A DNA stretch of 64,000 bases from Promethearchaeota archaeon (GTDB lineage: Archaea > Asgardarchaeota > Lokiarchaeia > Sigyniarchaeales > SOKP01), in NCBI GenBank assembly GCA_048938855.1, contig JBHLLT010000004.1, forward strand, positions 1-64,000. Reading direction: 5' to 3'. Both the position numbers and the translations under genes were made by a program. The notes under the pieces are model-generated. The model saw only the letters and a program-made list of their open reading frames with translations, made no database searches and was not told the origin of the DNA. Position 1 is the first letter of the stretch, and each line of letters begins with the position of its first letter. Positions 1 through 64,000 of this stretch are shown here, piece after piece.

Positions 1-318
1 ACAAATGGAGATCCACTTACTTCTATAGCAGAAAGGTATGTTAACCGAGTTCCATGTCCAAGTAAAGATTGGCCTGAGCGGAAAAGGCTCGATCATATTA
101 ATAAGTTAGCTAAGGATTATGATATACAAGGAGCTATCATTATTCAACAGAAATTTTGTGATCCTCATGAATTAGACACCGTAATAATTAAAGAGGCTTT
201 GGAAAATGATGGAATTAAAACATTATTCTTAGAGTTTGATGTTACTGTACCGATTGGGCAATTCAAGACTCGAGTTGAAGCATTTTTAGAAATAATACGT
301 GAGGAAGATCTCTTCTGA
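1..318 (+). CDS. bzdN: Benzoyl-CoA reductase (bzd-type) subunit N, 3' end (5' part outside window)
   Basis: Frame 1 from base 1 reads TNGDPLTSIAERYVNRVPCPSKDWP...GAIIIQQKFCDPHELD...LFLEFDVTVPIGQFKTRVEAFLEIIREEDLF* (TGA 316-318). This is an HgdB/BzdN-family C-terminus upstream of bzdO. It is absent from the ORF track because the start lies outside the window. Confidence 0.9.
   Translation, partial: TNGDPLTSIAERYVNRVPCPSKDWPERKRLDHINKLAKDYDIQGAIIIQQKFCDPHELDTVIIKEALENDGIKTLFLEFDVTVPIGQFKTRVEAFLEIIREEDLF
274..318 (+). repeat. Copy 1 of recoded direct repeat (VEAFLEIIREEDLF*), the current bzdN 3' end
   Basis: gttgaagcatttttagaaataatacgtgaggaagatctcttctga encodes the same peptide as 2574-2618. 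Confidence 0.9.
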
Positions 319-550
319 TCATGCCTACTTTTTTTCTATCTCGCTTTTATCCAACTATATTTAAAGGAAAAATTAGGAAGGAAGAAGGGACTGTAAAATT
401 TAAAACCTATTCAATCTTCTTAGGACTTTAGATGAAATCTATACTAAAAAACGGCATACCCTTCTTATCGTTCCAATTAGAATACCCATACACTACTTAA
501 ATTTAAATTAACAATTTCCTTCTTTTTAATTAGGTTACGGTGTTTTAATA

Positions 551-1084
551 TTGAAAGTTTTTATATCTGATATTATTGCTAAAAAGGATAGTTATGGCGC
601 TGATTACTTTTGGATAATTGCGCGACTTCAGAGCGGGTTAGAGATTATTATCAAGGATCTTTACTACGACATTCAAAGATATGTAGGCAAGTATGTTGAA
701 GTGTTATTATCAATTCTAAGGTCTCCCTATTTAGAGCTACAGAGAGGAATACATAGTCAATTTTCGTCGGAGGAGTACTATTCAGTTGAGCTCATTGATG
801 AATTGTTAGAACGGAAGAATCTTAATACAAGGAATCATAGGAGGGAGATTATTTTAACAGGTGAGTACATAGATTCCTATGTTATACCTGAGAGGTGGGT
901 GCCCCTCATAGAGCCAAAGTCGTTCAAACTCCTACTAAAGAACCCGTCGGCTCTTAAGACAAATGATGGTATATTTCTTCTAGATCCTTTTAATATAAGG
1001 AAAAAAGTCCCAATTGAAGAATTCCCTCGGGAGGTAACAATTGCGACTGGAAGTATCACTTTAATTGCTTGGTACCATCTTTAG
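551..1084 (+). CDS. Hypothetical protein (cargo of the insertion between bzdN and bzdO)
   Basis: 177-aa ORF with TTG start and no recognised motif. Confidence 0.7.
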   Translation: MKVFISDIIAKKDSYGADYFWIIARLQSGLEIIIKDLYYDIQRYVGKYVEVLLSILRSPYLELQRGIHSQFSSEEYYSVELIDELLERKNLNTRNHRREIILTGEYIDSYVIPERWVPLIEPKSFKLLLKNPSALKTNDGIFLLDPFNIRKKVPIEEFPREVTIATGSITLIAWYHL

Positions 1085-1114
1085 ACACCATTAGTCTCAT
1101 AGTATGTAAGTTTA

Positions 1115-2233
1115 TTAAAGAATAATTTTTTTTTTCATTTTAGGTGGTATTCTTAGTATTTCTAAATCCTTATTTCCTCGAAGATCAATTATTTTAAATT
1201 TTTCATTTTTTAGTATCGATTCAGGTAGTGTTTTTAAATTTGTGTCCCTTATAATCAGCCATTCCAATTTTTCTGAGATATTATTTGGAATCTCTTCGAA
1301 TCTAACATTGGTAATTATCAATTCCTCTAAATTTTTAAGATTTCCCATTGATTTAAGATTTGATAAGAGTACTACTTTTTGATGCGCGTCCTCAAATTCA
1401 CCACTAATCTTTAGTACTCTCAAATTGGGGAACATATTTAAGTTATCAGGAAGGAAGACCTCATTGAAGACTTGAATGTCCAATGCTTTCAATCCTTCCA
1501 TATAAGTATCAAATTTAACATATTTTTCTTTGTTTGTATAAATTCTTATTTTTAGAGTTAACAATTTCGCAAATTTCTCTAATTGCTTTGGGAGAGATGG
1601 ACACAGATCGTTTAAATCAATTTCAAGTTTCGTAACATGCCCACCATCTTCATAAAATATATTTTTACTTCTATTATGATCATCAAAATTTACAGCGTAC
1701 TTTTGATGGGTTAAATTAGATATTTCTATCATTGCATTTACTTCTTCTGGTTTTAGGAGGGCCATAAAGAGCTCCTCTTGATTTAAATATGAAAGATATC
1801 CTTCTTCTCTAAAGAAGTCTAAAACATACATATCTTTTAATCTCTTGGCTATTTCCTCTTTAAACGCTCTTTTGGCTCCCAGATCTCCTTGTTTACTCAA
1901 TTCTTCTAGCAAAGGAAAAGCTAAGTTAGAATGAAGCAACCGTGTATCATAATTATTTTCTACCCATGCTTGAATGTTAGAACAATGCCCCCAAAATTCT
2001 TGTTCTGGTGTTATTCCTAACTCTATCGGTTTTATTTCTCGTTCTAATACGGAAGTCAAATTTTCAGAGGCTTGATCCACTGACTTAATTTCTAGACTAT
2101 TTTCATTCTCTTGTGGATTTATTAAAAGGAGATATTTACATTGTCTAAATCGCTCTCCAGATATATATATCACAGTCTTGTCGTTTTCAAGTTTTATGGT
2201 CAAGTATTGATTAATTTTAAATTCTTTTGTCAT
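1115..2233 (-). CDS. Leucine-rich-repeat protein with Lokiarchaeia-type N-terminal domain
   Basis: N-terminal EFKINQYLTIKLEN...QCKYLLL...ITPEQEFWGHCSNIQAWVENNYDTRLLHSNLAFPLL block, followed by LRR units (NLRVLKISG, NLKNLEELIITN, LKTLPESI, IIDLRGN). Confidence 0.85.
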   Translation of the reverse strand: MTKEFKINQYLTIKLENDKTVIYISGERFRQCKYLLLINPQENENSLEIKSVDQASENLTSVLEREIKPIELGITPEQEFWGHCSNIQAWVENNYDTRLLHSNLAFPLLEELSKQGDLGAKRAFKEEIAKRLKDMYVLDFFREEGYLSYLNQEELFMALLKPEEVNAMIEISNLTHQKYAVNFDDHNRSKNIFYEDGGHVTKLEIDLNDLCPSLPKQLEKFAKLLTLKIRIYTNKEKYVKFDTYMEGLKALDIQVFNEVFLPDNLNMFPNLRVLKISGEFEDAHQKVVLLSNLKSMGNLKNLEELIITNVRFEEIPNNISEKLEWLIIRDTNLKTLPESILKNEKFKIIDLRGNKDLEILRIPPKMKKKIIL

Positions 2234-2573
2234 ATATTAACTCAAATTTTTCAATATTATCTCTAATAAGAATAAGTTATAAATTCTATTTATATTAATA
2301 CCCTCTACAGTATTACTTCTTATTCTTTTTTTCTTTATATACATATATTTTGTAACGTTGAATCTTTTTTTCTATGTTCATCATCTTGTGAAGTTATGAT
2401 AGATTCATTGAGTGAAATTTGAATTTATTTAGTCTAAATCGGAAAGATTTCCCACATTTTGGCAATATTAACAATTTGATTTTTAAATTATCATTATTTC
2501 TGTATATTAGGATACTAGAGGAAGCTATATAAAGAGAAATTTTAAAAAAGGAAATAAAATGACGATATACAAA

Positions 2574-2618
2574 GTTGAGGCATTTCTTGAAATTATAAGA
2601 GAGGAGGATCTTTTTTAA
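2574..2618 (+). repeat. Copy 2 of recoded repeat: orphan bzdN C-terminus directly upstream of bzdO, in frame with ATG 2559 (MTIYKVEAFLEIIREEDLF*)
   Basis: gttgaggcatttcttgaaattataagagaggaggatcttttttaa gives 14/14 identical residues to 274-315 with only synonymous differences. Confidence 0.9.
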
Positions 2619-2623
2619 TAAAT

Positions 2624-2630
2624 AGGAGGA
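2624..2630 (+). promoter_or_regulatory. Shine-Dalgarno of bzdO
   Basis: AGGAGGA 6 nt before ATG 2637. Confidence 0.75.
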
Positions 2631-2636
2631 ATTAAT

Positions 2637-3950
2637 ATGATGGAAACAAAATATCCAACCGAACCTTTAAAGTGTTGGAATAAGGCTAAAGCTCTTAGAG
2701 AGAATTATTACAGAGACTTTGCTGAAGCTCATGATAAAGGAGGGCTTCGATGGGTAGGGGGAGCATGGTCATTTGATGCCATTCCTGCAGGATTAGGAGA
2801 TGATGTTTATTCTTTAACAGGAGAACCTTATGGCGCGACTGTAGCATTTAATGATAAACTTGCTCTAGAGTGTCATGAAGCTACTGAAGCTAGAGGTTTT
2901 GCCAGAGATTTATGTTCTTATATGCGGAATTATTGGGGGTCTATATTAATTAACAAGTATGCTTGGCCACAATTCTCAGAAGAATTTCCGAAACCAGATT
3001 TTATTTGGCAAGATCATATTTGTTGTTCACATGCTAAATGGTATCAAGTGGCAAGCGATCTTGAAGGAGGAATTCCAATGTTTAGTATTGACGTTTCTGT
3101 AGGACCATATGAAGAGCGATCGGAACACAAGATCAATTATATTGTAGGTCAAATGCATGACGGAATTAAGTGGCTTGAAAAAGTTACAGGAAGAGATTAT
3201 GATGATGAGTTATTAATAAAGGCAGTTAAAAATGAATTTCGTTCATGCCATTATTGGGCAGCAATTTGTGAGCTTAATAAAAATATTCCTGCTCCTTTAG
3301 ACGAGAAATCCATGTATTCTTTATATGTTCTTGGGACCTTGAGAAAATCTGCTCAATGGACAGCAGACTTTTATGAAAAAGAGTTATATCCAGAAGTAAA
3401 AGATCGTGCTACAAGAGGGATTGCTGCCGTTGGAAATGAAAAATGTCGGATAATGACGGATACTCAGCCTCCATGGGCATTTTTAAGAATTTTCCGATAT
3501 TTAGAACAATATGGATGTGTTTCTGTTGGTAGTCTCTACACGTTTGGCCTTATTGGGCTATGGGAAGATAAAGAGGATGGATCATGGGGTCCAAAATCTA
3601 TTCCTGATATTGAAATAACAAATCGAGATGAAGCCTTACGAGCTCTTGCTGATTGGAACTTAAGTAAACCAGAATGGCAACACTTTTATCACCCAAAACT
3701 CAAATCTGATATGATGATTAGGATCGCTAAAGAATGGAAACTAGATGGCGTTTTCTTACATTTTAATAGAGGATGTGAAGGATTAAGTCTTGGAATTGCC
3801 GAAAATCGTTTAGCTATCCAAAAGGCAGGGATTCCGACTATGCCATTTGAAGGTAATATGGGTGATGAGAGAGAATTTGATCTTGAGAGAACAATGAAGC
3901 GGGTAGATGCTTTTATGGAATCATTAGGAATAGAAAAAGTGAAAATATAA
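2637..3950 (+). CDS. bzdO: Benzoyl-CoA reductase (bzd-type) subunit O
   Basis: [14 protein letters not shown] start, [39 protein letters not shown] and [12 protein letters not shown] motifs; operon context. Confidence 0.93.
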
Positions 3951-3987
3951 AAAAAAATTAAAAAATTTAACCAAATAGAAAAAAGCG

Positions 3988-4497
3988 TTGGATATAGATC
4001 TCATGAAACGATATATAGCCATGATTATCGGACTATTAACTATACTGGTGGTTTTTTTCGTTCCTTTCGGTATTCATATAGATTTAGGTCCTGGACCGAA
4101 TAGTATTGTTTCTATGACATGGGAGGTTCCTCTCTCTCCAGCATGGTATTCGATTCGATTTTTCAGCGCATTTCTCTTTTATTTTGAATATTGTTTTTTT
4201 AGATTTTTCTTTGTAGGATATGTTATTCTTTTAATGATTGGGAAATTTAATAAAAAATGGTTTATAATGACTGGTGTGATAAGTGAGCTTATTCCTTTAG
4301 CAATAGCAATACCTTCAACATTTATCCTTAATGTTCAAGGAGATAACTTGCATGCAATCATATATCCTATCCCAATTTTGATGATCTTTGATCTAATTAT
4401 AGTTTATTTATCAAGTCAATTAGGTCTTATTAAAATAAGTAATGAAATCTATAATAAAAGTAATTTAAAAGAAAATTTTGAAAGTGGTTTAATTTGA
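3988..4497 (+). CDS. Hypothetical multi-pass membrane protein inserted between bzdO and bzdP
   Basis: About 4 hydrophobic segments; its stop codon overlaps the bzdP TTG start. Confidence 0.7.
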   Translation: MDIDLMKRYIAMIIGLLTILVVFFVPFGIHIDLGPGPNSIVSMTWEVPLSPAWYSIRFFSAFLFYFEYCFFRFFFVGYVILLMIGKFNKKWFIMTGVISELIPLAIAIPSTFILNVQGDNLHAIIYPIPILMIFDLIIVYLSSQLGLIKISNEIYNKSNLKENFESGLI

Positions 4498-5279
4498 TAA
4501 CAGTAGGTATAGATGCAGGCTCAAAATATACAAAAGTTGTTATTTTGGACGATAATAACATTTTATCGACAGCATCAGTATTGAGTGGTTTTGATCAAGA
4601 AGAATCTGCACAGCAAGCATTAGACAAGGCTATTAAAAATGCAGGAATTAAACGTGAAGACATTAAACATATTACTACTACTGGAGCTGGAATGGATGCA
4701 ATATTTTTTGCTGATGATAATATTACAACTGTCACCGCTGATGGTCGAGGTGTATTTTTTCTTTTCCCTTCAGCTCGTACTGTCATTGATATTGGAGCTG
4801 AAGAAGGATTGGTTGTGAAACTCGATGAAAACGGAAAAGTTAAAGATTTTGGAATTAATGAAAAATGTGCTGCGGGAGCTGGTGCTTTTATAGAAGCTAT
4901 GTCGAGAGCATTAGAAGTAGATATCGAAACCATGGGAGAACTTTCTTTAAAATCAACGAAACAGATACCAATGAATGCTCAATGTACTATTTTTGCTGAA
5001 TCCGAAGTAGTTTCATTGATACACCAAAAAACTTCAAAGGAGGATATTATTCATGCAGTACATGATGCGATTGCTGATAGAAATACAAGCATGGTACGGC
5101 AAATCGGTATTGAAAAGGATGTCGCGTTAATAGGTGGTGTTGCGAATAATATTGGATTTGTAGATGCAATGAATAAGAATTTAGGTTTTGAACTATTAGT
5201 ACCGAAAAATGGTGTAACTCCTCAATATGTAAGTGCATTAGGAGCAGCTCTTATAGCACAAGATAAAATTGGAGGTTAG
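4494..5279 (+). CDS. bzdP: Benzoyl-CoA reductase ATPase/activase subunit P
   Basis: ASKHA activase motifs GIDAGS, TGAG, VIDIGAEE, NEKCAAGAG, CTIFAESEVVS, GGVA. Confidence 0.9.
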   Translation: MITVGIDAGSKYTKVVILDDNNILSTASVLSGFDQEESAQQALDKAIKNAGIKREDIKHITTTGAGMDAIFFADDNITTVTADGRGVFFLFPSARTVIDIGAEEGLVVKLDENGKVKDFGINEKCAAGAGAFIEAMSRALEVDIETMGELSLKSTKQIPMNAQCTIFAESEVVSLIHQKTSKEDIIHAVHDAIADRNTSMVRQIGIEKDVALIGGVANNIGFVDAMNKNLGFELLVPKNGVTPQYVSALGAALIAQDKIGG

Positions 5280-5283
5280 AATA

Positions 5284-6168
5284 ATGTCAAATGCAGAATC
5301 AGAAAAGGAATATTGGAGATGGACTGAATCTCGTTATACTCACCCTGATTTAAAGTGGGAAGATGGAGATATCATCTCAGCAGGAGTTGATGTTGGGTCA
5401 GTCAGTACACAAGCAGTAATTATGGTAGATGGTGAAATTTATTGCTATTCAAGCATGAGAACGGGAAGTAATAGTCCAGATAGTGCAAATAATGCTATGG
5501 AGTGGGCGCTTGAGGGTACTGGATTAACTTTAGATAAGATTCAATATGTCGTTGGAACTGGATACGGACGTGTAAATGTTCCATTTGCAAAACGAGCTAT
5601 CACTGAAATTGCATGCCATGCTAGAGGAGCTAACTTTATTTATGGTCCAGAAATCCGGACTGTATTAGATATGGGAGGCCAAGATTGTAAAGCAATACGA
5701 TGTGATCAACGCGGTAAAGTTACTGCGTTCCTTATGAATGATAAATGCGCCGCAGGAACAGGTCGAGGAATGGAAGTATTTGCAGATTTACTTCAAGTAC
5801 ATATTAATGATGTAGGAAAAATGTCTCTCCAAGTGGATGAAGAACCTGAACCCGTTAGTAGTACCTGTGTAGTATTCGCAAAGTCAGAAGCAGTGGGATT
5901 ATTGAGAAAAGGTTGGCCAAAGGAGAAAGTATTAGCGGCTTATTGTTCTGCCATGGCTCATCGGGTAGTGACACTTTTACTGAGACTTGGTATTGAAGAA
6001 AAATTTGCTATAACAGGTGGAATCGCTAAAAATATTGGAGTAGTCAAAAGAATCGAAGATGAGTTGAAATTGAAAGCTCCTGAACCTAGTATCGATCCAC
6101 AACTTGCAGGAGCTATTGGTGCAGCCTTATTCGCCAAAGCCCTTATCGAAAAGGAACGTAAAAAATAA
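5284..6168 (+). CDS. bzdQ: Benzoyl-CoA reductase ATPase/activase subunit Q
   Basis: EYWRW N-terminus, GVDVGSVS, GTGYGR, TEIACHARGA, DMGGQDCK, MNDKCAAGTGRG. ATG 5284 follows GGAGGT (ORF track uses upstream 5269). Confidence 0.93.
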   Translation: MSNAESEKEYWRWTESRYTHPDLKWEDGDIISAGVDVGSVSTQAVIMVDGEIYCYSSMRTGSNSPDSANNAMEWALEGTGLTLDKIQYVVGTGYGRVNVPFAKRAITEIACHARGANFIYGPEIRTVLDMGGQDCKAIRCDQRGKVTAFLMNDKCAAGTGRGMEVFADLLQVHINDVGKMSLQVDEEPEPVSSTCVVFAKSEAVGLLRKGWPKEKVLAAYCSAMAHRVVTLLLRLGIEEKFAITGGIAKNIGVVKRIEDELKLKAPEPSIDPQLAGAIGAALFAKALIEKERKK

Positions 6169-6208
6169 TTATATAATATTATATTATTCGAAAAGAAAGA
6201 GGAAGGAT

Positions 6209-6496
6209 ATGACAAAAGCAAATTATGGTTACAAGGATGGTTCAGGAGAGTATTTTATAACTATAGATACTGAACTGTGTAATTCATGTGGTAAATGTGT
6301 AGAAGTGTGTCCGGCAGGTGTCCTCGAAATGGCTGAAGATGAATTAGATCCTTTAGGTGATGAAATAATAGCGACTGTTTCAGAGGAACATCGCAAGAAA
6401 ATTAAATACTCTTGTGCTCCTTGCAAAGGTGATGCAACAAAGGAACTGCCTTGTGTAAAAGCTTGCGAACCGGAAGCAATTTCTCATTCTTGGTAA
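6209..6496 (+). CDS. bzdM: Ferredoxin of the benzoyl-CoA reductase operon
   Basis: ANYGYKDGSGEYFITID, CNSCGKCVEVCP, KYSCAPCK...PCVKAC, ends ISHSW. The true start is probably ATG 6209 after GAGGAAGG. Confidence 0.88.
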   Translation: MTKANYGYKDGSGEYFITIDTELCNSCGKCVEVCPAGVLEMAEDELDPLGDEIIATVSEEHRKKIKYSCAPCKGDATKELPCVKACEPEAISHSW

Positions 6497-6610
6497 TCTA
6501 TCTCTAAATCTTTTTTATATATTTACTTTTAGTTTTTAAATGATTTAATTTAATTTCTTAATTGAAAAGTAATTAATTCTATGGTTAATTTTAACTAGCG
6601 AGTGTTAATT

Positions 6611-9133
6611 ATGGATTCAATATCAATAACGATTAATGGAACAAAAGTTGAAGCTGAGAAGGATTCTACGATATTAAAGGCAGCTTTAGATGCTGGAATT
6701 TACATTCCTAGTATTTGTGCTCATCCAGATTTACCTACTTTGGTAGGTTTAAAGCCATATCAGGAAATTTTTCAAGGAGAAACCAGAATTAATAATGATT
6801 ATTCTCAAGAACATCAAGGTTGTCAGCTTTGCGTCGTAAAAGTAGAAGGGATTAGAGAATTAAAAACATCGTGTAGTACTATTATAGAAGAAGGAATGGT
6901 GATTTCAACTGATAATCCTGAAATTCACAGTTTTCGCCAAGAAAAATTATTGACTGTTCTCTCAAAACATCCCCATGCGTGTTTAATGTGTGCCCAACGT
7001 GAAGGTTGTAGCCGTGAACCGTGTTCACCAAATGTTCCAGTGGTAGAACGTTGTTGTCCTATATTAGGTCGATGTGAATTACAAAAAGTAGCTGAATATA
7101 TTGGAATTCGAGAAGACATAACAAGATATAAGCCTCAAGGACATACCATTATAGAAGACGAACCTTTATTCATCAGAAACTATGAGTTATGTATTGGATG
7201 TACTAGATGTGTAAGAGTTTGTCGAGATGTTCGAGGCATTGAAGCTTTAGGTTTTGTTTATTCAAACGGAGAAACCCTAGTAGGAAGTTTAGCTCCTTCA
7301 CTCAAGGAGTCTGGTTGTAAATTTTGTGGAGCTTGTATCGAAGTATGTCCGACAGGAGCACTTACAGATAAGGATATCCTCTGGGCTGAACGTGAAAAAT
7401 TGTTGGTTCCCTGTAGAGAAGCATGTCCTTTAAAAATTGACGTACCTCGTTATATTCGATTAATTTCTGAGAAAAAATATGCTGAGGCAGCCGCGGTTAT
7501 TCGAGAAAAAACCCCTCTTCCTTCAGTTCTTGGAAGAATTTGTTTTCATGATTGTGAACTTGAATGTCGGAGGAATCAAATTAATGAACCTATTGCTATT
7601 TGTGCTTTAAAACGTTATGCAATGGATTTTGACAATGAAATGTGGAAGTCAAATCTAAAGATTAAACCTCCAACAGGGAAAAAAGTGGCAGTTGTAGGGT
7701 CAGGTCCCTCTGGTTTAACAGCAGCATATTACTTAAGGAGGTTAGGGCATTCAGTAACCTTATTTGAAGCTAATTCTTATTTAGGAGGTATGTTAAGACA
7801 AGGGATCCCTGAATATAGATTACCACGATCTGTTCTTCAGAAAGATCTTAAGCATATTTTGAGTATAGGAATTGATGCTCAAACCGAAAAAGTTGTAGGT
7901 GAACATTTATCTCTTGAAGATTTGAAAAGTCAAGGATTTAATGCAACCTTTTTGGCAATTGGTGCTCAAGGTTCTAAAAAACTTGATCTTAAGGGATCAG
8001 ATCTCCCTAATATCTTATGGGGTCTTGAATTTCTTAAAAAAGTTAATAATGGTGAAGATGTAAAAATATCAGATACTGTTATCGTAATTGGTGGTGGAAA
8101 TGTAGCAATTGATGTTGCTTTAACTGCTAAACGACTTGGTGCTAAAGATATACAATTAACATGTCTGGAATGTAGAGAAGAAATGCCTGCTCATGAATGG
8201 GAAATTCAAAAGGCTATTGATGAGGGAATTACACTTGATTGTTCTTGGGGTCCAAAAGCGATTATTGATAGGAATGGTGAAGTATCGGAAGTTGAGTTAG
8301 TCCATTGTGATTCTGTGTATGATAATAGTAACGCGTTCAATCCAATCTTTGATAATAACAATAGAAAATCGGTTAAAACTGAAATGGTAATATTAGCAAT
8401 AGGGCAAATTCCTGATCTATCTTTACTAGGAAGCGAAAGTAAAATAAATATAACTTCATCTGGATTAATTCAAGTTAAGGAAGGCTCACTAGAGACTAAT
8501 GTACCAGGATTATTTGCAGGTGGTGAAGTTATAAATAGCCCCAGTTCTGTTGTTGATGCAATTGAAATGGGAAGAAGGGCTGCTACTTCAATCGATAAAT
8601 TTTTGGGAGGCAATGGTGAAATAGAAGATATACTTATTAAGCCAGATATTCCTCCAAATAATTTAGGACGCGATGAAGGTTTTTATGATAAAATGCGTGT
8701 AAAAATGCCCCTTCTATCATTAGAACAGCGACAAAGTAATTTTAATGAAATTGAATTGGGTTTTGACGAAAAATTGGCCCTTGAGGAAGCAAATCGTTGT
8801 TTAAGATGTGATCTACGCTTTGAAATCTCTTCTGTTGTATTACCGCCTCAAAAATGGTTAGATCTAACCACTGAGAACATTCAAAATGTTCCTGAAACTG
8901 AAGGTGTCATTCAAGTCTTAAATGAGAATCAAAAAATAATTTTAATTCAAGGTACTCAAAATATGCGTTTAGCAATTGAAGAGCAATTAGGTGCAAATAC
9001 ACAAGCTTGTTATTTCGAGTTTGATGAAGATCCTATGTATACAAAAAGAGAAAGTGAGCTTTTACAACAATTCATGCAAGAATTTGGAAGATTCCCAGAA
9101 GGGAATGAAGATCTTGATGATGATCTTTTCTGA
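6611..9133 (+). CDS. bzdV: BzdV-like NAD(P)H:ferredoxin oxidoreductase (2Fe-2S, 4Fe-4S, GltD-like FAD domain, small C-terminal domain)
   Basis: IPSICAHP...GCQLC...SC, CIGCTRCVRVC, CKFCGACIEVCP, PCREACP, GSGPSG, GIPEYRLP, GGGNVAID, EANRCLRCD; position after bzdM. Confidence 0.85.
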   Translation: MDSISITINGTKVEAEKDSTILKAALDAGIYIPSICAHPDLPTLVGLKPYQEIFQGETRINNDYSQEHQGCQLCVVKVEGIRELKTSCSTIIEEGMVISTDNPEIHSFRQEKLLTVLSKHPHACLMCAQREGCSREPCSPNVPVVERCCPILGRCELQKVAEYIGIREDITRYKPQGHTIIEDEPLFIRNYELCIGCTRCVRVCRDVRGIEALGFVYSNGETLVGSLAPSLKESGCKFCGACIEVCPTGALTDKDILWAEREKLLVPCREACPLKIDVPRYIRLISEKKYAEAAAVIREKTPLPSVLGRICFHDCELECRRNQINEPIAICALKRYAMDFDNEMWKSNLKIKPPTGKKVAVVGSGPSGLTAAYYLRRLGHSVTLFEANSYLGGMLRQGIPEYRLPRSVLQKDLKHILSIGIDAQTEKVVGEHLSLEDLKSQGFNATFLAIGAQGSKKLDLKGSDLPNILWGLEFLKKVNNGEDVKISDTVIVIGGGNVAIDVALTAKRLGAKDIQLTCLECREEMPAHEWEIQKAIDEGITLDCSWGPKAIIDRNGEVSEVELVHCDSVYDNSNAFNPIFDNNNRKSVKTEMVILAIGQIPDLSLLGSESKINITSSGLIQVKEGSLETNVPGLFAGGEVINSPSSVVDAIEMGRRAATSIDKFLGGNGEIEDILIKPDIPPNNLGRDEGFYDKMRVKMPLLSLEQRQSNFNEIELGFDEKLALEEANRCLRCDLRFEISSVVLPPQKWLDLTTENIQNVPETEGVIQVLNENQKIILIQGTQNMRLAIEEQLGANTQACYFEFDEDPMYTKRESELLQQFMQEFGRFPEGNEDLDDDLF

Positions 9134-9135
9134 AT

Positions 9136-10329
9136 TTAATTCTCACTTAATTTTTTCTCAATTGCTTTGGTTAATAAAGGTAAAATTTCACATAAATCTC
9201 CAACAATGCCATAGTTAGCAATATTGAAAATTGGGGCATCAGGGTCTTTATTAATAGCGATGATTATATCACTGCTTTTCATACCTACCAAATGTTGAAT
9301 TGTACCTGATATTCCACAAGCTATATAAATCTTGGGAGAGACTGTGTTACCGCTCTGTCCGACTTGTTGTGATTTCGGAATCCAACCCTGGTCTACTGCT
9401 GCTCTACTTGCACCCACAGCGGCATTTAAAACATTGGCTAAATCCTCAATTAATTTGAAATTTTCCTTATTCCCAACACCTCTTCCACCAGAGACGATGG
9501 TATCTGCCTCACAAACCGGAATTCCACATGCGGCAGCTGTTCCAATGATTAATTCTTTGGTTTTTACTTTTAAATTTTTAAGATCTACTTTTATTGGGAC
9601 TTCAATAATTTCAGCATTATTTTCACCTAGAATAGTTGCCTTTTCCATGACATTTGGTCTAACTGTTGCCATTTGCGGACGAGTAGCTGGGCAAATAATA
9701 TCCGCCATAATGTTTCCACCGAATGCAGGTCGTGTTTGTAATAGTAATCCGTCTCGAATAGATAGACCAGTACAATCCGCAGTCAATCCTAATTCTAGTG
9801 TTGCAGCTACCCTAGGTGCTAAATCTCTTCCATTTATGGTTGCAGGATACAATACAATATTTGGGTTATATTTTGAAATTATCCCAATAATCACAGATGA
9901 ATAAGTTTCAGTATAATAATCTTTAAGTGCCTCATGTTCCGCAATATATATTTTTTTAGCACCGCGATTGGAAAACTCTTGAGCGAATTTTTTTACATTA
10001 TCTCCTAATAGTAGGACACACGCATCTTGGTTTATTTCATCAGCAAGTTCTTTTGCCTTCCCTAATAATTCATATGATACATTCCTAACGTTTCCATCTT
10101 TTATCTCAGCTACAATCCACACATCTTGATACTTTGACAAATCAATGTCTTTAATTTTTTTCCGTTGAATTGTTATTGCTCCCAAGTTACACTTATCAAC
10201 ACATGCACCACAGAGTGTACACTCATCTCCTATTTCTGCGATTTTGTCTACAACTATTATCGCTCCAAATGGGCATGCTTTTTCACAGAGTCCACATCCA
10301 GTACATTTTTCTTTATCTACATTTATCAA
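9136..10329 (-). CDS. etfA: Electron transfer flavoprotein alpha subunit with N-terminal 2x[4Fe-4S] ferredoxin domain
   Basis: Two CxxCxxCxxxC motifs, then GLTADCT, TRPAFGGN, QVGQSG, GISGTIQH, AINKDPDAPIF. Confidence 0.93.
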   Translation of the reverse strand: MINVDKEKCTGCGLCEKACPFGAIIVVDKIAEIGDECTLCGACVDKCNLGAITIQRKKIKDIDLSKYQDVWIVAEIKDGNVRNVSYELLGKAKELADEINQDACVLLLGDNVKKFAQEFSNRGAKKIYIAEHEALKDYYTETYSSVIIGIISKYNPNIVLYPATINGRDLAPRVAATLELGLTADCTGLSIRDGLLLQTRPAFGGNIMADIICPATRPQMATVRPNVMEKATILGENNAEIIEVPIKVDLKNLKVKTKELIIGTAAACGIPVCEADTIVSGGRGVGNKENFKLIEDLANVLNAAVGASRAAVDQGWIPKSQQVGQSGNTVSPKIYIACGISGTIQHLVGMKSSDIIIAINKDPDAPIFNIANYGIVGDLCEILPLLTKAIEKKLSEN

Positions 10330-10330
10330 T

Positions 10331-11119
10331 TTAAATCACCTTGTCCTTTGATAATAATTCAATTAATTTACGAACTGAAGCTTCAGCTGTTTCTTCTTGA
10401 ATAATAACTCCTTGCTGTCTTGCTGGCGGAGAGTAAACTTTAATAACTTCCGTTAATGAACCATTTAAGCCATAATCTTCTTTATTACCTCCAAGTTCCT
10501 CAGCATCCCATGTAGAAAAAGGTTTTTTGTTTGCTTTCATTATACTCATCATGGGAGGATTTGTGGGTTCGAAAGAAGATGGAGTTATTCCAGTTATCAG
10601 TACTGGGAGTCTAATTTCTACAATTTTATAACCATCATCTGTTTGCACTTTCGCAGTTAGTTTTTTTCCCTCTAATTTTTCAACATTTTCAACGTAAGTT
10701 ATCTGAGGTATTCCTAGCTGAGCAGCAATTTCAGGTCCCACCTGAGCAGTGTCTCCATCAATAGCTTGTAAACCACAGAAAATTATATTAAATTCACCAA
10801 TCTTTTTAATACACTGAGTAAGAGTATAAGACGTTGCCCATGTATCAGCCCCAGCAAAAGCTCTATCACTTAGTAAGATTGCTTTATCTGCACCTAATGC
10901 TAGACATTTGAGTAGTGCTTTTTTCGCTTGTGGTGGTCCCATAGATATTACAATAATCTCATCACCTTCTTGTCTGATTTTGATTGCTTCTTCAAGGGCA
11001 AACTGATCGAAGGGATTAAGGATACTGGGGACACCTTCTCTAATCAATGTATTAGTTTCAGGGTCAATTTTAACTTCAGTTGTATCAGGAACTTGTTTTA
11101 CACATACAATAAATCTCAT
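10331..11119 (-). CDS. etfB: Electron transfer flavoprotein beta subunit
   Basis: VCVKQVPDT, NPFDQFALEEA, SMGPP, AGADTWAT, DGDTAQVG. Confidence 0.95.
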   Translation of the reverse strand: MRFIVCVKQVPDTTEVKIDPETNTLIREGVPSILNPFDQFALEEAIKIRQEGDEIIVISMGPPQAKKALLKCLALGADKAILLSDRAFAGADTWATSYTLTQCIKKIGEFNIIFCGLQAIDGDTAQVGPEIAAQLGIPQITYVENVEKLEGKKLTAKVQTDDGYKIVEIRLPVLITGITPSSFEPTNPPMMSIMKANKKPFSTWDAEELGGNKEDYGLNGSLTEVIKVYSPPARQQGVIIQEETAEASVRKLIELLSKDKVI

Positions 11120-11208
11120 AGCATCATCAAAATTAAATTAAGATTCTAAATTCAATCTCAAACTTTTAAGAGTTAAATAAAGATATTAAAAATATAAAAA
11201 AAAGTTAA

Positions 11209-12393
11209 TTAATATTGTTTCTTACCTATTAGTTCTCTTGCTACAATCATCTTCATAACTTCAGAACTACCTTCTGCGAGGGCAAATGATCTAACAGCTC
11301 GCCATGCAGCTTGGTCAGGACATTCTCTTGAATAACCAAAAGCACCTTGCCATTGCATAACATCATTTATAGCATCACAAGCCCATGTAGAACAAAACAT
11401 TTTTCCCATAGCAACAATCTTGCTAGTTTCAAATCTAGTTGCTTTCCCTTCTTGTTCTAAGTCAATAGTTTTTAATGCTCTATAGCCCCAATCCCGGAGC
11501 ATATTTAATTTAGTGTAGTGTTCAGAGAGTTTAAAATTGATTCCTTGATATTGTGACAATGATTTACCAAAAGATTTTCTTTCCTTGATATAATTTATTC
11601 CATTTTCTAACGACTTTAAGCCCGCAGAGGCACAGATTACAGTGATTAATGCTCTTGCATATTCATATCCTTCATGCAAGATATAAAAACCCTTATTTTC
11701 TTCACCAAGAATATAATGTTTCGGAATTTTTACATTATCAATCGAAAACCCTCCACAAGAAATTCCCTCTCTTCCTAAATCATCTACGTATGTTGGAGTA
11801 ATTCCTTCAACTGTTAAAGGTAAATAGAATACAGTCATCCCCCGAGTGCCAAGTTCTGGAGTTTGATGAGCAATTGTAATATGACCACCACCATATTTGA
11901 CTGCCTCTCGCACTCCACTTATGTACATTTTTTCTCCATTAACTACGAATCCATCACCGTCTGGTTTTATTGTAGTCTTTGTGCCACCTACATCAGAACC
12001 TGCGTCGCTTTCAGTTGTAGCAATCCCTAAAAACCATTCTCCTGAGACAGTTTTTGGAAAGATTTCTTTTTTTGCTTCTTCAGTTCCGTATTTATTCAAA
12101 AGGAAACCCCATGATGCAGGAACCAAATAATAAACACAAGTTGAGCCAGTACAGTCTGCTCTGGCTAATTCCTCTGCGATAACACCGGCACTTACAGCAT
12201 CTAATCCAGGACCACCATATTTTTCGTCAGCGGTACAAGTCATTAATCCTAATTCTGCCATCCCTTTTACAACATCTCTAGGAATTTCCTTAGTTTGTTC
12301 CATTTGAAGCGCAATAGGAGCAATTTTATTTTGAGCAAATTCACGAACGGACTCTCGAATCATATCTTGTTCTTCTGTAAACTTAAAACTCAT
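11209..12393 (-). CDS. Acyl-CoA dehydrogenase
   Basis: TESDAGSD, VNGEKMYISG, RKSFGK, QWQGAFGYSRE, EGSSEVMK; co-oriented upstream of etfBA. Confidence 0.92.
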   Translation of the reverse strand: MSFKFTEEQDMIRESVREFAQNKIAPIALQMEQTKEIPRDVVKGMAELGLMTCTADEKYGGPGLDAVSAGVIAEELARADCTGSTCVYYLVPASWGFLLNKYGTEEAKKEIFPKTVSGEWFLGIATTESDAGSDVGGTKTTIKPDGDGFVVNGEKMYISGVREAVKYGGGHITIAHQTPELGTRGMTVFYLPLTVEGITPTYVDDLGREGISCGGFSIDNVKIPKHYILGEENKGFYILHEGYEYARALITVICASAGLKSLENGINYIKERKSFGKSLSQYQGINFKLSEHYTKLNMLRDWGYRALKTIDLEQEGKATRFETSKIVAMGKMFCSTWACDAINDVMQWQGAFGYSRECPDQAAWRAVRSFALAEGSSEVMKMIVARELIGKKQY

Positions 12394-12530
12394 GATTCTT
12401 ACCTCTTTGTTAAAAATTTAATTGTATACCTTTAAATTACGTAAAATTCTTAAGGTTTATTATTCAAATAAAACTCTAAGTCATTAGGGAAAAAAATGGG
12501 ATGCAACATTTAAAGGATAGTAGTTTTTTC

Positions 12531-12938
12531 TTACCTCTCAACTATCGTAAAACCTGTTTTTTTTAGAAGATTTGCTGCTTCCTCTACTACGGTCTCTTCG
12601 ACGCGTAATATAAGCATAGATTCATTTTTTACTAGGGTAGAGTAAAAATATTCAATATTAATATTATTCTCTCCTAATGTTCTAGGTATATCATATAAGG
12701 CATTAGGATGATCGTTCAATCTTACAGCAATAACTTCCGTAGTTGATACCATAAAATTATTTTCATCCAAAAGATCGATACATTTTTCGGGTTTATCAAC
12801 AAGGGTCAATATTAATCCATATTCACTTGTTTTTGCTACAGTTAAAGCGCGAATAAAGATCTTATTATCCATAAGTAATTTTATGAAATTTGCAAGTTCT
12901 CCCGGTCGATCTTCAAGATATACACTAAGCTGAATCAT
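12531..12938 (-). CDS. Tandem ACT-domain protein (type often linked to phenylacetate-CoA ligase)
   Basis: QLSVYLEDRPGEL, IRAL, VIAVRLNDHP, NINIEYFY. Confidence 0.85.
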   Translation of the reverse strand: MIQLSVYLEDRPGELANFIKLLMDNKIFIRALTVAKTSEYGLILTLVDKPEKCIDLLDENNFMVSTTEVIAVRLNDHPNALYDIPRTLGENNINIEYFYSTLVKNESMLILRVEETVVEEAANLLKKTGFTIVER

Positions 12939-13039
12939 TTTAATTCTTTTTTTTGAAATTAAATTAATGTTTTTAATATTCCCTTTTTTTTAAACTTAGT
13001 AAATAAATTATTAAGAATAATCAATCTAATGTTAATCTG

Positions 13040-13798
13040 ATGCTGAAGGATTTTTACGATAAACACAAGAATTTTTCTTTTAGAACCATATCAGAGTATT
13101 ATATATCACCGGGTATTAGGTGTAAGTTTGACATTTTGAAAGAGAATATAGGTAATAAAAGACATTTATTAAATGGAATCGATCTTGGCTCATCTGGTAA
13201 TTCTATTCTTACATTTTTAGATATGGTAAAACAGAAATCATTTATCGACATTGCAAACTTTCCATTAAAGCAATATAGAAAAATTAATAGTTACCATCCA
13301 ATATGTGCGGATCTCATTAACCTACCCTATAGAAGCGAATCTTTTGATTTTGTGAGTGCTCTGGATGTTTTGGAGCATATTAAAGATGATAAATTAGCAA
13401 TATCAGAAATAAGTCGGATCTTAAAGAAAAAGGGAATAGCCCTAATAACAGTTCCGCATCGAATGAGATATTACTCAACTCAGGATAAAATTATAGGACA
13501 TTTCAGAAGATATGAAATAAACACCATTATCTCCGATTTTAAAAAATTTAGTCTTAAAAATTTAAAGACTTTTTGCATATATGGTAGATTAATGGCGATA
13601 GCAGATATTCAATCAACAAATCCAAAAAAAATAGAACAGAATCTTATTAAATTAAGAAATAATTATGAGTCCAATTTAGTGTTTCAAAAGTTTTGGAATG
13701 TAATAGTTAAAATTTTCTCTAAATTCATGAAAATTGACGCTAAATTTTGTCCAAAATTTAAAATAAGAAATATCGGTTTACTTTTTGTAAAGGATTAA
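13040..13798 (+). CDS. Class I SAM-dependent methyltransferase (Methyltransf_11-like)
   Basis: DLGSSG, ADLINLPY, FDFVSALDVLEHI, ITVP, GHFRRY. Confidence 0.85.
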   Translation: MLKDFYDKHKNFSFRTISEYYISPGIRCKFDILKENIGNKRHLLNGIDLGSSGNSILTFLDMVKQKSFIDIANFPLKQYRKINSYHPICADLINLPYRSESFDFVSALDVLEHIKDDKLAISEISRILKKKGIALITVPHRMRYYSTQDKIIGHFRRYEINTIISDFKKFSLKNLKTFCIYGRLMAIADIQSTNPKKIEQNLIKLRNNYESNLVFQKFWNVIVKIFSKFMKIDAKFCPKFKIRNIGLLFVKD

Positions 13799-13814
13799 GA
13801 TTTTTCAAACTCAT

Positions 13815-14204
13815 TTATATACTCTCTTTTTTCAATTTATCAAAAAGTTTTTTGTATTCTTCGATGTATTTCTCATCGTTTGTTTCCTCGATCTTTTTAA
13901 GAAGATCTATTGATCTAGTTAACATTTCTGACTGTTTTTTGATTTTTTCATAAAAAGCTTTCTTTTTCTCTTGAGATTCCTCAAACTGTATTTTATTTTC
14001 AAATTCTTTGATGGATGATTCGATTTCTCTCTGAGATTCAATAACAGATGATGCTAATTGTTTTTTTCTTTGTTCTAATTTAATACAATTCTCACATATC
14101 TTTTCTCCCGATTTTGATTGATCATTTTTAACCATAAAAGGATTTCCACAACGATCACAAGGTACAAGTTTTAAAACAAATTTATCGTTGTTAGGTTCGG
14201 GCAT
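13815..14204 (-). CDS. Hypothetical protein: Zn ribbon plus coiled coil
   Basis: CDRC...CENC followed by an E/K/Q-rich helical region. Confidence 0.75.
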   Translation of the reverse strand: MPEPNNDKFVLKLVPCDRCGNPFMVKNDQSKSGEKICENCIKLEQRKKQLASSVIESQREIESSIKEFENKIQFEESQEKKKAFYEKIKKQSEMLTRSIDLLKKIEETNDEKYIEEYKKLFDKLKKESI

Positions 14205-14337
14205 ATCACGTAGGAAGTGCGTCTTATATTATAAATATTTTTCTATAATTATAATCTTGCATTAATAATAAATTATTAATCAATTTAATCCTCAATTTTT
14301 TAGAAAACTAATAATAGCTTAAGGTATTTCACACCAT

Positions 14338-15132
14338 ATGGATAGTGTCGCAATAATAATATTATTAATTGCGGGATTCGCTTTCGGATTTATAAGCTCT
14401 ATTGCTGGAATAGGAGGTGGTGTATTTTTTGTTAGCTTTATGGTTCTTTTGTTTTTAATTCCGATTAATATGGCGGTAGATACTTCTGCTTTTATAATAT
14501 TAATTTCTTCTGGAGCAGCATTTTTAACTTATTTTAAGGCTGAGAGATTACATATAAAACAAGTCATGATATTTTCATCATTTTCAATTTTGGGAAGCAT
14601 TACATGCACATTGATTTTCACTCCCTTTAATATAGATAGTACGATTTTAAAAATTTTGTTTGCGATCACCATATTGACAGCCGGATTGAATATGTTATAT
14701 AAAGCCATAAAATCTAGAAAACCAAATCCTGAGTTGGAGGAATATGAGAATAATTTTATATTACAAAACCATGATTATCAAAGCAATTTAAAGAAATCAA
14801 TACCGCTTTTTTTTCTCGCAGGGTTTTCTGCAAATTTATTAGGTATTGGTGGAGGCATTATTAATACTCCTGTTCTTCTCATGATACTTCAATATCCAAT
14901 TCATAATGCTACAGCAATTTCTATTGGGATTATCTTTTTTACAGCAATTTATAATTCTATTATTAAAAGTATTTTAGGGCAAATAGATTTTTTAATTGGC
15001 TTATTAATTGGAATAGGAGCTTTCTTAGGGGCTATATTAGGAGCACAAGTCTCTGGGAAAATGAATAAAAGCTACCTCCAATCTTTTGTTGCAATAATAT
15101 TAATGGCTTTGGCAATTAGGATGTTTTTTTAG
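14338..15132 (+). CDS. Sulfite exporter TauE/SafE family membrane protein
   Basis: Duplicated GIGGG motifs (AGIGGGVF, LGIGGGII) and about 8 TM segments. Confidence 0.9.
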   Translation: MDSVAIIILLIAGFAFGFISSIAGIGGGVFFVSFMVLLFLIPINMAVDTSAFIILISSGAAFLTYFKAERLHIKQVMIFSSFSILGSITCTLIFTPFNIDSTILKILFAITILTAGLNMLYKAIKSRKPNPELEEYENNFILQNHDYQSNLKKSIPLFFLAGFSANLLGIGGGIINTPVLLMILQYPIHNATAISIGIIFFTAIYNSIIKSILGQIDFLIGLLIGIGAFLGAILGAQVSGKMNKSYLQSFVAIILMALAIRMFF

Positions 15133-15218
15133 TAAGTGAGTATTAAAAAATTTTTATATTTTGAATCTTAATTTTAAATTGCATAATTTAAAATATTACT
15201 AAATTGAAGGGAAAATAA

Positions 15219-15449
15219 TTGGTACAAGTTAAAGACCTTGAAAAATTGATGGATGATTTTTTCATAGATCCAGAGGATAGATTTATCGACATTAAACGAT
15301 ATTTACTAACTGAATTCAAATGGAATGTGGATCCTTTAAAAAAATCTCAATTCATAATTAGAGGTATTCCAGTTGAAGATAATATAAAATTAAGGGATCT
15401 CTTGAATTCCTATTTACCTGATGAAGTAATAACTCTAAAAGAAATTTAA
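15219..15449 (+). CDS. Ubiquitin-like (beta-grasp) protein without C-terminal Gly-Gly
   Basis: 76 aa; manual alignment to ubiquitin: VKDL/VKTL, IDPEDRFIDIK/VEPSDTIENVK, FIIRGIPVEDNIKLRD/LIFAGKQLEDGRTLSD. TTG start after GAAGGG. Confidence 0.65.
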   Translation: MVQVKDLEKLMDDFFIDPEDRFIDIKRYLLTEFKWNVDPLKKSQFIIRGIPVEDNIKLRDLLNSYLPDEVITLKEI

Positions 15450-15515
15450 AAAACTTCATTTTTCATATTATATTACTGAAATATATTAATTTAATCTTCC
15501 GCAAAATAAGTTTAT

Positions 15516-16622
15516 ATGGTGAAGGGAATTTTAAAGCAAAATAAAAATGAATCAGATATTTTATTAAAAGAGCAAATAAAGAAATTTGGTATAAACAGTC
15601 TTTATGGATTTAATACCATTATATTAATTGGTATGGGAAGGCGTTTAGGGATTTTTAATTACTTATTTGATAAAGCTAAATTATCATCTAGTTCTGGCAA
15701 ATATAATGAAGTAATTTTCACTCAGAATGAATTATCTGAAAATCTAGATTTGGATTTTAAGTATTTAGATGGTTGGCTTCATTTAGCGCTTGAATGTGGT
15801 CTACTTGAAGTCGCAAATTCAAAAAAGGAAATTTTAAAAACAGGTCCTTATGTATACGATTTACTTATTGACAGAGATAATGATTTTTATATTGGAGGAA
15901 CACTCGGTGCTTTCTATTATATAGCTCCAGCTCAAAATATCTTAATAGAAAATTTTAAAACAGGTAAAGTATGGAGCATATTAGATTTAGAAGGAGATGT
16001 TATGAAAGACCTCCAAGAACGTGGCGCAAGGTTTGGAACTTTAGTAGAAAGACTGTTTTCTAAAAAGCATGAATCTTTTTGTAAAAATGTTCTAGAGAAG
16101 GGCACTATTCTTGAACTAGGATGTGGTTATGGATTTAATCTTAAAACCTGGGCAAAAAAGTATAAAAATGCTAGATTTATAGGAATTGATATTGATCCGA
16201 TAGCAATAGAACATGCAAAAGAATTAATAGACGAAAATAGTTGGAGCGAACGGATTAAGGTATTTAAGACAGAAATCATTGAATTTTCCAGTACTTTTAA
16301 TGAAAAATTTAATTTGATTATATTAAATCAGGTTCTCCATGAAATGAACATTGATAAGAATTACCGAATAGCTGTTTTTAACAACTTATATTCGCTATTG
16401 GATGATAAAGGAATTTTACTTGTTGGAGAAAGTATGATCCCTAATACTTTTACCCCAAAAAAGAGACTTCAACTTTTTGATATCACACATAAGTTTACAG
16501 AAGTAAAAACTTCGCTTTTTTATAATGAAAAAACCTTTAGAGAGTTTATCACCTCAACACCCTTTACAAAATCTGAATTCATCAAAGAGGGTGGGAGTAG
16601 TATATGGGTAATTAGAAAGTGA
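15516..16622 (+). CDS. SAM-dependent methyltransferase with N-terminal winged-helix/dimerisation domain
   Basis: GRRLGIF...ELSENL...YLDGWL N-terminal domain; ILELGCGYG, GIDID, NQVLHE. Confidence 0.85.
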   Translation: MVKGILKQNKNESDILLKEQIKKFGINSLYGFNTIILIGMGRRLGIFNYLFDKAKLSSSSGKYNEVIFTQNELSENLDLDFKYLDGWLHLALECGLLEVANSKKEILKTGPYVYDLLIDRDNDFYIGGTLGAFYYIAPAQNILIENFKTGKVWSILDLEGDVMKDLQERGARFGTLVERLFSKKHESFCKNVLEKGTILELGCGYGFNLKTWAKKYKNARFIGIDIDPIAIEHAKELIDENSWSERIKVFKTEIIEFSSTFNEKFNLIILNQVLHEMNIDKNYRIAVFNNLYSLLDDKGILLVGESMIPNTFTPKKRLQLFDITHKFTEVKTSLFYNEKTFREFITSTPFTKSEFIKEGGSSIWVIRK

Positions 16623-16793
16623 AACCTTAAGCCAGAAATCTTATCAATTTAACCTATATTTACTTTTTGTGCTCTTATAAATAAATTTATTAAGAATAAA
16701 ATGAAAAGTTTGATTAATAAACTAATAAATAAAATAAGGGCAAATAAAATAGATCCTATTTTAAGTGATTAAATTCACCTGTAGCGTTGTCAT

Positions 16794-19700
16794 ATGACAA
16801 AATTAACTCTAGAAGAAGATTTAGCGGAAGAAGCTTTATTGAAAGAAAATACTTATAATTGGAAAGAAGCGGCTAAATTGTATGCCCAAGTTGCAGATGC
16901 ATTTTTAGATGAAGAGTCATTTGAAAAAGCTGCTAAATATTACAAGAAGTTGGGATACGCTTATGCTAAGGCATCTCATACTGTGGATACACCAGAAGAT
17001 TTCAAAAATGTAAGCAACATGGCAAATAACGCTTATAAAAATGCTTTAAATTTATTTAACCAGATTGAAAAAACTCCAGAGAATTTAGAATGTGAAGCAG
17101 AAATATTTAAGATCAAAGGATTGTTTGCGAATTCTAAAGTGGAAGGAAAAGAGTACTATAAAAAATCCTATGAGTTATTTGTTAAATCTAGTGAGATTTA
17201 TAGAAATGTTGATAATCAAAAAAGTACGATAAGAATTTTAAGTAATGCTATAGAATCTATTTTTCACCTAATATTATGTTGTACTGAGCAAGAGGAAATC
17301 GAAAATTTTATTCAAAAAGGTGTAAAAATAAGTCAAGAAGCATGGGTCATTGCTAATAAAGTAAATAATTATGATCTACTTGCTGAATCTTTATCATTTT
17401 TAGGACACTTGAATTTTCTTTATGCTTTTGTTATGCCTATTAAAAGGGACGTTGATTTTAAGGAGCATTTGAATGATTGCCTATCAAGAGAAGATATTAT
17501 TGTAAAGCTTATTCAAGAAGGGAGCGCTCCAAACTTGATAGCAGTAGATAATTTCTTTGCAGGAAGCTCCTATGCTGGTTTTGCTATTCAATTTGTTGAG
17601 GATGCAATCAAACAAAAAGAATACGGAGATAAAGGCATTACGTTGATGGAAGTTGGATTAAAAAATATCAAAAAATTCAAAGATAAAAGATCAATTATTA
17701 CTGGTATATTTTTCTTAAACTATCTGGCAACTTCTTTAAGAAGATTTGATTATGTACAAAAGAGAATATGGCAAGATATGCATACTCTTTTAGAAATGGG
17801 AAAAATTTATGAAAACGCATTAATAGAACCATATTTCTTTAGAACTATTCTTCCTGCTTTTTATTATAATAATCTGGCTCAGAGAAGTTTTATTAAACCT
17901 GACCAACAAAAAAAGTATGCTGAGTTAGCTATTCAATACGCGAAAGAATCATTAGAAATATTTTCTTTCTTACCTATGTTAACTTGGTCATACCAAGCAC
18001 TAACATGGTCTTATTCAAAATTAGCATACCTTACAAATATACAGGATGAGCAAAACGAAAATATTGACAAAATGATTAATTATGCCAAAAAGGCAGAGAA
18101 TCTGTCTAAAAAATATAAAGGAGGTTTTACTGTTGCTGCAGGATACTCATCTTTATTTAAAGCGTATAAGACCCAAGCAGATTTATCCAAAAAACTACCA
18201 AAGAAAATTGAAATGCTCAAATTAGCAATTGAAGCTCATAAAAATTACCTTGGAAATGAAGTTGAATCTCCAACAGGAACAATTGCAGCGCAAATACGCC
18301 TAGGATTATTATACCAAGAACTCGGTATATTAACTCAGCAAATAAAGATATTCGAACGGGCTAGAGATGCATTTATTTTAGCTGAACAAGAAAGTAAAAA
18401 AAGAAAATTCTTTTATTATACTGCTACATCTTATGAGTATCTTGCCCATATTGAAGACCGAATAGGTAATTATTCCGATTCAGCAAACTATTATGAAAAA
18501 GCACGAGAAATTTATCAAAATTTACTCGATTCTGTAGAGTTTAAACCTCTTAGAAAAAACATAATCGAAAAATTTGATTATACTAATGCTTGGAATTTAA
18601 TAGAAAAAGCCAAATCATTTCATCGGAATCAAGAGCATCTTTTAGCAAAAGAAAGTTATCAAAGAGCAAGCGAAATACAAAAAAATATGCCTAAATTTAA
18701 TTTTGAGTCTTATTATTATAAAGCATGGGCATTATTAGAAGAAGCAGAACATTTTAGTAAACAAGAAAAGCAAATTGAGACAATTGATAAATATAAAGAA
18801 AGTCAAATAGCTTTTGAAAGAACTATAGATTTACTAGTAGAAAATTCAAAATCCATAACATCTAGAGATGTTAGAGACAGGATTGAGAAGCTTGAAAAAG
18901 TTGCTAAATTAAGAATAAATTATTGTTCAGCAAAGATAAATCTGGAGAAAGGAAGGATTTTGGGAAAACAGGGAGAACACCTTAAAGCTGCTGAACATTT
19001 TGGTAAAGCTGCATCTCAATTCAGGAATGTATGTACCCGATATAAAATAGAAAAAGAAAAAAAAGATCTAGAAGCAGTCTATTATTTATGCAGAGCATGG
19101 GAAAATATGGAGCTTGCTGAAAATTATTTAGAGCCAGAAAGATATGCAGAAGCTGCAGATCTTTTCTTAAAGGCAAGTCAAATCTTTCATGATAATAAAT
19201 TGAAATTGTTAGCATCTGGGAATTCTGCTTTCTGCCATGCTTTAAAGTTAGGATGTAAGTTCGACGAATCTTATGACTCGGAGGTAAAAGTAAAGTTGTA
19301 TCCTAAAATTAAAACAATGTTAAGAGGAGCTGCAACATCTTATGAAAAAGGAGGTTTTAAAAATGGATCCGATTGGGCTATAGCTACTTCTACCTATTTT
19401 GATGGTATATGGCATATAATTAAAGCCGATGAAGAAATGGAACTAAAGGAAAAAGAAAACCTCCTAAAATTAGGAAAAGAAATTCTGAGATCGACAGCAG
19501 ATCTTTTTAGTAGAGCAGGGTATGAAGAAAAACAAGATGAAGTATTGAATCGTATTGAATTGATTGAAAAAGAAGAGAAAATTTTATTTTCTGCCTTAAA
19601 TTCGATAAAGAAACCAGAGATCTCTGGAAGTACAACTGGTATTATTGCTCCCGCATGTCCCATAGAAATTAGTCAATCTCCTAGATTAAGTGAAGTCCGT

Positions 19701-20627
19701 CAAATCACTGAGAATATAATAAAAAAATTTGTAGAAGAGAAAACTGGACGGAAAAAGTATGAAATTATTTATGAGGATTTTCTTAATCAAGACCTTAAAA
19801 ATCAAAAAAATCAATTTAGAATAGGAATTGCTCAAATTGGTTTATCAGAATCCCGTGATATTATTACAGAATTTTATGAAGAGAAATCCTCTGGTCTGTT
19901 GGGGCTTAAAAAGGATAAAGTAAATATTGTAAGAAATAAAGTTAAAGAAATGGTGGATAAAGCAAGCAAAAATAAAGTTGATGTTCTAATATTTCCAGAA
20001 ATGACTATAGATTTGAACTATGAAGAACTTTTAGAAGAAATATCAAATCTTGCAAAGAATTATAGTATGTATATAATTCCAGGTTCCTATCACGACCAAG
20101 AAACAAATCAAAATATTTGTATGGTTATCTCCCCTGACAAAATTCTATGGAAACAAGAAAAACACATACCTGCTATAATTCACTTTAAAGAAGAAAAGTT
20201 TAAAGAAGCTATAGAAACCACGTTAAAACCTCGAAAAATAGTAGTTTGTAATACTGAATATGGAAGAATTGCTATCGCTATATGTCGAGACTTTTTAGAT
20301 ATGGATTTGAGAGTAGAATTGAAAAATTTTGAACCACCAGTTGATATTGTAATTAACCCTGCGTTTACTCCTGTCACTGCTGATTTTAAAGCAATACACT
20401 TCGATGCTCGTAGATCTATATATGCTTACTGTTTTTTTGCTAATGTTGCTGAATTTGGCGATTCTTTAATCTATACCCCCGAGAAAGATCGTAATGAGAT
20501 AAATATACCCGCAAAAAAAGAGGGTTTGATTTTTAAAGATATAGATCTTTTTAGGTTGCGTTCAGAGCGCAAAAAATGGGAAAAAGAGCAAAAAGAAGGA
20601 TTACAATTTATCCAAAGTACAAGATAG
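16794..20627 (+). CDS. TPR/alpha-solenoid protein fused to a C-terminal carbon-nitrogen hydrolase (nitrilase) domain
   Basis: About 950 aa of TPR-like helices (AAKYYKKLGYAY, SANYYEKAREIY, AAEHFGKAA), then RIGIAQ, LIFPEM, IIPGSYH, QEKH, AIAICRDF, ANVAEFGDS (Glu-Lys-Cys triad). Confidence 0.85.
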   Translation: MTKLTLEEDLAEEALLKENTYNWKEAAKLYAQVADAFLDEESFEKAAKYYKKLGYAYAKASHTVDTPEDFKNVSNMANNAYKNALNLFNQIEKTPENLECEAEIFKIKGLFANSKVEGKEYYKKSYELFVKSSEIYRNVDNQKSTIRILSNAIESIFHLILCCTEQEEIENFIQKGVKISQEAWVIANKVNNYDLLAESLSFLGHLNFLYAFVMPIKRDVDFKEHLNDCLSREDIIVKLIQEGSAPNLIAVDNFFAGSSYAGFAIQFVEDAIKQKEYGDKGITLMEVGLKNIKKFKDKRSIITGIFFLNYLATSLRRFDYVQKRIWQDMHTLLEMGKIYENALIEPYFFRTILPAFYYNNLAQRSFIKPDQQKKYAELAIQYAKESLEIFSFLPMLTWSYQALTWSYSKLAYLTNIQDEQNENIDKMINYAKKAENLSKKYKGGFTVAAGYSSLFKAYKTQADLSKKLPKKIEMLKLAIEAHKNYLGNEVESPTGTIAAQIRLGLLYQELGILTQQIKIFERARDAFILAEQESKKRKFFYYTATSYEYLAHIEDRIGNYSDSANYYEKAREIYQNLLDSVEFKPLRKNIIEKFDYTNAWNLIEKAKSFHRNQEHLLAKESYQRASEIQKNMPKFNFESYYYKAWALLEEAEHFSKQEKQIETIDKYKESQIAFERTIDLLVENSKSITSRDVRDRIEKLEKVAKLRINYCSAKINLEKGRILGKQGEHLKAAEHFGKAASQFRNVCTRYKIEKEKKDLEAVYYLCRAWENMELAENYLEPERYAEAADLFLKASQIFHDNKLKLLASGNSAFCHALKLGCKFDESYDSEVKVKLYPKIKTMLRGAATSYEKGGFKNGSDWAIATSTYFDGIWHIIKADEEMELKEKENLLKLGKEILRSTADLFSRAGYEEKQDEVLNRIELIEKEEKILFSALNSIKKPEISGSTTGIIAPACPIEISQSPRLSEVRQITENIIKKFVEEKTGRKKYEIIYEDFLNQDLKNQKNQFRIGIAQIGLSESRDIITEFYEEKSSGLLGLKKDKVNIVRNKVKEMVDKASKNKVDVLIFPEMTIDLNYEELLEEISNLAKNYSMYIIPGSYHDQETNQNICMVISPDKILWKQEKHIPAIIHFKEEKFKEAIETTLKPRKIVVCNTEYGRIAIAICRDFLDMDLRVELKNFEPPVDIVINPAFTPVTADFKAIHFDARRSIYAYCFFANVAEFGDSLIYTPEKDRNEINIPAKKEGLIFKDIDLFRLRSERKKWEKEQKEGLQFIQSTR

Positions 20628-20711
20628 TTAAAATTCCTTCTAAATCTTTAAATCATTTTAAAGATAATAAAGAATTAATTTTGAATAAAAATTAATAAAG
20701 AGTTTTTTTTA

Positions 20712-21527
20712 ATGAGCAAGGGATTTAAATTACTTCGCATTGAATATATTTTTTCTGTAATAATTCCTTGTTTATTAGCGATTTATTTGAATGATTATGA
20801 TATTACGGCAAATCTATGGATTTTAGCAGGTTTTGGATTTTATGCTATCACAGGAAACACTCTCAATGATGTGATAGACATGAAAGATCCTAATGAAAAA
20901 GAGACATTAGAACGGGTTAAAGGATACACTAGGAAAGAAATCTTAGTTCTAGCTATTGCAAGTTTTTTATTAGGAACTATGTGTTTTATGAATACTATCT
21001 TAATTAATCCTATTTTAGGGGTTTATTTAGCGCTTATAGTATTTATGGTAATATTCTATTGTTTATTCAAATCTCTTCTAATTATTAATCATATTATACT
21101 TGGAGTTTCACATATAATTCTACCATACTTTATGATAAAAATTAATGGTGGGGATGTTTTTATGAATATCCTACCCTTAATGGGATTAAATGAATCTTTA
21201 ATATTAGCAGCTATAACAGCCGTAGCATTTACAGGACAAATGGTACATGAAATGATTGATGGAGATTCGTTAGCTAGATTAAGCCCTAAAAAATCTCAAT
21301 TAGTTATTTTGATTGCTTGTATTATTTCATTGAGTATAGCTATAATCTCATTGATTATTACACAGAATTTAATATTCCTACCAATAGTATTTTTCCCTTT
21401 AGGTATAATGTATGTATTTAGAACACCTCGAAGTAACTTATTAGGAAGAACATCACTAAAAGACATAGGAATTATATTAGGAAATCTTATGATGATTTAT
21501 CTATTAATATTAATTATCGCTCCATAA
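20712..21527 (+). CDS. UbiA-family prenyltransferase
   Basis: GNTLNDVIDMKD Asp-rich motif, second HEMIDGD motif, multiple TM helices. Confidence 0.75.
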   Translation: MSKGFKLLRIEYIFSVIIPCLLAIYLNDYDITANLWILAGFGFYAITGNTLNDVIDMKDPNEKETLERVKGYTRKEILVLAIASFLLGTMCFMNTILINPILGVYLALIVFMVIFYCLFKSLLIINHIILGVSHIILPYFMIKINGGDVFMNILPLMGLNESLILAAITAVAFTGQMVHEMIDGDSLARLSPKKSQLVILIACIISLSIAIISLIITQNLIFLPIVFFPLGIMYVFRTPRSNLLGRTSLKDIGIILGNLMMIYLLILIIAP

Positions 21528-21641
21528 ACAACAGTGATATACTTCATGTTGATTCAAAGATTTATATTTATTCCAGTAGATATTAAATAAAGTGATTTTT
21601 CTTTCAAAACAATTAAAAATAAGGCTTGGTTTGCTCTAAAA

Positions 21642-21974
21642 ATGACTAATATTGAACTCATTGATATTTCATTCTTTACTACTTTCAATAGGGAAGCATG
21701 TAATTTGTGCGGAGAATGTTTTCATAAATGCCCAGTAATACTACTTCCTGCTGAACTCGCTAGTGAAGAGATGAAGAGGCTAATAGCCGGGGATGATACT
21801 CAAAAAGTTTTAGAATTGTGTCAAAGTTGTTTTTCATGTAATTTCTATTGCCCTAAAAATGCTCATCCCGCGAGATTATTAAAAGCCATAAGATATATAT
21901 TGAATTTTCTTAAAATGAAATTAATATTTACCAAAACTTTTCATTTATTACGAATTATCTTTAAATCTAAATAA
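21642..21974 (+). pseudogene. Truncated HdrC/GlcF-like Fe-S oxidoreductase (N-terminal 2x[4Fe-4S] only)
   Basis: CNLCGECFHKCP and CQSCFSCNFYCP, then an abrupt change after NAHPA to an AT-rich, low-information tail; no CCG domain. Confidence 0.6.
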
Positions 21975-21997
21975 AATAACATTAGTGGGTATTAAAT

Positions 21998-22279
21998 ATG
22001 TTTGTGCATATGTCAATCCATTATCCTAAACCAGAAAAGGAAAAATTCCTCATCGAATCAATGCATCGCTTTGGAAAAGCAATGGAAGGATTAAAAGGTT
22101 ATATTATGGCACATACAACCAAAGATGAAGATACAGGCCGTTTAGTTGGTCTTGCTATTTGGAAATCAAAAGAAGATTGGGTGGCTGCAAGAAAAAAAAT
22201 GGTAGAAGCTGTTAAAGATGATCCTTTTGAAGATTGGGAGGAAAAACCTCCGGATGTTTATCATCTATCAAAAGTATAA
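21998..22279 (+). CDS. Antibiotic biosynthesis monooxygenase (ABM)-family protein
   Basis: 93 aa; PKPEKEKFL...GY...LVGLAIWKSKEDW ferredoxin-like dimeric barrel pattern. Confidence 0.8.
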   Translation: MFVHMSIHYPKPEKEKFLIESMHRFGKAMEGLKGYIMAHTTKDEDTGRLVGLAIWKSKEDWVAARKKMVEAVKDDPFEDWEEKPPDVYHLSKV

Positions 22280-22290
22280 AATGATAAAAT

Positions 22291-23343
22291 ATGGATTTTA
22301 TCGATCCGAAATTTCAAAAAATAGCAAAATATCAAAAAAGGGTTAGTGAAAATACTTCCCAATGCTTAACTTGTGAACGCAGATGCAAAATTTCAGAGGG
22401 AAATTCTGGTTTTTGTCGCACGAGGATTAATTATAATGGAAAAATTTATAGTATTGTTTATGGCTTAATCCCAGCTTTGTCATTCAATCCAATTGAAAAG
22501 AAACCTTTATATCATTTTTATCCAGGAAGTACTACAATAACAATTGGGACATATGGTTGTAATTTTGATTGTTTTTGGTGTCAAAATTATCACTTATCTA
22601 AGACAAATCCTTTAAAAAGTCACAAGATTTCCTCATCTGAGATATTTCTTTCTCCTAAGAATCTTATAGAGATTGCATTAAAAAGAGAATGTCAAGGAAC
22701 TTCAATATCCTTTAACGAGCCTACATTACTGTTTGAATATTCTTTAGAAGTTTTCAAGGTAGCAAAAGAGAATGATTTATACAATACTTATGTTACAAAT
22801 GGATATATGACAAAGAATGTTTTAACGGATTTAATAGATGCAGGTCTTAATGCTATGAATATAGATATTAAAGGAGATTTTAATATGGTTCAGAAATATT
22901 GCGGTGCTAATGTAGAATTTGTATGGAGAAATGCCAAACTAGCAAAGGAGTTAGGAGTTCATATTGAAATTACAACACTTTTGATACAAGGTTTTAATTC
23001 CAAAAATGAGAATGTCAGGCAAATAGCTCAAAGAATTTATGATGAATTAGGTGAACTTACTCCCTATCATATAAGTCGATTCTTTCCTCATTATAAATCG
23101 AGTGATTATGAGTTAATAGAGCCAACACCGATAGAATCTTTATATAATGCATATAATACAGCAAAAGATGTTGGTTTAAAATATGTGTATCTTGGAAATA
23201 TGCCTACTACTGAATTTGATAATACACATTGCCCAAAATGCTCCAAACTAGTCATAAAAAGAAAAATCTTGGGGCTCAAAGAATCTTTTTTAGATTCTAA
23301 AGGAAATTGCAAATATTGTGGATTTCCAATTACTGTTGGTTAG
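22291..23343 (+). CDS. amrS: AmmeMemoRadiSam system radical SAM enzyme
   Basis: CLTCERRC...GFCRTR, PIEKKPLYHFYPG, GCNFDCFWCQN, NEPT, SRFFPHY, GLKYVYLGN, C-terminal CPKC/CKYC. Confidence 0.92.
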   Translation: MDFIDPKFQKIAKYQKRVSENTSQCLTCERRCKISEGNSGFCRTRINYNGKIYSIVYGLIPALSFNPIEKKPLYHFYPGSTTITIGTYGCNFDCFWCQNYHLSKTNPLKSHKISSSEIFLSPKNLIEIALKRECQGTSISFNEPTLLFEYSLEVFKVAKENDLYNTYVTNGYMTKNVLTDLIDAGLNAMNIDIKGDFNMVQKYCGANVEFVWRNAKLAKELGVHIEITTLLIQGFNSKNENVRQIAQRIYDELGELTPYHISRFFPHYKSSDYELIEPTPIESLYNAYNTAKDVGLKYVYLGNMPTTEFDNTHCPKCSKLVIKRKILGLKESFLDSKGNCKYCGFPITVG

Positions 23344-23483
23344 CCCTTAGGTTTTACATGTACATTAAAAATTGACTTTATTTCCAAATCTAAAATAACC
23401 TTTTAAAATGAGACAAAAAATATATAGTGTTGATACTATTTGAACTCCAGAAAAAGAACAAATTAGAAAAATTATTTAATTAT

Positions 23484-24398
23484 ATGCCATTCCCGCATTA
23501 TCATCTTGGCCCTGCATTATTTTTTGGGATCCTTTTTCTTAGGTTTCTTGATTTACCTACGTTTGTTTTAGCCAATGTTATCGTAGACCTTGAACCCTTT
23601 TTTGTATTTTCTTTAGGTTTAAACATCCCACATCATGGTTTTGTTCATACCTTTCTTGGAGGTGCCTTAGTTGCTCTTATTCTTAGCGGGATAATGTTTT
23701 TGACAAGGAACCTGCTTAATCCTGTTGTGTCATTTTTTAAACTTGATCAAGAAAGATCTTATATAAAAATCTTAATGGCCTCTATATTTGGTATCTATCT
23801 CCATATTTTACTTGATGCTCCAACACACCCTAATATGCAACCTTTCTATCCTCTTGATATAAATCCTTTCTATGATCCTTGGCATAATTTAGGATTTTCA
23901 ATACCAAATCTCTGTGAACTCTTATTCCTCGCTGGTTTAAGTGCATATATGATAAGACTGGTATTATATTATTGGAGAAGAAAGCTGAGAAGGATATATC
24001 TAAATCCTACTTATAAATTCAGGCAGAGAGGCATTAGTTTAGTATTTCCGGCAATGTTTTTTGTACTCATGGGATTAAATGAGATATTTATTTTGTATAA
24101 TGAAATTAGAGTAATAATTACAATTGTATTAATAATCTTACTTCCAATTATGATTATTGCATTCACAATTGATTTTATTAGTATTATTGAGGCTATTCAG
24201 AAAAGTAGAAAACTAAAATTAATTAGATTACAAAACTGGAATCATAATTGCATTAAGTGTGGGACTAGTATCACATTGAAAGAAAAAGATTGTAACCAAT
24301 GTGGAGCAGAAAATCTAACAAGAAAGTTAGTTCTACAGAGTTTAAAGAACCAAGGAAAAGTGATACATATGACTCAAACCAAAATTTTAGACAAATAG
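23484..24398 (+). CDS. Membrane-bound metal-dependent hydrolase (YdjM/DUF4184-like) with extra TM helices and C-terminal Zn ribbon
   Basis: MPFPHYHLGP, NVIVDLEP, HGFVHT, LHILLDA, PFYP; CIKC...CNQC tail. ATG 23484 is the likely start. Confidence 0.8.
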   Translation: MPFPHYHLGPALFFGILFLRFLDLPTFVLANVIVDLEPFFVFSLGLNIPHHGFVHTFLGGALVALILSGIMFLTRNLLNPVVSFFKLDQERSYIKILMASIFGIYLHILLDAPTHPNMQPFYPLDINPFYDPWHNLGFSIPNLCELLFLAGLSAYMIRLVLYYWRRKLRRIYLNPTYKFRQRGISLVFPAMFFVLMGLNEIFILYNEIRVIITIVLIILLPIMIIAFTIDFISIIEAIQKSRKLKLIRLQNWNHNCIKCGTSITLKEKDCNQCGAENLTRKLVLQSLKNQGKVIHMTQTKILDK

Positions 24399-24574
24399 TA
24401 TTAAGTATTTAAAAAGAAATTGTAAAGTTTACAGATTAAAAATTAGTTTTGTCATTTTTTTTTAATGACTTTTTTTTTTTTACTAATTCGATTAGGTTGT
24501 AGTTTTTAATTAGCATTATGAAAATATTATAAAAAGTGCAAAAATTCAGAAAACATTTTTTATAGGTTAAAAAA

Positions 24575-24691
24575 ATGGCGAAAAAACCATCAATTAATAA
24601 GACAGCGACTTCAAAAACAGCTTCTAAAAATCCAACTCAACTTGCAACATCAACCGCAAAATCCCCTACAAAAAAATTTTTCTTAAATTAA
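24575..24691 (+). CDS. Putative 38-aa basic K/T/S/A/P-rich peptide (below the ORF-track cutoff)
   Basis: ATGGCGAAAAAACCA...TTAAATTAA = MAKKPSINKTATSKTASKNPTQLATSTAKSPTKKFFLN*. AGGT lies just upstream, and the ORF is richer in C than its flanks. Confidence 0.45.
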   Translation: MAKKPSINKTATSKTASKNPTQLATSTAKSPTKKFFLN

Positions 24692-24784
24692 AACCACCAA
24701 AAATAATTAAAAAAATTGTTTAATTTTATCATGTTTCCTACAAGTTTAGAAATCTTATTTTTGATCCATTAATTTAAAGGATTT

Positions 24785-25639
24785 ATGAGTGATTTATTTG
24801 CTGAAAATATCAACGGTATTAAAATTTGCTATGATTTGAAGGGCAAGGGAGAACCAATCGTATTAGTGCATGGGTTCGGTGATAGAAAAGAGCATTGGCG
24901 GGCTCAATATAGAGAATTAGCTGAACATTTTAAAGTAATAAGAGTTGATAATAGAGGCGCTGGAAAGTCAGATAGACCTGAAGGAGTATATACAATGGAG
25001 CTTTTTGCTGATGATATTGCGGCATTACTAGATTATCTCAAAATTCAGAAAACTCACGTAATTGGACATAGTTTAGGGGGAATGATAGTACAAAATTTCG
25101 CTTTAAAATATCCAAATAGGGTTTATAAAATTGTGCTTATAAATACAATAGCAGGAGTAACACCTCCAGAAATCCCACCAGATCAAGGGATTGATATATA
25201 TAGAAAAAATGCAATTGTAGGAATTGAAGCAAGAGAAAAAGACCCTCTCAATGCTTTTCTTAACGGGGCAAAACATAGTTATTCTAGAGCCTTTTGGAAG
25301 CAGATGCGCGAGAACCCAAAAAGAAAATTTCATAATATTTGGTCAGTGGAAGATTTAGTAGAAGAAAAAACTAAATTTGGTCCAACAGAAAAAGATATAA
25401 ATCATCAGGCTGAAGCACTGAGAACTCATAATACATATGGAAAATTGAATGAAATTAAAAATGAGGTTTTAATAATCGCTGCTGATAAAGATAAAACATG
25501 TCCTATGTTAATGAATAAAAAAATTCATGACTTACTTCCTAATAGTAAGTTTGTTGTAATTGAAAACGCAGGACATCAATCAATATTAGAATATCCCAAT
25601 TTAATTAATTCTTATATTATTGATTTTTTAAAATCTTGA
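24785..25639 (+). CDS. Alpha/beta hydrolase
   Basis: VHGFG, DNRGAGKSD, GHSLGG nucleophile elbow, DKD, AGH. Confidence 0.92.
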   Translation: MSDLFAENINGIKICYDLKGKGEPIVLVHGFGDRKEHWRAQYRELAEHFKVIRVDNRGAGKSDRPEGVYTMELFADDIAALLDYLKIQKTHVIGHSLGGMIVQNFALKYPNRVYKIVLINTIAGVTPPEIPPDQGIDIYRKNAIVGIEAREKDPLNAFLNGAKHSYSRAFWKQMRENPKRKFHNIWSVEDLVEEKTKFGPTEKDINHQAEALRTHNTYGKLNEIKNEVLIIAADKDKTCPMLMNKKIHDLLPNSKFVVIENAGHQSILEYPNLINSYIIDFLKS

Positions 25640-25690
25640 TTTATTTTTTGTTATAAATACTTTTTAATTGTAAATATAATTCTTATTGCT

Positions 25691-26527
25691 ATGACAGATT
25701 TATTCGCAGAAATAAATGGTATAAAAATATGTTATGAAATTTTGGGTTCAAATCAACCTGTATTATTAGTACATGGATTTGGTAGTAAGAAAGAAAGTTG
25801 GATTGCTCAATTTAAACCTCTTTCTGAACATTTTAAGGTTATAAGATTTGACAATAGAGGTGCTGGGAAATCTGACAGACCCAAAGGAGATTATTCAATG
25901 GAACTATTTGCAGATGATATTGCGGCATTATTAGATTATCTTAAAATTGAAAAAATTCACATTGTTGGCTGGAGTCTTGGGGGAATGATCGTTCAGAATT
26001 TTGTCTTAAAATATCCTCATCGGGTAATTAAAATTGTTCTAATCAATACAAATTATGGTACTCCTGATGAATCTGGACCTATTGCATATAAAAATATGCG
26101 ATTGGCAGACTTAAAAGCAACAAAGGAAGATCCTGAAAAAGCATTTTGGCAATCAAGACGAACAAGTTTTTATATAAAATTCAGAAAACAAATGGAAGCT
26201 GAACCCTCTAAAAAATGGTATGGTTTATGGTCAGCAGAAGATTTAATGAAAGAACGATTAATTGATCCACCAACTGTGAAAGATATTGAATTTCAGGCTC
26301 AAGCTCTTAATACTCATAATACATTTGAAAGATTAAGTGAAATCAAAAATAAAACATTATTAATTACTTCTACTCATGATCGAGTTACACCGCAATCGGT
26401 TATGGAAGAAATGCATGAAAGAATTCCAAATAGTACCCTTAAAGTTATGGATAAATCGGGGCATGATTCTCCTTTATCAAGAGCGCCAGAAATCAATAGG
26501 ATGATTATCGATTTCTTTAAAAACTGA
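25691..26527 (+). CDS. Alpha/beta hydrolase (tandem paralog)
   Basis: VHGFG, DNRGAGKSD, GWSLGG, HDR, SGH; N-terminal half nearly identical to the preceding gene. Confidence 0.92.
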   Translation: MTDLFAEINGIKICYEILGSNQPVLLVHGFGSKKESWIAQFKPLSEHFKVIRFDNRGAGKSDRPKGDYSMELFADDIAALLDYLKIEKIHIVGWSLGGMIVQNFVLKYPHRVIKIVLINTNYGTPDESGPIAYKNMRLADLKATKEDPEKAFWQSRRTSFYIKFRKQMEAEPSKKWYGLWSAEDLMKERLIDPPTVKDIEFQAQALNTHNTFERLSEIKNKTLLITSTHDRVTPQSVMEEMHERIPNSTLKVMDKSGHDSPLSRAPEINRMIIDFFKN

Positions 26528-26608
26528 TCAATTTTGTTGTATAGATGTTAATTTTAAATGGGATTCTTTATTTCCCCTAATACGAATAGGATTATATTTT
26601 AAAGGAAA

Positions 26609-27895
26609 ATGAAGCAAAATTCTACCAAACTCTTAAAAACAGCAAATAATGGAAAATCTTTTAGGGGAAAATATCCTGAATTATTAGCTTTATGGACGGG
26701 GCTCTTTGTTGATATCTTAGGATTTTATATAATAATTCCATATTTACCATCTCTTATTGTTGTATTTAATACTACACCAATAATTATTGGTGTTCTTTTA
26801 GCTACAAATGCTATTTTTTCACTCTTTTCTGCCCCTATATGGGGAAGATTAAGTGATAAATTTGGTAGAAGACCAATGCTCCTACTCGCTGAAGCTGGAA
26901 CATGTTCAGCTTTCTTAATCTTAGCATTCTCAAACTCTTTAACACTACTTTTTATTGCTAGAATTGTTGATGGAATTTTTGGTGGAAATTATCCAATTAC
27001 AAAAGCTATCATCACTGATAGAGTTCCTCCTAAAGATCGAGGAATTCAGATGACAAATATAGGAGTTGCACATACTTTAGCGGGATTAGTTGCACCAGGG
27101 TTAGGTGGATTTTTATCCATATTTCTTATTTTTGGTCCTGATTATCCACTCGCCCTTCCTGGTTTGATTTCAGCTTGTTTTTCTTTTCTAACAATCATCA
27201 TTACATATTTTTTTATTAAAGAATCTTGGCCAAAATCAAGACGAGAGTTAGCAGAAAAACATATCAAAGTTAAATTTAAATTAAGAAAAAATAAGAATGC
27301 ATTATATTTATTAACTCAATTTGCATTCCATACATTTTCATTCATTATGTATGTTTCAACTTTATCAATTTTTATTGGATTAATCTTGGGACTTGACACT
27401 GTTGGAGTCAGTATACTACTAACAATTTCAGGTATATCACGTGCTATAGTTCGTTTTACGCTCCTTAAACCTACTATGAAATTATTAGGAGAAAAAAAAA
27501 CTAAAATATTTGGTTTAACAATCTTGGTTGTGTCATTTATACTTGTAGGGATATTTGGCACTTTTTATAAAGAGATTTGGGTATTTATCTTATTAATAGT
27601 CTTAATTAGTTATGGTGTATCGTGTGCAAGAGGACTCATGATGAGTAAAGTGACTGAAACTGTCTCTCCAAAAGAAATTGGTAAAATAAATGGTTACACT
27701 TCAACATTAGACAGTCTTGCTCAAACTTTTGGGCCAATTTTGGCAAGCTTTTTAATCCAAGAATTTGATCCTTATTTATTCGGCTTAATTATGAGTATAT
27801 TTGGAACTATAGCATTAGCAATGGCTTTTAAAAACATTGTTATCTATAGAGAAAAAAGACAATTAGAAGAATTTGAATTATCAGAACAACAATAG
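26609..27895 (+). CDS. MFS transporter (TetA/DHA1-like)
   Basis: WGRLSDKFGRRP motif A, ARIVDGIFGG, about 12 TM helices. Confidence 0.92.
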   Translation: MKQNSTKLLKTANNGKSFRGKYPELLALWTGLFVDILGFYIIIPYLPSLIVVFNTTPIIIGVLLATNAIFSLFSAPIWGRLSDKFGRRPMLLLAEAGTCSAFLILAFSNSLTLLFIARIVDGIFGGNYPITKAIITDRVPPKDRGIQMTNIGVAHTLAGLVAPGLGGFLSIFLIFGPDYPLALPGLISACFSFLTIIITYFFIKESWPKSRRELAEKHIKVKFKLRKNKNALYLLTQFAFHTFSFIMYVSTLSIFIGLILGLDTVGVSILLTISGISRAIVRFTLLKPTMKLLGEKKTKIFGLTILVVSFILVGIFGTFYKEIWVFILLIVLISYGVSCARGLMMSKVTETVSPKEIGKINGYTSTLDSLAQTFGPILASFLIQEFDPYLFGLIMSIFGTIALAMAFKNIVIYREKRQLEEFELSEQQ

Positions 27896-27953
27896 ATAAA
27901 TTCTACTGTTAGAAATAAATAGCTTTTTATAATACTCCAATAATTATAATATT

Positions 27954-28757
27954 ATGAACCCAGATAAACCAAATAAAGGAAGCGATTTATCTTTTGAAGA
28001 ACAGCTAGAAAAAACAGTTGAATTGCCTGCTTTAGACTTTTTTAAAATCAATTTCATTAGTTTTTTAATACCCCTTTATGTATGCTTAGGCCTCTTTTTG
28101 CTATTTGAATATGGTTTCATTAATCTTTTCTCAATACCTTCAATTATTCATTTAATTGCATTACCTGTAGTGTTCTTCATCCTATATTATATTTATCTTA
28201 TCATATTAATTGAATTTACCGCATTATGGGCACGAAGATGGAATAAGAAATCTCCACCTAAACAAGGGGTATTTAAGCGCGTGCTTGATGATGTGAATAG
28301 TGAAGAGGGTCAATTGATGAAATATTACCATAAGAGAGGATTTATTATTAAATTTCCTATGTGGTTAACTTCAAAATCACCTTTTCCATGGCTAATTAAC
28401 CGAACTCTTCGAAGAATTAGTCATAATAAAATTGGCAATAATGTAATTTATAATGATGCGTATGTAGGTTTGGAATTCACTGATATTGGTGATAACACTT
28501 TTTTTTATCCGACTACAGGACTCTCTAGCCATGCGGTAAATACCATATTTGGTAAAATCACGATGCTTGAAATAAGAATCGGTAAAAATAATACATTTTA
28601 TCCCGGAACAATAATGGGATGTGGAGCTCTGACTACTGATGATAATGTCATTTATCCTAATACTGTTTTACATAAAAATTGGAGAGGAAGACTAGGAAAG
28701 TATTATTATCAAGGAAGTCCAGGACGCCCTCTTAATTTAAATGAAAATTATGATTAA
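27954..28757 (+). CDS. Membrane-anchored hexapeptide-repeat (left-handed beta-helix) acyltransferase-like protein
   Basis: Two TM helices, PKQGVF, then KIGNN, DIGDNT, RIGKNN repeats and a YYQGSPGR end. Confidence 0.7.
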   Translation: MNPDKPNKGSDLSFEEQLEKTVELPALDFFKINFISFLIPLYVCLGLFLLFEYGFINLFSIPSIIHLIALPVVFFILYYIYLIILIEFTALWARRWNKKSPPKQGVFKRVLDDVNSEEGQLMKYYHKRGFIIKFPMWLTSKSPFPWLINRTLRRISHNKIGNNVIYNDAYVGLEFTDIGDNTFFYPTTGLSSHAVNTIFGKITMLEIRIGKNNTFYPGTIMGCGALTTDDNVIYPNTVLHKNWRGRLGKYYYQGSPGRPLNLNENYD

Positions 28758-28777
28758 GTGTTAATCTTGATCTATTT

Positions 28778-28905
28778 TTATGTAATACTGATGAGGGTTT
28801 AGATTGTATAGAAAAAGCGATATAAATGAACCAAATGATCTCAATCTTATAAGGAAAAGAAATGAATTAATAAGCCAATTCTTTAAGTTTGAAGAAATAA
28901 CATCT
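28778..28905 (+). pseudogene. Possible decayed TPR-gene remnant
   Basis: LCNTDEGLDCIEKAI* then, after a frameshift, EPNDLNLIRKRNEL; resembles the TPR consensus EEAL.C.EKAI..EPND. Confidence 0.35.
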
Positions 28906-28993
28906 TAATACTAAAATCTATTAAAAAAAAATCTCATAATATTTATCTTAAAGTATCATTTTTAGTTAAGAAAGATAATAATTTTTATGGAAT

Positions 28994-29824
28994 GTGAATA
29001 TATTGATTATCTTAGCAATTTTTGCGCATCCGGACGATTTATCATTCTATAGTGGAGCTGGAACATTAGCTAGGTGGGCAGAGGAAGGCCACACTATCAT
29101 TGCCATATGTTGTACAAGAGGAGAAGTGGGAACATTAAATCGCAATTTAACAAATGAACAGGTTGCTGAAAAAAGAATCAAAGAATTAAAAGCAGCTAAC
29201 AAAATACTTGGAATAGAAACCACAATTATTTTAGATTTTCCTGATGGAGGGTTAATTTCTGGACCGGATTTGCGAAAAACACTCGTCTTTTATGTTAGAA
29301 AATTAAAGCCGGAAAGAGTAATGACACTTGATCCATGGACTGCTTATGAAGTTCATCCTGATCATGTAATTGTGGGACGAATGGCAGCAGAAGCGACAGC
29401 TTTTTCTGCTTTTCCATTGTTATATCAGGATCAATTAAAGGAAGATATTGAGCCACATGCCTGTGCAGATTTATGGTTTATGGGTTTTTTAGGGCGTCAA
29501 CCAAACTATTACGTTGATATTTCTTCCACCCTTGAGAAGAAGATGAATGCTACTTTGAAGTTTGAAGCGTCACTCGAAATATTAGCTAAATTATTTGCAC
29601 CTGGCATGGATACTCAAAACATATCTGAAGCAGAAATTAAGAAACTTAAAAAGTATGCAGATCATCTTCTAAGATCGATGGCAGCTGTTATTGGTAAAAA
29701 AGTAGATTTAAATGCAGCTGAAGCATTTTACGTAGTCAATATTTTGCCTGGTCATTTCGATAATTTTCAGCAACAATTATCAGAAATGCTTGGAAAACCT
29801 CCTGAAAAACCAAAAATCCTATAA
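28994..29824 (+). CDS. PIG-L/LmbE family deacetylase
   Basis: AHPDD, TRGEVG, R..E...A...LG, HPDH. Confidence 0.92.
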   Translation: MNILIILAIFAHPDDLSFYSGAGTLARWAEEGHTIIAICCTRGEVGTLNRNLTNEQVAEKRIKELKAANKILGIETTIILDFPDGGLISGPDLRKTLVFYVRKLKPERVMTLDPWTAYEVHPDHVIVGRMAAEATAFSAFPLLYQDQLKEDIEPHACADLWFMGFLGRQPNYYVDISSTLEKKMNATLKFEASLEILAKLFAPGMDTQNISEAEIKKLKKYADHLLRSMAAVIGKKVDLNAAEAFYVVNILPGHFDNFQQQLSEMLGKPPEKPKIL

Positions 29825-29835
29825 TAACTAAAAAA

Positions 29836-31323
29836 CTATTTTTTTGGGTATTTTTTGTTTCTTTGTAAAAATTCTCTATATGAATTTATTTTATCTAAAA
29901 CAGTTCCAATTAATTCTAGACTCTCAAATACTGGAACATTACGATTTAAAAGTTTTAATTTAAATTTATATCGACTCTTATATTCCTCAAAACCTTCATT
30001 AATTTTTAACATAACACAATACATTGGTTTAGTACATATCCTTTTTGCTTTTGATATATATCTGATGAATTCTTTATTCAAATCCATATCTTTAAAACCC
30101 ATTTCTTCCAATATTTCTTGAAATCCTCCAAACCTTTCAGGATCCTTTATGAATACAATTGCAGAAATATCTGGGTCTTTATCTAAAGCTAAAATCGTAC
30201 GATAATAAATATTAGGTTGTATTCCCGCACTACCAAGATCAAGCGGATTAGTGAAATTTGTATTTACCTCTGGTAAGAATCTTTTCATTTTGTTAATGGT
30301 CTTTTCTGTTAAATTTGGTATTTTTAAGTTATGTTTTTCTAGAATGTCTATAGCTTCTATTGTAGAACCTCCTCCTATTCCAATTACGCCTACTTTTCGT
30401 GATTCAGGCAAGTGTGTTAAATTAAATGCTGAAGCTAAAGCTGTAAGTTCATTTGAGTTATTTACTATACAGCTTCCCGTTTGTTTACTGACAGCTTCCC
30501 AAATTGCATTATTCCCAGCAAGACCTCCAGTATGGGATAAGATAGCTTTTTTTGTTGCTTCGCCATACCCTGCTTTCCAGAGTATAACTGGTTTTCTGTT
30601 TAGATTACATTCTTTCACTCTTTCCATAAATTTTCTTCCTTGATTTATGGATCGTAAATTTTCGATGTATAATCCAATTATTTTGGTATGTTCATCATAA
30701 AGAAAGTAATCTAAAAATTCAGCAGGAGATAAATCTAATGAATTTCCAATTGATATAAATTTGGAAATATATAGTCCATATGAAACAGCTAATTGAGATA
30801 AGTTTTGAGCAATCCCGCCAGATTGAAATACGCCACCAAAATTTCCTGCTTTTTTAGATTGTTCAAAAGCAAAAAATAATCCCCCTCTTGGATTATAAAT
30901 ACCAATACAATTTGGTCCAATAATTCTTATATTATACCTTTGGGCAATCTTTAATAACTCTTTTTCTAGATTCTCATTTCCAACTTCTCGAAAGCCTGAA
31001 GCGAAAACCGTTACAAAGGGTACTTCTTTTTGACCAATTTCTTCCATTAGTTTGGCACATAGCCTTGCAGGAACCGCTAAGATTACGTAATCAATAGGTT
31101 CAGAAATCTCAAGTATTGAACTATAAATTTGATATCCATAAAGATTCTGACCACTTAAGCGGGGGTTGAATAAATAAATTGGACCTTTAAATCGATTTTT
31201 CATACATCTAAGAAAAAAGCCTCCACTTCCCGGATCACGGCTAACACCAATTATCCCAATTGATCTGGGAAAAAATAATTTATCAAAATCAATTTTTTGG
31301 GATTGTTTCATTGTTGACATCAA
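29836..31323 (-). CDS. Acyl-CoA synthetase (NDP-forming) alpha-subunit-like CoA-binding protein
   Basis: PRSIGIIGVS, ASGFRE, IIGPNCIG, QSGG, SIGN, SHTGGLAG (phospho-His), NPLDL. Confidence 0.9.
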   Translation of the reverse strand: MMSTMKQSQKIDFDKLFFPRSIGIIGVSRDPGSGGFFLRCMKNRFKGPIYLFNPRLSGQNLYGYQIYSSILEISEPIDYVILAVPARLCAKLMEEIGQKEVPFVTVFASGFREVGNENLEKELLKIAQRYNIRIIGPNCIGIYNPRGGLFFAFEQSKKAGNFGGVFQSGGIAQNLSQLAVSYGLYISKFISIGNSLDLSPAEFLDYFLYDEHTKIIGLYIENLRSINQGRKFMERVKECNLNRKPVILWKAGYGEATKKAILSHTGGLAGNNAIWEAVSKQTGSCIVNNSNELTALASAFNLTHLPESRKVGVIGIGGGSTIEAIDILEKHNLKIPNLTEKTINKMKRFLPEVNTNFTNPLDLGSAGIQPNIYYRTILALDKDPDISAIVFIKDPERFGGFQEILEEMGFKDMDLNKEFIRYISKAKRICTKPMYCVMLKINEGFEEYKSRYKFKLKLLNRNVPVFESLELIGTVLDKINSYREFLQRNKKYPKK

Positions 31324-31408
31324 AAAACCTTTTAAAAAGAGATGTATTCGTTAGATAGAGAAATAAAACTCAACTAAAATATTTTATTAAGAAAGAGAAA
31401 AGTATAAT

Positions 31409-32149
31409 CTAGTTTCGATTCAGTACTTGTTTAACTAACTCAATATCATCGGATATTATGCCATCAACTCCCATTTCTAATGCTTCTTTTATTTCTGATT
31501 TTTCATTCACAGTCCATACATTGACTAACATATCATTTTGATGGATCAATTTAACAAATTCTTTGTTAATTGCTCCAAAATATGGATGAACGGCATAAAA
31601 ATTAGAATTAATGGCTTTTTGAGAATACTTTATTAGTTGATGAGAAGATTTTAACTCAGGCGGAATCAGTAATGCTAGTTTTAAATTTGAATTTATTTTT
31701 TGGAGTTTTAATAATTCTTTAAAAATGAACGAACTAATTATTGATGTTTCTATAAGATTTTCTTGTCCTAAAAGTTCTACAAGTTCTTCAGTAAATTTAG
31801 TGGCTTTTACTTCACATTGTAGACCAATTTTCCCTTTAGTTATTTTAATCAAATCTTTTAGAGTTGGGATATTTTCTCCTTCTCCCATATTAATCAACTT
31901 TAATTCTCTTAATTCCATTTCTTTGACATATCTCTCTTGTCCATTAATATCAGTAACAAAAGCATCATGAATAACTACAATTGCACCATCCTTAGATTGA
32001 TGGACATCAAATTCGATATAATCTGCTTTTAATTCTATAGCTTTTTCAAAAGCCTTTAGGGTGTTTGGAGGTGCAACATTACTTGCTCCTCTATGTGCAA
32101 TAATTAAAATTCGATTTTCATTGTGCTCAAAAATGATAAAGTTCACCAA
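31409..32149 (-). CDS. Glycerophosphodiester phosphodiesterase
   Basis: IAHRGAS, NTLKAF, IEFDV, VVIHD, VWTVN, GVDGIISD. Confidence 0.93.
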   Translation of the reverse strand: MVNFIIFEHNENRILIIAHRGASNVAPPNTLKAFEKAIELKADYIEFDVHQSKDGAIVVIHDAFVTDINGQERYVKEMELRELKLINMGEGENIPTLKDLIKITKGKIGLQCEVKATKFTEELVELLGQENLIETSIISSFIFKELLKLQKINSNLKLALLIPPELKSSHQLIKYSQKAINSNFYAVHPYFGAINKEFVKLIHQNDMLVNVWTVNEKSEIKEALEMGVDGIISDDIELVKQVLNRN

Positions 32150-32541
32150 ATAAATTGAAGTTTAATCTATTCTAATTCTGATATTCTATTAAATAATTCT
32201 AAATCTATTAAAAATAATTAGTCAAGAGTATTAATTTATTCAATTTTTCTAATAATGCCCTTTTGATCAAATACTTAATTATCTATTTTATCAAAAATTT
32301 TATGGAACGCTTTGGTAAACTCTTTTATCTGACCATTGATCTTCTAGCTTTGTTAAAATTTTATTAACAGTAAAACTAGATGTTTATATATCCGTAATAC
32401 TGTAACAATTATTTGAGTTATACGTTAAATTTATAAAGCTATAATATTTTTAATACTGATAGGTTGTAAGATTAGTGTTAGAAATAACACTATATACCGA
32501 TAAATATAAATATTTGAAATAAAAGCACTGAGGGGAGTATC

Positions 32542-32796
32542 ATTCGGTTCTGTAGCGAATGTGGAAATATGCTCGTTCCAAAGGACGGTAAGCTTTACTG
32601 TAAAGCATGTGAAAAAGAGTTTGATTTGGATAAGTCAAAGAAAGAAGATTATACAATAGTAAAAACAATTAAACATGATGAAAAAGAGACTGCTCCTATT
32701 GTAGTTAAAGATGGCTTCCGAGGAGAGAGAATATCTGGCGAGGATCGTAAAGCATATGAAGATCTGTTCGAGATAAGCGAAGGCGATGGCTACTGA
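32542..32796 (+). CDS. RpoM/TFS-like protein: N-terminal Zn ribbon only, probable ATT start
   Basis: The frame upstream of ATG 32569 reads IRFCSECGNMLVPKDGKLYCKAC, the M.FC..CG..L.P...C..C signature. An in-frame TGA lies at 32515 with no ATG/GTG/TTG between it and the first Cys. GAGGGGAG precedes ATT 32542. Confidence 0.7.
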   Translation: MRFCSECGNMLVPKDGKLYCKACEKEFDLDKSKKEDYTIVKTIKHDEKETAPIVVKDGFRGERISGEDRKAYEDLFEISEGDGY

Positions 32797-32970
32797 GTTT
32801 AATTATTTTTACGGTATATAATTAGATTACTTATTCTTCCTTGTTTTTGTCTGTATAATTATGTGAAATTAGTGATTAATTATACTTTTAAATTATTTTA
32901 AGAGTAATTAAATTATAATTTGAAAAAAAATATCAACACATAATATACAAATTTAGAAATGTAGATTGAT

Positions 32971-33366
32971 ATGTCTGAAGAAAAGAAGGTCCGATTACAT
33001 GGTTTCGCGGGAATTGTGTCTAAGCAGGTTGAACCTTTAAACGAAAACGAAAAATTTAAACATATGTTCAAAGATTCTGAAGAGAAAGTTCTTCTAAATG
33101 CTAAAGATGGCAAGTGGGCAGCATTACTGATAATCGATAAAGGTGAAATCTATGTAGAAGGGGTTAAAAATCAACCGAAGGAAAATATAAAGAAGAAAAA
33201 TGTAGGTTGGAACGGATTATTACAAACTACCACGCCAATGTTTATGGAACTCCTAGGCAGTGAGAAAGTATCTATGGGTAAAGTCATTGGAAAAATACTA
33301 ACCGGGAAAATAAAGATTAGGGGAATTAAACATGTTTTAGTATTACTTAAATTATTTGAGCTATAA
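32971..33366 (+). CDS. SCP2 (sterol carrier)-like domain protein
   Basis: LNENEKFK..., FMELL...GKILTGKIKIRG C-terminal SCP2 pattern. Confidence 0.6.
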   Translation: MSEEKKVRLHGFAGIVSKQVEPLNENEKFKHMFKDSEEKVLLNAKDGKWAALLIIDKGEIYVEGVKNQPKENIKKKNVGWNGLLQTTTPMFMELLGSEKVSMGKVIGKILTGKIKIRGIKHVLVLLKLFEL

Positions 33367-33792
33367 ATTAAGCTCGAAAGTGTTTGCTAAAAATTTCATT
33401 CTCTCTTTTAATTTTTCCTTATTTTTTTCATCTTTTAATGAATTAAGTATTACATCTTTATCATTATCAGTTATTCGATCCTGAAATAATTCAAGATACT
33501 CTCTTAAAAATATAATCTTCTTACTAGGGTAATTTTGAATTTTTTCATAGTATCCTTCAATGATATGATCAACAGAAAGTTCCTCTTCTTTTTCTTTAGA
33601 GGTAATTTGTCCTTCACGTCCTAAAAACTCTTGGATTACTGAATTTTTACTTATAATATCTCTAGTAATTTCTTTTAACATTTCATTTCTAGGTAATATT
33701 TTAAGGTTCGAAAGATATTGCTCTATCTCGGAATTTTTATTTTCAACTTCATTAATAATCTCAAGAATTTTATCTTTATTTCCACTTTCCAT
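33361..33792 (-). CDS. Hypothetical helical protein
   Basis: 143-aa E/K-rich ORF, convergent with and overlapping the previous gene by 6 nt. Confidence 0.7.
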   Translation of the reverse strand: MESGNKDKILEIINEVENKNSEIEQYLSNLKILPRNEMLKEITRDIISKNSVIQEFLGREGQITSKEKEEELSVDHIIEGYYEKIQNYPSKKIIFLREYLELFQDRITDNDKDVILNSLKDEKNKEKLKERMKFLANTFELNL

Positions 33793-33903
33793 GTAATATT
33801 AAAGGTTAAATTGAATTATAAAATTTTATTAGAATAACTTACTTTTAGAATTGATATTAGGATTGATTTAGGTTTAAATTTAACTGAAAATAAAAATAAA
33901 TAA

Positions 33904-34632
33904 ATGAATGTAAATAATAAAGAGAAACTAAGAAAATTCCAAGATCTTATAGGATACGACTTTAAAGAAGAAGAGTTGTTAGTTCAAGCTTTAACTACAC
34001 CACAATTAGGAAATTTAATAGGAAAACCTAGTTATGATTTTTTAGAAACCTTAGGAGATGCCGTAATTAAATTAATATTTATTTTAAAATTGTATAAAAT
34101 GGATATAAAAAAGTCTGGTGAAATTACAAAAATTAAAGCAAAATTAGAAAGTGATAAAACTCTTAAACACGTTGCAAAACAGATAAAATTAGAAGATTAT
34201 ATTTTTAAAACAGAAAAACAAAAAATAAAGAATACTCGAATTTTTGCAGATATATTTGAAGCCTTATGTGGTGCTATATTTCTTGATTCAAATCAAGATT
34301 TAAATATAGTTGAAAAAAAGTTAATAGATCCTTTTTATGGGGATATTAATAAAATCATTCAGAATAGTATTATTTCTAGCAAAAATCAATTACTAGAATA
34401 TCTACAAGAAAAATTTAAAACAAATATAACTATTGCACTAGAATACGAAAAGTATGGGGTAGAGCATGATTTATTATGGATGGCTAAAAATCCACGAATC
34501 TTAGATAAAGAAAAAAAAGAATTATTAAAAATTCCAATAAAATTACAATCGAGTACGTTTAAAACAAAAAAAGAAGCGGAAAAGAGTTTATTCAAAAGCA
34601 TATTAGATTACTTAAAAAAAAGAGAAATTTAA
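33904..34632 (+). CDS. rnc: Ribonuclease III family protein with dsRBD-like C-terminus
   Basis: IGYDFK..ELLVQALT, YDFLETLGDAV (signature ERLEFLGD), ADIFEALCGAIFLD, SKNQLLEYLQ, KKEAEK. Confidence 0.85.
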   Translation: MNVNNKEKLRKFQDLIGYDFKEEELLVQALTTPQLGNLIGKPSYDFLETLGDAVIKLIFILKLYKMDIKKSGEITKIKAKLESDKTLKHVAKQIKLEDYIFKTEKQKIKNTRIFADIFEALCGAIFLDSNQDLNIVEKKLIDPFYGDINKIIQNSIISSKNQLLEYLQEKFKTNITIALEYEKYGVEHDLLWMAKNPRILDKEKKELLKIPIKLQSSTFKTKKEAEKSLFKSILDYLKKREI

Positions 34633-34703
34633 GACGTTTCGCGAAAACATAATTCTTATATATTACATTCTTAATATAATATTACAGAATTAAGGTGGAA
34701 TTA

Positions 34704-34943
34704 ATGAATCCAATGGAAAAAAAGAAATTTGCAGGTTATATTTTTATTTTGATCTCAATTGGTTTTTGCGCAGGTTCTTTAGCCTTATCATTTTTGACAA
34801 ATCGTATGTTAAGTTCTCAAATAATAGGCCCTTCTAATATACCAGATAAGATTTCTAGGTCAATACTTTTTGTTGGTTTGATAATCGCCCTAATTAATCT
34901 ATGTATCGGTCTTTTTTTCATATTAAAGTATCGCAATGCCTAA
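34704..34943 (+). CDS. Small two-TM membrane protein
   Basis: Two hydrophobic helices; ATG after AAGGTGG. Confidence 0.6.
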   Translation: MNPMEKKKFAGYIFILISIGFCAGSLALSFLTNRMLSSQIIGPSNIPDKISRSILFVGLIIALINLCIGLFFILKYRNA

Positions 34944-35171
34944 ACATTATTTAAAATTTTAAATTTTTGGTTGTTTAGTAAAAAAGAAAGAGAAGTTCTA
35001 CTTAATTAGAAGCCGAATTTTTAAAAGAATTTTAAAATTTTCATATCTGTATAAGATTAGTTATCTCAAAAAGTTTATTTGAGCAATATTATATTATAAA
35101 GTTAAAAATTGAATTAGTTAGAAAAAACAGATTTTACAGTATTCGAAAAAATAAAAAAAAGAGAAGCCAAA

Positions 35172-36350
35172 ATGTCTAAATCACCAGTTTTAGAAAAGAC
35201 ACCACTAATGGAGCAATTTGAAGAAGAAACTGGAAAGTTGGCAATTTGGAAAGGCGAACTTTCTAAAAATTTTAAGAAATGGAAAAAACAGAAAAAAGCA
35301 GAAGAAGTTAAGCAAATGAAAGAAGAACTCCTCACACAATCTCGTATTGAAAAGAAAAAAATCAAAAAGGATGTTAAGGAAGATAAAGTAACTGGTAAAG
35401 ATTATGATCATTTAATTATAGTTGAAAATCTACACAAGACATATCTTTTAGGAACAACAGCTGTTGCAGCGCTTCGGGGTGTTGATTTAACAATAGATAA
35501 TGGAGATTTCGTTGACATAATGGGTCCATCTGGCTCTGGAAAAACAACACTGCTAAACTTGATTGGGGGTTTGGATACTCCAACTCGGGGAAAAATTTAC
35601 TTAGAGGGTCGTAATATTTCAATGCTTTCAGATAATGATTTAGCTGAGATACGACGCGAGAGAATTGGCTTTGTATTTCAATTTTATAATTTACTTCCAC
35701 AAATGACTGCTATGGAAAATGTTATGGTACCTTTACATTTTTCAGGAAAGTTAAGCCGCCGAGGTAAAAGGAAAAAAGCAATGGATCTCTTAAGATTAGT
35801 TGGATTAGATGAAAGAGCTCATCATACACCTTCAGAATTAAGTGGAGGTGAACAACAAAGAGTCGCGATAGCGAGAGCTTTTGCTAATGATCCAGCTATT
35901 TGTGTTCTTGATGAACCAACCGGTGATTTAGATTCTAAAACAGGAGTTATGGTGTTAAATCTTCTAAGAGATTTAAATAAACGTGGTGCTACGTTTGTTG
36001 CAGTGAGTCATGATGCCGCAGTATCAGAATTTGCTACTCGGGTCTTTCATATGAGAGATGGAAAACTTACTCATGAAGGAAAAATTGGTGGCCTAAAGGA
36101 AACTGAAATCATGCAGCTTAAGCGAAGACAAGAGACAGAAATTAATAAAGAAAAATGTAAAAGTAAAATTTTCCAATATCTTTATTCCAACCAAGGGAAA
36201 ATAGAAATTCCAATAAGCGAGATTAAAAGTAGTATTCCAAATTCTATAGTAAAGAATTTACCAGAACACTTTAATGACATACTACAAGAATTAATTGAAG
36301 AAAATAATTTCTTTGGTAGAATTGAAGGAGATATATTAATTTTGACGTAG
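35172..36350 (+). CDS. LolD/MacB-type ABC ATP-binding protein with N-terminal extension and C-terminal winged-helix-like domain
   Basis: ALRGVDL, GPSGSGKTT, IGFVFQFYNL, LSGGEQQRVAIARA, DEPTGDLD, VSHD; extra ~75 aa at the N-terminus and ~85 aa at the C-terminus. Confidence 0.93.
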   Translation: MSKSPVLEKTPLMEQFEEETGKLAIWKGELSKNFKKWKKQKKAEEVKQMKEELLTQSRIEKKKIKKDVKEDKVTGKDYDHLIIVENLHKTYLLGTTAVAALRGVDLTIDNGDFVDIMGPSGSGKTTLLNLIGGLDTPTRGKIYLEGRNISMLSDNDLAEIRRERIGFVFQFYNLLPQMTAMENVMVPLHFSGKLSRRGKRKKAMDLLRLVGLDERAHHTPSELSGGEQQRVAIARAFANDPAICVLDEPTGDLDSKTGVMVLNLLRDLNKRGATFVAVSHDAAVSEFATRVFHMRDGKLTHEGKIGGLKETEIMQLKRRQETEINKEKCKSKIFQYLYSNQGKIEIPISEIKSSIPNSIVKNLPEHFNDILQELIEENNFFGRIEGDILILT

Positions 36351-36395
36351 AACATTCTGAAGAATTAAATTAAAATCTAAACTATTTTACACCAC

Positions 36396-39347
36396 ATGAC
36401 ACACATTAAGCTAGTTTTCAAATATGCGTTCCAAGATCTAAAAAAACAAAAGATTAGAACGTTATTAGCTATTATAGGAATGCTTATATCCATAGGATTA
36501 CTTACAGTAGTCTTATTTTTATCAGATTCTATTGCAGTAGGTTACGTTGATTACTTATCTATAGATTCTGGAAATCAGGATGCTGTTATCTCCGTAAGAC
36601 ATTATAATGGGGAACCTAGTAATAGATCTTCTTATTTCGATTTCAATCCTATAATTAATACTATTCAAAATACATCCAATATTGTGGAGAATTTTATACC
36701 AAGAATGGAGATAAGAGGTTATGTTAAAAACCTTGTAACAGAAGAACTAGAATGGGCATCAATTTCTGGAATTAATTTTTCTTTAGAAAACAGAATTAAC
36801 TTTGGATCATTTCTAAATCCAAATAATGGGGAGTTATTAGATCTAGAGGAATTACCATTAGATCATTGTGCTATATATTATGGATTTAATGATCTTATTA
36901 AATATTCTGAAAATGATACTATTGAAATTAGTATGAGATTAACTCATGGAAATATTACTTTATATCAAACAAGAAATCTTACAATATCTAAAATTTTTGA
37001 TTATAACTTAAAATGGCCTGACAGCTATCGTAGTAGAAACCTGATTGTAGTTGATATCGATACATTGTATCAATATTTTGGATTAGCAGAATTTCATGGA
37101 AAATGTGATGATTTGATCTTGACTTTTAAGGCTAGTAGTGAACTTTATGACATTAGAAATTTTGAAAGTTCGAAGATTCTAGTTAAGAATATCGTGACAG
37201 ATATACAAATAGCAATAGGGATAAATCAGTACAATATTGATTTACCAAAATTACGTATTTTGGGTTATGCTGAATTACTAAGTGTTTTTATTGTAATAGT
37301 CTTTGTTTTCGTATCAATTGTAGCAATGATGATTTCTGGTGTGTTGATAAATGGAATATTGAAGACTTCTGTAGAAGAACGAATAAGAGAGTTCGGAATA
37401 TTTCGCACTTTGGGTGCGAATAAAAGGTATAATCTTGCTATTGTATTAATGCAAGGGTTTTTATTATGTAATTTTGGGGCTATTTCCGGTATTTTATCAG
37501 CATTTCTACTTTCCTATTATGCAATAATTCCATTTGCAAACATTGTTGTCGCAAGAAGCATGCTCGGTTTTGGTACAATACCTTTTTCTTTTTCATGGAC
37601 CTCTGTAATTATATCATATATAATGGGTATTGGTGTTGGGATGATTGTAAGCATTGCTCCGGCTTATAAAGTGATGCGTCTTCAATTAATTGAGTCCATT
37701 CACCCTTATCGCCATGAAGATACCCTATATCACCTTCAGAAAAAAGCATCAATTAATTATAAAATAATACTTATTGGATTAATTTTAGCTTTTAATGGTG
37801 GTTTTGTTTTTATAGTGATTCCCCAAATTATGGTTGCAAGTGATATGACTCTATTTGCCGGCACCTTAATAACAATTTTACTAATTTTCAATATAGGCTT
37901 AACATTAGCAGGATTGGGATTAATACCAATTATCATCAGACTTGTAATAGAACTATTTAGACCAATAGCAAGAAAGATTCACAATGTGATTAAAATTTTT
38001 GTTTTTCGATACCAGCGTAGAAATTCAAGCACTATCATCATTTTTGCTCTATCTTTTTCCTTTGTAATTTTCACTTCTTCTTTAATTAATACATTATCCG
38101 CGCAATCTACTGCTATGACAAAATTATCATATGGATCAGACCTCCTTATTGAAACCACCGGATGGGAAGAACCTGAAGATTCAGGAGGTGGTGGATTTTT
38201 TGGTTCTACTGTTTCTAATGATAATCTAAGAACAGCAGATTCTTCTATAAACCCTAATAGAATACTTACAGTCGATTTTGAAGAAGAATTAATGGCTATT
38301 GATGGTATTGAGAAAGTTAGCTCAGTCTTAGCAAAACCTTATCAACTAACTCAAATTTACGCAGAAGAAAATAAAGAGTTTAATGCTCAAATTGGTGATT
38401 ATGCTGGTTTATCAACCCAAGATATTACATTAATAGGTATTGATGAGGAATATCCTTTTACTGTGAGAAGTGAATTTATCGAGATGGCTTCAGGGAGTAT
38501 AGAAAATTCATTTAATGAACTTTTTAATGATAATGTAACCTACACTTGTATTATCTCTGAATCAATTGCATTGGACATGAATTTACGAAATGGAGATAAA
38601 GTTCGAATTGTTATTCAGCGAGGAGATGAAAGAGAAGTCTATCCTTTTCTAATTGTGGGTACTGCTAAAAGCATGTCAGGATTTTCTCAAGAATTTTCTG
38701 CTTCACTTATAATGGGTGGAAGAGGGGGTGTCTTAATCTCTCAACAAACATATATTGAAATTTTAGATATTCCTCCTATTCCTTATCTTGACAGAATTTT
38801 TGTAAAACTACGAGAGGATAAATTATCAGTATCTCATGAAATTGAGGATATGATTGACGAAAATTATCAAACTCAATATAATTATGATATAACTGATCTT
38901 GCTAGAAGCGTAGCACAGCAAGAATCGGCTTTTTTTGTATTAGATATACTGTTTACTTTAATAGCTTTAACTACTGTATTTATTTGTATTTTTGGATTAT
39001 TATCTTCATCTTATTCAACTATTATTGAGAGAAAAAAAGAAATTGGCATTGTTAGGACATTAGGTCTAAAGGGAAGAGAAATAAATAGACTGTTTATACT
39101 GGAATCCTTAATTATTATGATTAGTAGTGGAACCATTGGCATCGTTGTAGGGTGGCTTACGAGTTGGTTGGTCACAAGTCAATTAATGGGTACACTCATG
39201 GGGATGCCAAATGTGCTTTATGTACCATGGACTAACATAACTTTGATATATAGCTTATCAATCATTATGATATTTTTTGGAATGAAAGTATTGTTAAGAA
39301 AAGCAAGAAAGCAGAAAATAGTTGAGATTTATAGAGAGACGGTTTAA
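36396..39347 (+). CDS. FtsX/MacB-like (type VII ABC) permease, internally duplicated
   Basis: RTLLAIIG TM1, large extracellular domain, SVEERIREFGIFRTLG, second half RYQRRN...YGSDL, IERKKEIGIVRTLG. Confidence 0.9.
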   Translation: MTHIKLVFKYAFQDLKKQKIRTLLAIIGMLISIGLLTVVLFLSDSIAVGYVDYLSIDSGNQDAVISVRHYNGEPSNRSSYFDFNPIINTIQNTSNIVENFIPRMEIRGYVKNLVTEELEWASISGINFSLENRINFGSFLNPNNGELLDLEELPLDHCAIYYGFNDLIKYSENDTIEISMRLTHGNITLYQTRNLTISKIFDYNLKWPDSYRSRNLIVVDIDTLYQYFGLAEFHGKCDDLILTFKASSELYDIRNFESSKILVKNIVTDIQIAIGINQYNIDLPKLRILGYAELLSVFIVIVFVFVSIVAMMISGVLINGILKTSVEERIREFGIFRTLGANKRYNLAIVLMQGFLLCNFGAISGILSAFLLSYYAIIPFANIVVARSMLGFGTIPFSFSWTSVIISYIMGIGVGMIVSIAPAYKVMRLQLIESIHPYRHEDTLYHLQKKASINYKIILIGLILAFNGGFVFIVIPQIMVASDMTLFAGTLITILLIFNIGLTLAGLGLIPIIIRLVIELFRPIARKIHNVIKIFVFRYQRRNSSTIIIFALSFSFVIFTSSLINTLSAQSTAMTKLSYGSDLLIETTGWEEPEDSGGGGFFGSTVSNDNLRTADSSINPNRILTVDFEEELMAIDGIEKVSSVLAKPYQLTQIYAEENKEFNAQIGDYAGLSTQDITLIGIDEEYPFTVRSEFIEMASGSIENSFNELFNDNVTYTCIISESIALDMNLRNGDKVRIVIQRGDEREVYPFLIVGTAKSMSGFSQEFSASLIMGGRGGVLISQQTYIEILDIPPIPYLDRIFVKLREDKLSVSHEIEDMIDENYQTQYNYDITDLARSVAQQESAFFVLDILFTLIALTTVFICIFGLLSSSYSTIIERKKEIGIVRTLGLKGREINRLFILESLIIMISSGTIGIVVGWLTSWLVTSQLMGTLMGMPNVLYVPWTNITLIYSLSIIMIFFGMKVLLRKARKQKIVEIYRETV

Positions 39348-39354
39348 AGGAGGT
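39348..39354 (+). promoter_or_regulatory. Shine-Dalgarno of surface-protein gene
   Basis: AGGAGGT immediately after the permease stop, 8 nt before TTG 39363. Confidence 0.75.
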
Positions 39355-39362
39355 AAATAAAT

Positions 39363-42300
39363 TTGAGAAAAAATAAGTTGATAATACTATCCATTATGCT
39401 TTCATTGATTTTTCTTACACCCATAAATTTTAGTTTAGAAAATAATATTATAAAGCTAAATAATGAAGAAGTAAATGCATTAGACCTAGAAGATGATAAT
39501 TTGAACCAATCTGATGTTGCTGGTTCAGATCTATATGCTGAGAAGATTAATGCTTTTATTGCTGGTAATAAATCCATAATAAAACAATCTCTCTTTACAA
39601 ATGACACAAATATTCTTTCCCAATTTGATTCACGTGATCCAGCTTTTTATAAATGTAACGTAATAATAAGTGTTTCGAATGGAATCAATCCCGAGATATT
39701 TCCAAATATATTAACCGAGAGCAATATTCCTTCTCAGTACCATGTGGGATTTAATGATTTTGTTGGATTTCTTTTTTATAATAAAGATTTGAATGTTCAA
39801 GATGCTGAAATGAGAGCAGAGAGAGCATTAGAAATAATTAAACAGAAATTCCAAATTGACCTAATAATGGTTAACGCATCAGAACCTAACTTCTTTCCTT
39901 TTGTTGGCTCTTGTCCAAATTGGGATTGTTTTTTTGAGGAACTTATACATAATTTTCCCATGGACGGGTATTGGAGCGCTTTAGATATAAACCGCTTGAC
40001 CAGCCAAAGTTACACACAAAATCACCATCTTTCTTCAACTTTTATGTTGCTTAATTCGTTAAACTTCTTTGAAGGGGATTTTGATATATCAACAGATCAG
40101 ATAAACTTCAATATAGAATCACTGGATTTATCTTTCTTAGAGAATTTAGAATTGCAGAACCTTGTTGACCAATTAGATACTGTATTAAAGAATTATGGAG
40201 ATATATTTAATGCTACAATTTCGGAAGAAGAATTAGAACAATTTATTGAAATTTTTAGTACATTTACTCTTTCAAACAATTCACATTATACTAGTATTTC
40301 AATTCAGTATGAAGGATTGGAGGAGGGAATACAAAAAGTTGGGAAAAATCAATTTAAATTCAATTTATGGGATGCATTAGGGTATAAAGGGGATCCATTA
40401 TCTCCAAGTGAAAAAATCTACATTGCATTGATAGGTGCTTTCATGAGTGGAATCGAAATTAATATATTAGGAACAGAAATCGTTGATATGACTCCAAATA
40501 ATTTTAAGTTTAGTGATTACCTTTTAGAACAAATAGGTTTACTTTTTCATCTTGCTGGAATTGATTTTAATACTCAAGATCTTAAAGATTATTCATTTGA
40601 TTTATTTTGGGTTGATATAGAGGGTATTAAGCGTTCGTATGTTATTCCAGTTAATCTTCAAAATCCTACGGATATAATTAATTTTTTGCAGCAAGTTGGA
40701 TTTCAAGGATTTTCTTCAATTCCAACGGGAATTCTTAATCCAATTAATGATTTATCAATAACATATAAGATTTCGAATTCTGAACCAAATATTTTGCTTA
40801 AAAAGGAATTAATTGGAGGAAATGCATCTTTTGGAGCATTTCAAAACTTTTCATATTACATTTCAGCAGAAAATGTTGGAAATGTAACTGCATGGGGTGT
40901 ACCTACTCAAATTCCATTTGAACTTAATGACTTTTTCCTTCTTATTACATTAGGAAATCAACCACTTGCAGATGAATTTCAAGATGCTATATGGGAAGTA
41001 GTCCGTATTGAATACCCTAATCAATATGATTCTTTAGAAGATTTTTTTAACTTTGATGAAGATCCAAGAATTTTTTACTTTGATTCATTTGGAACTGGAA
41101 CTTTTGATACTTTTTATCCAGATCTACTTAATTTTACTAATTTATCACCTTATAACAGAGATATGGATCATGTAATAGATATTATTATTACAGGATATCC
41201 TCAGTTGATTACAGCTTTAACAGTTTTAGGGATGACCCCCAGTGATCTTAAAGATTATTTTACCAATAGTTATAGTGTATGGAATGAGGAGAATTGGGAG
41301 CTTGCTCCAGGAGAGATTTTATCATATAAAATTAATAATTTTTCAATTTCAAATCTGGATACGTTTACTCCCTTTTATCTTAATAACTTTACAATTCATA
41401 CAACACCAACAACTCCTGAAATTATTTCAGGTATACCTCTTGAGGGAACTTCTCCAGAAGCAGCTTTATCAAAAGACGAGGAGAGTTGGATACTTGGCTC
41501 TGTAGAAAGTTTCTCGGAAGAAAAGGTTGAGATTAATTTTATTTTTAAAAATGACACGAATATTGATTTTACTAATAATAAACTGGAACGAGTGTCTTTC
41601 AAAGTAGATATCAATAGTTCCATAAACCTAGACGCTTCTAATTTTGAAGTTTTTGATTTTAATGTCGAAGAATTCAAAGATATGACTCCTTATTTAGATA
41701 ACAATATAAATAATAGTTGGACATTCTCAATAATTAATCAAAATAAGAATCTAGATTGGCTATTTTATCCATTAGATCAACAAAACTATACCGTACTTTT
41801 TAAAATAATATGTTCCAATTCTGGAGTTTTTAATATTTCAATCAATGATTTAGATATTGAATTTTCTGTAAGGGATATTAATTTTAATAATGATCCGGGA
41901 TCTAGAGTTATATATAGCTCTTCATTAGGTTATATCCAATTTGAAAGAACCTCGAATTCAGTACCTTTATGTACTTATGATGGAACATCAATCGTTGTAG
42001 ATGCTTATCTAAGTAATTATAGTTCCACTCCTGGTGAACTAAATACATACTTCATAAATTTCAAGAATATCGGCTCGCAATCGGCTAAAAATATAACTAT
42101 TTCTATGTTGATTCCTGGAATTATTAATTCTATCAATAATTTCACTCTCATAAATAATAATTTATCATATCATTTGGCAGAACTCGCTCCTTCTGAAGAA
42201 AGGACTATTAACTATTCCTTTTTTGTTCCTAATTCAATATCTTTTAGTAAAATTTCTATCATTTATCATAATCCAAAAAATATCGAAGGGAGTAATACAT

Positions 42301-43337
42301 CTAAAATTGTTAGTTTTGTTAACCAAGTCTTTATCTCAGCGCCAATAAATTATAAAGATAGTGTTCCGTTTGTTAGAACTATTGAAATTGACTATAATAA
42401 TTTCAATACCAATCCTCCTTCTATAGGAGAAATTTTCAATTTTACTATTTATATTAAAAATCTTGGTCCTAATAATTTAAAAATACCAGATCTTAACATT
42501 TCATTAAATGATCAATTTGGAGATTTAAAGAGGGTAGATCAATTTATACCTCATTTTGAAGATATCTCAGTTAATGAATCAATTTCCTTTAATATTACTT
42601 TAAAAAAGATTGGTTGGAAAGGTTATTTCTATCCTCCAATTAATTTTATTGAGAGTTCAGAAAGTAGAACTATACAGATATCAACATCCTCATTTACAGT
42701 GTTAGGAGAAATAAATTTTACAATCATTAAATCTGTAAATAAAGACCAAATTGAAATAGGAGATCGCATTATAGTAAGTATAGAAATAGAAAATACAGGG
42801 TCAATTTGTATTGAAGATATAAAAATCAATGATAGGATTAGCTACTCGCAAGTAGATTTCTCGCTAATAGAAGGAAATTTACTTAATGTGATAAATTCTT
42901 TGGATCCAGGTGAAAAAATAACTGTTAATTATACCATTAAAGGCAAAAGACAAAATGTTGTAAGTTTAAATCCAGCAAGTATTGAGTTTTACTACTTGCA
43001 TAAAAAGACTGTGTTTTCAAATATAGTTATAATAAAAATTATAACTCCAAAATCAAGACAGTTTCTTTATATTTCTTTGCCAATTTTAATTGGTCTTGCA
43101 TCCTTGAGTATTTACTTCTGGCAAATTAAAAAATATAAGAAAAAGAAAATCGCTTATGAGAGATCTGAGAAAAGTATTTTTGAACTCAGCTCAAGAGAAT
43201 CGATTCTCAAGATAAATCAGACTTTAAGAGAAAGATTAAACATTATATTAAAAGCATCTAGAGAACAATCTCCTGATGTGGAGAAGAATGAAGAGCTTAA
43301 GAGATTGACAAATGATAATAAAAAGAGGGAGATATAA
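39363..43337 (+). CDS. Large secreted, C-terminally anchored surface glycoprotein with DUF11/CARDB-like Ig repeats
   Basis: Signal peptide; repeats YISAENVGNVTA, INFKNIGSQSAKNI, IYIKNLG, IEIENTG...LDPGEKITVNY; many N-x-S/T sequons; TM (LYISLPILIGLASLSIYFW) and basic cytoplasmic tail. Confidence 0.8.
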   Translation: MRKNKLIILSIMLSLIFLTPINFSLENNIIKLNNEEVNALDLEDDNLNQSDVAGSDLYAEKINAFIAGNKSIIKQSLFTNDTNILSQFDSRDPAFYKCNVIISVSNGINPEIFPNILTESNIPSQYHVGFNDFVGFLFYNKDLNVQDAEMRAERALEIIKQKFQIDLIMVNASEPNFFPFVGSCPNWDCFFEELIHNFPMDGYWSALDINRLTSQSYTQNHHLSSTFMLLNSLNFFEGDFDISTDQINFNIESLDLSFLENLELQNLVDQLDTVLKNYGDIFNATISEEELEQFIEIFSTFTLSNNSHYTSISIQYEGLEEGIQKVGKNQFKFNLWDALGYKGDPLSPSEKIYIALIGAFMSGIEINILGTEIVDMTPNNFKFSDYLLEQIGLLFHLAGIDFNTQDLKDYSFDLFWVDIEGIKRSYVIPVNLQNPTDIINFLQQVGFQGFSSIPTGILNPINDLSITYKISNSEPNILLKKELIGGNASFGAFQNFSYYISAENVGNVTAWGVPTQIPFELNDFFLLITLGNQPLADEFQDAIWEVVRIEYPNQYDSLEDFFNFDEDPRIFYFDSFGTGTFDTFYPDLLNFTNLSPYNRDMDHVIDIIITGYPQLITALTVLGMTPSDLKDYFTNSYSVWNEENWELAPGEILSYKINNFSISNLDTFTPFYLNNFTIHTTPTTPEIISGIPLEGTSPEAALSKDEESWILGSVESFSEEKVEINFIFKNDTNIDFTNNKLERVSFKVDINSSINLDASNFEVFDFNVEEFKDMTPYLDNNINNSWTFSIINQNKNLDWLFYPLDQQNYTVLFKIICSNSGVFNISINDLDIEFSVRDINFNNDPGSRVIYSSSLGYIQFERTSNSVPLCTYDGTSIVVDAYLSNYSSTPGELNTYFINFKNIGSQSAKNITISMLIPGIINSINNFTLINNNLSYHLAELAPSEERTINYSFFVPNSISFSKISIIYHNPKNIEGSNTSKIVSFVNQVFISAPINYKDSVPFVRTIEIDYNNFNTNPPSIGEIFNFTIYIKNLGPNNLKIPDLNISLNDQFGDLKRVDQFIPHFEDISVNESISFNITLKKIGWKGYFYPPINFIESSESRTIQISTSSFTVLGEINFTIIKSVNKDQIEIGDRIIVSIEIENTGSICIEDIKINDRISYSQVDFSLIEGNLLNVINSLDPGEKITVNYTIKGKRQNVVSLNPASIEFYYLHKKTVFSNIVIIKIITPKSRQFLYISLPILIGLASLSIYFWQIKKYKKKKIAYERSEKSIFELSSRESILKINQTLRERLNIILKASREQSPDVEKNEELKRLTNDNKKREI

Positions 43338-46300
43338 ATGAATAAGAAACAAAGACAATCTATTATTTTATTAATTGTTTTAATAATTTCCTATACTAGC
43401 GTTCTTCATAAATTTTCAAATTCAGATAAAATAGTTAATGAAGGATCACAATCTCCTCAGAAGGAACCTACTCCTTTAAGATCTGGTATTTATAATAAAA
43501 ATGTTATAGTTTCTTTTAAGAAACAATCATACAATAGTTCAGTTACATCTCGTTTTGAATATTATGGAGGAATTATTAAAGAAGAATGGAATAACAAATT
43601 TTCTACGATTTCAGGTTTTGCAGGAATTATGCCCTTGGAAGCAAACAAAACATCTTTTCAAAATAAGTTTCCAGATGCTACTGTCGAAAATGATGAAATT
43701 TTAGAAGCTCAAATGAATTATGCTTCAATTCAGTCTGAAGCAGTTAATTCAACTTGGTATTTAAATGGATTTAAAGGTAATACCAATTCTTCTGTAGCAG
43801 TATTAGATACAGGAATCAATCCTAATCATAATTTCTTTCCAAATGGCTACAGTTCATCAGATCTTAGTGGAAATATTGTAGGATGGCAAAATTTTGTAGA
43901 TTCACAACCTATTTCAGATGATAATGGTCATGGCACTTTAATATCTTCAATTATCTCTGGAACTGGTACAGATTCATATAATTCGATAAATCCTTCAATA
44001 ATCAAAATTAAAGGGAATTATTCTCACACTGAATTATTTGATGAATATTCAGCTCCAAGAAATTATACTTTAAAATTATTCACTTTTAATGCTTCAAAAG
44101 TAGGTTCAAATATTTTAATAAATTCATCATGGAAACTGGAAGAACAAGGAATAGATAAGTTTTGGTTTGAATTATATTATAATAATTCATTAGTACAATA
44201 CTCGTATAATGAAATACAAGATATTTATTACATAATTAACCATGCACTCAATCTAGATAATTTAGGTATTTATGATTTATATTTAAAATATCACAAACTA
44301 TTACAAGCCAAACCTGTCTTTTCTTTTAACATAGAAGTATCTATTTTCCCAGAATTTCCTATTATAAATAGAAACCATTTCACAGGTTTGGCAAATGGGA
44401 CAAAAATAGTAGCATATAAAATTTTAAACCAGTCTGGTAAGGGTTATACCTCAGATTTAATAACAGCACTAGCTAGTGTAATAGAAAATCGAGAAATTGA
44501 TCATATAATAAGTGTATGCCTTAGTATAGGAACATTAGGAATAGACATTAAAACAATAAATACTGTGATAGATGATGTGGTGGATAGTGGAATACTTGTT
44601 GTAATTGCTGCTGGAAATTATGGTGTTAAAACCTCAGAATCTTTGAATAAATTAGGACAAAATAAAAAAGCTATAGTAGTCGGGGCCATTAATGATAAGG
44701 ATCAAGTTACATCTTATAGCAGTATGGGAAAAGATATTGAAAACATTATTAAGCCGGATATTGTTGCTCCTGGGGGTAGCAAAATATCAGGTCATCGTTC
44801 AATTATTGGTGCTAGTGATGAGATTGATAAAGCTACTCCTTCTTATGGAACTTCAATTGCTTCAGCGATAATTTCCGCAGCAGTGAATATCTTAATTGAA
44901 GCAAGATGGACAGATTGGAATCAATGGAATAATCTTGATTTAACAACATGGGTGAAATACATTAAGGCGATTTTATTAATGACAGCTTCAGAAACAAATC
45001 TTGATAGAGAAAATGACCCTTTTACATCCGCTAATGAAAGTGATTATTCTCCATCAATATCTACAGCTCCAATGACAGGTGGTTTAAAAGACATACATGA
45101 AGGTTATGGAAGATTGAATATTCAGGCTGCTATCGATGCGTTAGTTAAAACTATTGAAGTAAATAGTATAACTAGCGGCCATTTGATAAGTTCACAAGAT
45201 AATCCACTTGGTACACATGTTTTTGCACGTCAAATTGATTTAAATGAAGATACTCAATATTCATTTACATTATCAACAGATAGTTCTGATGCTGATTTTG
45301 ACCTGTTTTTATTTTCAAATGAATCTAATCAATATGGTGAACCAATTCTTCTCCAATCATCTAAAAAATGGTATGGTGATTTTGATAATTTCTATTTTAC
45401 TCCTAAAAATAACCAGACTACCTGTATTGTAATTGTAAAAGCAATTGACGGAAGTAGCGATTTTAATTTAAACATATCAACTGTTAAAAACGTTTTTAAA
45501 CCAGAATTAAAAATTGCAGAAATAAATTATAATGGAGGTTCTAAAAACACAACTGTGATGAGTCTTCAGGAATTTATTGGAGGTGACCCAAAGAAGAACT
45601 ATACTATTGACAGTTATAGGTTCTATATTGAATACTTCGATAATGATACATCGAATGTTCCGCCTCAAGAGATATATGTTTCAATTGTAGAATTATCCAA
45701 AAATTATACTTTAACCCAACTTTATCCGCCAGATAATATATACACCGATGGAGCGATATTTGTTAGCAACTATATTCAATTTCCGAGATCTGGAATATTT
45801 AACTACTTGTTTTTTGCTAGTGACGGAAATTTTAAAATAAGATATCCAGAGTCAAAATTACTTAATATTACAATTGAATTTCCAACAGATAGTATTCAGT
45901 TTCCAAATTTTCATAGTTTCAATGATGGAATGGGTAACTGGACTCATACCGGTACTGGTTGGGAGATTATGTCACAGAGCAATGTAAAAGATAATAGATC
46001 ACGATTATATCAAGACACTTGGGATTCTATGTATTTCGGAACTTATCATAATAGCCCAAATAATTATACATACCAACCTATTAGATTAACTGAAGATCCT
46101 TATCCAAATGGCACATTATATAGCCCATTATATAACTTAACAGTTATTGATCAAAATTTTAGTCAACCTTTTGTTAAATTTGGATTTAGAGCAAGTATCA
46201 ATTCAGGCGATTATGTTTATTTACAAATTAATCTAAATTGGACAGGTTGGATAACTCTTAGAACATATACAAATATAGAACAGGAATGGTTTATGGAAAG

Positions 46301-48164
46301 TATTAATTTAACTCAATATATAGGCAATTTTATTCAGTTTCGATTTGAAACATCTATAGATGATGCATTTGATTCGATTAATTATAAAGGATTTATTTTA
46401 GATTATTTTGCGATTGTAAATTATACAAATGAGAATGCTCCCATAATAAATTTCAATTTAAATAGAGATCTTTCCTCAACCCAAGATTCGCGATACCAAA
46501 AATATAGGTTTTCTCTTGAATATTTTGATTTAGACAATAATTATCCTGAATTTGTTTTTCTTGAGATGGATGGTACTAATTACTCCATGTACAACATTTA
46601 TGGTGATTGGAATGCTAGCTCAACTGGTATAGAAGATATGGGAATTTATTTTAGCAGATCAATGTTATTAGAAGAAATTTCCAATCAATCATTTAGATTT
46701 CATGCTTCAGATGGAAAATTTTCAATTAAGAGCTCTTGGTATAACAGAAATAATTCGTTATTTACGTTTATCAATCCAATTCCTTTACAATTTAATTTAT
46801 ATAAGGATGGAAAATTTATTGGTTTTGAATTTTCGAATACAGACTTAGATGATTATTATGTTTCGGGAACTCCTACCCCTAAACAAAATACTGCTTGGTT
46901 TAAAGCAGATAATACTTGGCATCCTATAACTCGGATTAGTCAAAATTATATATATGGGGGAAGAGGTCAGAGTTTTGGAGGCTTTGAGCAAGGTTACGGG
47001 AGGAATTGGGATAGCAATTTGATAACTCACCTTTTGCATTTAAGAAGTGAATATAAGGTATATCTTGAATTTGATTATGAAATATCTTTACAAAATGAAT
47101 TTTATCAAGCCGAAGATCAGCTAGATAAATGTATAATTTCAATATCTACAGATTTTGGCGATACATGGATTGTTTTAAGAGAATTTACATATGATGACGA
47201 AGATCTCTCTGGAAGCAAAAAATTTGATATTTCTCAATATTCTGGAGAAGATATAATTGTAATGTTCACTCTACATTCAAATAATAATGTAATTGGATTG
47301 GGATATGGTTGGTTAATTGCTAATATATATATAGGTTATGATAAATCATCAGACTTTGTGCCTCCCGAAATTTCAATATTAAATCCTGAACCGGATATAA
47401 ATGTTAATTCAAAAATTTCAATTAGAGCAAATATTATTGATAATACTGAATTGGATGAGTCAAAATTTTATATACTTCTAAATAATAAGAGTGTTGATAG
47501 AACTAAACTTTTTTATGATAGTAATACAAGTATCTTAGAATTTAATTGGAATACAGTAAAATACAATGATGGACAGTATGAGATTAGGATTGTAGCTTAT
47601 GATAAAGAAGGGAATAAAGGAGAGTCATATATAAATGTAATAGTAAATAATGGAAGATGGTGGCTTTTATGGGGACCTTATATTATTCTGATAGGTGCGA
47701 TAACTATCGTAGCGATATTGCTTTTTGTTATCGCGGAGAAGAAAGGTAAGATTTGGGTTCAAAACATTAGAAATTTACGAGTTGAAAAGGTTAGACTTAA
47801 AGATATTGATAAAGATCAAGTCATTAAGCGAATAGAATTAATTGAACCTGAAGAAGAACTTCAACGACCTTTAACATTATTCTGCAAATCATGTAGATCT
47901 TGGTTTATTTCACATAAATTTGATATTATGTGTCCTGTTTGTGAACATGATCAAATTTTTGTTGCATATAACTGCCTAAATTGCGGAAAATGGTCACTGA
48001 AAGATGAACCTGGAGAAAATTATTATTGCAAAAATAAAAAGTGCGAAGGTGTTAGATTAGTCAGAAAGGAAAAAGATGAAATTGAAGGAATTTTGGCCAA
48101 GGAAGGTAAATTTCCAAGAGATTTTGAGAGTAAAAAAAAGAAATTTAGTATATTAGATCTGTAA
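43338..48164 (+). CDS. Membrane-anchored S8 subtilase with multi-domain stalk and cytoplasmic double Zn finger
   Basis: Signal/propeptide; VAVLDTG (Asp), DDNGHGT (His), AAGN (oxyanion Asn), KPDIVAPG, GTS (Ser), GYGRLN; beta-sandwich repeats; TM; tail CKSC/CPVC/CLNC/CKNKKC. Confidence 0.88.
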   Translation: MNKKQRQSIILLIVLIISYTSVLHKFSNSDKIVNEGSQSPQKEPTPLRSGIYNKNVIVSFKKQSYNSSVTSRFEYYGGIIKEEWNNKFSTISGFAGIMPLEANKTSFQNKFPDATVENDEILEAQMNYASIQSEAVNSTWYLNGFKGNTNSSVAVLDTGINPNHNFFPNGYSSSDLSGNIVGWQNFVDSQPISDDNGHGTLISSIISGTGTDSYNSINPSIIKIKGNYSHTELFDEYSAPRNYTLKLFTFNASKVGSNILINSSWKLEEQGIDKFWFELYYNNSLVQYSYNEIQDIYYIINHALNLDNLGIYDLYLKYHKLLQAKPVFSFNIEVSIFPEFPIINRNHFTGLANGTKIVAYKILNQSGKGYTSDLITALASVIENREIDHIISVCLSIGTLGIDIKTINTVIDDVVDSGILVVIAAGNYGVKTSESLNKLGQNKKAIVVGAINDKDQVTSYSSMGKDIENIIKPDIVAPGGSKISGHRSIIGASDEIDKATPSYGTSIASAIISAAVNILIEARWTDWNQWNNLDLTTWVKYIKAILLMTASETNLDRENDPFTSANESDYSPSISTAPMTGGLKDIHEGYGRLNIQAAIDALVKTIEVNSITSGHLISSQDNPLGTHVFARQIDLNEDTQYSFTLSTDSSDADFDLFLFSNESNQYGEPILLQSSKKWYGDFDNFYFTPKNNQTTCIVIVKAIDGSSDFNLNISTVKNVFKPELKIAEINYNGGSKNTTVMSLQEFIGGDPKKNYTIDSYRFYIEYFDNDTSNVPPQEIYVSIVELSKNYTLTQLYPPDNIYTDGAIFVSNYIQFPRSGIFNYLFFASDGNFKIRYPESKLLNITIEFPTDSIQFPNFHSFNDGMGNWTHTGTGWEIMSQSNVKDNRSRLYQDTWDSMYFGTYHNSPNNYTYQPIRLTEDPYPNGTLYSPLYNLTVIDQNFSQPFVKFGFRASINSGDYVYLQINLNWTGWITLRTYTNIEQEWFMESINLTQYIGNFIQFRFETSIDDAFDSINYKGFILDYFAIVNYTNENAPIINFNLNRDLSSTQDSRYQKYRFSLEYFDLDNNYPEFVFLEMDGTNYSMYNIYGDWNASSTGIEDMGIYFSRSMLLEEISNQSFRFHASDGKFSIKSSWYNRNNSLFTFINPIPLQFNLYKDGKFIGFEFSNTDLDDYYVSGTPTPKQNTAWFKADNTWHPITRISQNYIYGGRGQSFGGFEQGYGRNWDSNLITHLLHLRSEYKVYLEFDYEISLQNEFYQAEDQLDKCIISISTDFGDTWIVLREFTYDDEDLSGSKKFDISQYSGEDIIVMFTLHSNNNVIGLGYGWLIANIYIGYDKSSDFVPPEISILNPEPDINVNSKISIRANIIDNTELDESKFYILLNNKSVDRTKLFYDSNTSILEFNWNTVKYNDGQYEIRIVAYDKEGNKGESYINVIVNNGRWWLLWGPYIILIGAITIVAILLFVIAEKKGKIWVQNIRNLRVEKVRLKDIDKDQVIKRIELIEPEEELQRPLTLFCKSCRSWFISHKFDIMCPVCEHDQIFVAYNCLNCGKWSLKDEPGENYYCKNKKCEGVRLVRKEKDEIEGILAKEGKFPRDFESKKKKFSILDL

Positions 48165-48187
48165 AAAATATAAAAAAGTAGAAAAAG

Positions 48188-51172
48188 ATGGACTTAAGAA
48201 ATTTCTTATATAAACTGAAAAAAAGGTTTAATCTGCAAATTCTCAAACATTCTTTACTCGATCTTAAACGAGATAAAGCAAAGGCGATCTTTGGAGTATG
48301 TGGAATTGCAATTTCATTATTTTTATTAACAACTATTGGAATGCTAAATGATACTGTGAACTATAATTATCTATTATACGTAACATCATCGACTGGAAAA
48401 TCAGATATTATGATCTCAAGAACAATACAAACAGATTTGACGTATGATCCTTTTTTTGATGAAAATGTTATTGATAATGAATTACAGGATATTGAAGGTG
48501 TCCAAGAATTATTCCCGCGTATTTTAATGTTAGTAGAGACAACTTCAGAAAATATTAATACTAGTGGGTCGCTTCAAATGTATGGTCTTGACTTTATTAA
48601 AGAAGCTACTAATGGAAATATGGGAGACTTGATAATTGTAAATGATGAAGGAGAAGAAACTAATGAAATTTATAATGATGAACCAGATAATAATGAATGC
48701 GTCATATTATGGAATGTTGCTCAGATACTTAATGTAAGTAGAGGAGATAGTATATCTTTAAAATACCAATCTTACGAATTAAATTTAACTGTCGCTGAAA
48801 TATGTATCCAAGACCTAAAATTCACACAATTTGAAACTTCTCTAATTCTTGTTAACATACAGCAAGCTCAAAACTTTTTGCGCCGGAATGGTTTAATAAA
48901 TTTAGTAGTAGGTACGATCAACAATCCTCGAAGTGTTTATGATGCTAGTAATTTAGATTTAACAACTAGAAGGCTCCGAAATATCGGTTCTAACATACAA
49001 GAAAGATTAGATCTCAATGAATTTACTGTAAGTTTACCAAAATTGGAGCAATTAGAAGGAGGCCAATTCCTTTTGATGACTGTAACAATAATGTTTTGGT
49101 TTATAACAATTCTTTCTACTCTTATAACGAGTATTTTGATTAATAGCATTTTATCTACTTCAGTAGAAGAAAGAATTAGAGAATTTGGAGTAGTTCGCGT
49201 TGTCGGGAGTAAAAAAGCATATGCCATTAAAATGGTTTTATTTGAAGGATTAATGTTAGGTTTAATTGGATCGATTCTAGGAATGATTCTTGGATTTACT
49301 TTGATGAAACCAATTGCTCAAATTATATTCCCTATATATCATTTTCAATTTGAGTTTGCTGAAGTTGAATGGGTCATTCAACCCGATACACTTTTAATGG
49401 CATTTTCAATTGGAACTTTTGTATCATTGGCTGTAGCCTTAATACCTGCTTTAAAAACGGCAAAAATGGATATTATTAAATCAATAACTCCCTTTCAAAC
49501 GAAAGAAGAAGGTTGGGTAATAAAAAAGGAGGGGAGTATGAATGTTAAAAGTTTTCTTACGGGAATCGCGATAGCTACCATTGGAATGATAGTTTTTGTC
49601 CTTATGCCAAATATTTTTGTTACAGGTGATTTTATGTTAACATCAGCATTATTTATTGGTCTACTAGCAGCAATTGTTATCGGATTGGTTTTTGCCTCAA
49701 TAGGAATAATCCCTTTAATACAAAAAATCTTTTTAGGTATAATTTCACCGGCTATTAGAAAATATAGTAGCATCATAAATATTTCACTAAAGCGCTATCG
49801 AAGGCGAAATACAAGTACAGTAATTATGTTTGCAATCAGTTTTTCTTTTATTTTCTTTATTACTAGTGTTACAAAAATGGAGTCTAGTAATATGGATCTA
49901 AATTTAAGATTTCAATATGGATCTGATTTAGTTCTAGTAAATGAAAATTTCCATACTCCAGAAACTGCTTTGACACTTGAAATGGTTGAAGAATTAGAAG
50001 CATTGCCAGGAGTAGATAAGCTTGCTATATCACTTCATAATACATTTGATCTGCAAGCTACTTTGGCTACTTTATTTGATGTAAGTGAAGGTCAAGTAGG
50101 TTTTAGTAGTGAGTCCCAAGAACAACTGATGACTATTTTTCAATATATTGGACAGGAAGATAATACAAAAATAAAAACAACTGCTGGAGATATGATGGAT
50201 TTTGATGTTGTGGAAGCGGGATTTATTGGAATAAATGAAGATTTTGTTGATTTAATAGATAAGAACCTATTAATCTGGAGTAGTAGTGGTAGTAATACAG
50301 AATATTCCTTTAATGAATTATTCGCTCATAACAATACTTGTATAATAGCTAAATCTATAGCAGATTATATAGGCGTTAAAGAAGTTGGTGAATTTGTTAG
50401 AATAACTTTTTATAGGCCAGAGGATTATGACAATGGACCCTTAGCTCCTGGGAACGTGACTCTTTTTCGAGTTGTAGGAATTTCAGGTGGAATTCCCGGT
50501 TTCTTTAACTTTCGAAGTAATGAAATGTCTGCTAATGGCGGGGGTGTTATGGTATCTTTAGATAATTACATGCGTCTGATGAAAGTTGAAAATCCAGGAG
50601 AAGCTAATATGGTTATTGATAAAATATTTTTAAATCTTGTAGATGAATCCCAGGAAAACATCAAAGACACAAAAGATGAGATTAACAATATGTATAAGGA
50701 TAAAGATATAATTATTGATGATGCTATAACAAAAATCAATTTCTTTAAATCAATGACAGAAAGACAGTCTTTTCTTATGGAATTAATTTTAACCTTTACT
50801 ATAATAATTAGCATTTTTGGTCTTGTAAGCAGTATGTATGCCGTCGTATTAGAGAGGAAATTTGAAATTGGAATACTCCGATCAATGGGGATGAAAACAA
50901 GAAATGTCCGTAATATGTTTCTAATTGAAAGTATGATAATATTACTTTCTGCGGGAGTTATGGGAACGATAATAGGTACTTATACCGGATATCTACTTCA
51001 ATCTAACATGAGTTTAATGACAGAAATGCCCATAGTATTCTCAATTCCTATGGATACATTATTTAGGGTGTTTATCTTATCAATTTCTTTTGCATTCCTT
51101 GGAACATATATAATCTTAGTAAAATACTTCTATAAGAAAAGTATAATGGATATATTCCGGCAAACATTTTAA
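48188..51172 (+). CDS. Second FtsX/MacB-like permease, internally duplicated
   Basis: SVEERIREFGVVRVVG, RYRRRNTS, YGSDL, LERKFEIGILRSMG; paralog of 36396-39347. Confidence 0.9.
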   Translation: MDLRNFLYKLKKRFNLQILKHSLLDLKRDKAKAIFGVCGIAISLFLLTTIGMLNDTVNYNYLLYVTSSTGKSDIMISRTIQTDLTYDPFFDENVIDNELQDIEGVQELFPRILMLVETTSENINTSGSLQMYGLDFIKEATNGNMGDLIIVNDEGEETNEIYNDEPDNNECVILWNVAQILNVSRGDSISLKYQSYELNLTVAEICIQDLKFTQFETSLILVNIQQAQNFLRRNGLINLVVGTINNPRSVYDASNLDLTTRRLRNIGSNIQERLDLNEFTVSLPKLEQLEGGQFLLMTVTIMFWFITILSTLITSILINSILSTSVEERIREFGVVRVVGSKKAYAIKMVLFEGLMLGLIGSILGMILGFTLMKPIAQIIFPIYHFQFEFAEVEWVIQPDTLLMAFSIGTFVSLAVALIPALKTAKMDIIKSITPFQTKEEGWVIKKEGSMNVKSFLTGIAIATIGMIVFVLMPNIFVTGDFMLTSALFIGLLAAIVIGLVFASIGIIPLIQKIFLGIISPAIRKYSSIINISLKRYRRRNTSTVIMFAISFSFIFFITSVTKMESSNMDLNLRFQYGSDLVLVNENFHTPETALTLEMVEELEALPGVDKLAISLHNTFDLQATLATLFDVSEGQVGFSSESQEQLMTIFQYIGQEDNTKIKTTAGDMMDFDVVEAGFIGINEDFVDLIDKNLLIWSSSGSNTEYSFNELFAHNNTCIIAKSIADYIGVKEVGEFVRITFYRPEDYDNGPLAPGNVTLFRVVGISGGIPGFFNFRSNEMSANGGGVMVSLDNYMRLMKVENPGEANMVIDKIFLNLVDESQENIKDTKDEINNMYKDKDIIIDDAITKINFFKSMTERQSFLMELILTFTIIISIFGLVSSMYAVVLERKFEIGILRSMGMKTRNVRNMFLIESMIILLSAGVMGTIIGTYTGYLLQSNMSLMTEMPIVFSIPMDTLFRVFILSISFAFLGTYIILVKYFYKKSIMDIFRQTF

Positions 51173-51203
51173 AACCCTTTTTTTTCCTGTTAAGGAAGTT
51201 TCA

Positions 51204-51791
51204 TTATGAATTTTCTTTTAAAAAATTTATAAACTTACTCCATGCTTGCCCTCTATGAGAGATTAAATTCTTCTCCTCCATAGTTAATTCAGCAAAGGTC
51301 TTATTGGGTATCTTATTAGGAAGAAAAATTGGATCAAATCCGAAACCTCCTGAACCTCTTGCAGTATTTGATACTTTTCCATAAACTTTGCCTTCAAAAA
51401 TCAATTTTTTATCTAGAGGTTTAAAATAGAGTGCGATAATCGAAGTAAAATGAGCTTGTGAATCATTAAAATTATTTATTAATTTTAATATTCCTTTATT
51501 CCCAAGAGTCTTCATAACATAAGATGAATACACTCCTGGAAATCCATTCAGAGGAATATCAACAAAAAAGCCAGCATCTTCTATGAAATACGACCCATTC
51601 AAATGTCCTTCTATACTCTGTAATTTATGTAACGCCACTTCTTCAATGCTTTTCGCTTGTATTTCAATTGTTTTGATATTTTTATGTTTTAAAGTATAGT
51701 TTAAATATTCGCTTTTAAAGAGTGTGGAGATTTCACTATATTTGTGAATATTTCCAGTTACAAAATAGATAATTTTCTGATTCATGTTCAT
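51204..51791 (-). CDS. rdgB: Non-canonical purine NTP pyrophosphatase (Ham1/RdgB)
   Basis: FVTGNIHK, EIQ, EDAG, LNGFPGVYS, GFGFDPIF, KNLISHRG. Confidence 0.95.
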   Translation of the reverse strand: MNMNQKIIYFVTGNIHKYSEISTLFKSEYLNYTLKHKNIKTIEIQAKSIEEVALHKLQSIEGHLNGSYFIEDAGFFVDIPLNGFPGVYSSYVMKTLGNKGILKLINNFNDSQAHFTSIIALYFKPLDKKLIFEGKVYGKVSNTARGSGGFGFDPIFLPNKIPNKTFAELTMEEKNLISHRGQAWSKFINFLKENS

Positions 51792-51912
51792 ATTAAGTAT
51801 AAGGTCTTAAAGTTTATTTAGATATTCGAGTGCAATGAAGATTGAATCGTTTAATGTTATGAACATTACAAAAGTTTATTTTGTATATTTCTTTATTAAT
51901 TTTATATTATAT

Positions 51913-51947
51913 CCTATAAGAAACGCAACCTATAAGGAAGAACGCAA
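51913..51947 (+). repeat. Imperfect tandem repeat in the rps15 leader
   Basis: CCTATAAG-AAACGCAA (51913-51928) followed by CCTATAAGGAAGAACGCAA (51929-51947). Confidence 0.75.
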
Positions 51948-51949
51948 AA

Positions 51950-52408
51950 ATGGCTCGGATGCATTCAAGAAAACGTGGAAAATCAGGCAGTAGACGCCCG
52001 GCTAGATTAGAAAAACCTACATGGGTTGAACCCTCTCCTGAAGAAGTTGAAAGTGAAGTTGTTAAATTAGCGAGAAGAGGACAATCAAGTTCAATGATAG
52101 GAACTTTAATGAGAGATTCACGGGGTGTACCATTAGTTAAATTAGTTACTGGTAAAAAAATTACTCAAATTCTTGAAGAAAATGAAATTCAATCTCCTTT
52201 ACCGGAAGATCTCGCAAATTTAGTTAGAAAAGCACTGAATGTTAGAAAACACCTCGAAACAAACCATAAAGATTTACAAACGAAAAAAGGGCTGAACAGA
52301 ACAGAATCTAAAATATATCGACTAATTAAATATTACAAAAAAAAGAAGAAACTTCCACAAGATTTCAAATATGATCCCGAAAAGATAAGAACTTTAGTAG
52401 CACGATAA
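51950..52408 (+). CDS. rps15: 30S ribosomal protein uS15 (S15P/S13e)
   Basis: MARMHSRKRGKSGS, IGTLMRD..GVP, LPEDL, ESKIYRLIKYYK. Confidence 0.97.
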   Translation: MARMHSRKRGKSGSRRPARLEKPTWVEPSPEEVESEVVKLARRGQSSSMIGTLMRDSRGVPLVKLVTGKKITQILEENEIQSPLPEDLANLVRKALNVRKHLETNHKDLQTKKGLNRTESKIYRLIKYYKKKKKLPQDFKYDPEKIRTLVAR

Positions 52409-52425
52409 ATGGAGGTTTTAAATCA

Positions 52426-53220
52426 ATGAGTTCAAAAGCAAAGAAAAAAAAACCAAAAGTAAAGAAAGTATCATTCAAGGATAAAAATTGGTACTCTATT
52501 GAAGCCAGTAAAAGCTTTAACTTTAAAAATATCGGAGAAGTTCTTGGTGTGGAAGACACTTTAAGAGGAAGAACAATAGAGGCATTGTTATTTGACTTTA
52601 CTGGTAAATATTCTGATATTAGCTTGAAGCTTAAATTTAGAATCACAGAAGTGAATAGTGAAGCAAGAAAGTGTAAAAGTATTTTTATTGGACATCAATA
52701 TACTAATGATTTTATAAGATCATTGATAGGGAGAGGAAGTACCAGAATACAATCAATTATCAACTTGACTACTAAAGATGGATATATTTTTCGTCTAACT
52801 ATGATATGTACTACTATTAAAAGGGCAAGAAGTAGTCAACAAATCTTAATTAGGAAAATAATTAGAGAAATATTAAGGGAGTTCGCCAAAAGTCTAAATC
52901 ATGAAAAATTTGTAGCAGGTATTATATATGGTGAATTTCAAAATCAAATTCAAAGGGTAGCTAAGACAATATATCCATTATCTAACGCCGTTATTATTAA
53001 GAGTAAGCTTGTATCCATACCCGAAGGAGGTAAAGATATAGAAGTTCCAGATGATCAATTTGAGATTGTAGAAGTTGATATTAAGAGATCAAGAAAGTCT
53101 GAAATCAAAAGATCAGAAAGAATAAATGTTAAAAAACTAGCACAATCTAAACCCAAACCTCCAACGGTCAAAGAAGAAGAGAATTCTCTACTAGATGAGG
53201 AAGAATCAGAGGAGGAATGA
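52426..53220 (+). CDS. rps3ae: 30S ribosomal protein eS1 (S3Ae) with basic-then-acidic C-terminal extension
   Basis: KDKNWYSI, GRTIE, KLKFRI, FIGHQYTNDFIRSL, TKDGY, IYPL. Confidence 0.93.
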   Translation: MSSKAKKKKPKVKKVSFKDKNWYSIEASKSFNFKNIGEVLGVEDTLRGRTIEALLFDFTGKYSDISLKLKFRITEVNSEARKCKSIFIGHQYTNDFIRSLIGRGSTRIQSIINLTTKDGYIFRLTMICTTIKRARSSQQILIRKIIREILREFAKSLNHEKFVAGIIYGEFQNQIQRVAKTIYPLSNAVIIKSKLVSIPEGGKDIEVPDDQFEIVEVDIKRSRKSEIKRSERINVKKLAQSKPKPPTVKEEENSLLDEEESEEE

Positions 53221-53327
53221 ATACTTCTAATAATAGAGAATTTTAATTTGTCTAAAACCAACTCTTTTAACTGCTAGTTATTTTTAATAATTGGTATGAC
53301 TTTTTTTAAATTAATTAAATATTGTAA

Positions 53328-55052
53328 ATGATTATTATGTCTTCCCAAGAAGGAAATCGGAATAATCCATATACTTTTGATGATTTTTTATTTGTTAGAA
53401 ACCATTTTAATTACTATAAAGATGATGGCTTTTTACAAGCTCTTGTTAAGAAATATGCCCCTCACGAAGAATATGAAAAAATCGATAGAGATCTCCGAGC
53501 ACTATCTGATTATGTTTCATTTAGATTCCGAGATCTTGCTGATAAAGCAACTGAACTTGAAAACAGGATAAAAGTCACCAAAGTAAAGCATTTTGATGCC
53601 CATAATCATAGAATAGATCGTATTGAAAGATGTTTAGAAACAGAAATCTTAGAGAGAGAAGTATTTAGTCTTGGTCTGTATGATCCTGCCCGGAACTCTG
53701 CTTGGAGTAGATTTGTTAAAATGTTTTTACTCTATGAGAATGGAGAATCAGGTGTAATGTGTCCTGTTGCATGCACTCATGGAGCGGTTGAAATTATGCA
53801 AAAATATGAAGATACATTGAGCCCTGAAGGAAAAGGAATCTTAAAATCTATAAGAGATGGCGAAAATGGAGAATATAAAATTGGAGCTCAATTTGTAAGT
53901 GAGATTCAAGGAGGAAGTGATGTTCCAGCAAATTTAGTTGAAGCAGTATTTGAAAAAGAAGAAGGTATAGATGGAATGTCAAATGTATGGAGGTTGTATG
54001 GTCAAAAATTTTTTTGCTCAGCTACGCAAGCAGATTATGCCGTTGTGACAGCAAAACCAAAAAATAGACCATCTTCTACTAGAGTTGCTGCATTTGTAGT
54101 GCCTTCGTGGCTACCAAGGAATAAGGAAAAAGAAATTAGAAATTCTTATACTATTGATAGATTAAAACAAAAACTTGGAACTGCGGAATTACCTACAGCA
54201 GAGATTACATATAATGGAGCTGTTGCATATCCTATAGGTCCTCTAGAGAAAGGATTAGCAGATATCGTAGGAATTGTTCTATCATTATCTAGACTCCATG
54301 TAGCTTTTGGAATGGCAGCAAGTGCTTTAAGAGTTGCTAGGGAAGCAATTTTATATTCACAATTTAGAAATGCTTTTAATATACCAATATCTTCATTTCC
54401 AATGATGATAAATCAAATTAATGAAGTAGATCTATTTGCTAAAAGATCATCTGCAGCTGCGTTCAAGATATATTCTGAATATATCCACTTTAATGAAGAA
54501 CTTATTAGTGGAATAAGAGATTTGGAAATGATTGGAGATATTGAAGAACGTAAACGTCGATTTAGATTACGAGAATTAATAATGCTTCAAAAGATTGTTG
54601 TAGCTGATGAAGCTCCAGCTATGATACGAAAAGCTATTTCATTTTATGGAGGACATGGTATAATGGAAGACTTTTTATCATTTCCACGTCTCCACAGAGA
54701 TTCTATGATTATGGAGTTATGGGAGGGACCTAGAAATGTACTACTTACTCAAATTCATCGAGATTTTTCGAGAGTAAAAGATTGGTATCCTGCTGATGAA
54801 TTTTGTAGAGATTTATTAGATGGAGCAAATTCAGATATTATTGATGAGTATTCAGTAGAATTTAATAGGATAATGTCTCATGATAATCTTCTAAGGAATG
54901 ATGAAAAAACCTTAGCAGTCTGTAAAGATTGGGAATATTTTTCTACTAAACTATTTAATGCTTATCAAGATCAGGCATTAAAGGAACTTGATTATACTGG
55001 TAAACCTTTGAAATTTTCCAAAATACTTCGTGAATTTAGGAAAAGAGAATAA
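53328..55052 (+). CDS. Acyl-CoA dehydrogenase family protein (AidB-like)
   Basis: CPVACT, QFVSEIQGGSD, LYGQKFFCS, IDRLKQKLGT, SRLH, GGHGIMED, LWEGPRNVL. Confidence 0.9.
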   Translation: MIIMSSQEGNRNNPYTFDDFLFVRNHFNYYKDDGFLQALVKKYAPHEEYEKIDRDLRALSDYVSFRFRDLADKATELENRIKVTKVKHFDAHNHRIDRIERCLETEILEREVFSLGLYDPARNSAWSRFVKMFLLYENGESGVMCPVACTHGAVEIMQKYEDTLSPEGKGILKSIRDGENGEYKIGAQFVSEIQGGSDVPANLVEAVFEKEEGIDGMSNVWRLYGQKFFCSATQADYAVVTAKPKNRPSSTRVAAFVVPSWLPRNKEKEIRNSYTIDRLKQKLGTAELPTAEITYNGAVAYPIGPLEKGLADIVGIVLSLSRLHVAFGMAASALRVAREAILYSQFRNAFNIPISSFPMMINQINEVDLFAKRSSAAAFKIYSEYIHFNEELISGIRDLEMIGDIEERKRRFRLRELIMLQKIVVADEAPAMIRKAISFYGGHGIMEDFLSFPRLHRDSMIMELWEGPRNVLLTQIHRDFSRVKDWYPADEFCRDLLDGANSDIIDEYSVEFNRIMSHDNLLRNDEKTLAVCKDWEYFSTKLFNAYQDQALKELDYTGKPLKFSKILREFRKRE

Positions 55053-55108
55053 CCGAAATTTCAAGAAGAAATAGCAATTCAAAAATAATGACCACAAATA
55101 AAACAAAT

Positions 55109-56401
55109 TTAAAAGCGATTTATTTCTTTTTTTAAATTTCCAGCAGAATCTTGATAAAAAAGCGAATTTGGGGGTACATCCTCATTTATTAGCGTATGTG
55201 CGCCGATAACAGAATTTTCACCTATTTTTTTTCCACACATAATACTAGCATTTATACCTGTCTGAGAATTAGGACCAATTATTGCACCGAGTTTTCTTCT
55301 GCCAGAATCAACGAATTTTTCTTTAATTTTCATTTTTATAGTTTGATTATCGAATCTTAAATTTGATATTTTAGTACCTGCTCCGAGATTTACATTTTCG
55401 CATACAATAGAATCTCCTATATAATTATAATGTGGAATAGAAGAATTAGATAAAATGATAGAATTTTTTATTTCTGACATCCCTATATGACAATTATCTT
55501 CAACCGAAGTATATGGACGTAAAAATGCATTTGGCCCTATTAAATTCTTTTCTCCTATATAACATGGTCCTTGAATATAAGTACCGGATTTAACAGTAGT
55601 GTCTTTACCTATATAGACATTACCATGAATATTAACGTTTTCTTCGATCTCTCCAAATTTTTGAGTTTTGATACCATCTAAGAGAAACTTATTTGCCTCA
55701 AATAGTTGCCATGGTAATCCAATATCACTCCAAAAATAATTATGAATATTAGCACCAATAATCTTTGCACCAAACTCCTTAATTAGTATTTGCATAGAAT
55801 CAGTAAATTCATATTCATTTCTAATAGATTTTTGGGTTTTTTCAATAGCTTTAAAAATCAATGGTTTGAATAAGTATATTCCAGCATTTGCTAAATTCCC
55901 AGCATTTTGGTTTGGTAAAGGTTTTTCAATTATTTCTTCCACGAGTTCTTTAGAATTTATTTTGATAATTCCATAATCTTGTGGATTTTCTACTTCTATT
56001 AAAGTGATTAATCCCTCATATTCTTGTTCTTTGTATTTTTGTATTATAATCTTAAAGATTTCTGGATCAACAAATAAATCTCCATACATCATTAAAAAAT
56101 CTTCATCTTTAATAAAATCTCTTGCATATCCTGCTGCGTGAGCGGTTCCTAAATATTCCTCCTGAGAGATATAATCTATTTTCACATCTAGTTGGCTTAA
56201 CGCTTTCTGAAAATGGTTTTTAATTAATTCCTGTTTATATCCTACAATAAGTAGAAATTGATCAATACCTGCATTCTTAAGCCCTATGATTGTATGTTCT
56301 AAGAGTGGTTTACCTAATAATGGTATCATAGGTTTAGGTTTTAATGAGGTTATGGGTCTTAATCTCTTCCCTTCTCCGGCAGCTAATATTACGGCTTTCA
56401 T
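55109..56401 (-). CDS. glmU: Archaeal GlmU-like bifunctional sugar-1-phosphate nucleotidyltransferase/acetyltransferase
   Basis: ILAAGEGKRLRP, KPM, LGTAHA, EKP, hexapeptide repeats, SGRRKLGAIIG. Confidence 0.9.
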   Translation of the reverse strand: MKAVILAAGEGKRLRPITSLKPKPMIPLLGKPLLEHTIIGLKNAGIDQFLLIVGYKQELIKNHFQKALSQLDVKIDYISQEEYLGTAHAAGYARDFIKDEDFLMMYGDLFVDPEIFKIIIQKYKEQEYEGLITLIEVENPQDYGIIKINSKELVEEIIEKPLPNQNAGNLANAGIYLFKPLIFKAIEKTQKSIRNEYEFTDSMQILIKEFGAKIIGANIHNYFWSDIGLPWQLFEANKFLLDGIKTQKFGEIEENVNIHGNVYIGKDTTVKSGTYIQGPCYIGEKNLIGPNAFLRPYTSVEDNCHIGMSEIKNSIILSNSSIPHYNYIGDSIVCENVNLGAGTKISNLRFDNQTIKMKIKEKFVDSGRRKLGAIIGPNSQTGINASIMCGKKIGENSVIGAHTLINEDVPPNSLFYQDSAGNLKKEINRF

Positions 56402-56426
56402 GAAACTTATTTAAGAATATATTAAT

Positions 56427-57335
56427 TTAATTAATTTGGTCAAAATCTTGTACAACTTCATCAAGATAATATTTTAAATGCTTATAAGGCCTTAAATCTC
56501 CCACAAATTCTTCCCTAAAAGCGGAATCCAAAGATAATTTAGACTTAAATTGTTTAAAAATTGTTTTTACTTTATAAAAATTTCCAGTAGCAATAAAATC
56601 TACTGAATAACCATTAATATTGCCAAACAATATTATTTTTTTATTATTATTTTCTTGAACTTTTTCAGTATCTTCAATGTGAATTTCTTTAATTCTTGTT
56701 TTAGTACGAATTTGGGTATTCATTGAGATTGTAGCTAATTTAGCAGATAAATCTGAACTATATAATTCAATATTTTCAGTAGTTTTATCTCTATTTAAAT
56801 GTGTTAAAAGATCGCTATCAAAGAGTTGAGAAACAAGTGGTAGACCTTGAGTAGATATTCCGGCATATAAGATGGCATTTTGTCCGTTATTATAAGATTT
56901 TTCATAGATAATTTCTTCCTCTAATGAATCTATATACTTATCTCTCAAATAGTCTGTAATAAGTTTTATAACATCCTTAAAAGTTGGTTCCTCAGAAGAA
57001 AATTTCAACCTATCTAAATCATTATATTGAACTTGAACCTGTTTGCCAAAATCTTCTAACATTTTAAAAGTTTGTGTTGATCCAACAGCAAAATCACCAA
57101 TACTACAGAAAAATAAATTCTGACCAGCTTTAGTAACCATGTGTTCAACTATAATTCTTTCTCTCTTTAACTTTTTATGTTGTAAACCAATTTTCCTTAA
57201 TCGCCATGTATTATTGGGATTAAGAGTCCTTAAGAGCTTTTCAACAAATAACACAATCTCAAATGCATTGTATTTTTTTTCGTCTGAACAATAAAGTATA
57301 TCATTCTCCAAAATGATGCTGAAAGAAGAGATCAT
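56427..57335 (-). CDS. Hypothetical protein with two longin/roadblock-like domains
   Basis: Two units with a longin-like beta-beta-alpha-beta-beta-beta-alpha pattern (SFSII..DILY...; ILYAGISTQGLPLVS...SAKLATI...IKEIHI...IILF). Confidence 0.55.
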   Translation of the reverse strand: MISSFSIILENDILYCSDEKKYNAFEIVLFVEKLLRTLNPNNTWRLRKIGLQHKKLKRERIIVEHMVTKAGQNLFFCSIGDFAVGSTQTFKMLEDFGKQVQVQYNDLDRLKFSSEEPTFKDVIKLITDYLRDKYIDSLEEEIIYEKSYNNGQNAILYAGISTQGLPLVSQLFDSDLLTHLNRDKTTENIELYSSDLSAKLATISMNTQIRTKTRIKEIHIEDTEKVQENNNKKIILFGNINGYSVDFIATGNFYKVKTIFKQFKSKLSLDSAFREEFVGDLRPYKHLKYYLDEVVQDFDQIN

Positions 57336-57535
57336 GAGGGGGGGCTTTTAAGTAGGTAGAAGATCAATTAAACATCTCTTATTATACTAAAAATTATTTG
57401 ATATATTAAGTTTTTTTGATTTATGTTTATAAAATTTGCACAAATTCTTAAAGATTATAAAGATTAAAACTATAAGTATAAATTTTATTAGAATTGAATG
57501 CATTACAAAGTTAAATAGTATTATACATTATAGAA

Positions 57536-58342
57536 ATGAATAAATTAAAACCAAAAGAGAAAGAAGGCATTAGGAAAGCCGCGGATTTACTATTTAATTC
57601 AAATTTTGCGATTGTATTAACGGGAGCAGGGATTTCAACTGAAAGCGGCATCCCGGATTTTCGAGGTCCAGACGGTATATGGAAAAAATATAAACCTGAG
57701 ATATATGGAAGTTTTCAAGCATTCTTAACTGATCCTTCAAAATTTTGGAAAATGGCAGAAAAAATTGCTCCTACTTTATTTAATGCAAAACCGAACCCAG
57801 GTCATTATGCGATAGCAGAACTTGAAAGATTAAACATAATTAAAGCCGTTGTTACCCAAAATGTTGATGAATTACACCAAAAAGCAGGAAATGTTATTGT
57901 GTATGAAGTTCATGGAAGTATAAATAGATTTACGTGCCTAGGGTGTCGTGCAAGTTATACTAAGGAACAAATAATGCGAAAACTTAAAAAAGAGAAAAAA
58001 GGAACTCCAGGATGTAATTATTGTGGAGCTCCACTTAAACCTTCAGCAGTGTTATTTGGCGAAGCGCTTCCTAATTTTGAAAAGTATATGTCAATTGATT
58101 TAGCAAAAAAGTCTGAGGTCATGTTAATAGCAGGTTCTTCTCTCTCTGTTGCACCCATATGTGATTTACCATTATACACTCTGAGTGAAGGAGGAAAATT
58201 AATTATTGTTAATGATGAGCCTACAGATTTAGATGAAAGAGCGGAAATTGTTATTAATAATAAAACTGGTATCGTTCTACCATTAATAGTGGAAGAAATT
58301 AAGAAGATTATTATCGAAAATGAATCAAATAAAAAAAATTGA
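57536..58342 (+). CDS. cobB: NAD-dependent protein deacylase (sirtuin)
   Basis: GAGISTESGIPDFRG, TQNVDELHQKAG, HGS, CLGC/CNYC, GSSL. Confidence 0.95.
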   Translation: MNKLKPKEKEGIRKAADLLFNSNFAIVLTGAGISTESGIPDFRGPDGIWKKYKPEIYGSFQAFLTDPSKFWKMAEKIAPTLFNAKPNPGHYAIAELERLNIIKAVVTQNVDELHQKAGNVIVYEVHGSINRFTCLGCRASYTKEQIMRKLKKEKKGTPGCNYCGAPLKPSAVLFGEALPNFEKYMSIDLAKKSEVMLIAGSSLSVAPICDLPLYTLSEGGKLIIVNDEPTDLDERAEIVINNKTGIVLPLIVEEIKKIIIENESNKKN

Positions 58343-58378
58343 TTTATTGTTAATAAAAAAATTATAAGTTTTTTTCAG

Positions 58379-59968
58379 ATGAATACTGAAAACGTAATTA
58401 TTAAAGACTGGCGAAAAGTTGATTTTTCTTTTGGTTTAATTTACCCTAATGTCCAAAAACTTGGAATGTCATCATACGCCATTAGACTTCTCTATGATCT
58501 TATAAATTCCTTTGAAAATATTGCTTGTGAACGTTTTTTTATACCAGAAAATATAAAATTGAAATATCCAGCGTCCATAGATTTTTCTTCTAAGAATAAT
58601 TTGCGTTCACTTGAAAATAATATATTGCCTATAGAATTTGATATTTTAGGTTTCTCAGTACATTTTGAAAACGATTTTAAAAATATATTGTGGATATTAG
58701 AAAAGGCTGAGATTCCAATAACCTCTCAAGATCGTTTAAGTATTTCAAATGAAAGTAGCAAACAATATCCAATTATAATTGGAGGGGGTCCAGTTATTAC
58801 TTCTAATCCGATTCCTTTTAGTAAATATTTTGATATTTTATTCATTGGGGATGCAGAGGAGAGTCTTAAGTCATTTTTTAATATTTTTCACCAATATAAA
58901 AAAGGAGATTTAAAATTTGAAGAATTTTTAGGAAGACTTATATTAATTGAAGGAATTTACATTCCGGCTATTAAGAATAAGATTAATAGAGCTGTTATTA
59001 AAAATCTTGATAGTTCACCTACTCCTACTTTTCAACTGATTTCTAAATCTTCTGAAAAAAAAACTGTCTTTGAGGCTAATTTTTTCATTGAAATTAATAG
59101 AGGATGTCCTTATCAATGTAAATTCTGTATAAGTTCTTTTCATAATTCACCATTCAGAAACAGGAGTTTTGAGAATATTAAGAAAACTATTGACGATGGA
59201 ATAAAAAATTCGAATTTTGATACAATTACCCTTATAGGTTCCTGTGTATCTTCACATCCTAAATTTAAGGAGATTTGTGAATATATAGTGAATAAAAGAA
59301 AAAGATTAACACTGCCTTCCATCCGGATTGAACATTTAAATGCCGATATAATTAAAGTCTTAGAAAAGGCAAATATTAAAACTATTACACTCGCTCCAGA
59401 AGCAGGTTCTGAAAGTTTGAGATTTGGTGTTGGAAAGAGAATAACAGATGAGAAAATTATTTCTGTATTAACTCAAATTAGAAATTCTCAAATTAAAAAT
59501 GTAAAATTATACTTTTTGATAGGATTACCCGGAGAAAAGGAGGAAAATATTGCTGATATTATTAATTTATTAATATCTTTTGATAATTTAGGTTTTGAAA
59601 GAGACTCTTTAAGAGTAAATATTAATCCATTTGTACCAAAACTTAATACCCCTTATGGAAAAGAAATCTATTATTATTTGACGGAAAAATCCCATGAACT
59701 ACTAAAAAAATATCAGATATTACAAAAACAATTGAAGAATGTTAGTTCAATAAAACTCAAATTTAAAAATTTTAAATCAATCATTAAAAATGCTAGACTT
59801 CAAACAATTATATCGTTAGGAGATGAACAAATTTCTGATCTACTATTATATTATTATAATTTTGGAGCTACTTTTTCTTCACTTGAAAAAGCTGAAAAAG
59901 AATTGAATTTCTCAATTAATGATTATTTATTAAAAATTAAAGAATCTTATTCTCCGTGGATAATTTAA
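58379..59968 (+). CDS. B12-binding-domain radical SAM protein
   Basis: YPN...GMSS, GGP...NP, IEINRGCPYQCKFC, LPSIR, TLAPEAGSE, KLYFLIGLP, NPFVPK. Confidence 0.88.
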   Translation: MNTENVIIKDWRKVDFSFGLIYPNVQKLGMSSYAIRLLYDLINSFENIACERFFIPENIKLKYPASIDFSSKNNLRSLENNILPIEFDILGFSVHFENDFKNILWILEKAEIPITSQDRLSISNESSKQYPIIIGGGPVITSNPIPFSKYFDILFIGDAEESLKSFFNIFHQYKKGDLKFEEFLGRLILIEGIYIPAIKNKINRAVIKNLDSSPTPTFQLISKSSEKKTVFEANFFIEINRGCPYQCKFCISSFHNSPFRNRSFENIKKTIDDGIKNSNFDTITLIGSCVSSHPKFKEICEYIVNKRKRLTLPSIRIEHLNADIIKVLEKANIKTITLAPEAGSESLRFGVGKRITDEKIISVLTQIRNSQIKNVKLYFLIGLPGEKEENIADIINLLISFDNLGFERDSLRVNINPFVPKLNTPYGKEIYYYLTEKSHELLKKYQILQKQLKNVSSIKLKFKNFKSIIKNARLQTIISLGDEQISDLLLYYYNFGATFSSLEKAEKELNFSINDYLLKIKESYSPWII

Positions 59969-60000
59969 ATTTAAATTATGAATAAAAAAAGAAAAAGAAA

Positions 60001-60504
60001 TTATTCAATTTTTCTAAATACTTTCTTAGCTGCTCCACAGACAGGGCATTTATCAGGTAGGTTTCCTTCGTGAGTGTAACCACAAACTGGGCATATATAT
60101 ATATCCCCTTTCTCTAAATCTTTACCTTTTTCTATAGATTCAAGTGCTGCATTGTATAATTTGTGATGGACTTTTTCTACTTCATTAGCATAATTGAATG
60201 TTCTTTCTGCATCTTTATTTCCCTCAGTTTTCGCTGCTTCTAAAAATTCAGGATACATCTTTGTAAATTCATAATGCTCACCTTCTATTGCGGCTTGAAC
60301 ATTCTCTTTTGTAGATTTGATTCCTCCAAGAACTCTAAGATGATTATGAGCATGAACGGTCTCTGCAGCGGCGGCAGCTCTAAACACTTTTGCTATTTGA
60401 GGAAAGCCCTCTTTATCAGCTTTTTCAGCAAACGCTAGATATTTGCGGTTAGCTTGTGACTCTCCTGCAAACGCTTCTTTTAAACCTTCTTCTGTTTTTG
60501 ACAT
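60001..60504 (-). CDS. rbr: Rubrerythrin
   Basis: AFAGESQANRKY, ETVHA, EGEHYE, EKVH, C-terminal CPVCGY...CPVCG. Confidence 0.95.
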   Translation of the reverse strand: MSKTEEGLKEAFAGESQANRKYLAFAEKADKEGFPQIAKVFRAAAAAETVHAHNHLRVLGGIKSTKENVQAAIEGEHYEFTKMYPEFLEAAKTEGNKDAERTFNYANEVEKVHHKLYNAALESIEKGKDLEKGDIYICPVCGYTHEGNLPDKCPVCGAAKKVFRKIE

Positions 60505-60658
60505 AAATTTTCACAATATCGAAAATTATTTGATAGAATTTATTTTTAGGTATTTTTTAATTTAATTTTTATAAATCATTAATTAGATTTATAGTAAAAT
60601 ATTTCTGGATAGTTATAAAATATAAGATTGGAATAAAATATCTAAAAATTCTTTTGTT

Positions 60659-61462
60659 TTACTCTTTAGAGAGAAGATTTTTAACAGAATCTACAATACG
60701 AGTTAAGTAATGTTCCGCTACTCCAAATCTTACATGGGAGTTAAAAACTAGGATTATGAAATATTTATTCTGAACATATTCTGAAAATATAAATTTTTTA
60801 TCTTTGAATGTGTAAAAAAGTTTTAAAATAGAGTTATTGTAGATTTTAACCCTAAAATCAACCTCCTTTAGAAAATTCTTTAAATAAGCTTTGTTATAGG
60901 ATGAATATAATACTTTTCCTCTATCTGTTAAAAGAATAGCTCCATCAATAGAATCAATTAATATTAATTCTTTCATATAATTTATTATTTGTTCCTCCGT
61001 TTTTAAATTAAACTCATTACTAAAGGCATCTTCAATGGTTTCCTCAATAATTTCATTGAATACTCCATCATACACGATTTGTTTATTTATATTGATCTTT
61101 TTTTTCTGTAAATATGCAGTAAGGCGATTATCGATTTTGTTTACTGCTTCCTCTAAAAAAACTTCATTTTCAATCGTATCACATAATACATTATAATTTA
61201 AAGCACGCTTTTCGAAAATAACAAATTTTACATCTCCCATTTCTATCATCTTAAACTTCTTTCCAATCATTTCTTTTGAAAAGGACATCAAAGCTGTAAT
61301 AAATGGAGAAACTAAGTTTTTTTCTACTTGAAAATAGTCTGTAAAACTCTTACCATAAAAGCAAATACCAGATTTATTATAGATAAACAAATTGTGAATA
61401 TTTGTATTTTCATATGATCTTTTAATCATTGAAGGTAAAGATAGTCTATCTTCTATTCCCAT
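60659..61462 (-). CDS. Longin-like plus roadblock/profilin-like two-domain protein
   Basis: IHNLFIYNKSGICFY...LVSPFITALMSFSKE...IEMGDVKFVI (longin-like); IDGAILLTDRGKVLYS...YFIILVF...GVA (roadblock-like). Confidence 0.65.
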   Translation of the reverse strand: MGIEDRLSLPSMIKRSYENTNIHNLFIYNKSGICFYGKSFTDYFQVEKNLVSPFITALMSFSKEMIGKKFKMIEMGDVKFVIFEKRALNYNVLCDTIENEVFLEEAVNKIDNRLTAYLQKKKININKQIVYDGVFNEIIEETIEDAFSNEFNLKTEEQIINYMKELILIDSIDGAILLTDRGKVLYSSYNKAYLKNFLKEVDFRVKIYNNSILKLFYTFKDKKFIFSEYVQNKYFIILVFNSHVRFGVAEHYLTRIVDSVKNLLSKE

Positions 61463-61604
61463 GATATAAGATTTAAAAATAACTATAAAAAGAACAGACT
61501 TTTAGGAGCATCTACCTTTTAACATTTGTTGTTTATTTAAATAATGCTCTTTTTTCTCTATATAGTTAATAAACAAATCAATCAAACGCGTAAATATAAA
61601 AAAT

Positions 61605-61910
61605 GAAAGTGGGAGTAAGATAATCATTAAACCAAACTTTCGTTTTTTAATTAGCGCCTTTAAACCTTAATATGTAGTCAAAATCAATAGTGTTTATTTT
61701 TCCATCCAAATCAAATTCATAAAAGTGCCAGAATATGCCTTCAAAACTCCCAAAATTTTCAAGTAAGTTAAAGCTTTTTGGAATGTCGATATCTAATAGA
61801 TTACTATCATCTATGGAGTGGTTATTTGGAGAGTACCATTTATAAACAACACCTAGATTATCATGATCAGGTTTACATTTCCATTTTCCATTAAGAGAAA
61901 TTACTTTCAT
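61605..61910 (-). pseudogene. Glycoside hydrolase family 2 N-terminal fragment, pseudogene
   Basis: ISLNGKWK...IDIP.SFN...EGIFW...LRFKGAN*KTKVWFN. The TAA sits where GH2 has Tyr, and homology continues briefly past the stop. The catalytic barrel is absent. Confidence 0.8.
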
Positions 61911-62168
61911 TAAAAATTTCCTAATTTTTCGTTTAGATCAGTAATTTCCAATTCGAGATATAATATATCTTACTAAATTTATTATCAGTTTTAAAATATA
62001 CGCCAGATTTTACCTATTTTCAATAATACAAAATTTGCATTTAGAGGGTGTTTATTCATCATTTAAGATGATCTAACCTTAAAGTTTAAAAGGGAGTTTG
62101 TAGGAATAATATTTAAAATATAATTTTATTTAAAATATTTTTAAATACTTATAGGAGGAATAATAAAA

Positions 62169-62369
62169 ATGGCTAAAAAAGCAGCAGCTACAGAAGCTCT
62201 TTTTGTAAAAAGCAAAGTAAGAGAATATATTAAAAGCAAAGGATGCAACACAAGTGGAGATTTAATTGACGGTCCTGCACTTAACAATGCTATCATTAAT
62301 GTTCTCGACAAAGCTATTGGAAGAGCTAAAGCTAATAATAGGAAAACTGTACAAGAGAAGGATCTATAA
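62169..62369 (+). CDS. Histone-fold protein, short non-nucleosomal type (DUF1931/face-to-face/Bd0055-like)
   Basis: LFVKSKVREYIK..GCNTSGD...KAIGRAKANNRKTVQEKDL (RxTxxxxD L2-alpha3 motif); strong SD AGGAGG at 62153-62158. Confidence 0.88.
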   Translation: MAKKAAATEALFVKSKVREYIKSKGCNTSGDLIDGPALNNAIINVLDKAIGRAKANNRKTVQEKDL

Positions 62370-62622
62370 ACTTCTCATCCTAAGAGTTATTATTTTTTTT
62401 CATACTTTATTTTATTTTTTCTGTTGTTAAATAAAAATTACAAATTTTATACTCTTTTTATGTTTAAATTACTGAAAAGAGATGTTCTAATCACGAACAC
62501 ACAACCCACAAATAGTAAATAAAGAATAAAAATTCCAACCCAAATCGCCTTATATCTTATTCTCTTTCTCGAGAAAATGGAATTTTTTATTCTTATTTCT
62601 CTTCTTACTTATCAAATATCAT

Positions 62623-63144
62623 TTATACTTCAGCAAACTCTTTATCGATAATAAAAAATCCTATTGATAATATACTTTTTAATTTCTGAAGATCATCTTT
62701 CAATTTTTTTACTCGTTCAAATGAACCAGATACAGCAATTATTTCTAAGCATTTTTCATATTCTAGATGTACGTGCATTGTAGAAATAATGATATCATGA
62801 AAATGATGCTGTATGTCATTTTTCAAGATTTCATCTGTTTGTTGGACATTTGCATAAATAGATCTTGAACTATAATCATGATTATGTTCAGCATCGTGTA
62901 TTTTTTCATGGGAGTGTGGAGTATTAAGTTCAACATGTTCATGAGTCATTATTAAAGCAATACATCCAACTACATTTTCTGATACTACAGAGATATTTTC
63001 TTCTTGGACCATAAAAAGATACATAGCTTTCCTAATAGCATCGGATCTCGAGATTCCTAATTTATTTCTGAATTCCTCAAATTTATTATATAGATTTTGA
63101 GGAAGAGAAACTGTAAATCTTTTGTATTCTTCCATTTTAAGCAA
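62623..63144 (-). CDS. nikR: NikR-family nickel-responsive regulator with His-rich insertion
   Basis: RFTVSLP...SRSDAIR ribbon-helix-helix; IQHHFHDIIISTMHVHL...CLE Ni-binding site. Confidence 0.88.
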   Translation of the reverse strand: MLKMEEYKRFTVSLPQNLYNKFEEFRNKLGISRSDAIRKAMYLFMVQEENISVVSENVVGCIALIMTHEHVELNTPHSHEKIHDAEHNHDYSSRSIYANVQQTDEILKNDIQHHFHDIIISTMHVHLEYEKCLEIIAVSGSFERVKKLKDDLQKLKSILSIGFFIIDKEFAEV

Positions 63145-63178
63145 CCAATAATATATAAAATTAAAGTGAAATAAAAAT

Positions 63179-63913
63179 TTATTTTCTTATGAGGATAGCA
63201 ATTGGAACGCTTGCTTCTCTCCATTTTGCAATTTTTCCACTATAGGCCATATCTAACTTTACCCTACCATGGTCCCCAATAATTATCATTAATGAATTGG
63301 TTCTAAGTTGCTTATAATTACCTAGAATCCATTTATCTGTCCTGTTAATCAGTTTTTCAATTAAATCCTCTGGGGTTCGTTGTTTTAATTGTTGCTGTTG
63401 TTTATGTAAATTTTCAAAATCTAAATAATGCATCCATGATAGGTCATGAGTGTTTATAACTTTGGCTGATTCAACCCACGTACTCATATCAGATTCTTTA
63501 GCAATAGATTTTGTTCCCCCATCATATCTTTCAATATCTTTTTGCCTACCAATTAAACAAGATGTTTTACCACCACTATTTATAGCTTTTAATAAATGGA
63601 ACCCATTTGGTTCAACTTCAAATCCACCATATATTAATTGATGAAGTACACCTAGAGTATAAGGGTTTTTAGTGCTTAAAAGTAGCATAACTTCTGAGTT
63701 TGCAATCATAAATTGAGGTTTCAAATATGTGATTTCAAAAAGTCCAAAATTATCTATTAAATTTATTGTAATGCGTTCGATTCCTTCATATAATTCTAAA
63801 ATATCTGGAATTGGTTCAGGAATGGCATGATGAGGTGGATCAATATTTAGTAATTTTAGTAATGTTGCTGGTAATTGGTTAAGGTAAACCTTAAGAGTTT
63901 GCAGTTCTGACAT
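63179..63913 (-). CDS. Degenerate alkaline-phosphatase-superfamily (nucleotide pyrophosphatase-like) protein
   Basis: LPATLLKLL, NLIDNFG, MHYLDFENLH, IIIGDHG, VPI. Confidence 0.55.
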   Translation of the reverse strand: MSELQTLKVYLNQLPATLLKLLNIDPPHHAIPEPIPDILELYEGIERITINLIDNFGLFEITYLKPQFMIANSEVMLLLSTKNPYTLGVLHQLIYGGFEVEPNGFHLLKAINSGGKTSCLIGRQKDIERYDGGTKSIAKESDMSTWVESAKVINTHDLSWMHYLDFENLHKQQQQLKQRTPEDLIEKLINRTDKWILGNYKQLRTNSLMIIIGDHGRVKLDMAYSGKIAKWREASVPIAILIRK

Positions 63914-64000
63914 TTATATGCCCTAAATTTGAAAATCGAATTTATTTTTAATAATTCTTAATATTATTAAAAAGATAATATAATTATAAAATTGTTATCA

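Follow-up and report, generated by a model that had tools for sequence, protein, structure and literature searches.

A two-gene insertion in an Asgard archaeal operon bracketed by two synonymously recoded copies of one gene tail

In one Loki-type Asgard archaeon, a 2.3-kb insert of two genes splits bzdN and bzdO, two enzyme genes that are normally adjacent. The peptide VEAFLEIIREEDLF and a stop codon are encoded twice, at 274–318 (copy 1) and 2574–2618 (copy 2) of the window, i.e. the whole 64,000-nt stretch of DNA analysed here. The two 45-nt tails are 78% identical, with 9 of the 42 coding bases mismatched, all nine differences synonymous, and stop codons of TGA and TAA, respectively. These counts confirm the tail duplication with synonymous recoding that the initial annotation had described. 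Copy 2 is the displaced native end of bzdN, whereas copy 1 appears to be a replacement end that had long been separated from bzdO.

The longest run common to the two copies is 6 nt, or 7 nt with one flanking A, and a seeded repeat search does not pair them. The peptide is confined to these two sites in the 3.95-Mb genome, so the pair is not a chance match. At the third positions, the copies agree in 7 of 14, which equals the identity of G000 to its relatives in the same part of bzdN.

The window starts at position 1 of contig C70, inside bzdN, and holds the last 105 codons and the stop of this gene at 1–318 on the forward strand (Pfam HGD-D, E = 8e-29). The 5′ part of bzdN is on contig C23, the end of which equals the start of C70 over exactly 77 nt (1–77), and the gene joined across the two contigs is intact with 373 codons. 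The next gene bzdO lies at 2637–3950 on the same strand (HGD-D, E = 2.3e-45), and its orthologues in nine genomes of the same genus show 90–95% amino-acid identity. Both genes pass the gathering score of Pfam PF06050 (28.4 bits), scoring 101.7 and 156.1 bits, respectively. Their names are those of the initial annotation, and Pfam supports only the HGD-D family of benzoyl-CoA reductase / 2-hydroxyacyl-CoA dehydratase subunits.

The ATG of bzdO at 2637 is 18 nt past copy 2. This native spacer (2619–2636, forward strand) carries a Shine–Dalgarno-like GGAGG at 2625–2629 and aligns with the 8–18-nt spacers of 36 other lineages. No conserved RNA structure was found at the native bzdN–bzdO junction, and Rfam over 1–4200 gave one chance-level snoRNA match and nothing else. 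The regions 355–455 and 2520–2660 fold no better than shuffled sequence.

The insertion spans 2,255 bp (319–2573) and is absent from every other genome searched. All 36 other lineages found with the tail have one copy of it, with bzdO 8–18 nt downstream; the empty site is present in 14 genomes of the same genus, 35 GTDB species and one JGI contig. Thus, 319–2573 is an insertion seen only in this genome, and it is both real and derived. The initial annotation had proposed comparison with an empty site, and the sites so found agree with copy 2.

The insert is single copy in the genome, and its 2.2 kb link both junctions. As a whole, it has no match in 54 genomes of the genus, and no second occupied bzdN–bzdO site exists among the 36 other lineages. 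The left junction with its downstream sequence was not found elsewhere, only a 93-nt piece matching one genome (G007), and the tail pattern has no match in IMG/VR. The search of JGI metagenomes for a copy-1-type tail gave one contig, which has an empty site and a CGA codon. Among the genomes searched, neither a donor lineage nor a bzdN followed by anything but bzdO was found.

The comparison of 39 tails separates the two copies clearly. Copy 1 (274–318, forward strand, 14 codons and TGA) is the most divergent of all, with a mean of 10.5 mismatches in 45 positions. Its private states CTC, TTC and TGA all fall within the final three codons, a stretch with almost no variation among the 37 native tails, where TTT is found in 37 of 37 and the stop is always TAA or TAG. 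Copy 2 (2574–2618, forward strand, 14 codons and TAA) is the most central, being 0–7 mismatches from the 37 native tails without any private state or replacement change, and its coding part is identical to the L105 tail. It also retains the native spacing to bzdO.

Copy 2 is therefore native and copy 1 the replacement, the former being the most typical and the latter the most divergent. This upholds the earlier view of copy 2 as the original end and of copy 1 as the present terminus of bzdN. Judged against the 37 native tails, the replacement end adjoins the gene body and the displaced native end is at the far side. The excess divergence between the tails is all in copy 1, so the initial annotation was right that this is not a fresh target-site duplication. 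A fresh duplication is rejected also by the 78% identity of the tails. Another candidate, that copy 2 ends a longer, decayed tandem duplicate of bzdN, had been named there as a refuting case and is rejected as well, since no bzdN similarity exists upstream of 2574 in DNA or protein.

The cargo is a patchily distributed accessory pair. ORF177 (551–1084, forward strand) encodes 177 amino acids and has 97 homologues, all unnamed or hypothetical proteins of Promethearchaeota or Thorarchaeota, and no match in Pfam, PHROGs or PADLOC. Strong matches to it, at only 43–62% identity and in differing contexts, are limited to 11 of 154 genomes from the order, and the identical protein is encoded on three other contigs. 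LRR372 (1115–2233, reverse strand, 372 amino acids) is convergent with ORF177 and scores 33.2 bits for Pfam LRR_14, below the cut-off of 40. It consists of an N-terminal domain common to many paralogues and C-terminal leucine-rich repeats, and its paralogues are on contigs C55, C22, C34, C81 and C49.

The convergent pairing of an ORF177 homologue with an LRR gene is found also in G046, G011, G110 and G105, making five genomes in total. No gene-tail repeats flank the other copies of the pair, and Pfam found nothing in the large proteins upstream of the ORF177 homologues. The earlier statement that no integrase or transposase lies between the tails holds for both ORFs of 319–2573, in which Pfam detects no recombinase domain and PHROGs and PADLOC have no match. 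PADLOC, PHROGs and a protein atlas gave nothing usable on the cargo. Neither terminal inverted repeats at 319/2573 nor a transposase (Pfam) was found. The right end of the insert is an AT-rich spacer (2234–2558) with a TATA-like octamer at 2526–2533, and from its sequence it may hold a putative LRR372 promoter and a putative new bzdO promoter.

The explanation we prefer, to which we give about an even chance, has the cargo and the replacement tail arriving together, by homologous anchoring on one side and an illegitimate join on the other. In a single lineage-specific insertion, ORF177 and its convergent LRR partner would have entered bzdN 42 nt short of its end. The DNA that brought them would have included a separate version of the final 14 codons and stop, leaving the BzdN protein complete and its sequence unaltered. 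The native tail would have been displaced 2.3 kb downstream, still preceding the ribosome-binding site of bzdO. Copy 1 and the cargo would both derive from a different lineage with a bzdN of its own, where the tail had long evolved away from bzdO; we infer that it was imported rather than generated and diverged in place.

The left side would have formed by homologous pairing within bzdN and the right side by an illegitimate join, with no dedicated integrase. With less confidence and by analogy, we suggest that the join was homology-facilitated illegitimate recombination following the logic of C-terminal displacement in the Rhs/T6SS loci. The differences would be synonymous only because products with an intact bzdN alone would survive. 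If copy 2 were neutral and as old as the divergence of copy 1, many replacement changes would be expected in it, and it carries none. The cargo and the locus also contrast in their similarity to relatives, 43–62% for ORF177 versus 90–95% for bzdO.

Two other gene-tail duplicates, unlike in length, flank one-gene inserts in the same genome. Their differing lengths make an imprecise join fit better than a fixed att site. For the analogue on contig C80, the surrounding contexts differ among relatives. Microhomology at the right joint, judged from the letters immediately before each copy, amounts to at most 1 nt.

The import might have extended into the bzdN body. For the 92 codons upstream of copy 1, the distance ratio to the usual nearest relatives of G000 is 1.49 versus 1.18, which is not significant (permutation p ~0.12; other windows reach up to 1.52). 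The AU test on the 3′ part of bzdN does not reject the usual placement (p = 0.47), and the best change point in bzdN falls inside the 77-nt contig overlap. Of the earlier suggestion that incoming DNA supplied a replacement 3′ end, the replacement itself stands as the better-supported alternative. Its added comparison to elements that integrate into coding genes is not borne out: an integrase, an identical core and a second occupied site were all looked for and not found.

Divergence in place, which we regard as unlikely but worth weighing, would account for the tails differently. An old insertion would have duplicated 45 nt of the target, after which copy 1 drifted synonymously away from bzdO and copy 2 was held by selection, either as a 19-codon minigene coupled to bzdO, an alternative already raised in the initial annotation, or as part of a bzdO leader. 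The third-position identity between the copies, being that of G000 to its relatives, suits such drift, as does the position of the private changes of copy 1 in otherwise nearly invariant codons. A 19-codon open frame does run through copy 2 (2559–2618, forward strand), made of an ATG, four unrelated codons and the tail, and the TATA-like octamer is ~26 nt upstream of its start at 2559. However, such strings are common in a genome of ~30% G+C, and peptide-level selection would be required for a remnant that bears no relation to BzdN in its first five codons. The lack of conserved RNA structure at the native junction and of folding beyond the shuffled level speaks against divergence in place, and we know of no mechanism for a 45-nt target duplication without transposase or terminal repeats. 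It is doubtful, in particular, that copy 2 is a translated, possibly leaderless minigene, its peptide or its translation under selection, that feeds ribosomes into bzdO or mimics the BzdN C-terminus, with copy 1 recoded in place after an old insertion. Ranking next to divergence in place and likewise unlikely is the remnant of an att-type element, whose attP carried a mimic of the bzdN tail, leaving copy 1 as attL and copy 2 as attR before the integrase and most of the element were deleted. The replacement tail is indeed proximal, the native one distal, the homology ends exactly at the stop codon and a 45-nt repeat is within the size range of archaeal att sites. Selection on the element to restore its target gene would explain the synonymous-only divergence, and e14 in icd, with its duplicated 3′ end of 163 bp, is a precedent (PMC6379469). 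Yet no recombinase domain is found in the insert, the tails agree over no more than 6 nt in a row, the site is unoccupied in 36 of 36 other lineages, no tail-bearing contig is in IMG/VR and the cargo pair occurs elsewhere without flanking gene-tail repeats.

A very unlikely course has two steps: the cargo entered the bzdN–bzdO spacer long ago without duplication, leaving copy 1 as the drifted native tail, and the bzdO side was later replaced by a homologous fragment from another lineage, the left end of which lay 45 nt inside its own bzdN. No special element is then needed to explain why copy 1 has drifted and copy 2 is pristine, and the identity profiles of these species point to mosaic recombination among them. 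On the other hand, two rare events are required, no sampled lineage is unusually close in bzdO (identity 0.83–0.89), and bzdO shares its clade with the 5′ part of bzdN. Least probable is an assembly or binning artefact that joined sequences of two co-occurring strains. The contig starts inside bzdN with a k-mer-sized overlap of 77 nt with C23, so the assembly graph branched there; the bin contamination is 7%, and exact runs of up to 88 nt are common to related species in the operon. Nevertheless, both junctions are inside one gap-free contig and the 2.2-kb insert linking them is single copy. A k-mer assembler could not misjoin the junctions, since the longest exact word common to the two copies is 6 nt.

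This locus is a clean natural example from an Asgard archaeon of accessory genes entering a conserved operon without destroying the gene hit. Taken alone, it amounts to one event from a single metagenome-assembled genome, and bacterial precedents exist. LRR genes, one of which is in the cargo, are very numerous in these genomes. The two looser cases in the same genome suggest that the process may recur. Its signature can be scanned for, as a protein-identical, respelled gene tail with the native tail stranded downstream. If general, Lokiarchaeia would gain genes by homology-anchored capture rather than by classical mobile elements.

Among the known systems, the transposon target-site duplication resembles the present case in that direct repeats of the target flank an inserted segment. 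Such duplications are identical at the start, usually 2–15 bp long and go together with a transposase or with terminal repeats. The repeats of our locus measure 45 nt and are 78% identical with the excess divergence in copy 1, and both transposase and terminal inverted repeats are absent.

The pattern of gene-tail replacement is already known from bacteria. In E. coli icd, prophage e14 left the original 3′ end as a 163-bp pseudo-copy (PMC6379469). As in the present locus, the e14 or phage 21 insert keeps its target gene functional by providing a substitute 3′ end, and the original end persists as a short pseudo-copy on the distal side. In contrast, e14 encodes an integrase, has a recombination core in common with its target and is present at that site in many strains, whereas our insert has no recombinase, an identical core of at most 6 nt, two cargo genes only and no second occupied site in the 36 other lineages.

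Homology-facilitated illegitimate recombination or C-terminal displacement in the Rhs, CDI and T6SS effector-immunity arrays is similar in another way. The incoming DNA is anchored at a conserved stretch of the resident gene and joined illegitimately at its other end, and the old 3′ piece ends up downstream as an orphan with no need for an element-encoded recombinase (PMC5361080; PMC3240628). Both these arrays and our locus have an orphan resident 3′ piece and foreign cargo without its own mobility genes. The Rhs, CDI and T6SS cases swap a variable toxin tip for a different one, whereas here a protein-identical tail is found on a metabolic gene of an Asgard archaeon.

The 14-residue C-terminus of BzdN, VEAFLEIIREEDLF, is encoded with a stop codon both at 274–318 (copy 1, ending in TGA) and at 2574–2618 (copy 2, ending in TAA). 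As the initial annotation held, the copies are recoded synonymously, mismatching at 9 of 42 coding bases without any replacement. Their longest identical run is 6 nt, and half of their third positions differ, a divergence equal to that separating this genome from other species over this part of bzdN. Searching all six frames of the 3.95-Mb assembly recovers the peptide at these two places only, so its recurrence is not chance. Copy 2 indeed keeps the junction to bzdO: an 18-nt stretch containing GGAGG (2625–2629) separates its stop from the bzdO start at 2637.

Both bzdN and bzdO belong to the HGD-D family, and two BcrAD/BadFG ATPase genes come next. A 169-aa membrane ORF (3988–4497) separates bzdO from the first ATPase gene and, among the relatives examined, is found only in the genomes G016, G017, G055 and G046. 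It is a second presence/absence polymorphism within the same operon, and has a paralogue on another contig of this assembly (G000:C55:54655–55083).

The bzdN–bzdO junction is uninterrupted elsewhere. Orthologues of bzdO occur in nine same-genus genomes at 90–95% identity, and in the eight readable upstream, those 14 residues likewise close bzdN, with bzdO starting 11–18 nt on. A DNA search of the genus raises the uninterrupted junctions to 14. When a degenerate pattern for the tail was scanned against one genome per GTDB species, it found 35 loci, all in Asgard MAGs and with one copy each, and bzdO starts 8–18 nt after the tail in every one. A JGI metagenome contig likewise carries a single tail and then bzdO. 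Taken whole, the 2,255-bp interval has no match in 54 genomes of the genus. Hence, with the site empty in relatives and the interval unmatched, this sequence comparison identifies 319–2573 as a derived, lineage-specific insertion in a conserved junction.

We compared 39 tails, namely 37 native ones and the two copies. Copy 2 ranks lowest in mean distance (4.4 of 45) and lacks private states; it mismatches the native tails at 0–7 of 42 coding bases, its coding part being that of locus L105. Copy 1 differs from the native tails at 5–14 bases and has the highest mean distance (10.5), with CTC, TTC and the TGA stop as private states. The native tails without exception finish with TTT and then TAA or TAG. 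The first 24 bases of copy 1 have the spelling of several native tails, such as those of G055 and G047, and its unusual part is the last 21 bases. These distances bear out the earlier reading of copy 2, closest to the native tails, as the displaced original end, and make the outlying copy 1 a replacement end.

The contig (C70) begins inside bzdN, so the gene is cut by the contig end. Codons 1–293 lie on contig C23, whose last 77 nt (G000:C23:10186–10262) are identical to window positions 1–77, and joining the two restores an intact bzdN of 373 codons. Across 5.7 kb upstream of bzdN, C23 shows synteny with the relatives. The overlap of exactly 77 nt is an assembler k-mer size, so the assembly graph branched here, perhaps owing to a second, co-existing version of the gene's 3′ end. 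An assembly artefact is nonetheless an unlikely source of the two-copy structure, as both repeat junctions lie within one gap-free contig and have no long exact word in common from which a k-mer assembler could have made them.

Trees and distances were used to see whether the foreign DNA extends leftwards into bzdN. Both the 5′ part of bzdN and bzdO group this genome with G055, G017, G008 and G046 (support 96 and 89), whereas in the tree of the 92 codons preceding copy 1 it falls loosely outside this group, with a longer branch. The ratio of its distance to this clade over the within-clade distance is 1.49 in the 92 codons versus 1.18 elsewhere (bootstrap P = 0.011), but some other windows reach 1.52. 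The best change point, near window position 50, lies within the contig overlap (permutation p = 0.12). The usual placement survives the AU test (p = 0.47), although power is low on the near-star phylogeny of these species. The signal for an imported tract in bzdN is not significant, and such a tract is at most possible.

Copy 2 has about 30 non-synonymous sites and zero replacement changes. Had the copies started identical and diverged long in place, a neutral copy 2 should hold many. Two possibilities would accommodate this: either the insertion happened recently and brought in a copy 1 that had diverged beforehand, or selection acts on copy 2. Aligning 36 native junctions reveals no conserved RNA structure, and the copy 2–bzdO leader folds no better than shuffled sequence, so any such selection would have to target the peptide or its translation. 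Now 2.3 kb from bzdN and behind a convergent gene, bzdO probably depends on a promoter within the AT-rich right end of the insert. Transcription directed by a TATA-like octamer there (2526–2533) would begin close to the ATG at 2559 that opens a 19-codon frame containing copy 2, a geometry that seems to keep the idea of a copy 2 minigene alive. TATA-like motifs are common in a genome of ~30% G+C.

The insert carries ORF177 (551–1084, plus strand, no Pfam match) and, on the opposite strand, the 372-aa LRR372 (1115–2233, sub-threshold LRR_14 match). The ORF177 family comprises about 100 unnamed Promethearchaeota proteins, with strong matches in 10 of 54 genomes of the genus and 11 of 154 of the order; the homologues are 43–62% identical and have differing neighbourhoods. 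In G046, G011, G110 and G105 the homologue is followed by a convergent LRR372-related gene, as in the insert, which is therefore a recurring accessory pair. Phage and defence libraries give no match for either gene, and no gene-tail repeats surround other copies of the pair.

In five other genomes an ORF177 homologue directly follows a gene, in some cases very large, with a common C-terminal motif, a V/I-rich strand and then G.IVTA[YF] (L120:1–4272, L122:533–3658, L044:2384–3538, L040:3–668 and L033:363–677); Pfam finds nothing in these C-termini. The layout resembles polymorphic toxin–immunity pairs, and by analogy an orphan, immunity-like role is conceivable for ORF177. The homologue in G005 (contig C2) lies between 57-nt direct repeats, 93% identical and each holding a 23-nt palindrome (L073:1334–1390 and 2415–2471), suggesting a cassette-like unit. 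Near the left end of the insert, the non-coding 93 nt at 359–451 are 86% identical to G007:C225:2077–2169, where the neighbouring genes are unrelated; they have no Rfam match and fold no better than shuffled sequence.

A plain target-site duplication, already doubted in the initial annotation, is ruled out by the repeat length, the non-identity of the copies and the absence of a transposase. Integration of the att type would explain the layout, with e14 at icd as the classical precedent (PMC6379469), but of the four features that define it three are missing: the insert has no integrase, the copies no identical core, and repeated use of the site is not seen. The proposal that an integrating element brought a replacement 3′ end is partly supported: the insert probably supplied the replacement end, but delivery by an integrating element is not demonstrated.

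The best fit is homologous anchoring within bzdN on one side of the incoming DNA and an illegitimate join on the other. These would need no element-encoded enzyme, occur as one-off events, orphan the resident 3′ piece and yield duplicated pieces of variable length. A genome-wide scan found two looser cases in this genome, on contigs C80 and C32, both without an LRR gene, so the suggested link of tail duplicates to LRR cargo in particular is not supported. On C80 (L060, ~2148–4556, minus strand), a 160-aa zinc-ribbon gene has its last ~33 codons, together with 25 nt of the 3′ flank, repeated 1.9 kb downstream (~130 nt, 10 mismatches including 3 replacement changes); the one gene enclosed is on the opposite strand and encodes 535 aa. 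On C32 (L061, minus strand, ~rc 6100–8000), over 230 nt from the 3′ end and downstream flank of a 490-aa gene are repeated 1.57 kb away, enclosing a 239-aa gene; the second copy is ~90% identical and decayed, with in-frame stops.

The bzdN locus, found in a single MAG and with no donor among the genomes searched, appears to be the first case described in its lineage of an event type already known. The same combination of homologous anchoring and illegitimate joining is described for bacteria and has been proposed for C-terminal displacement in Rhs/T6SS loci (PMC5361080, PMC3240628).
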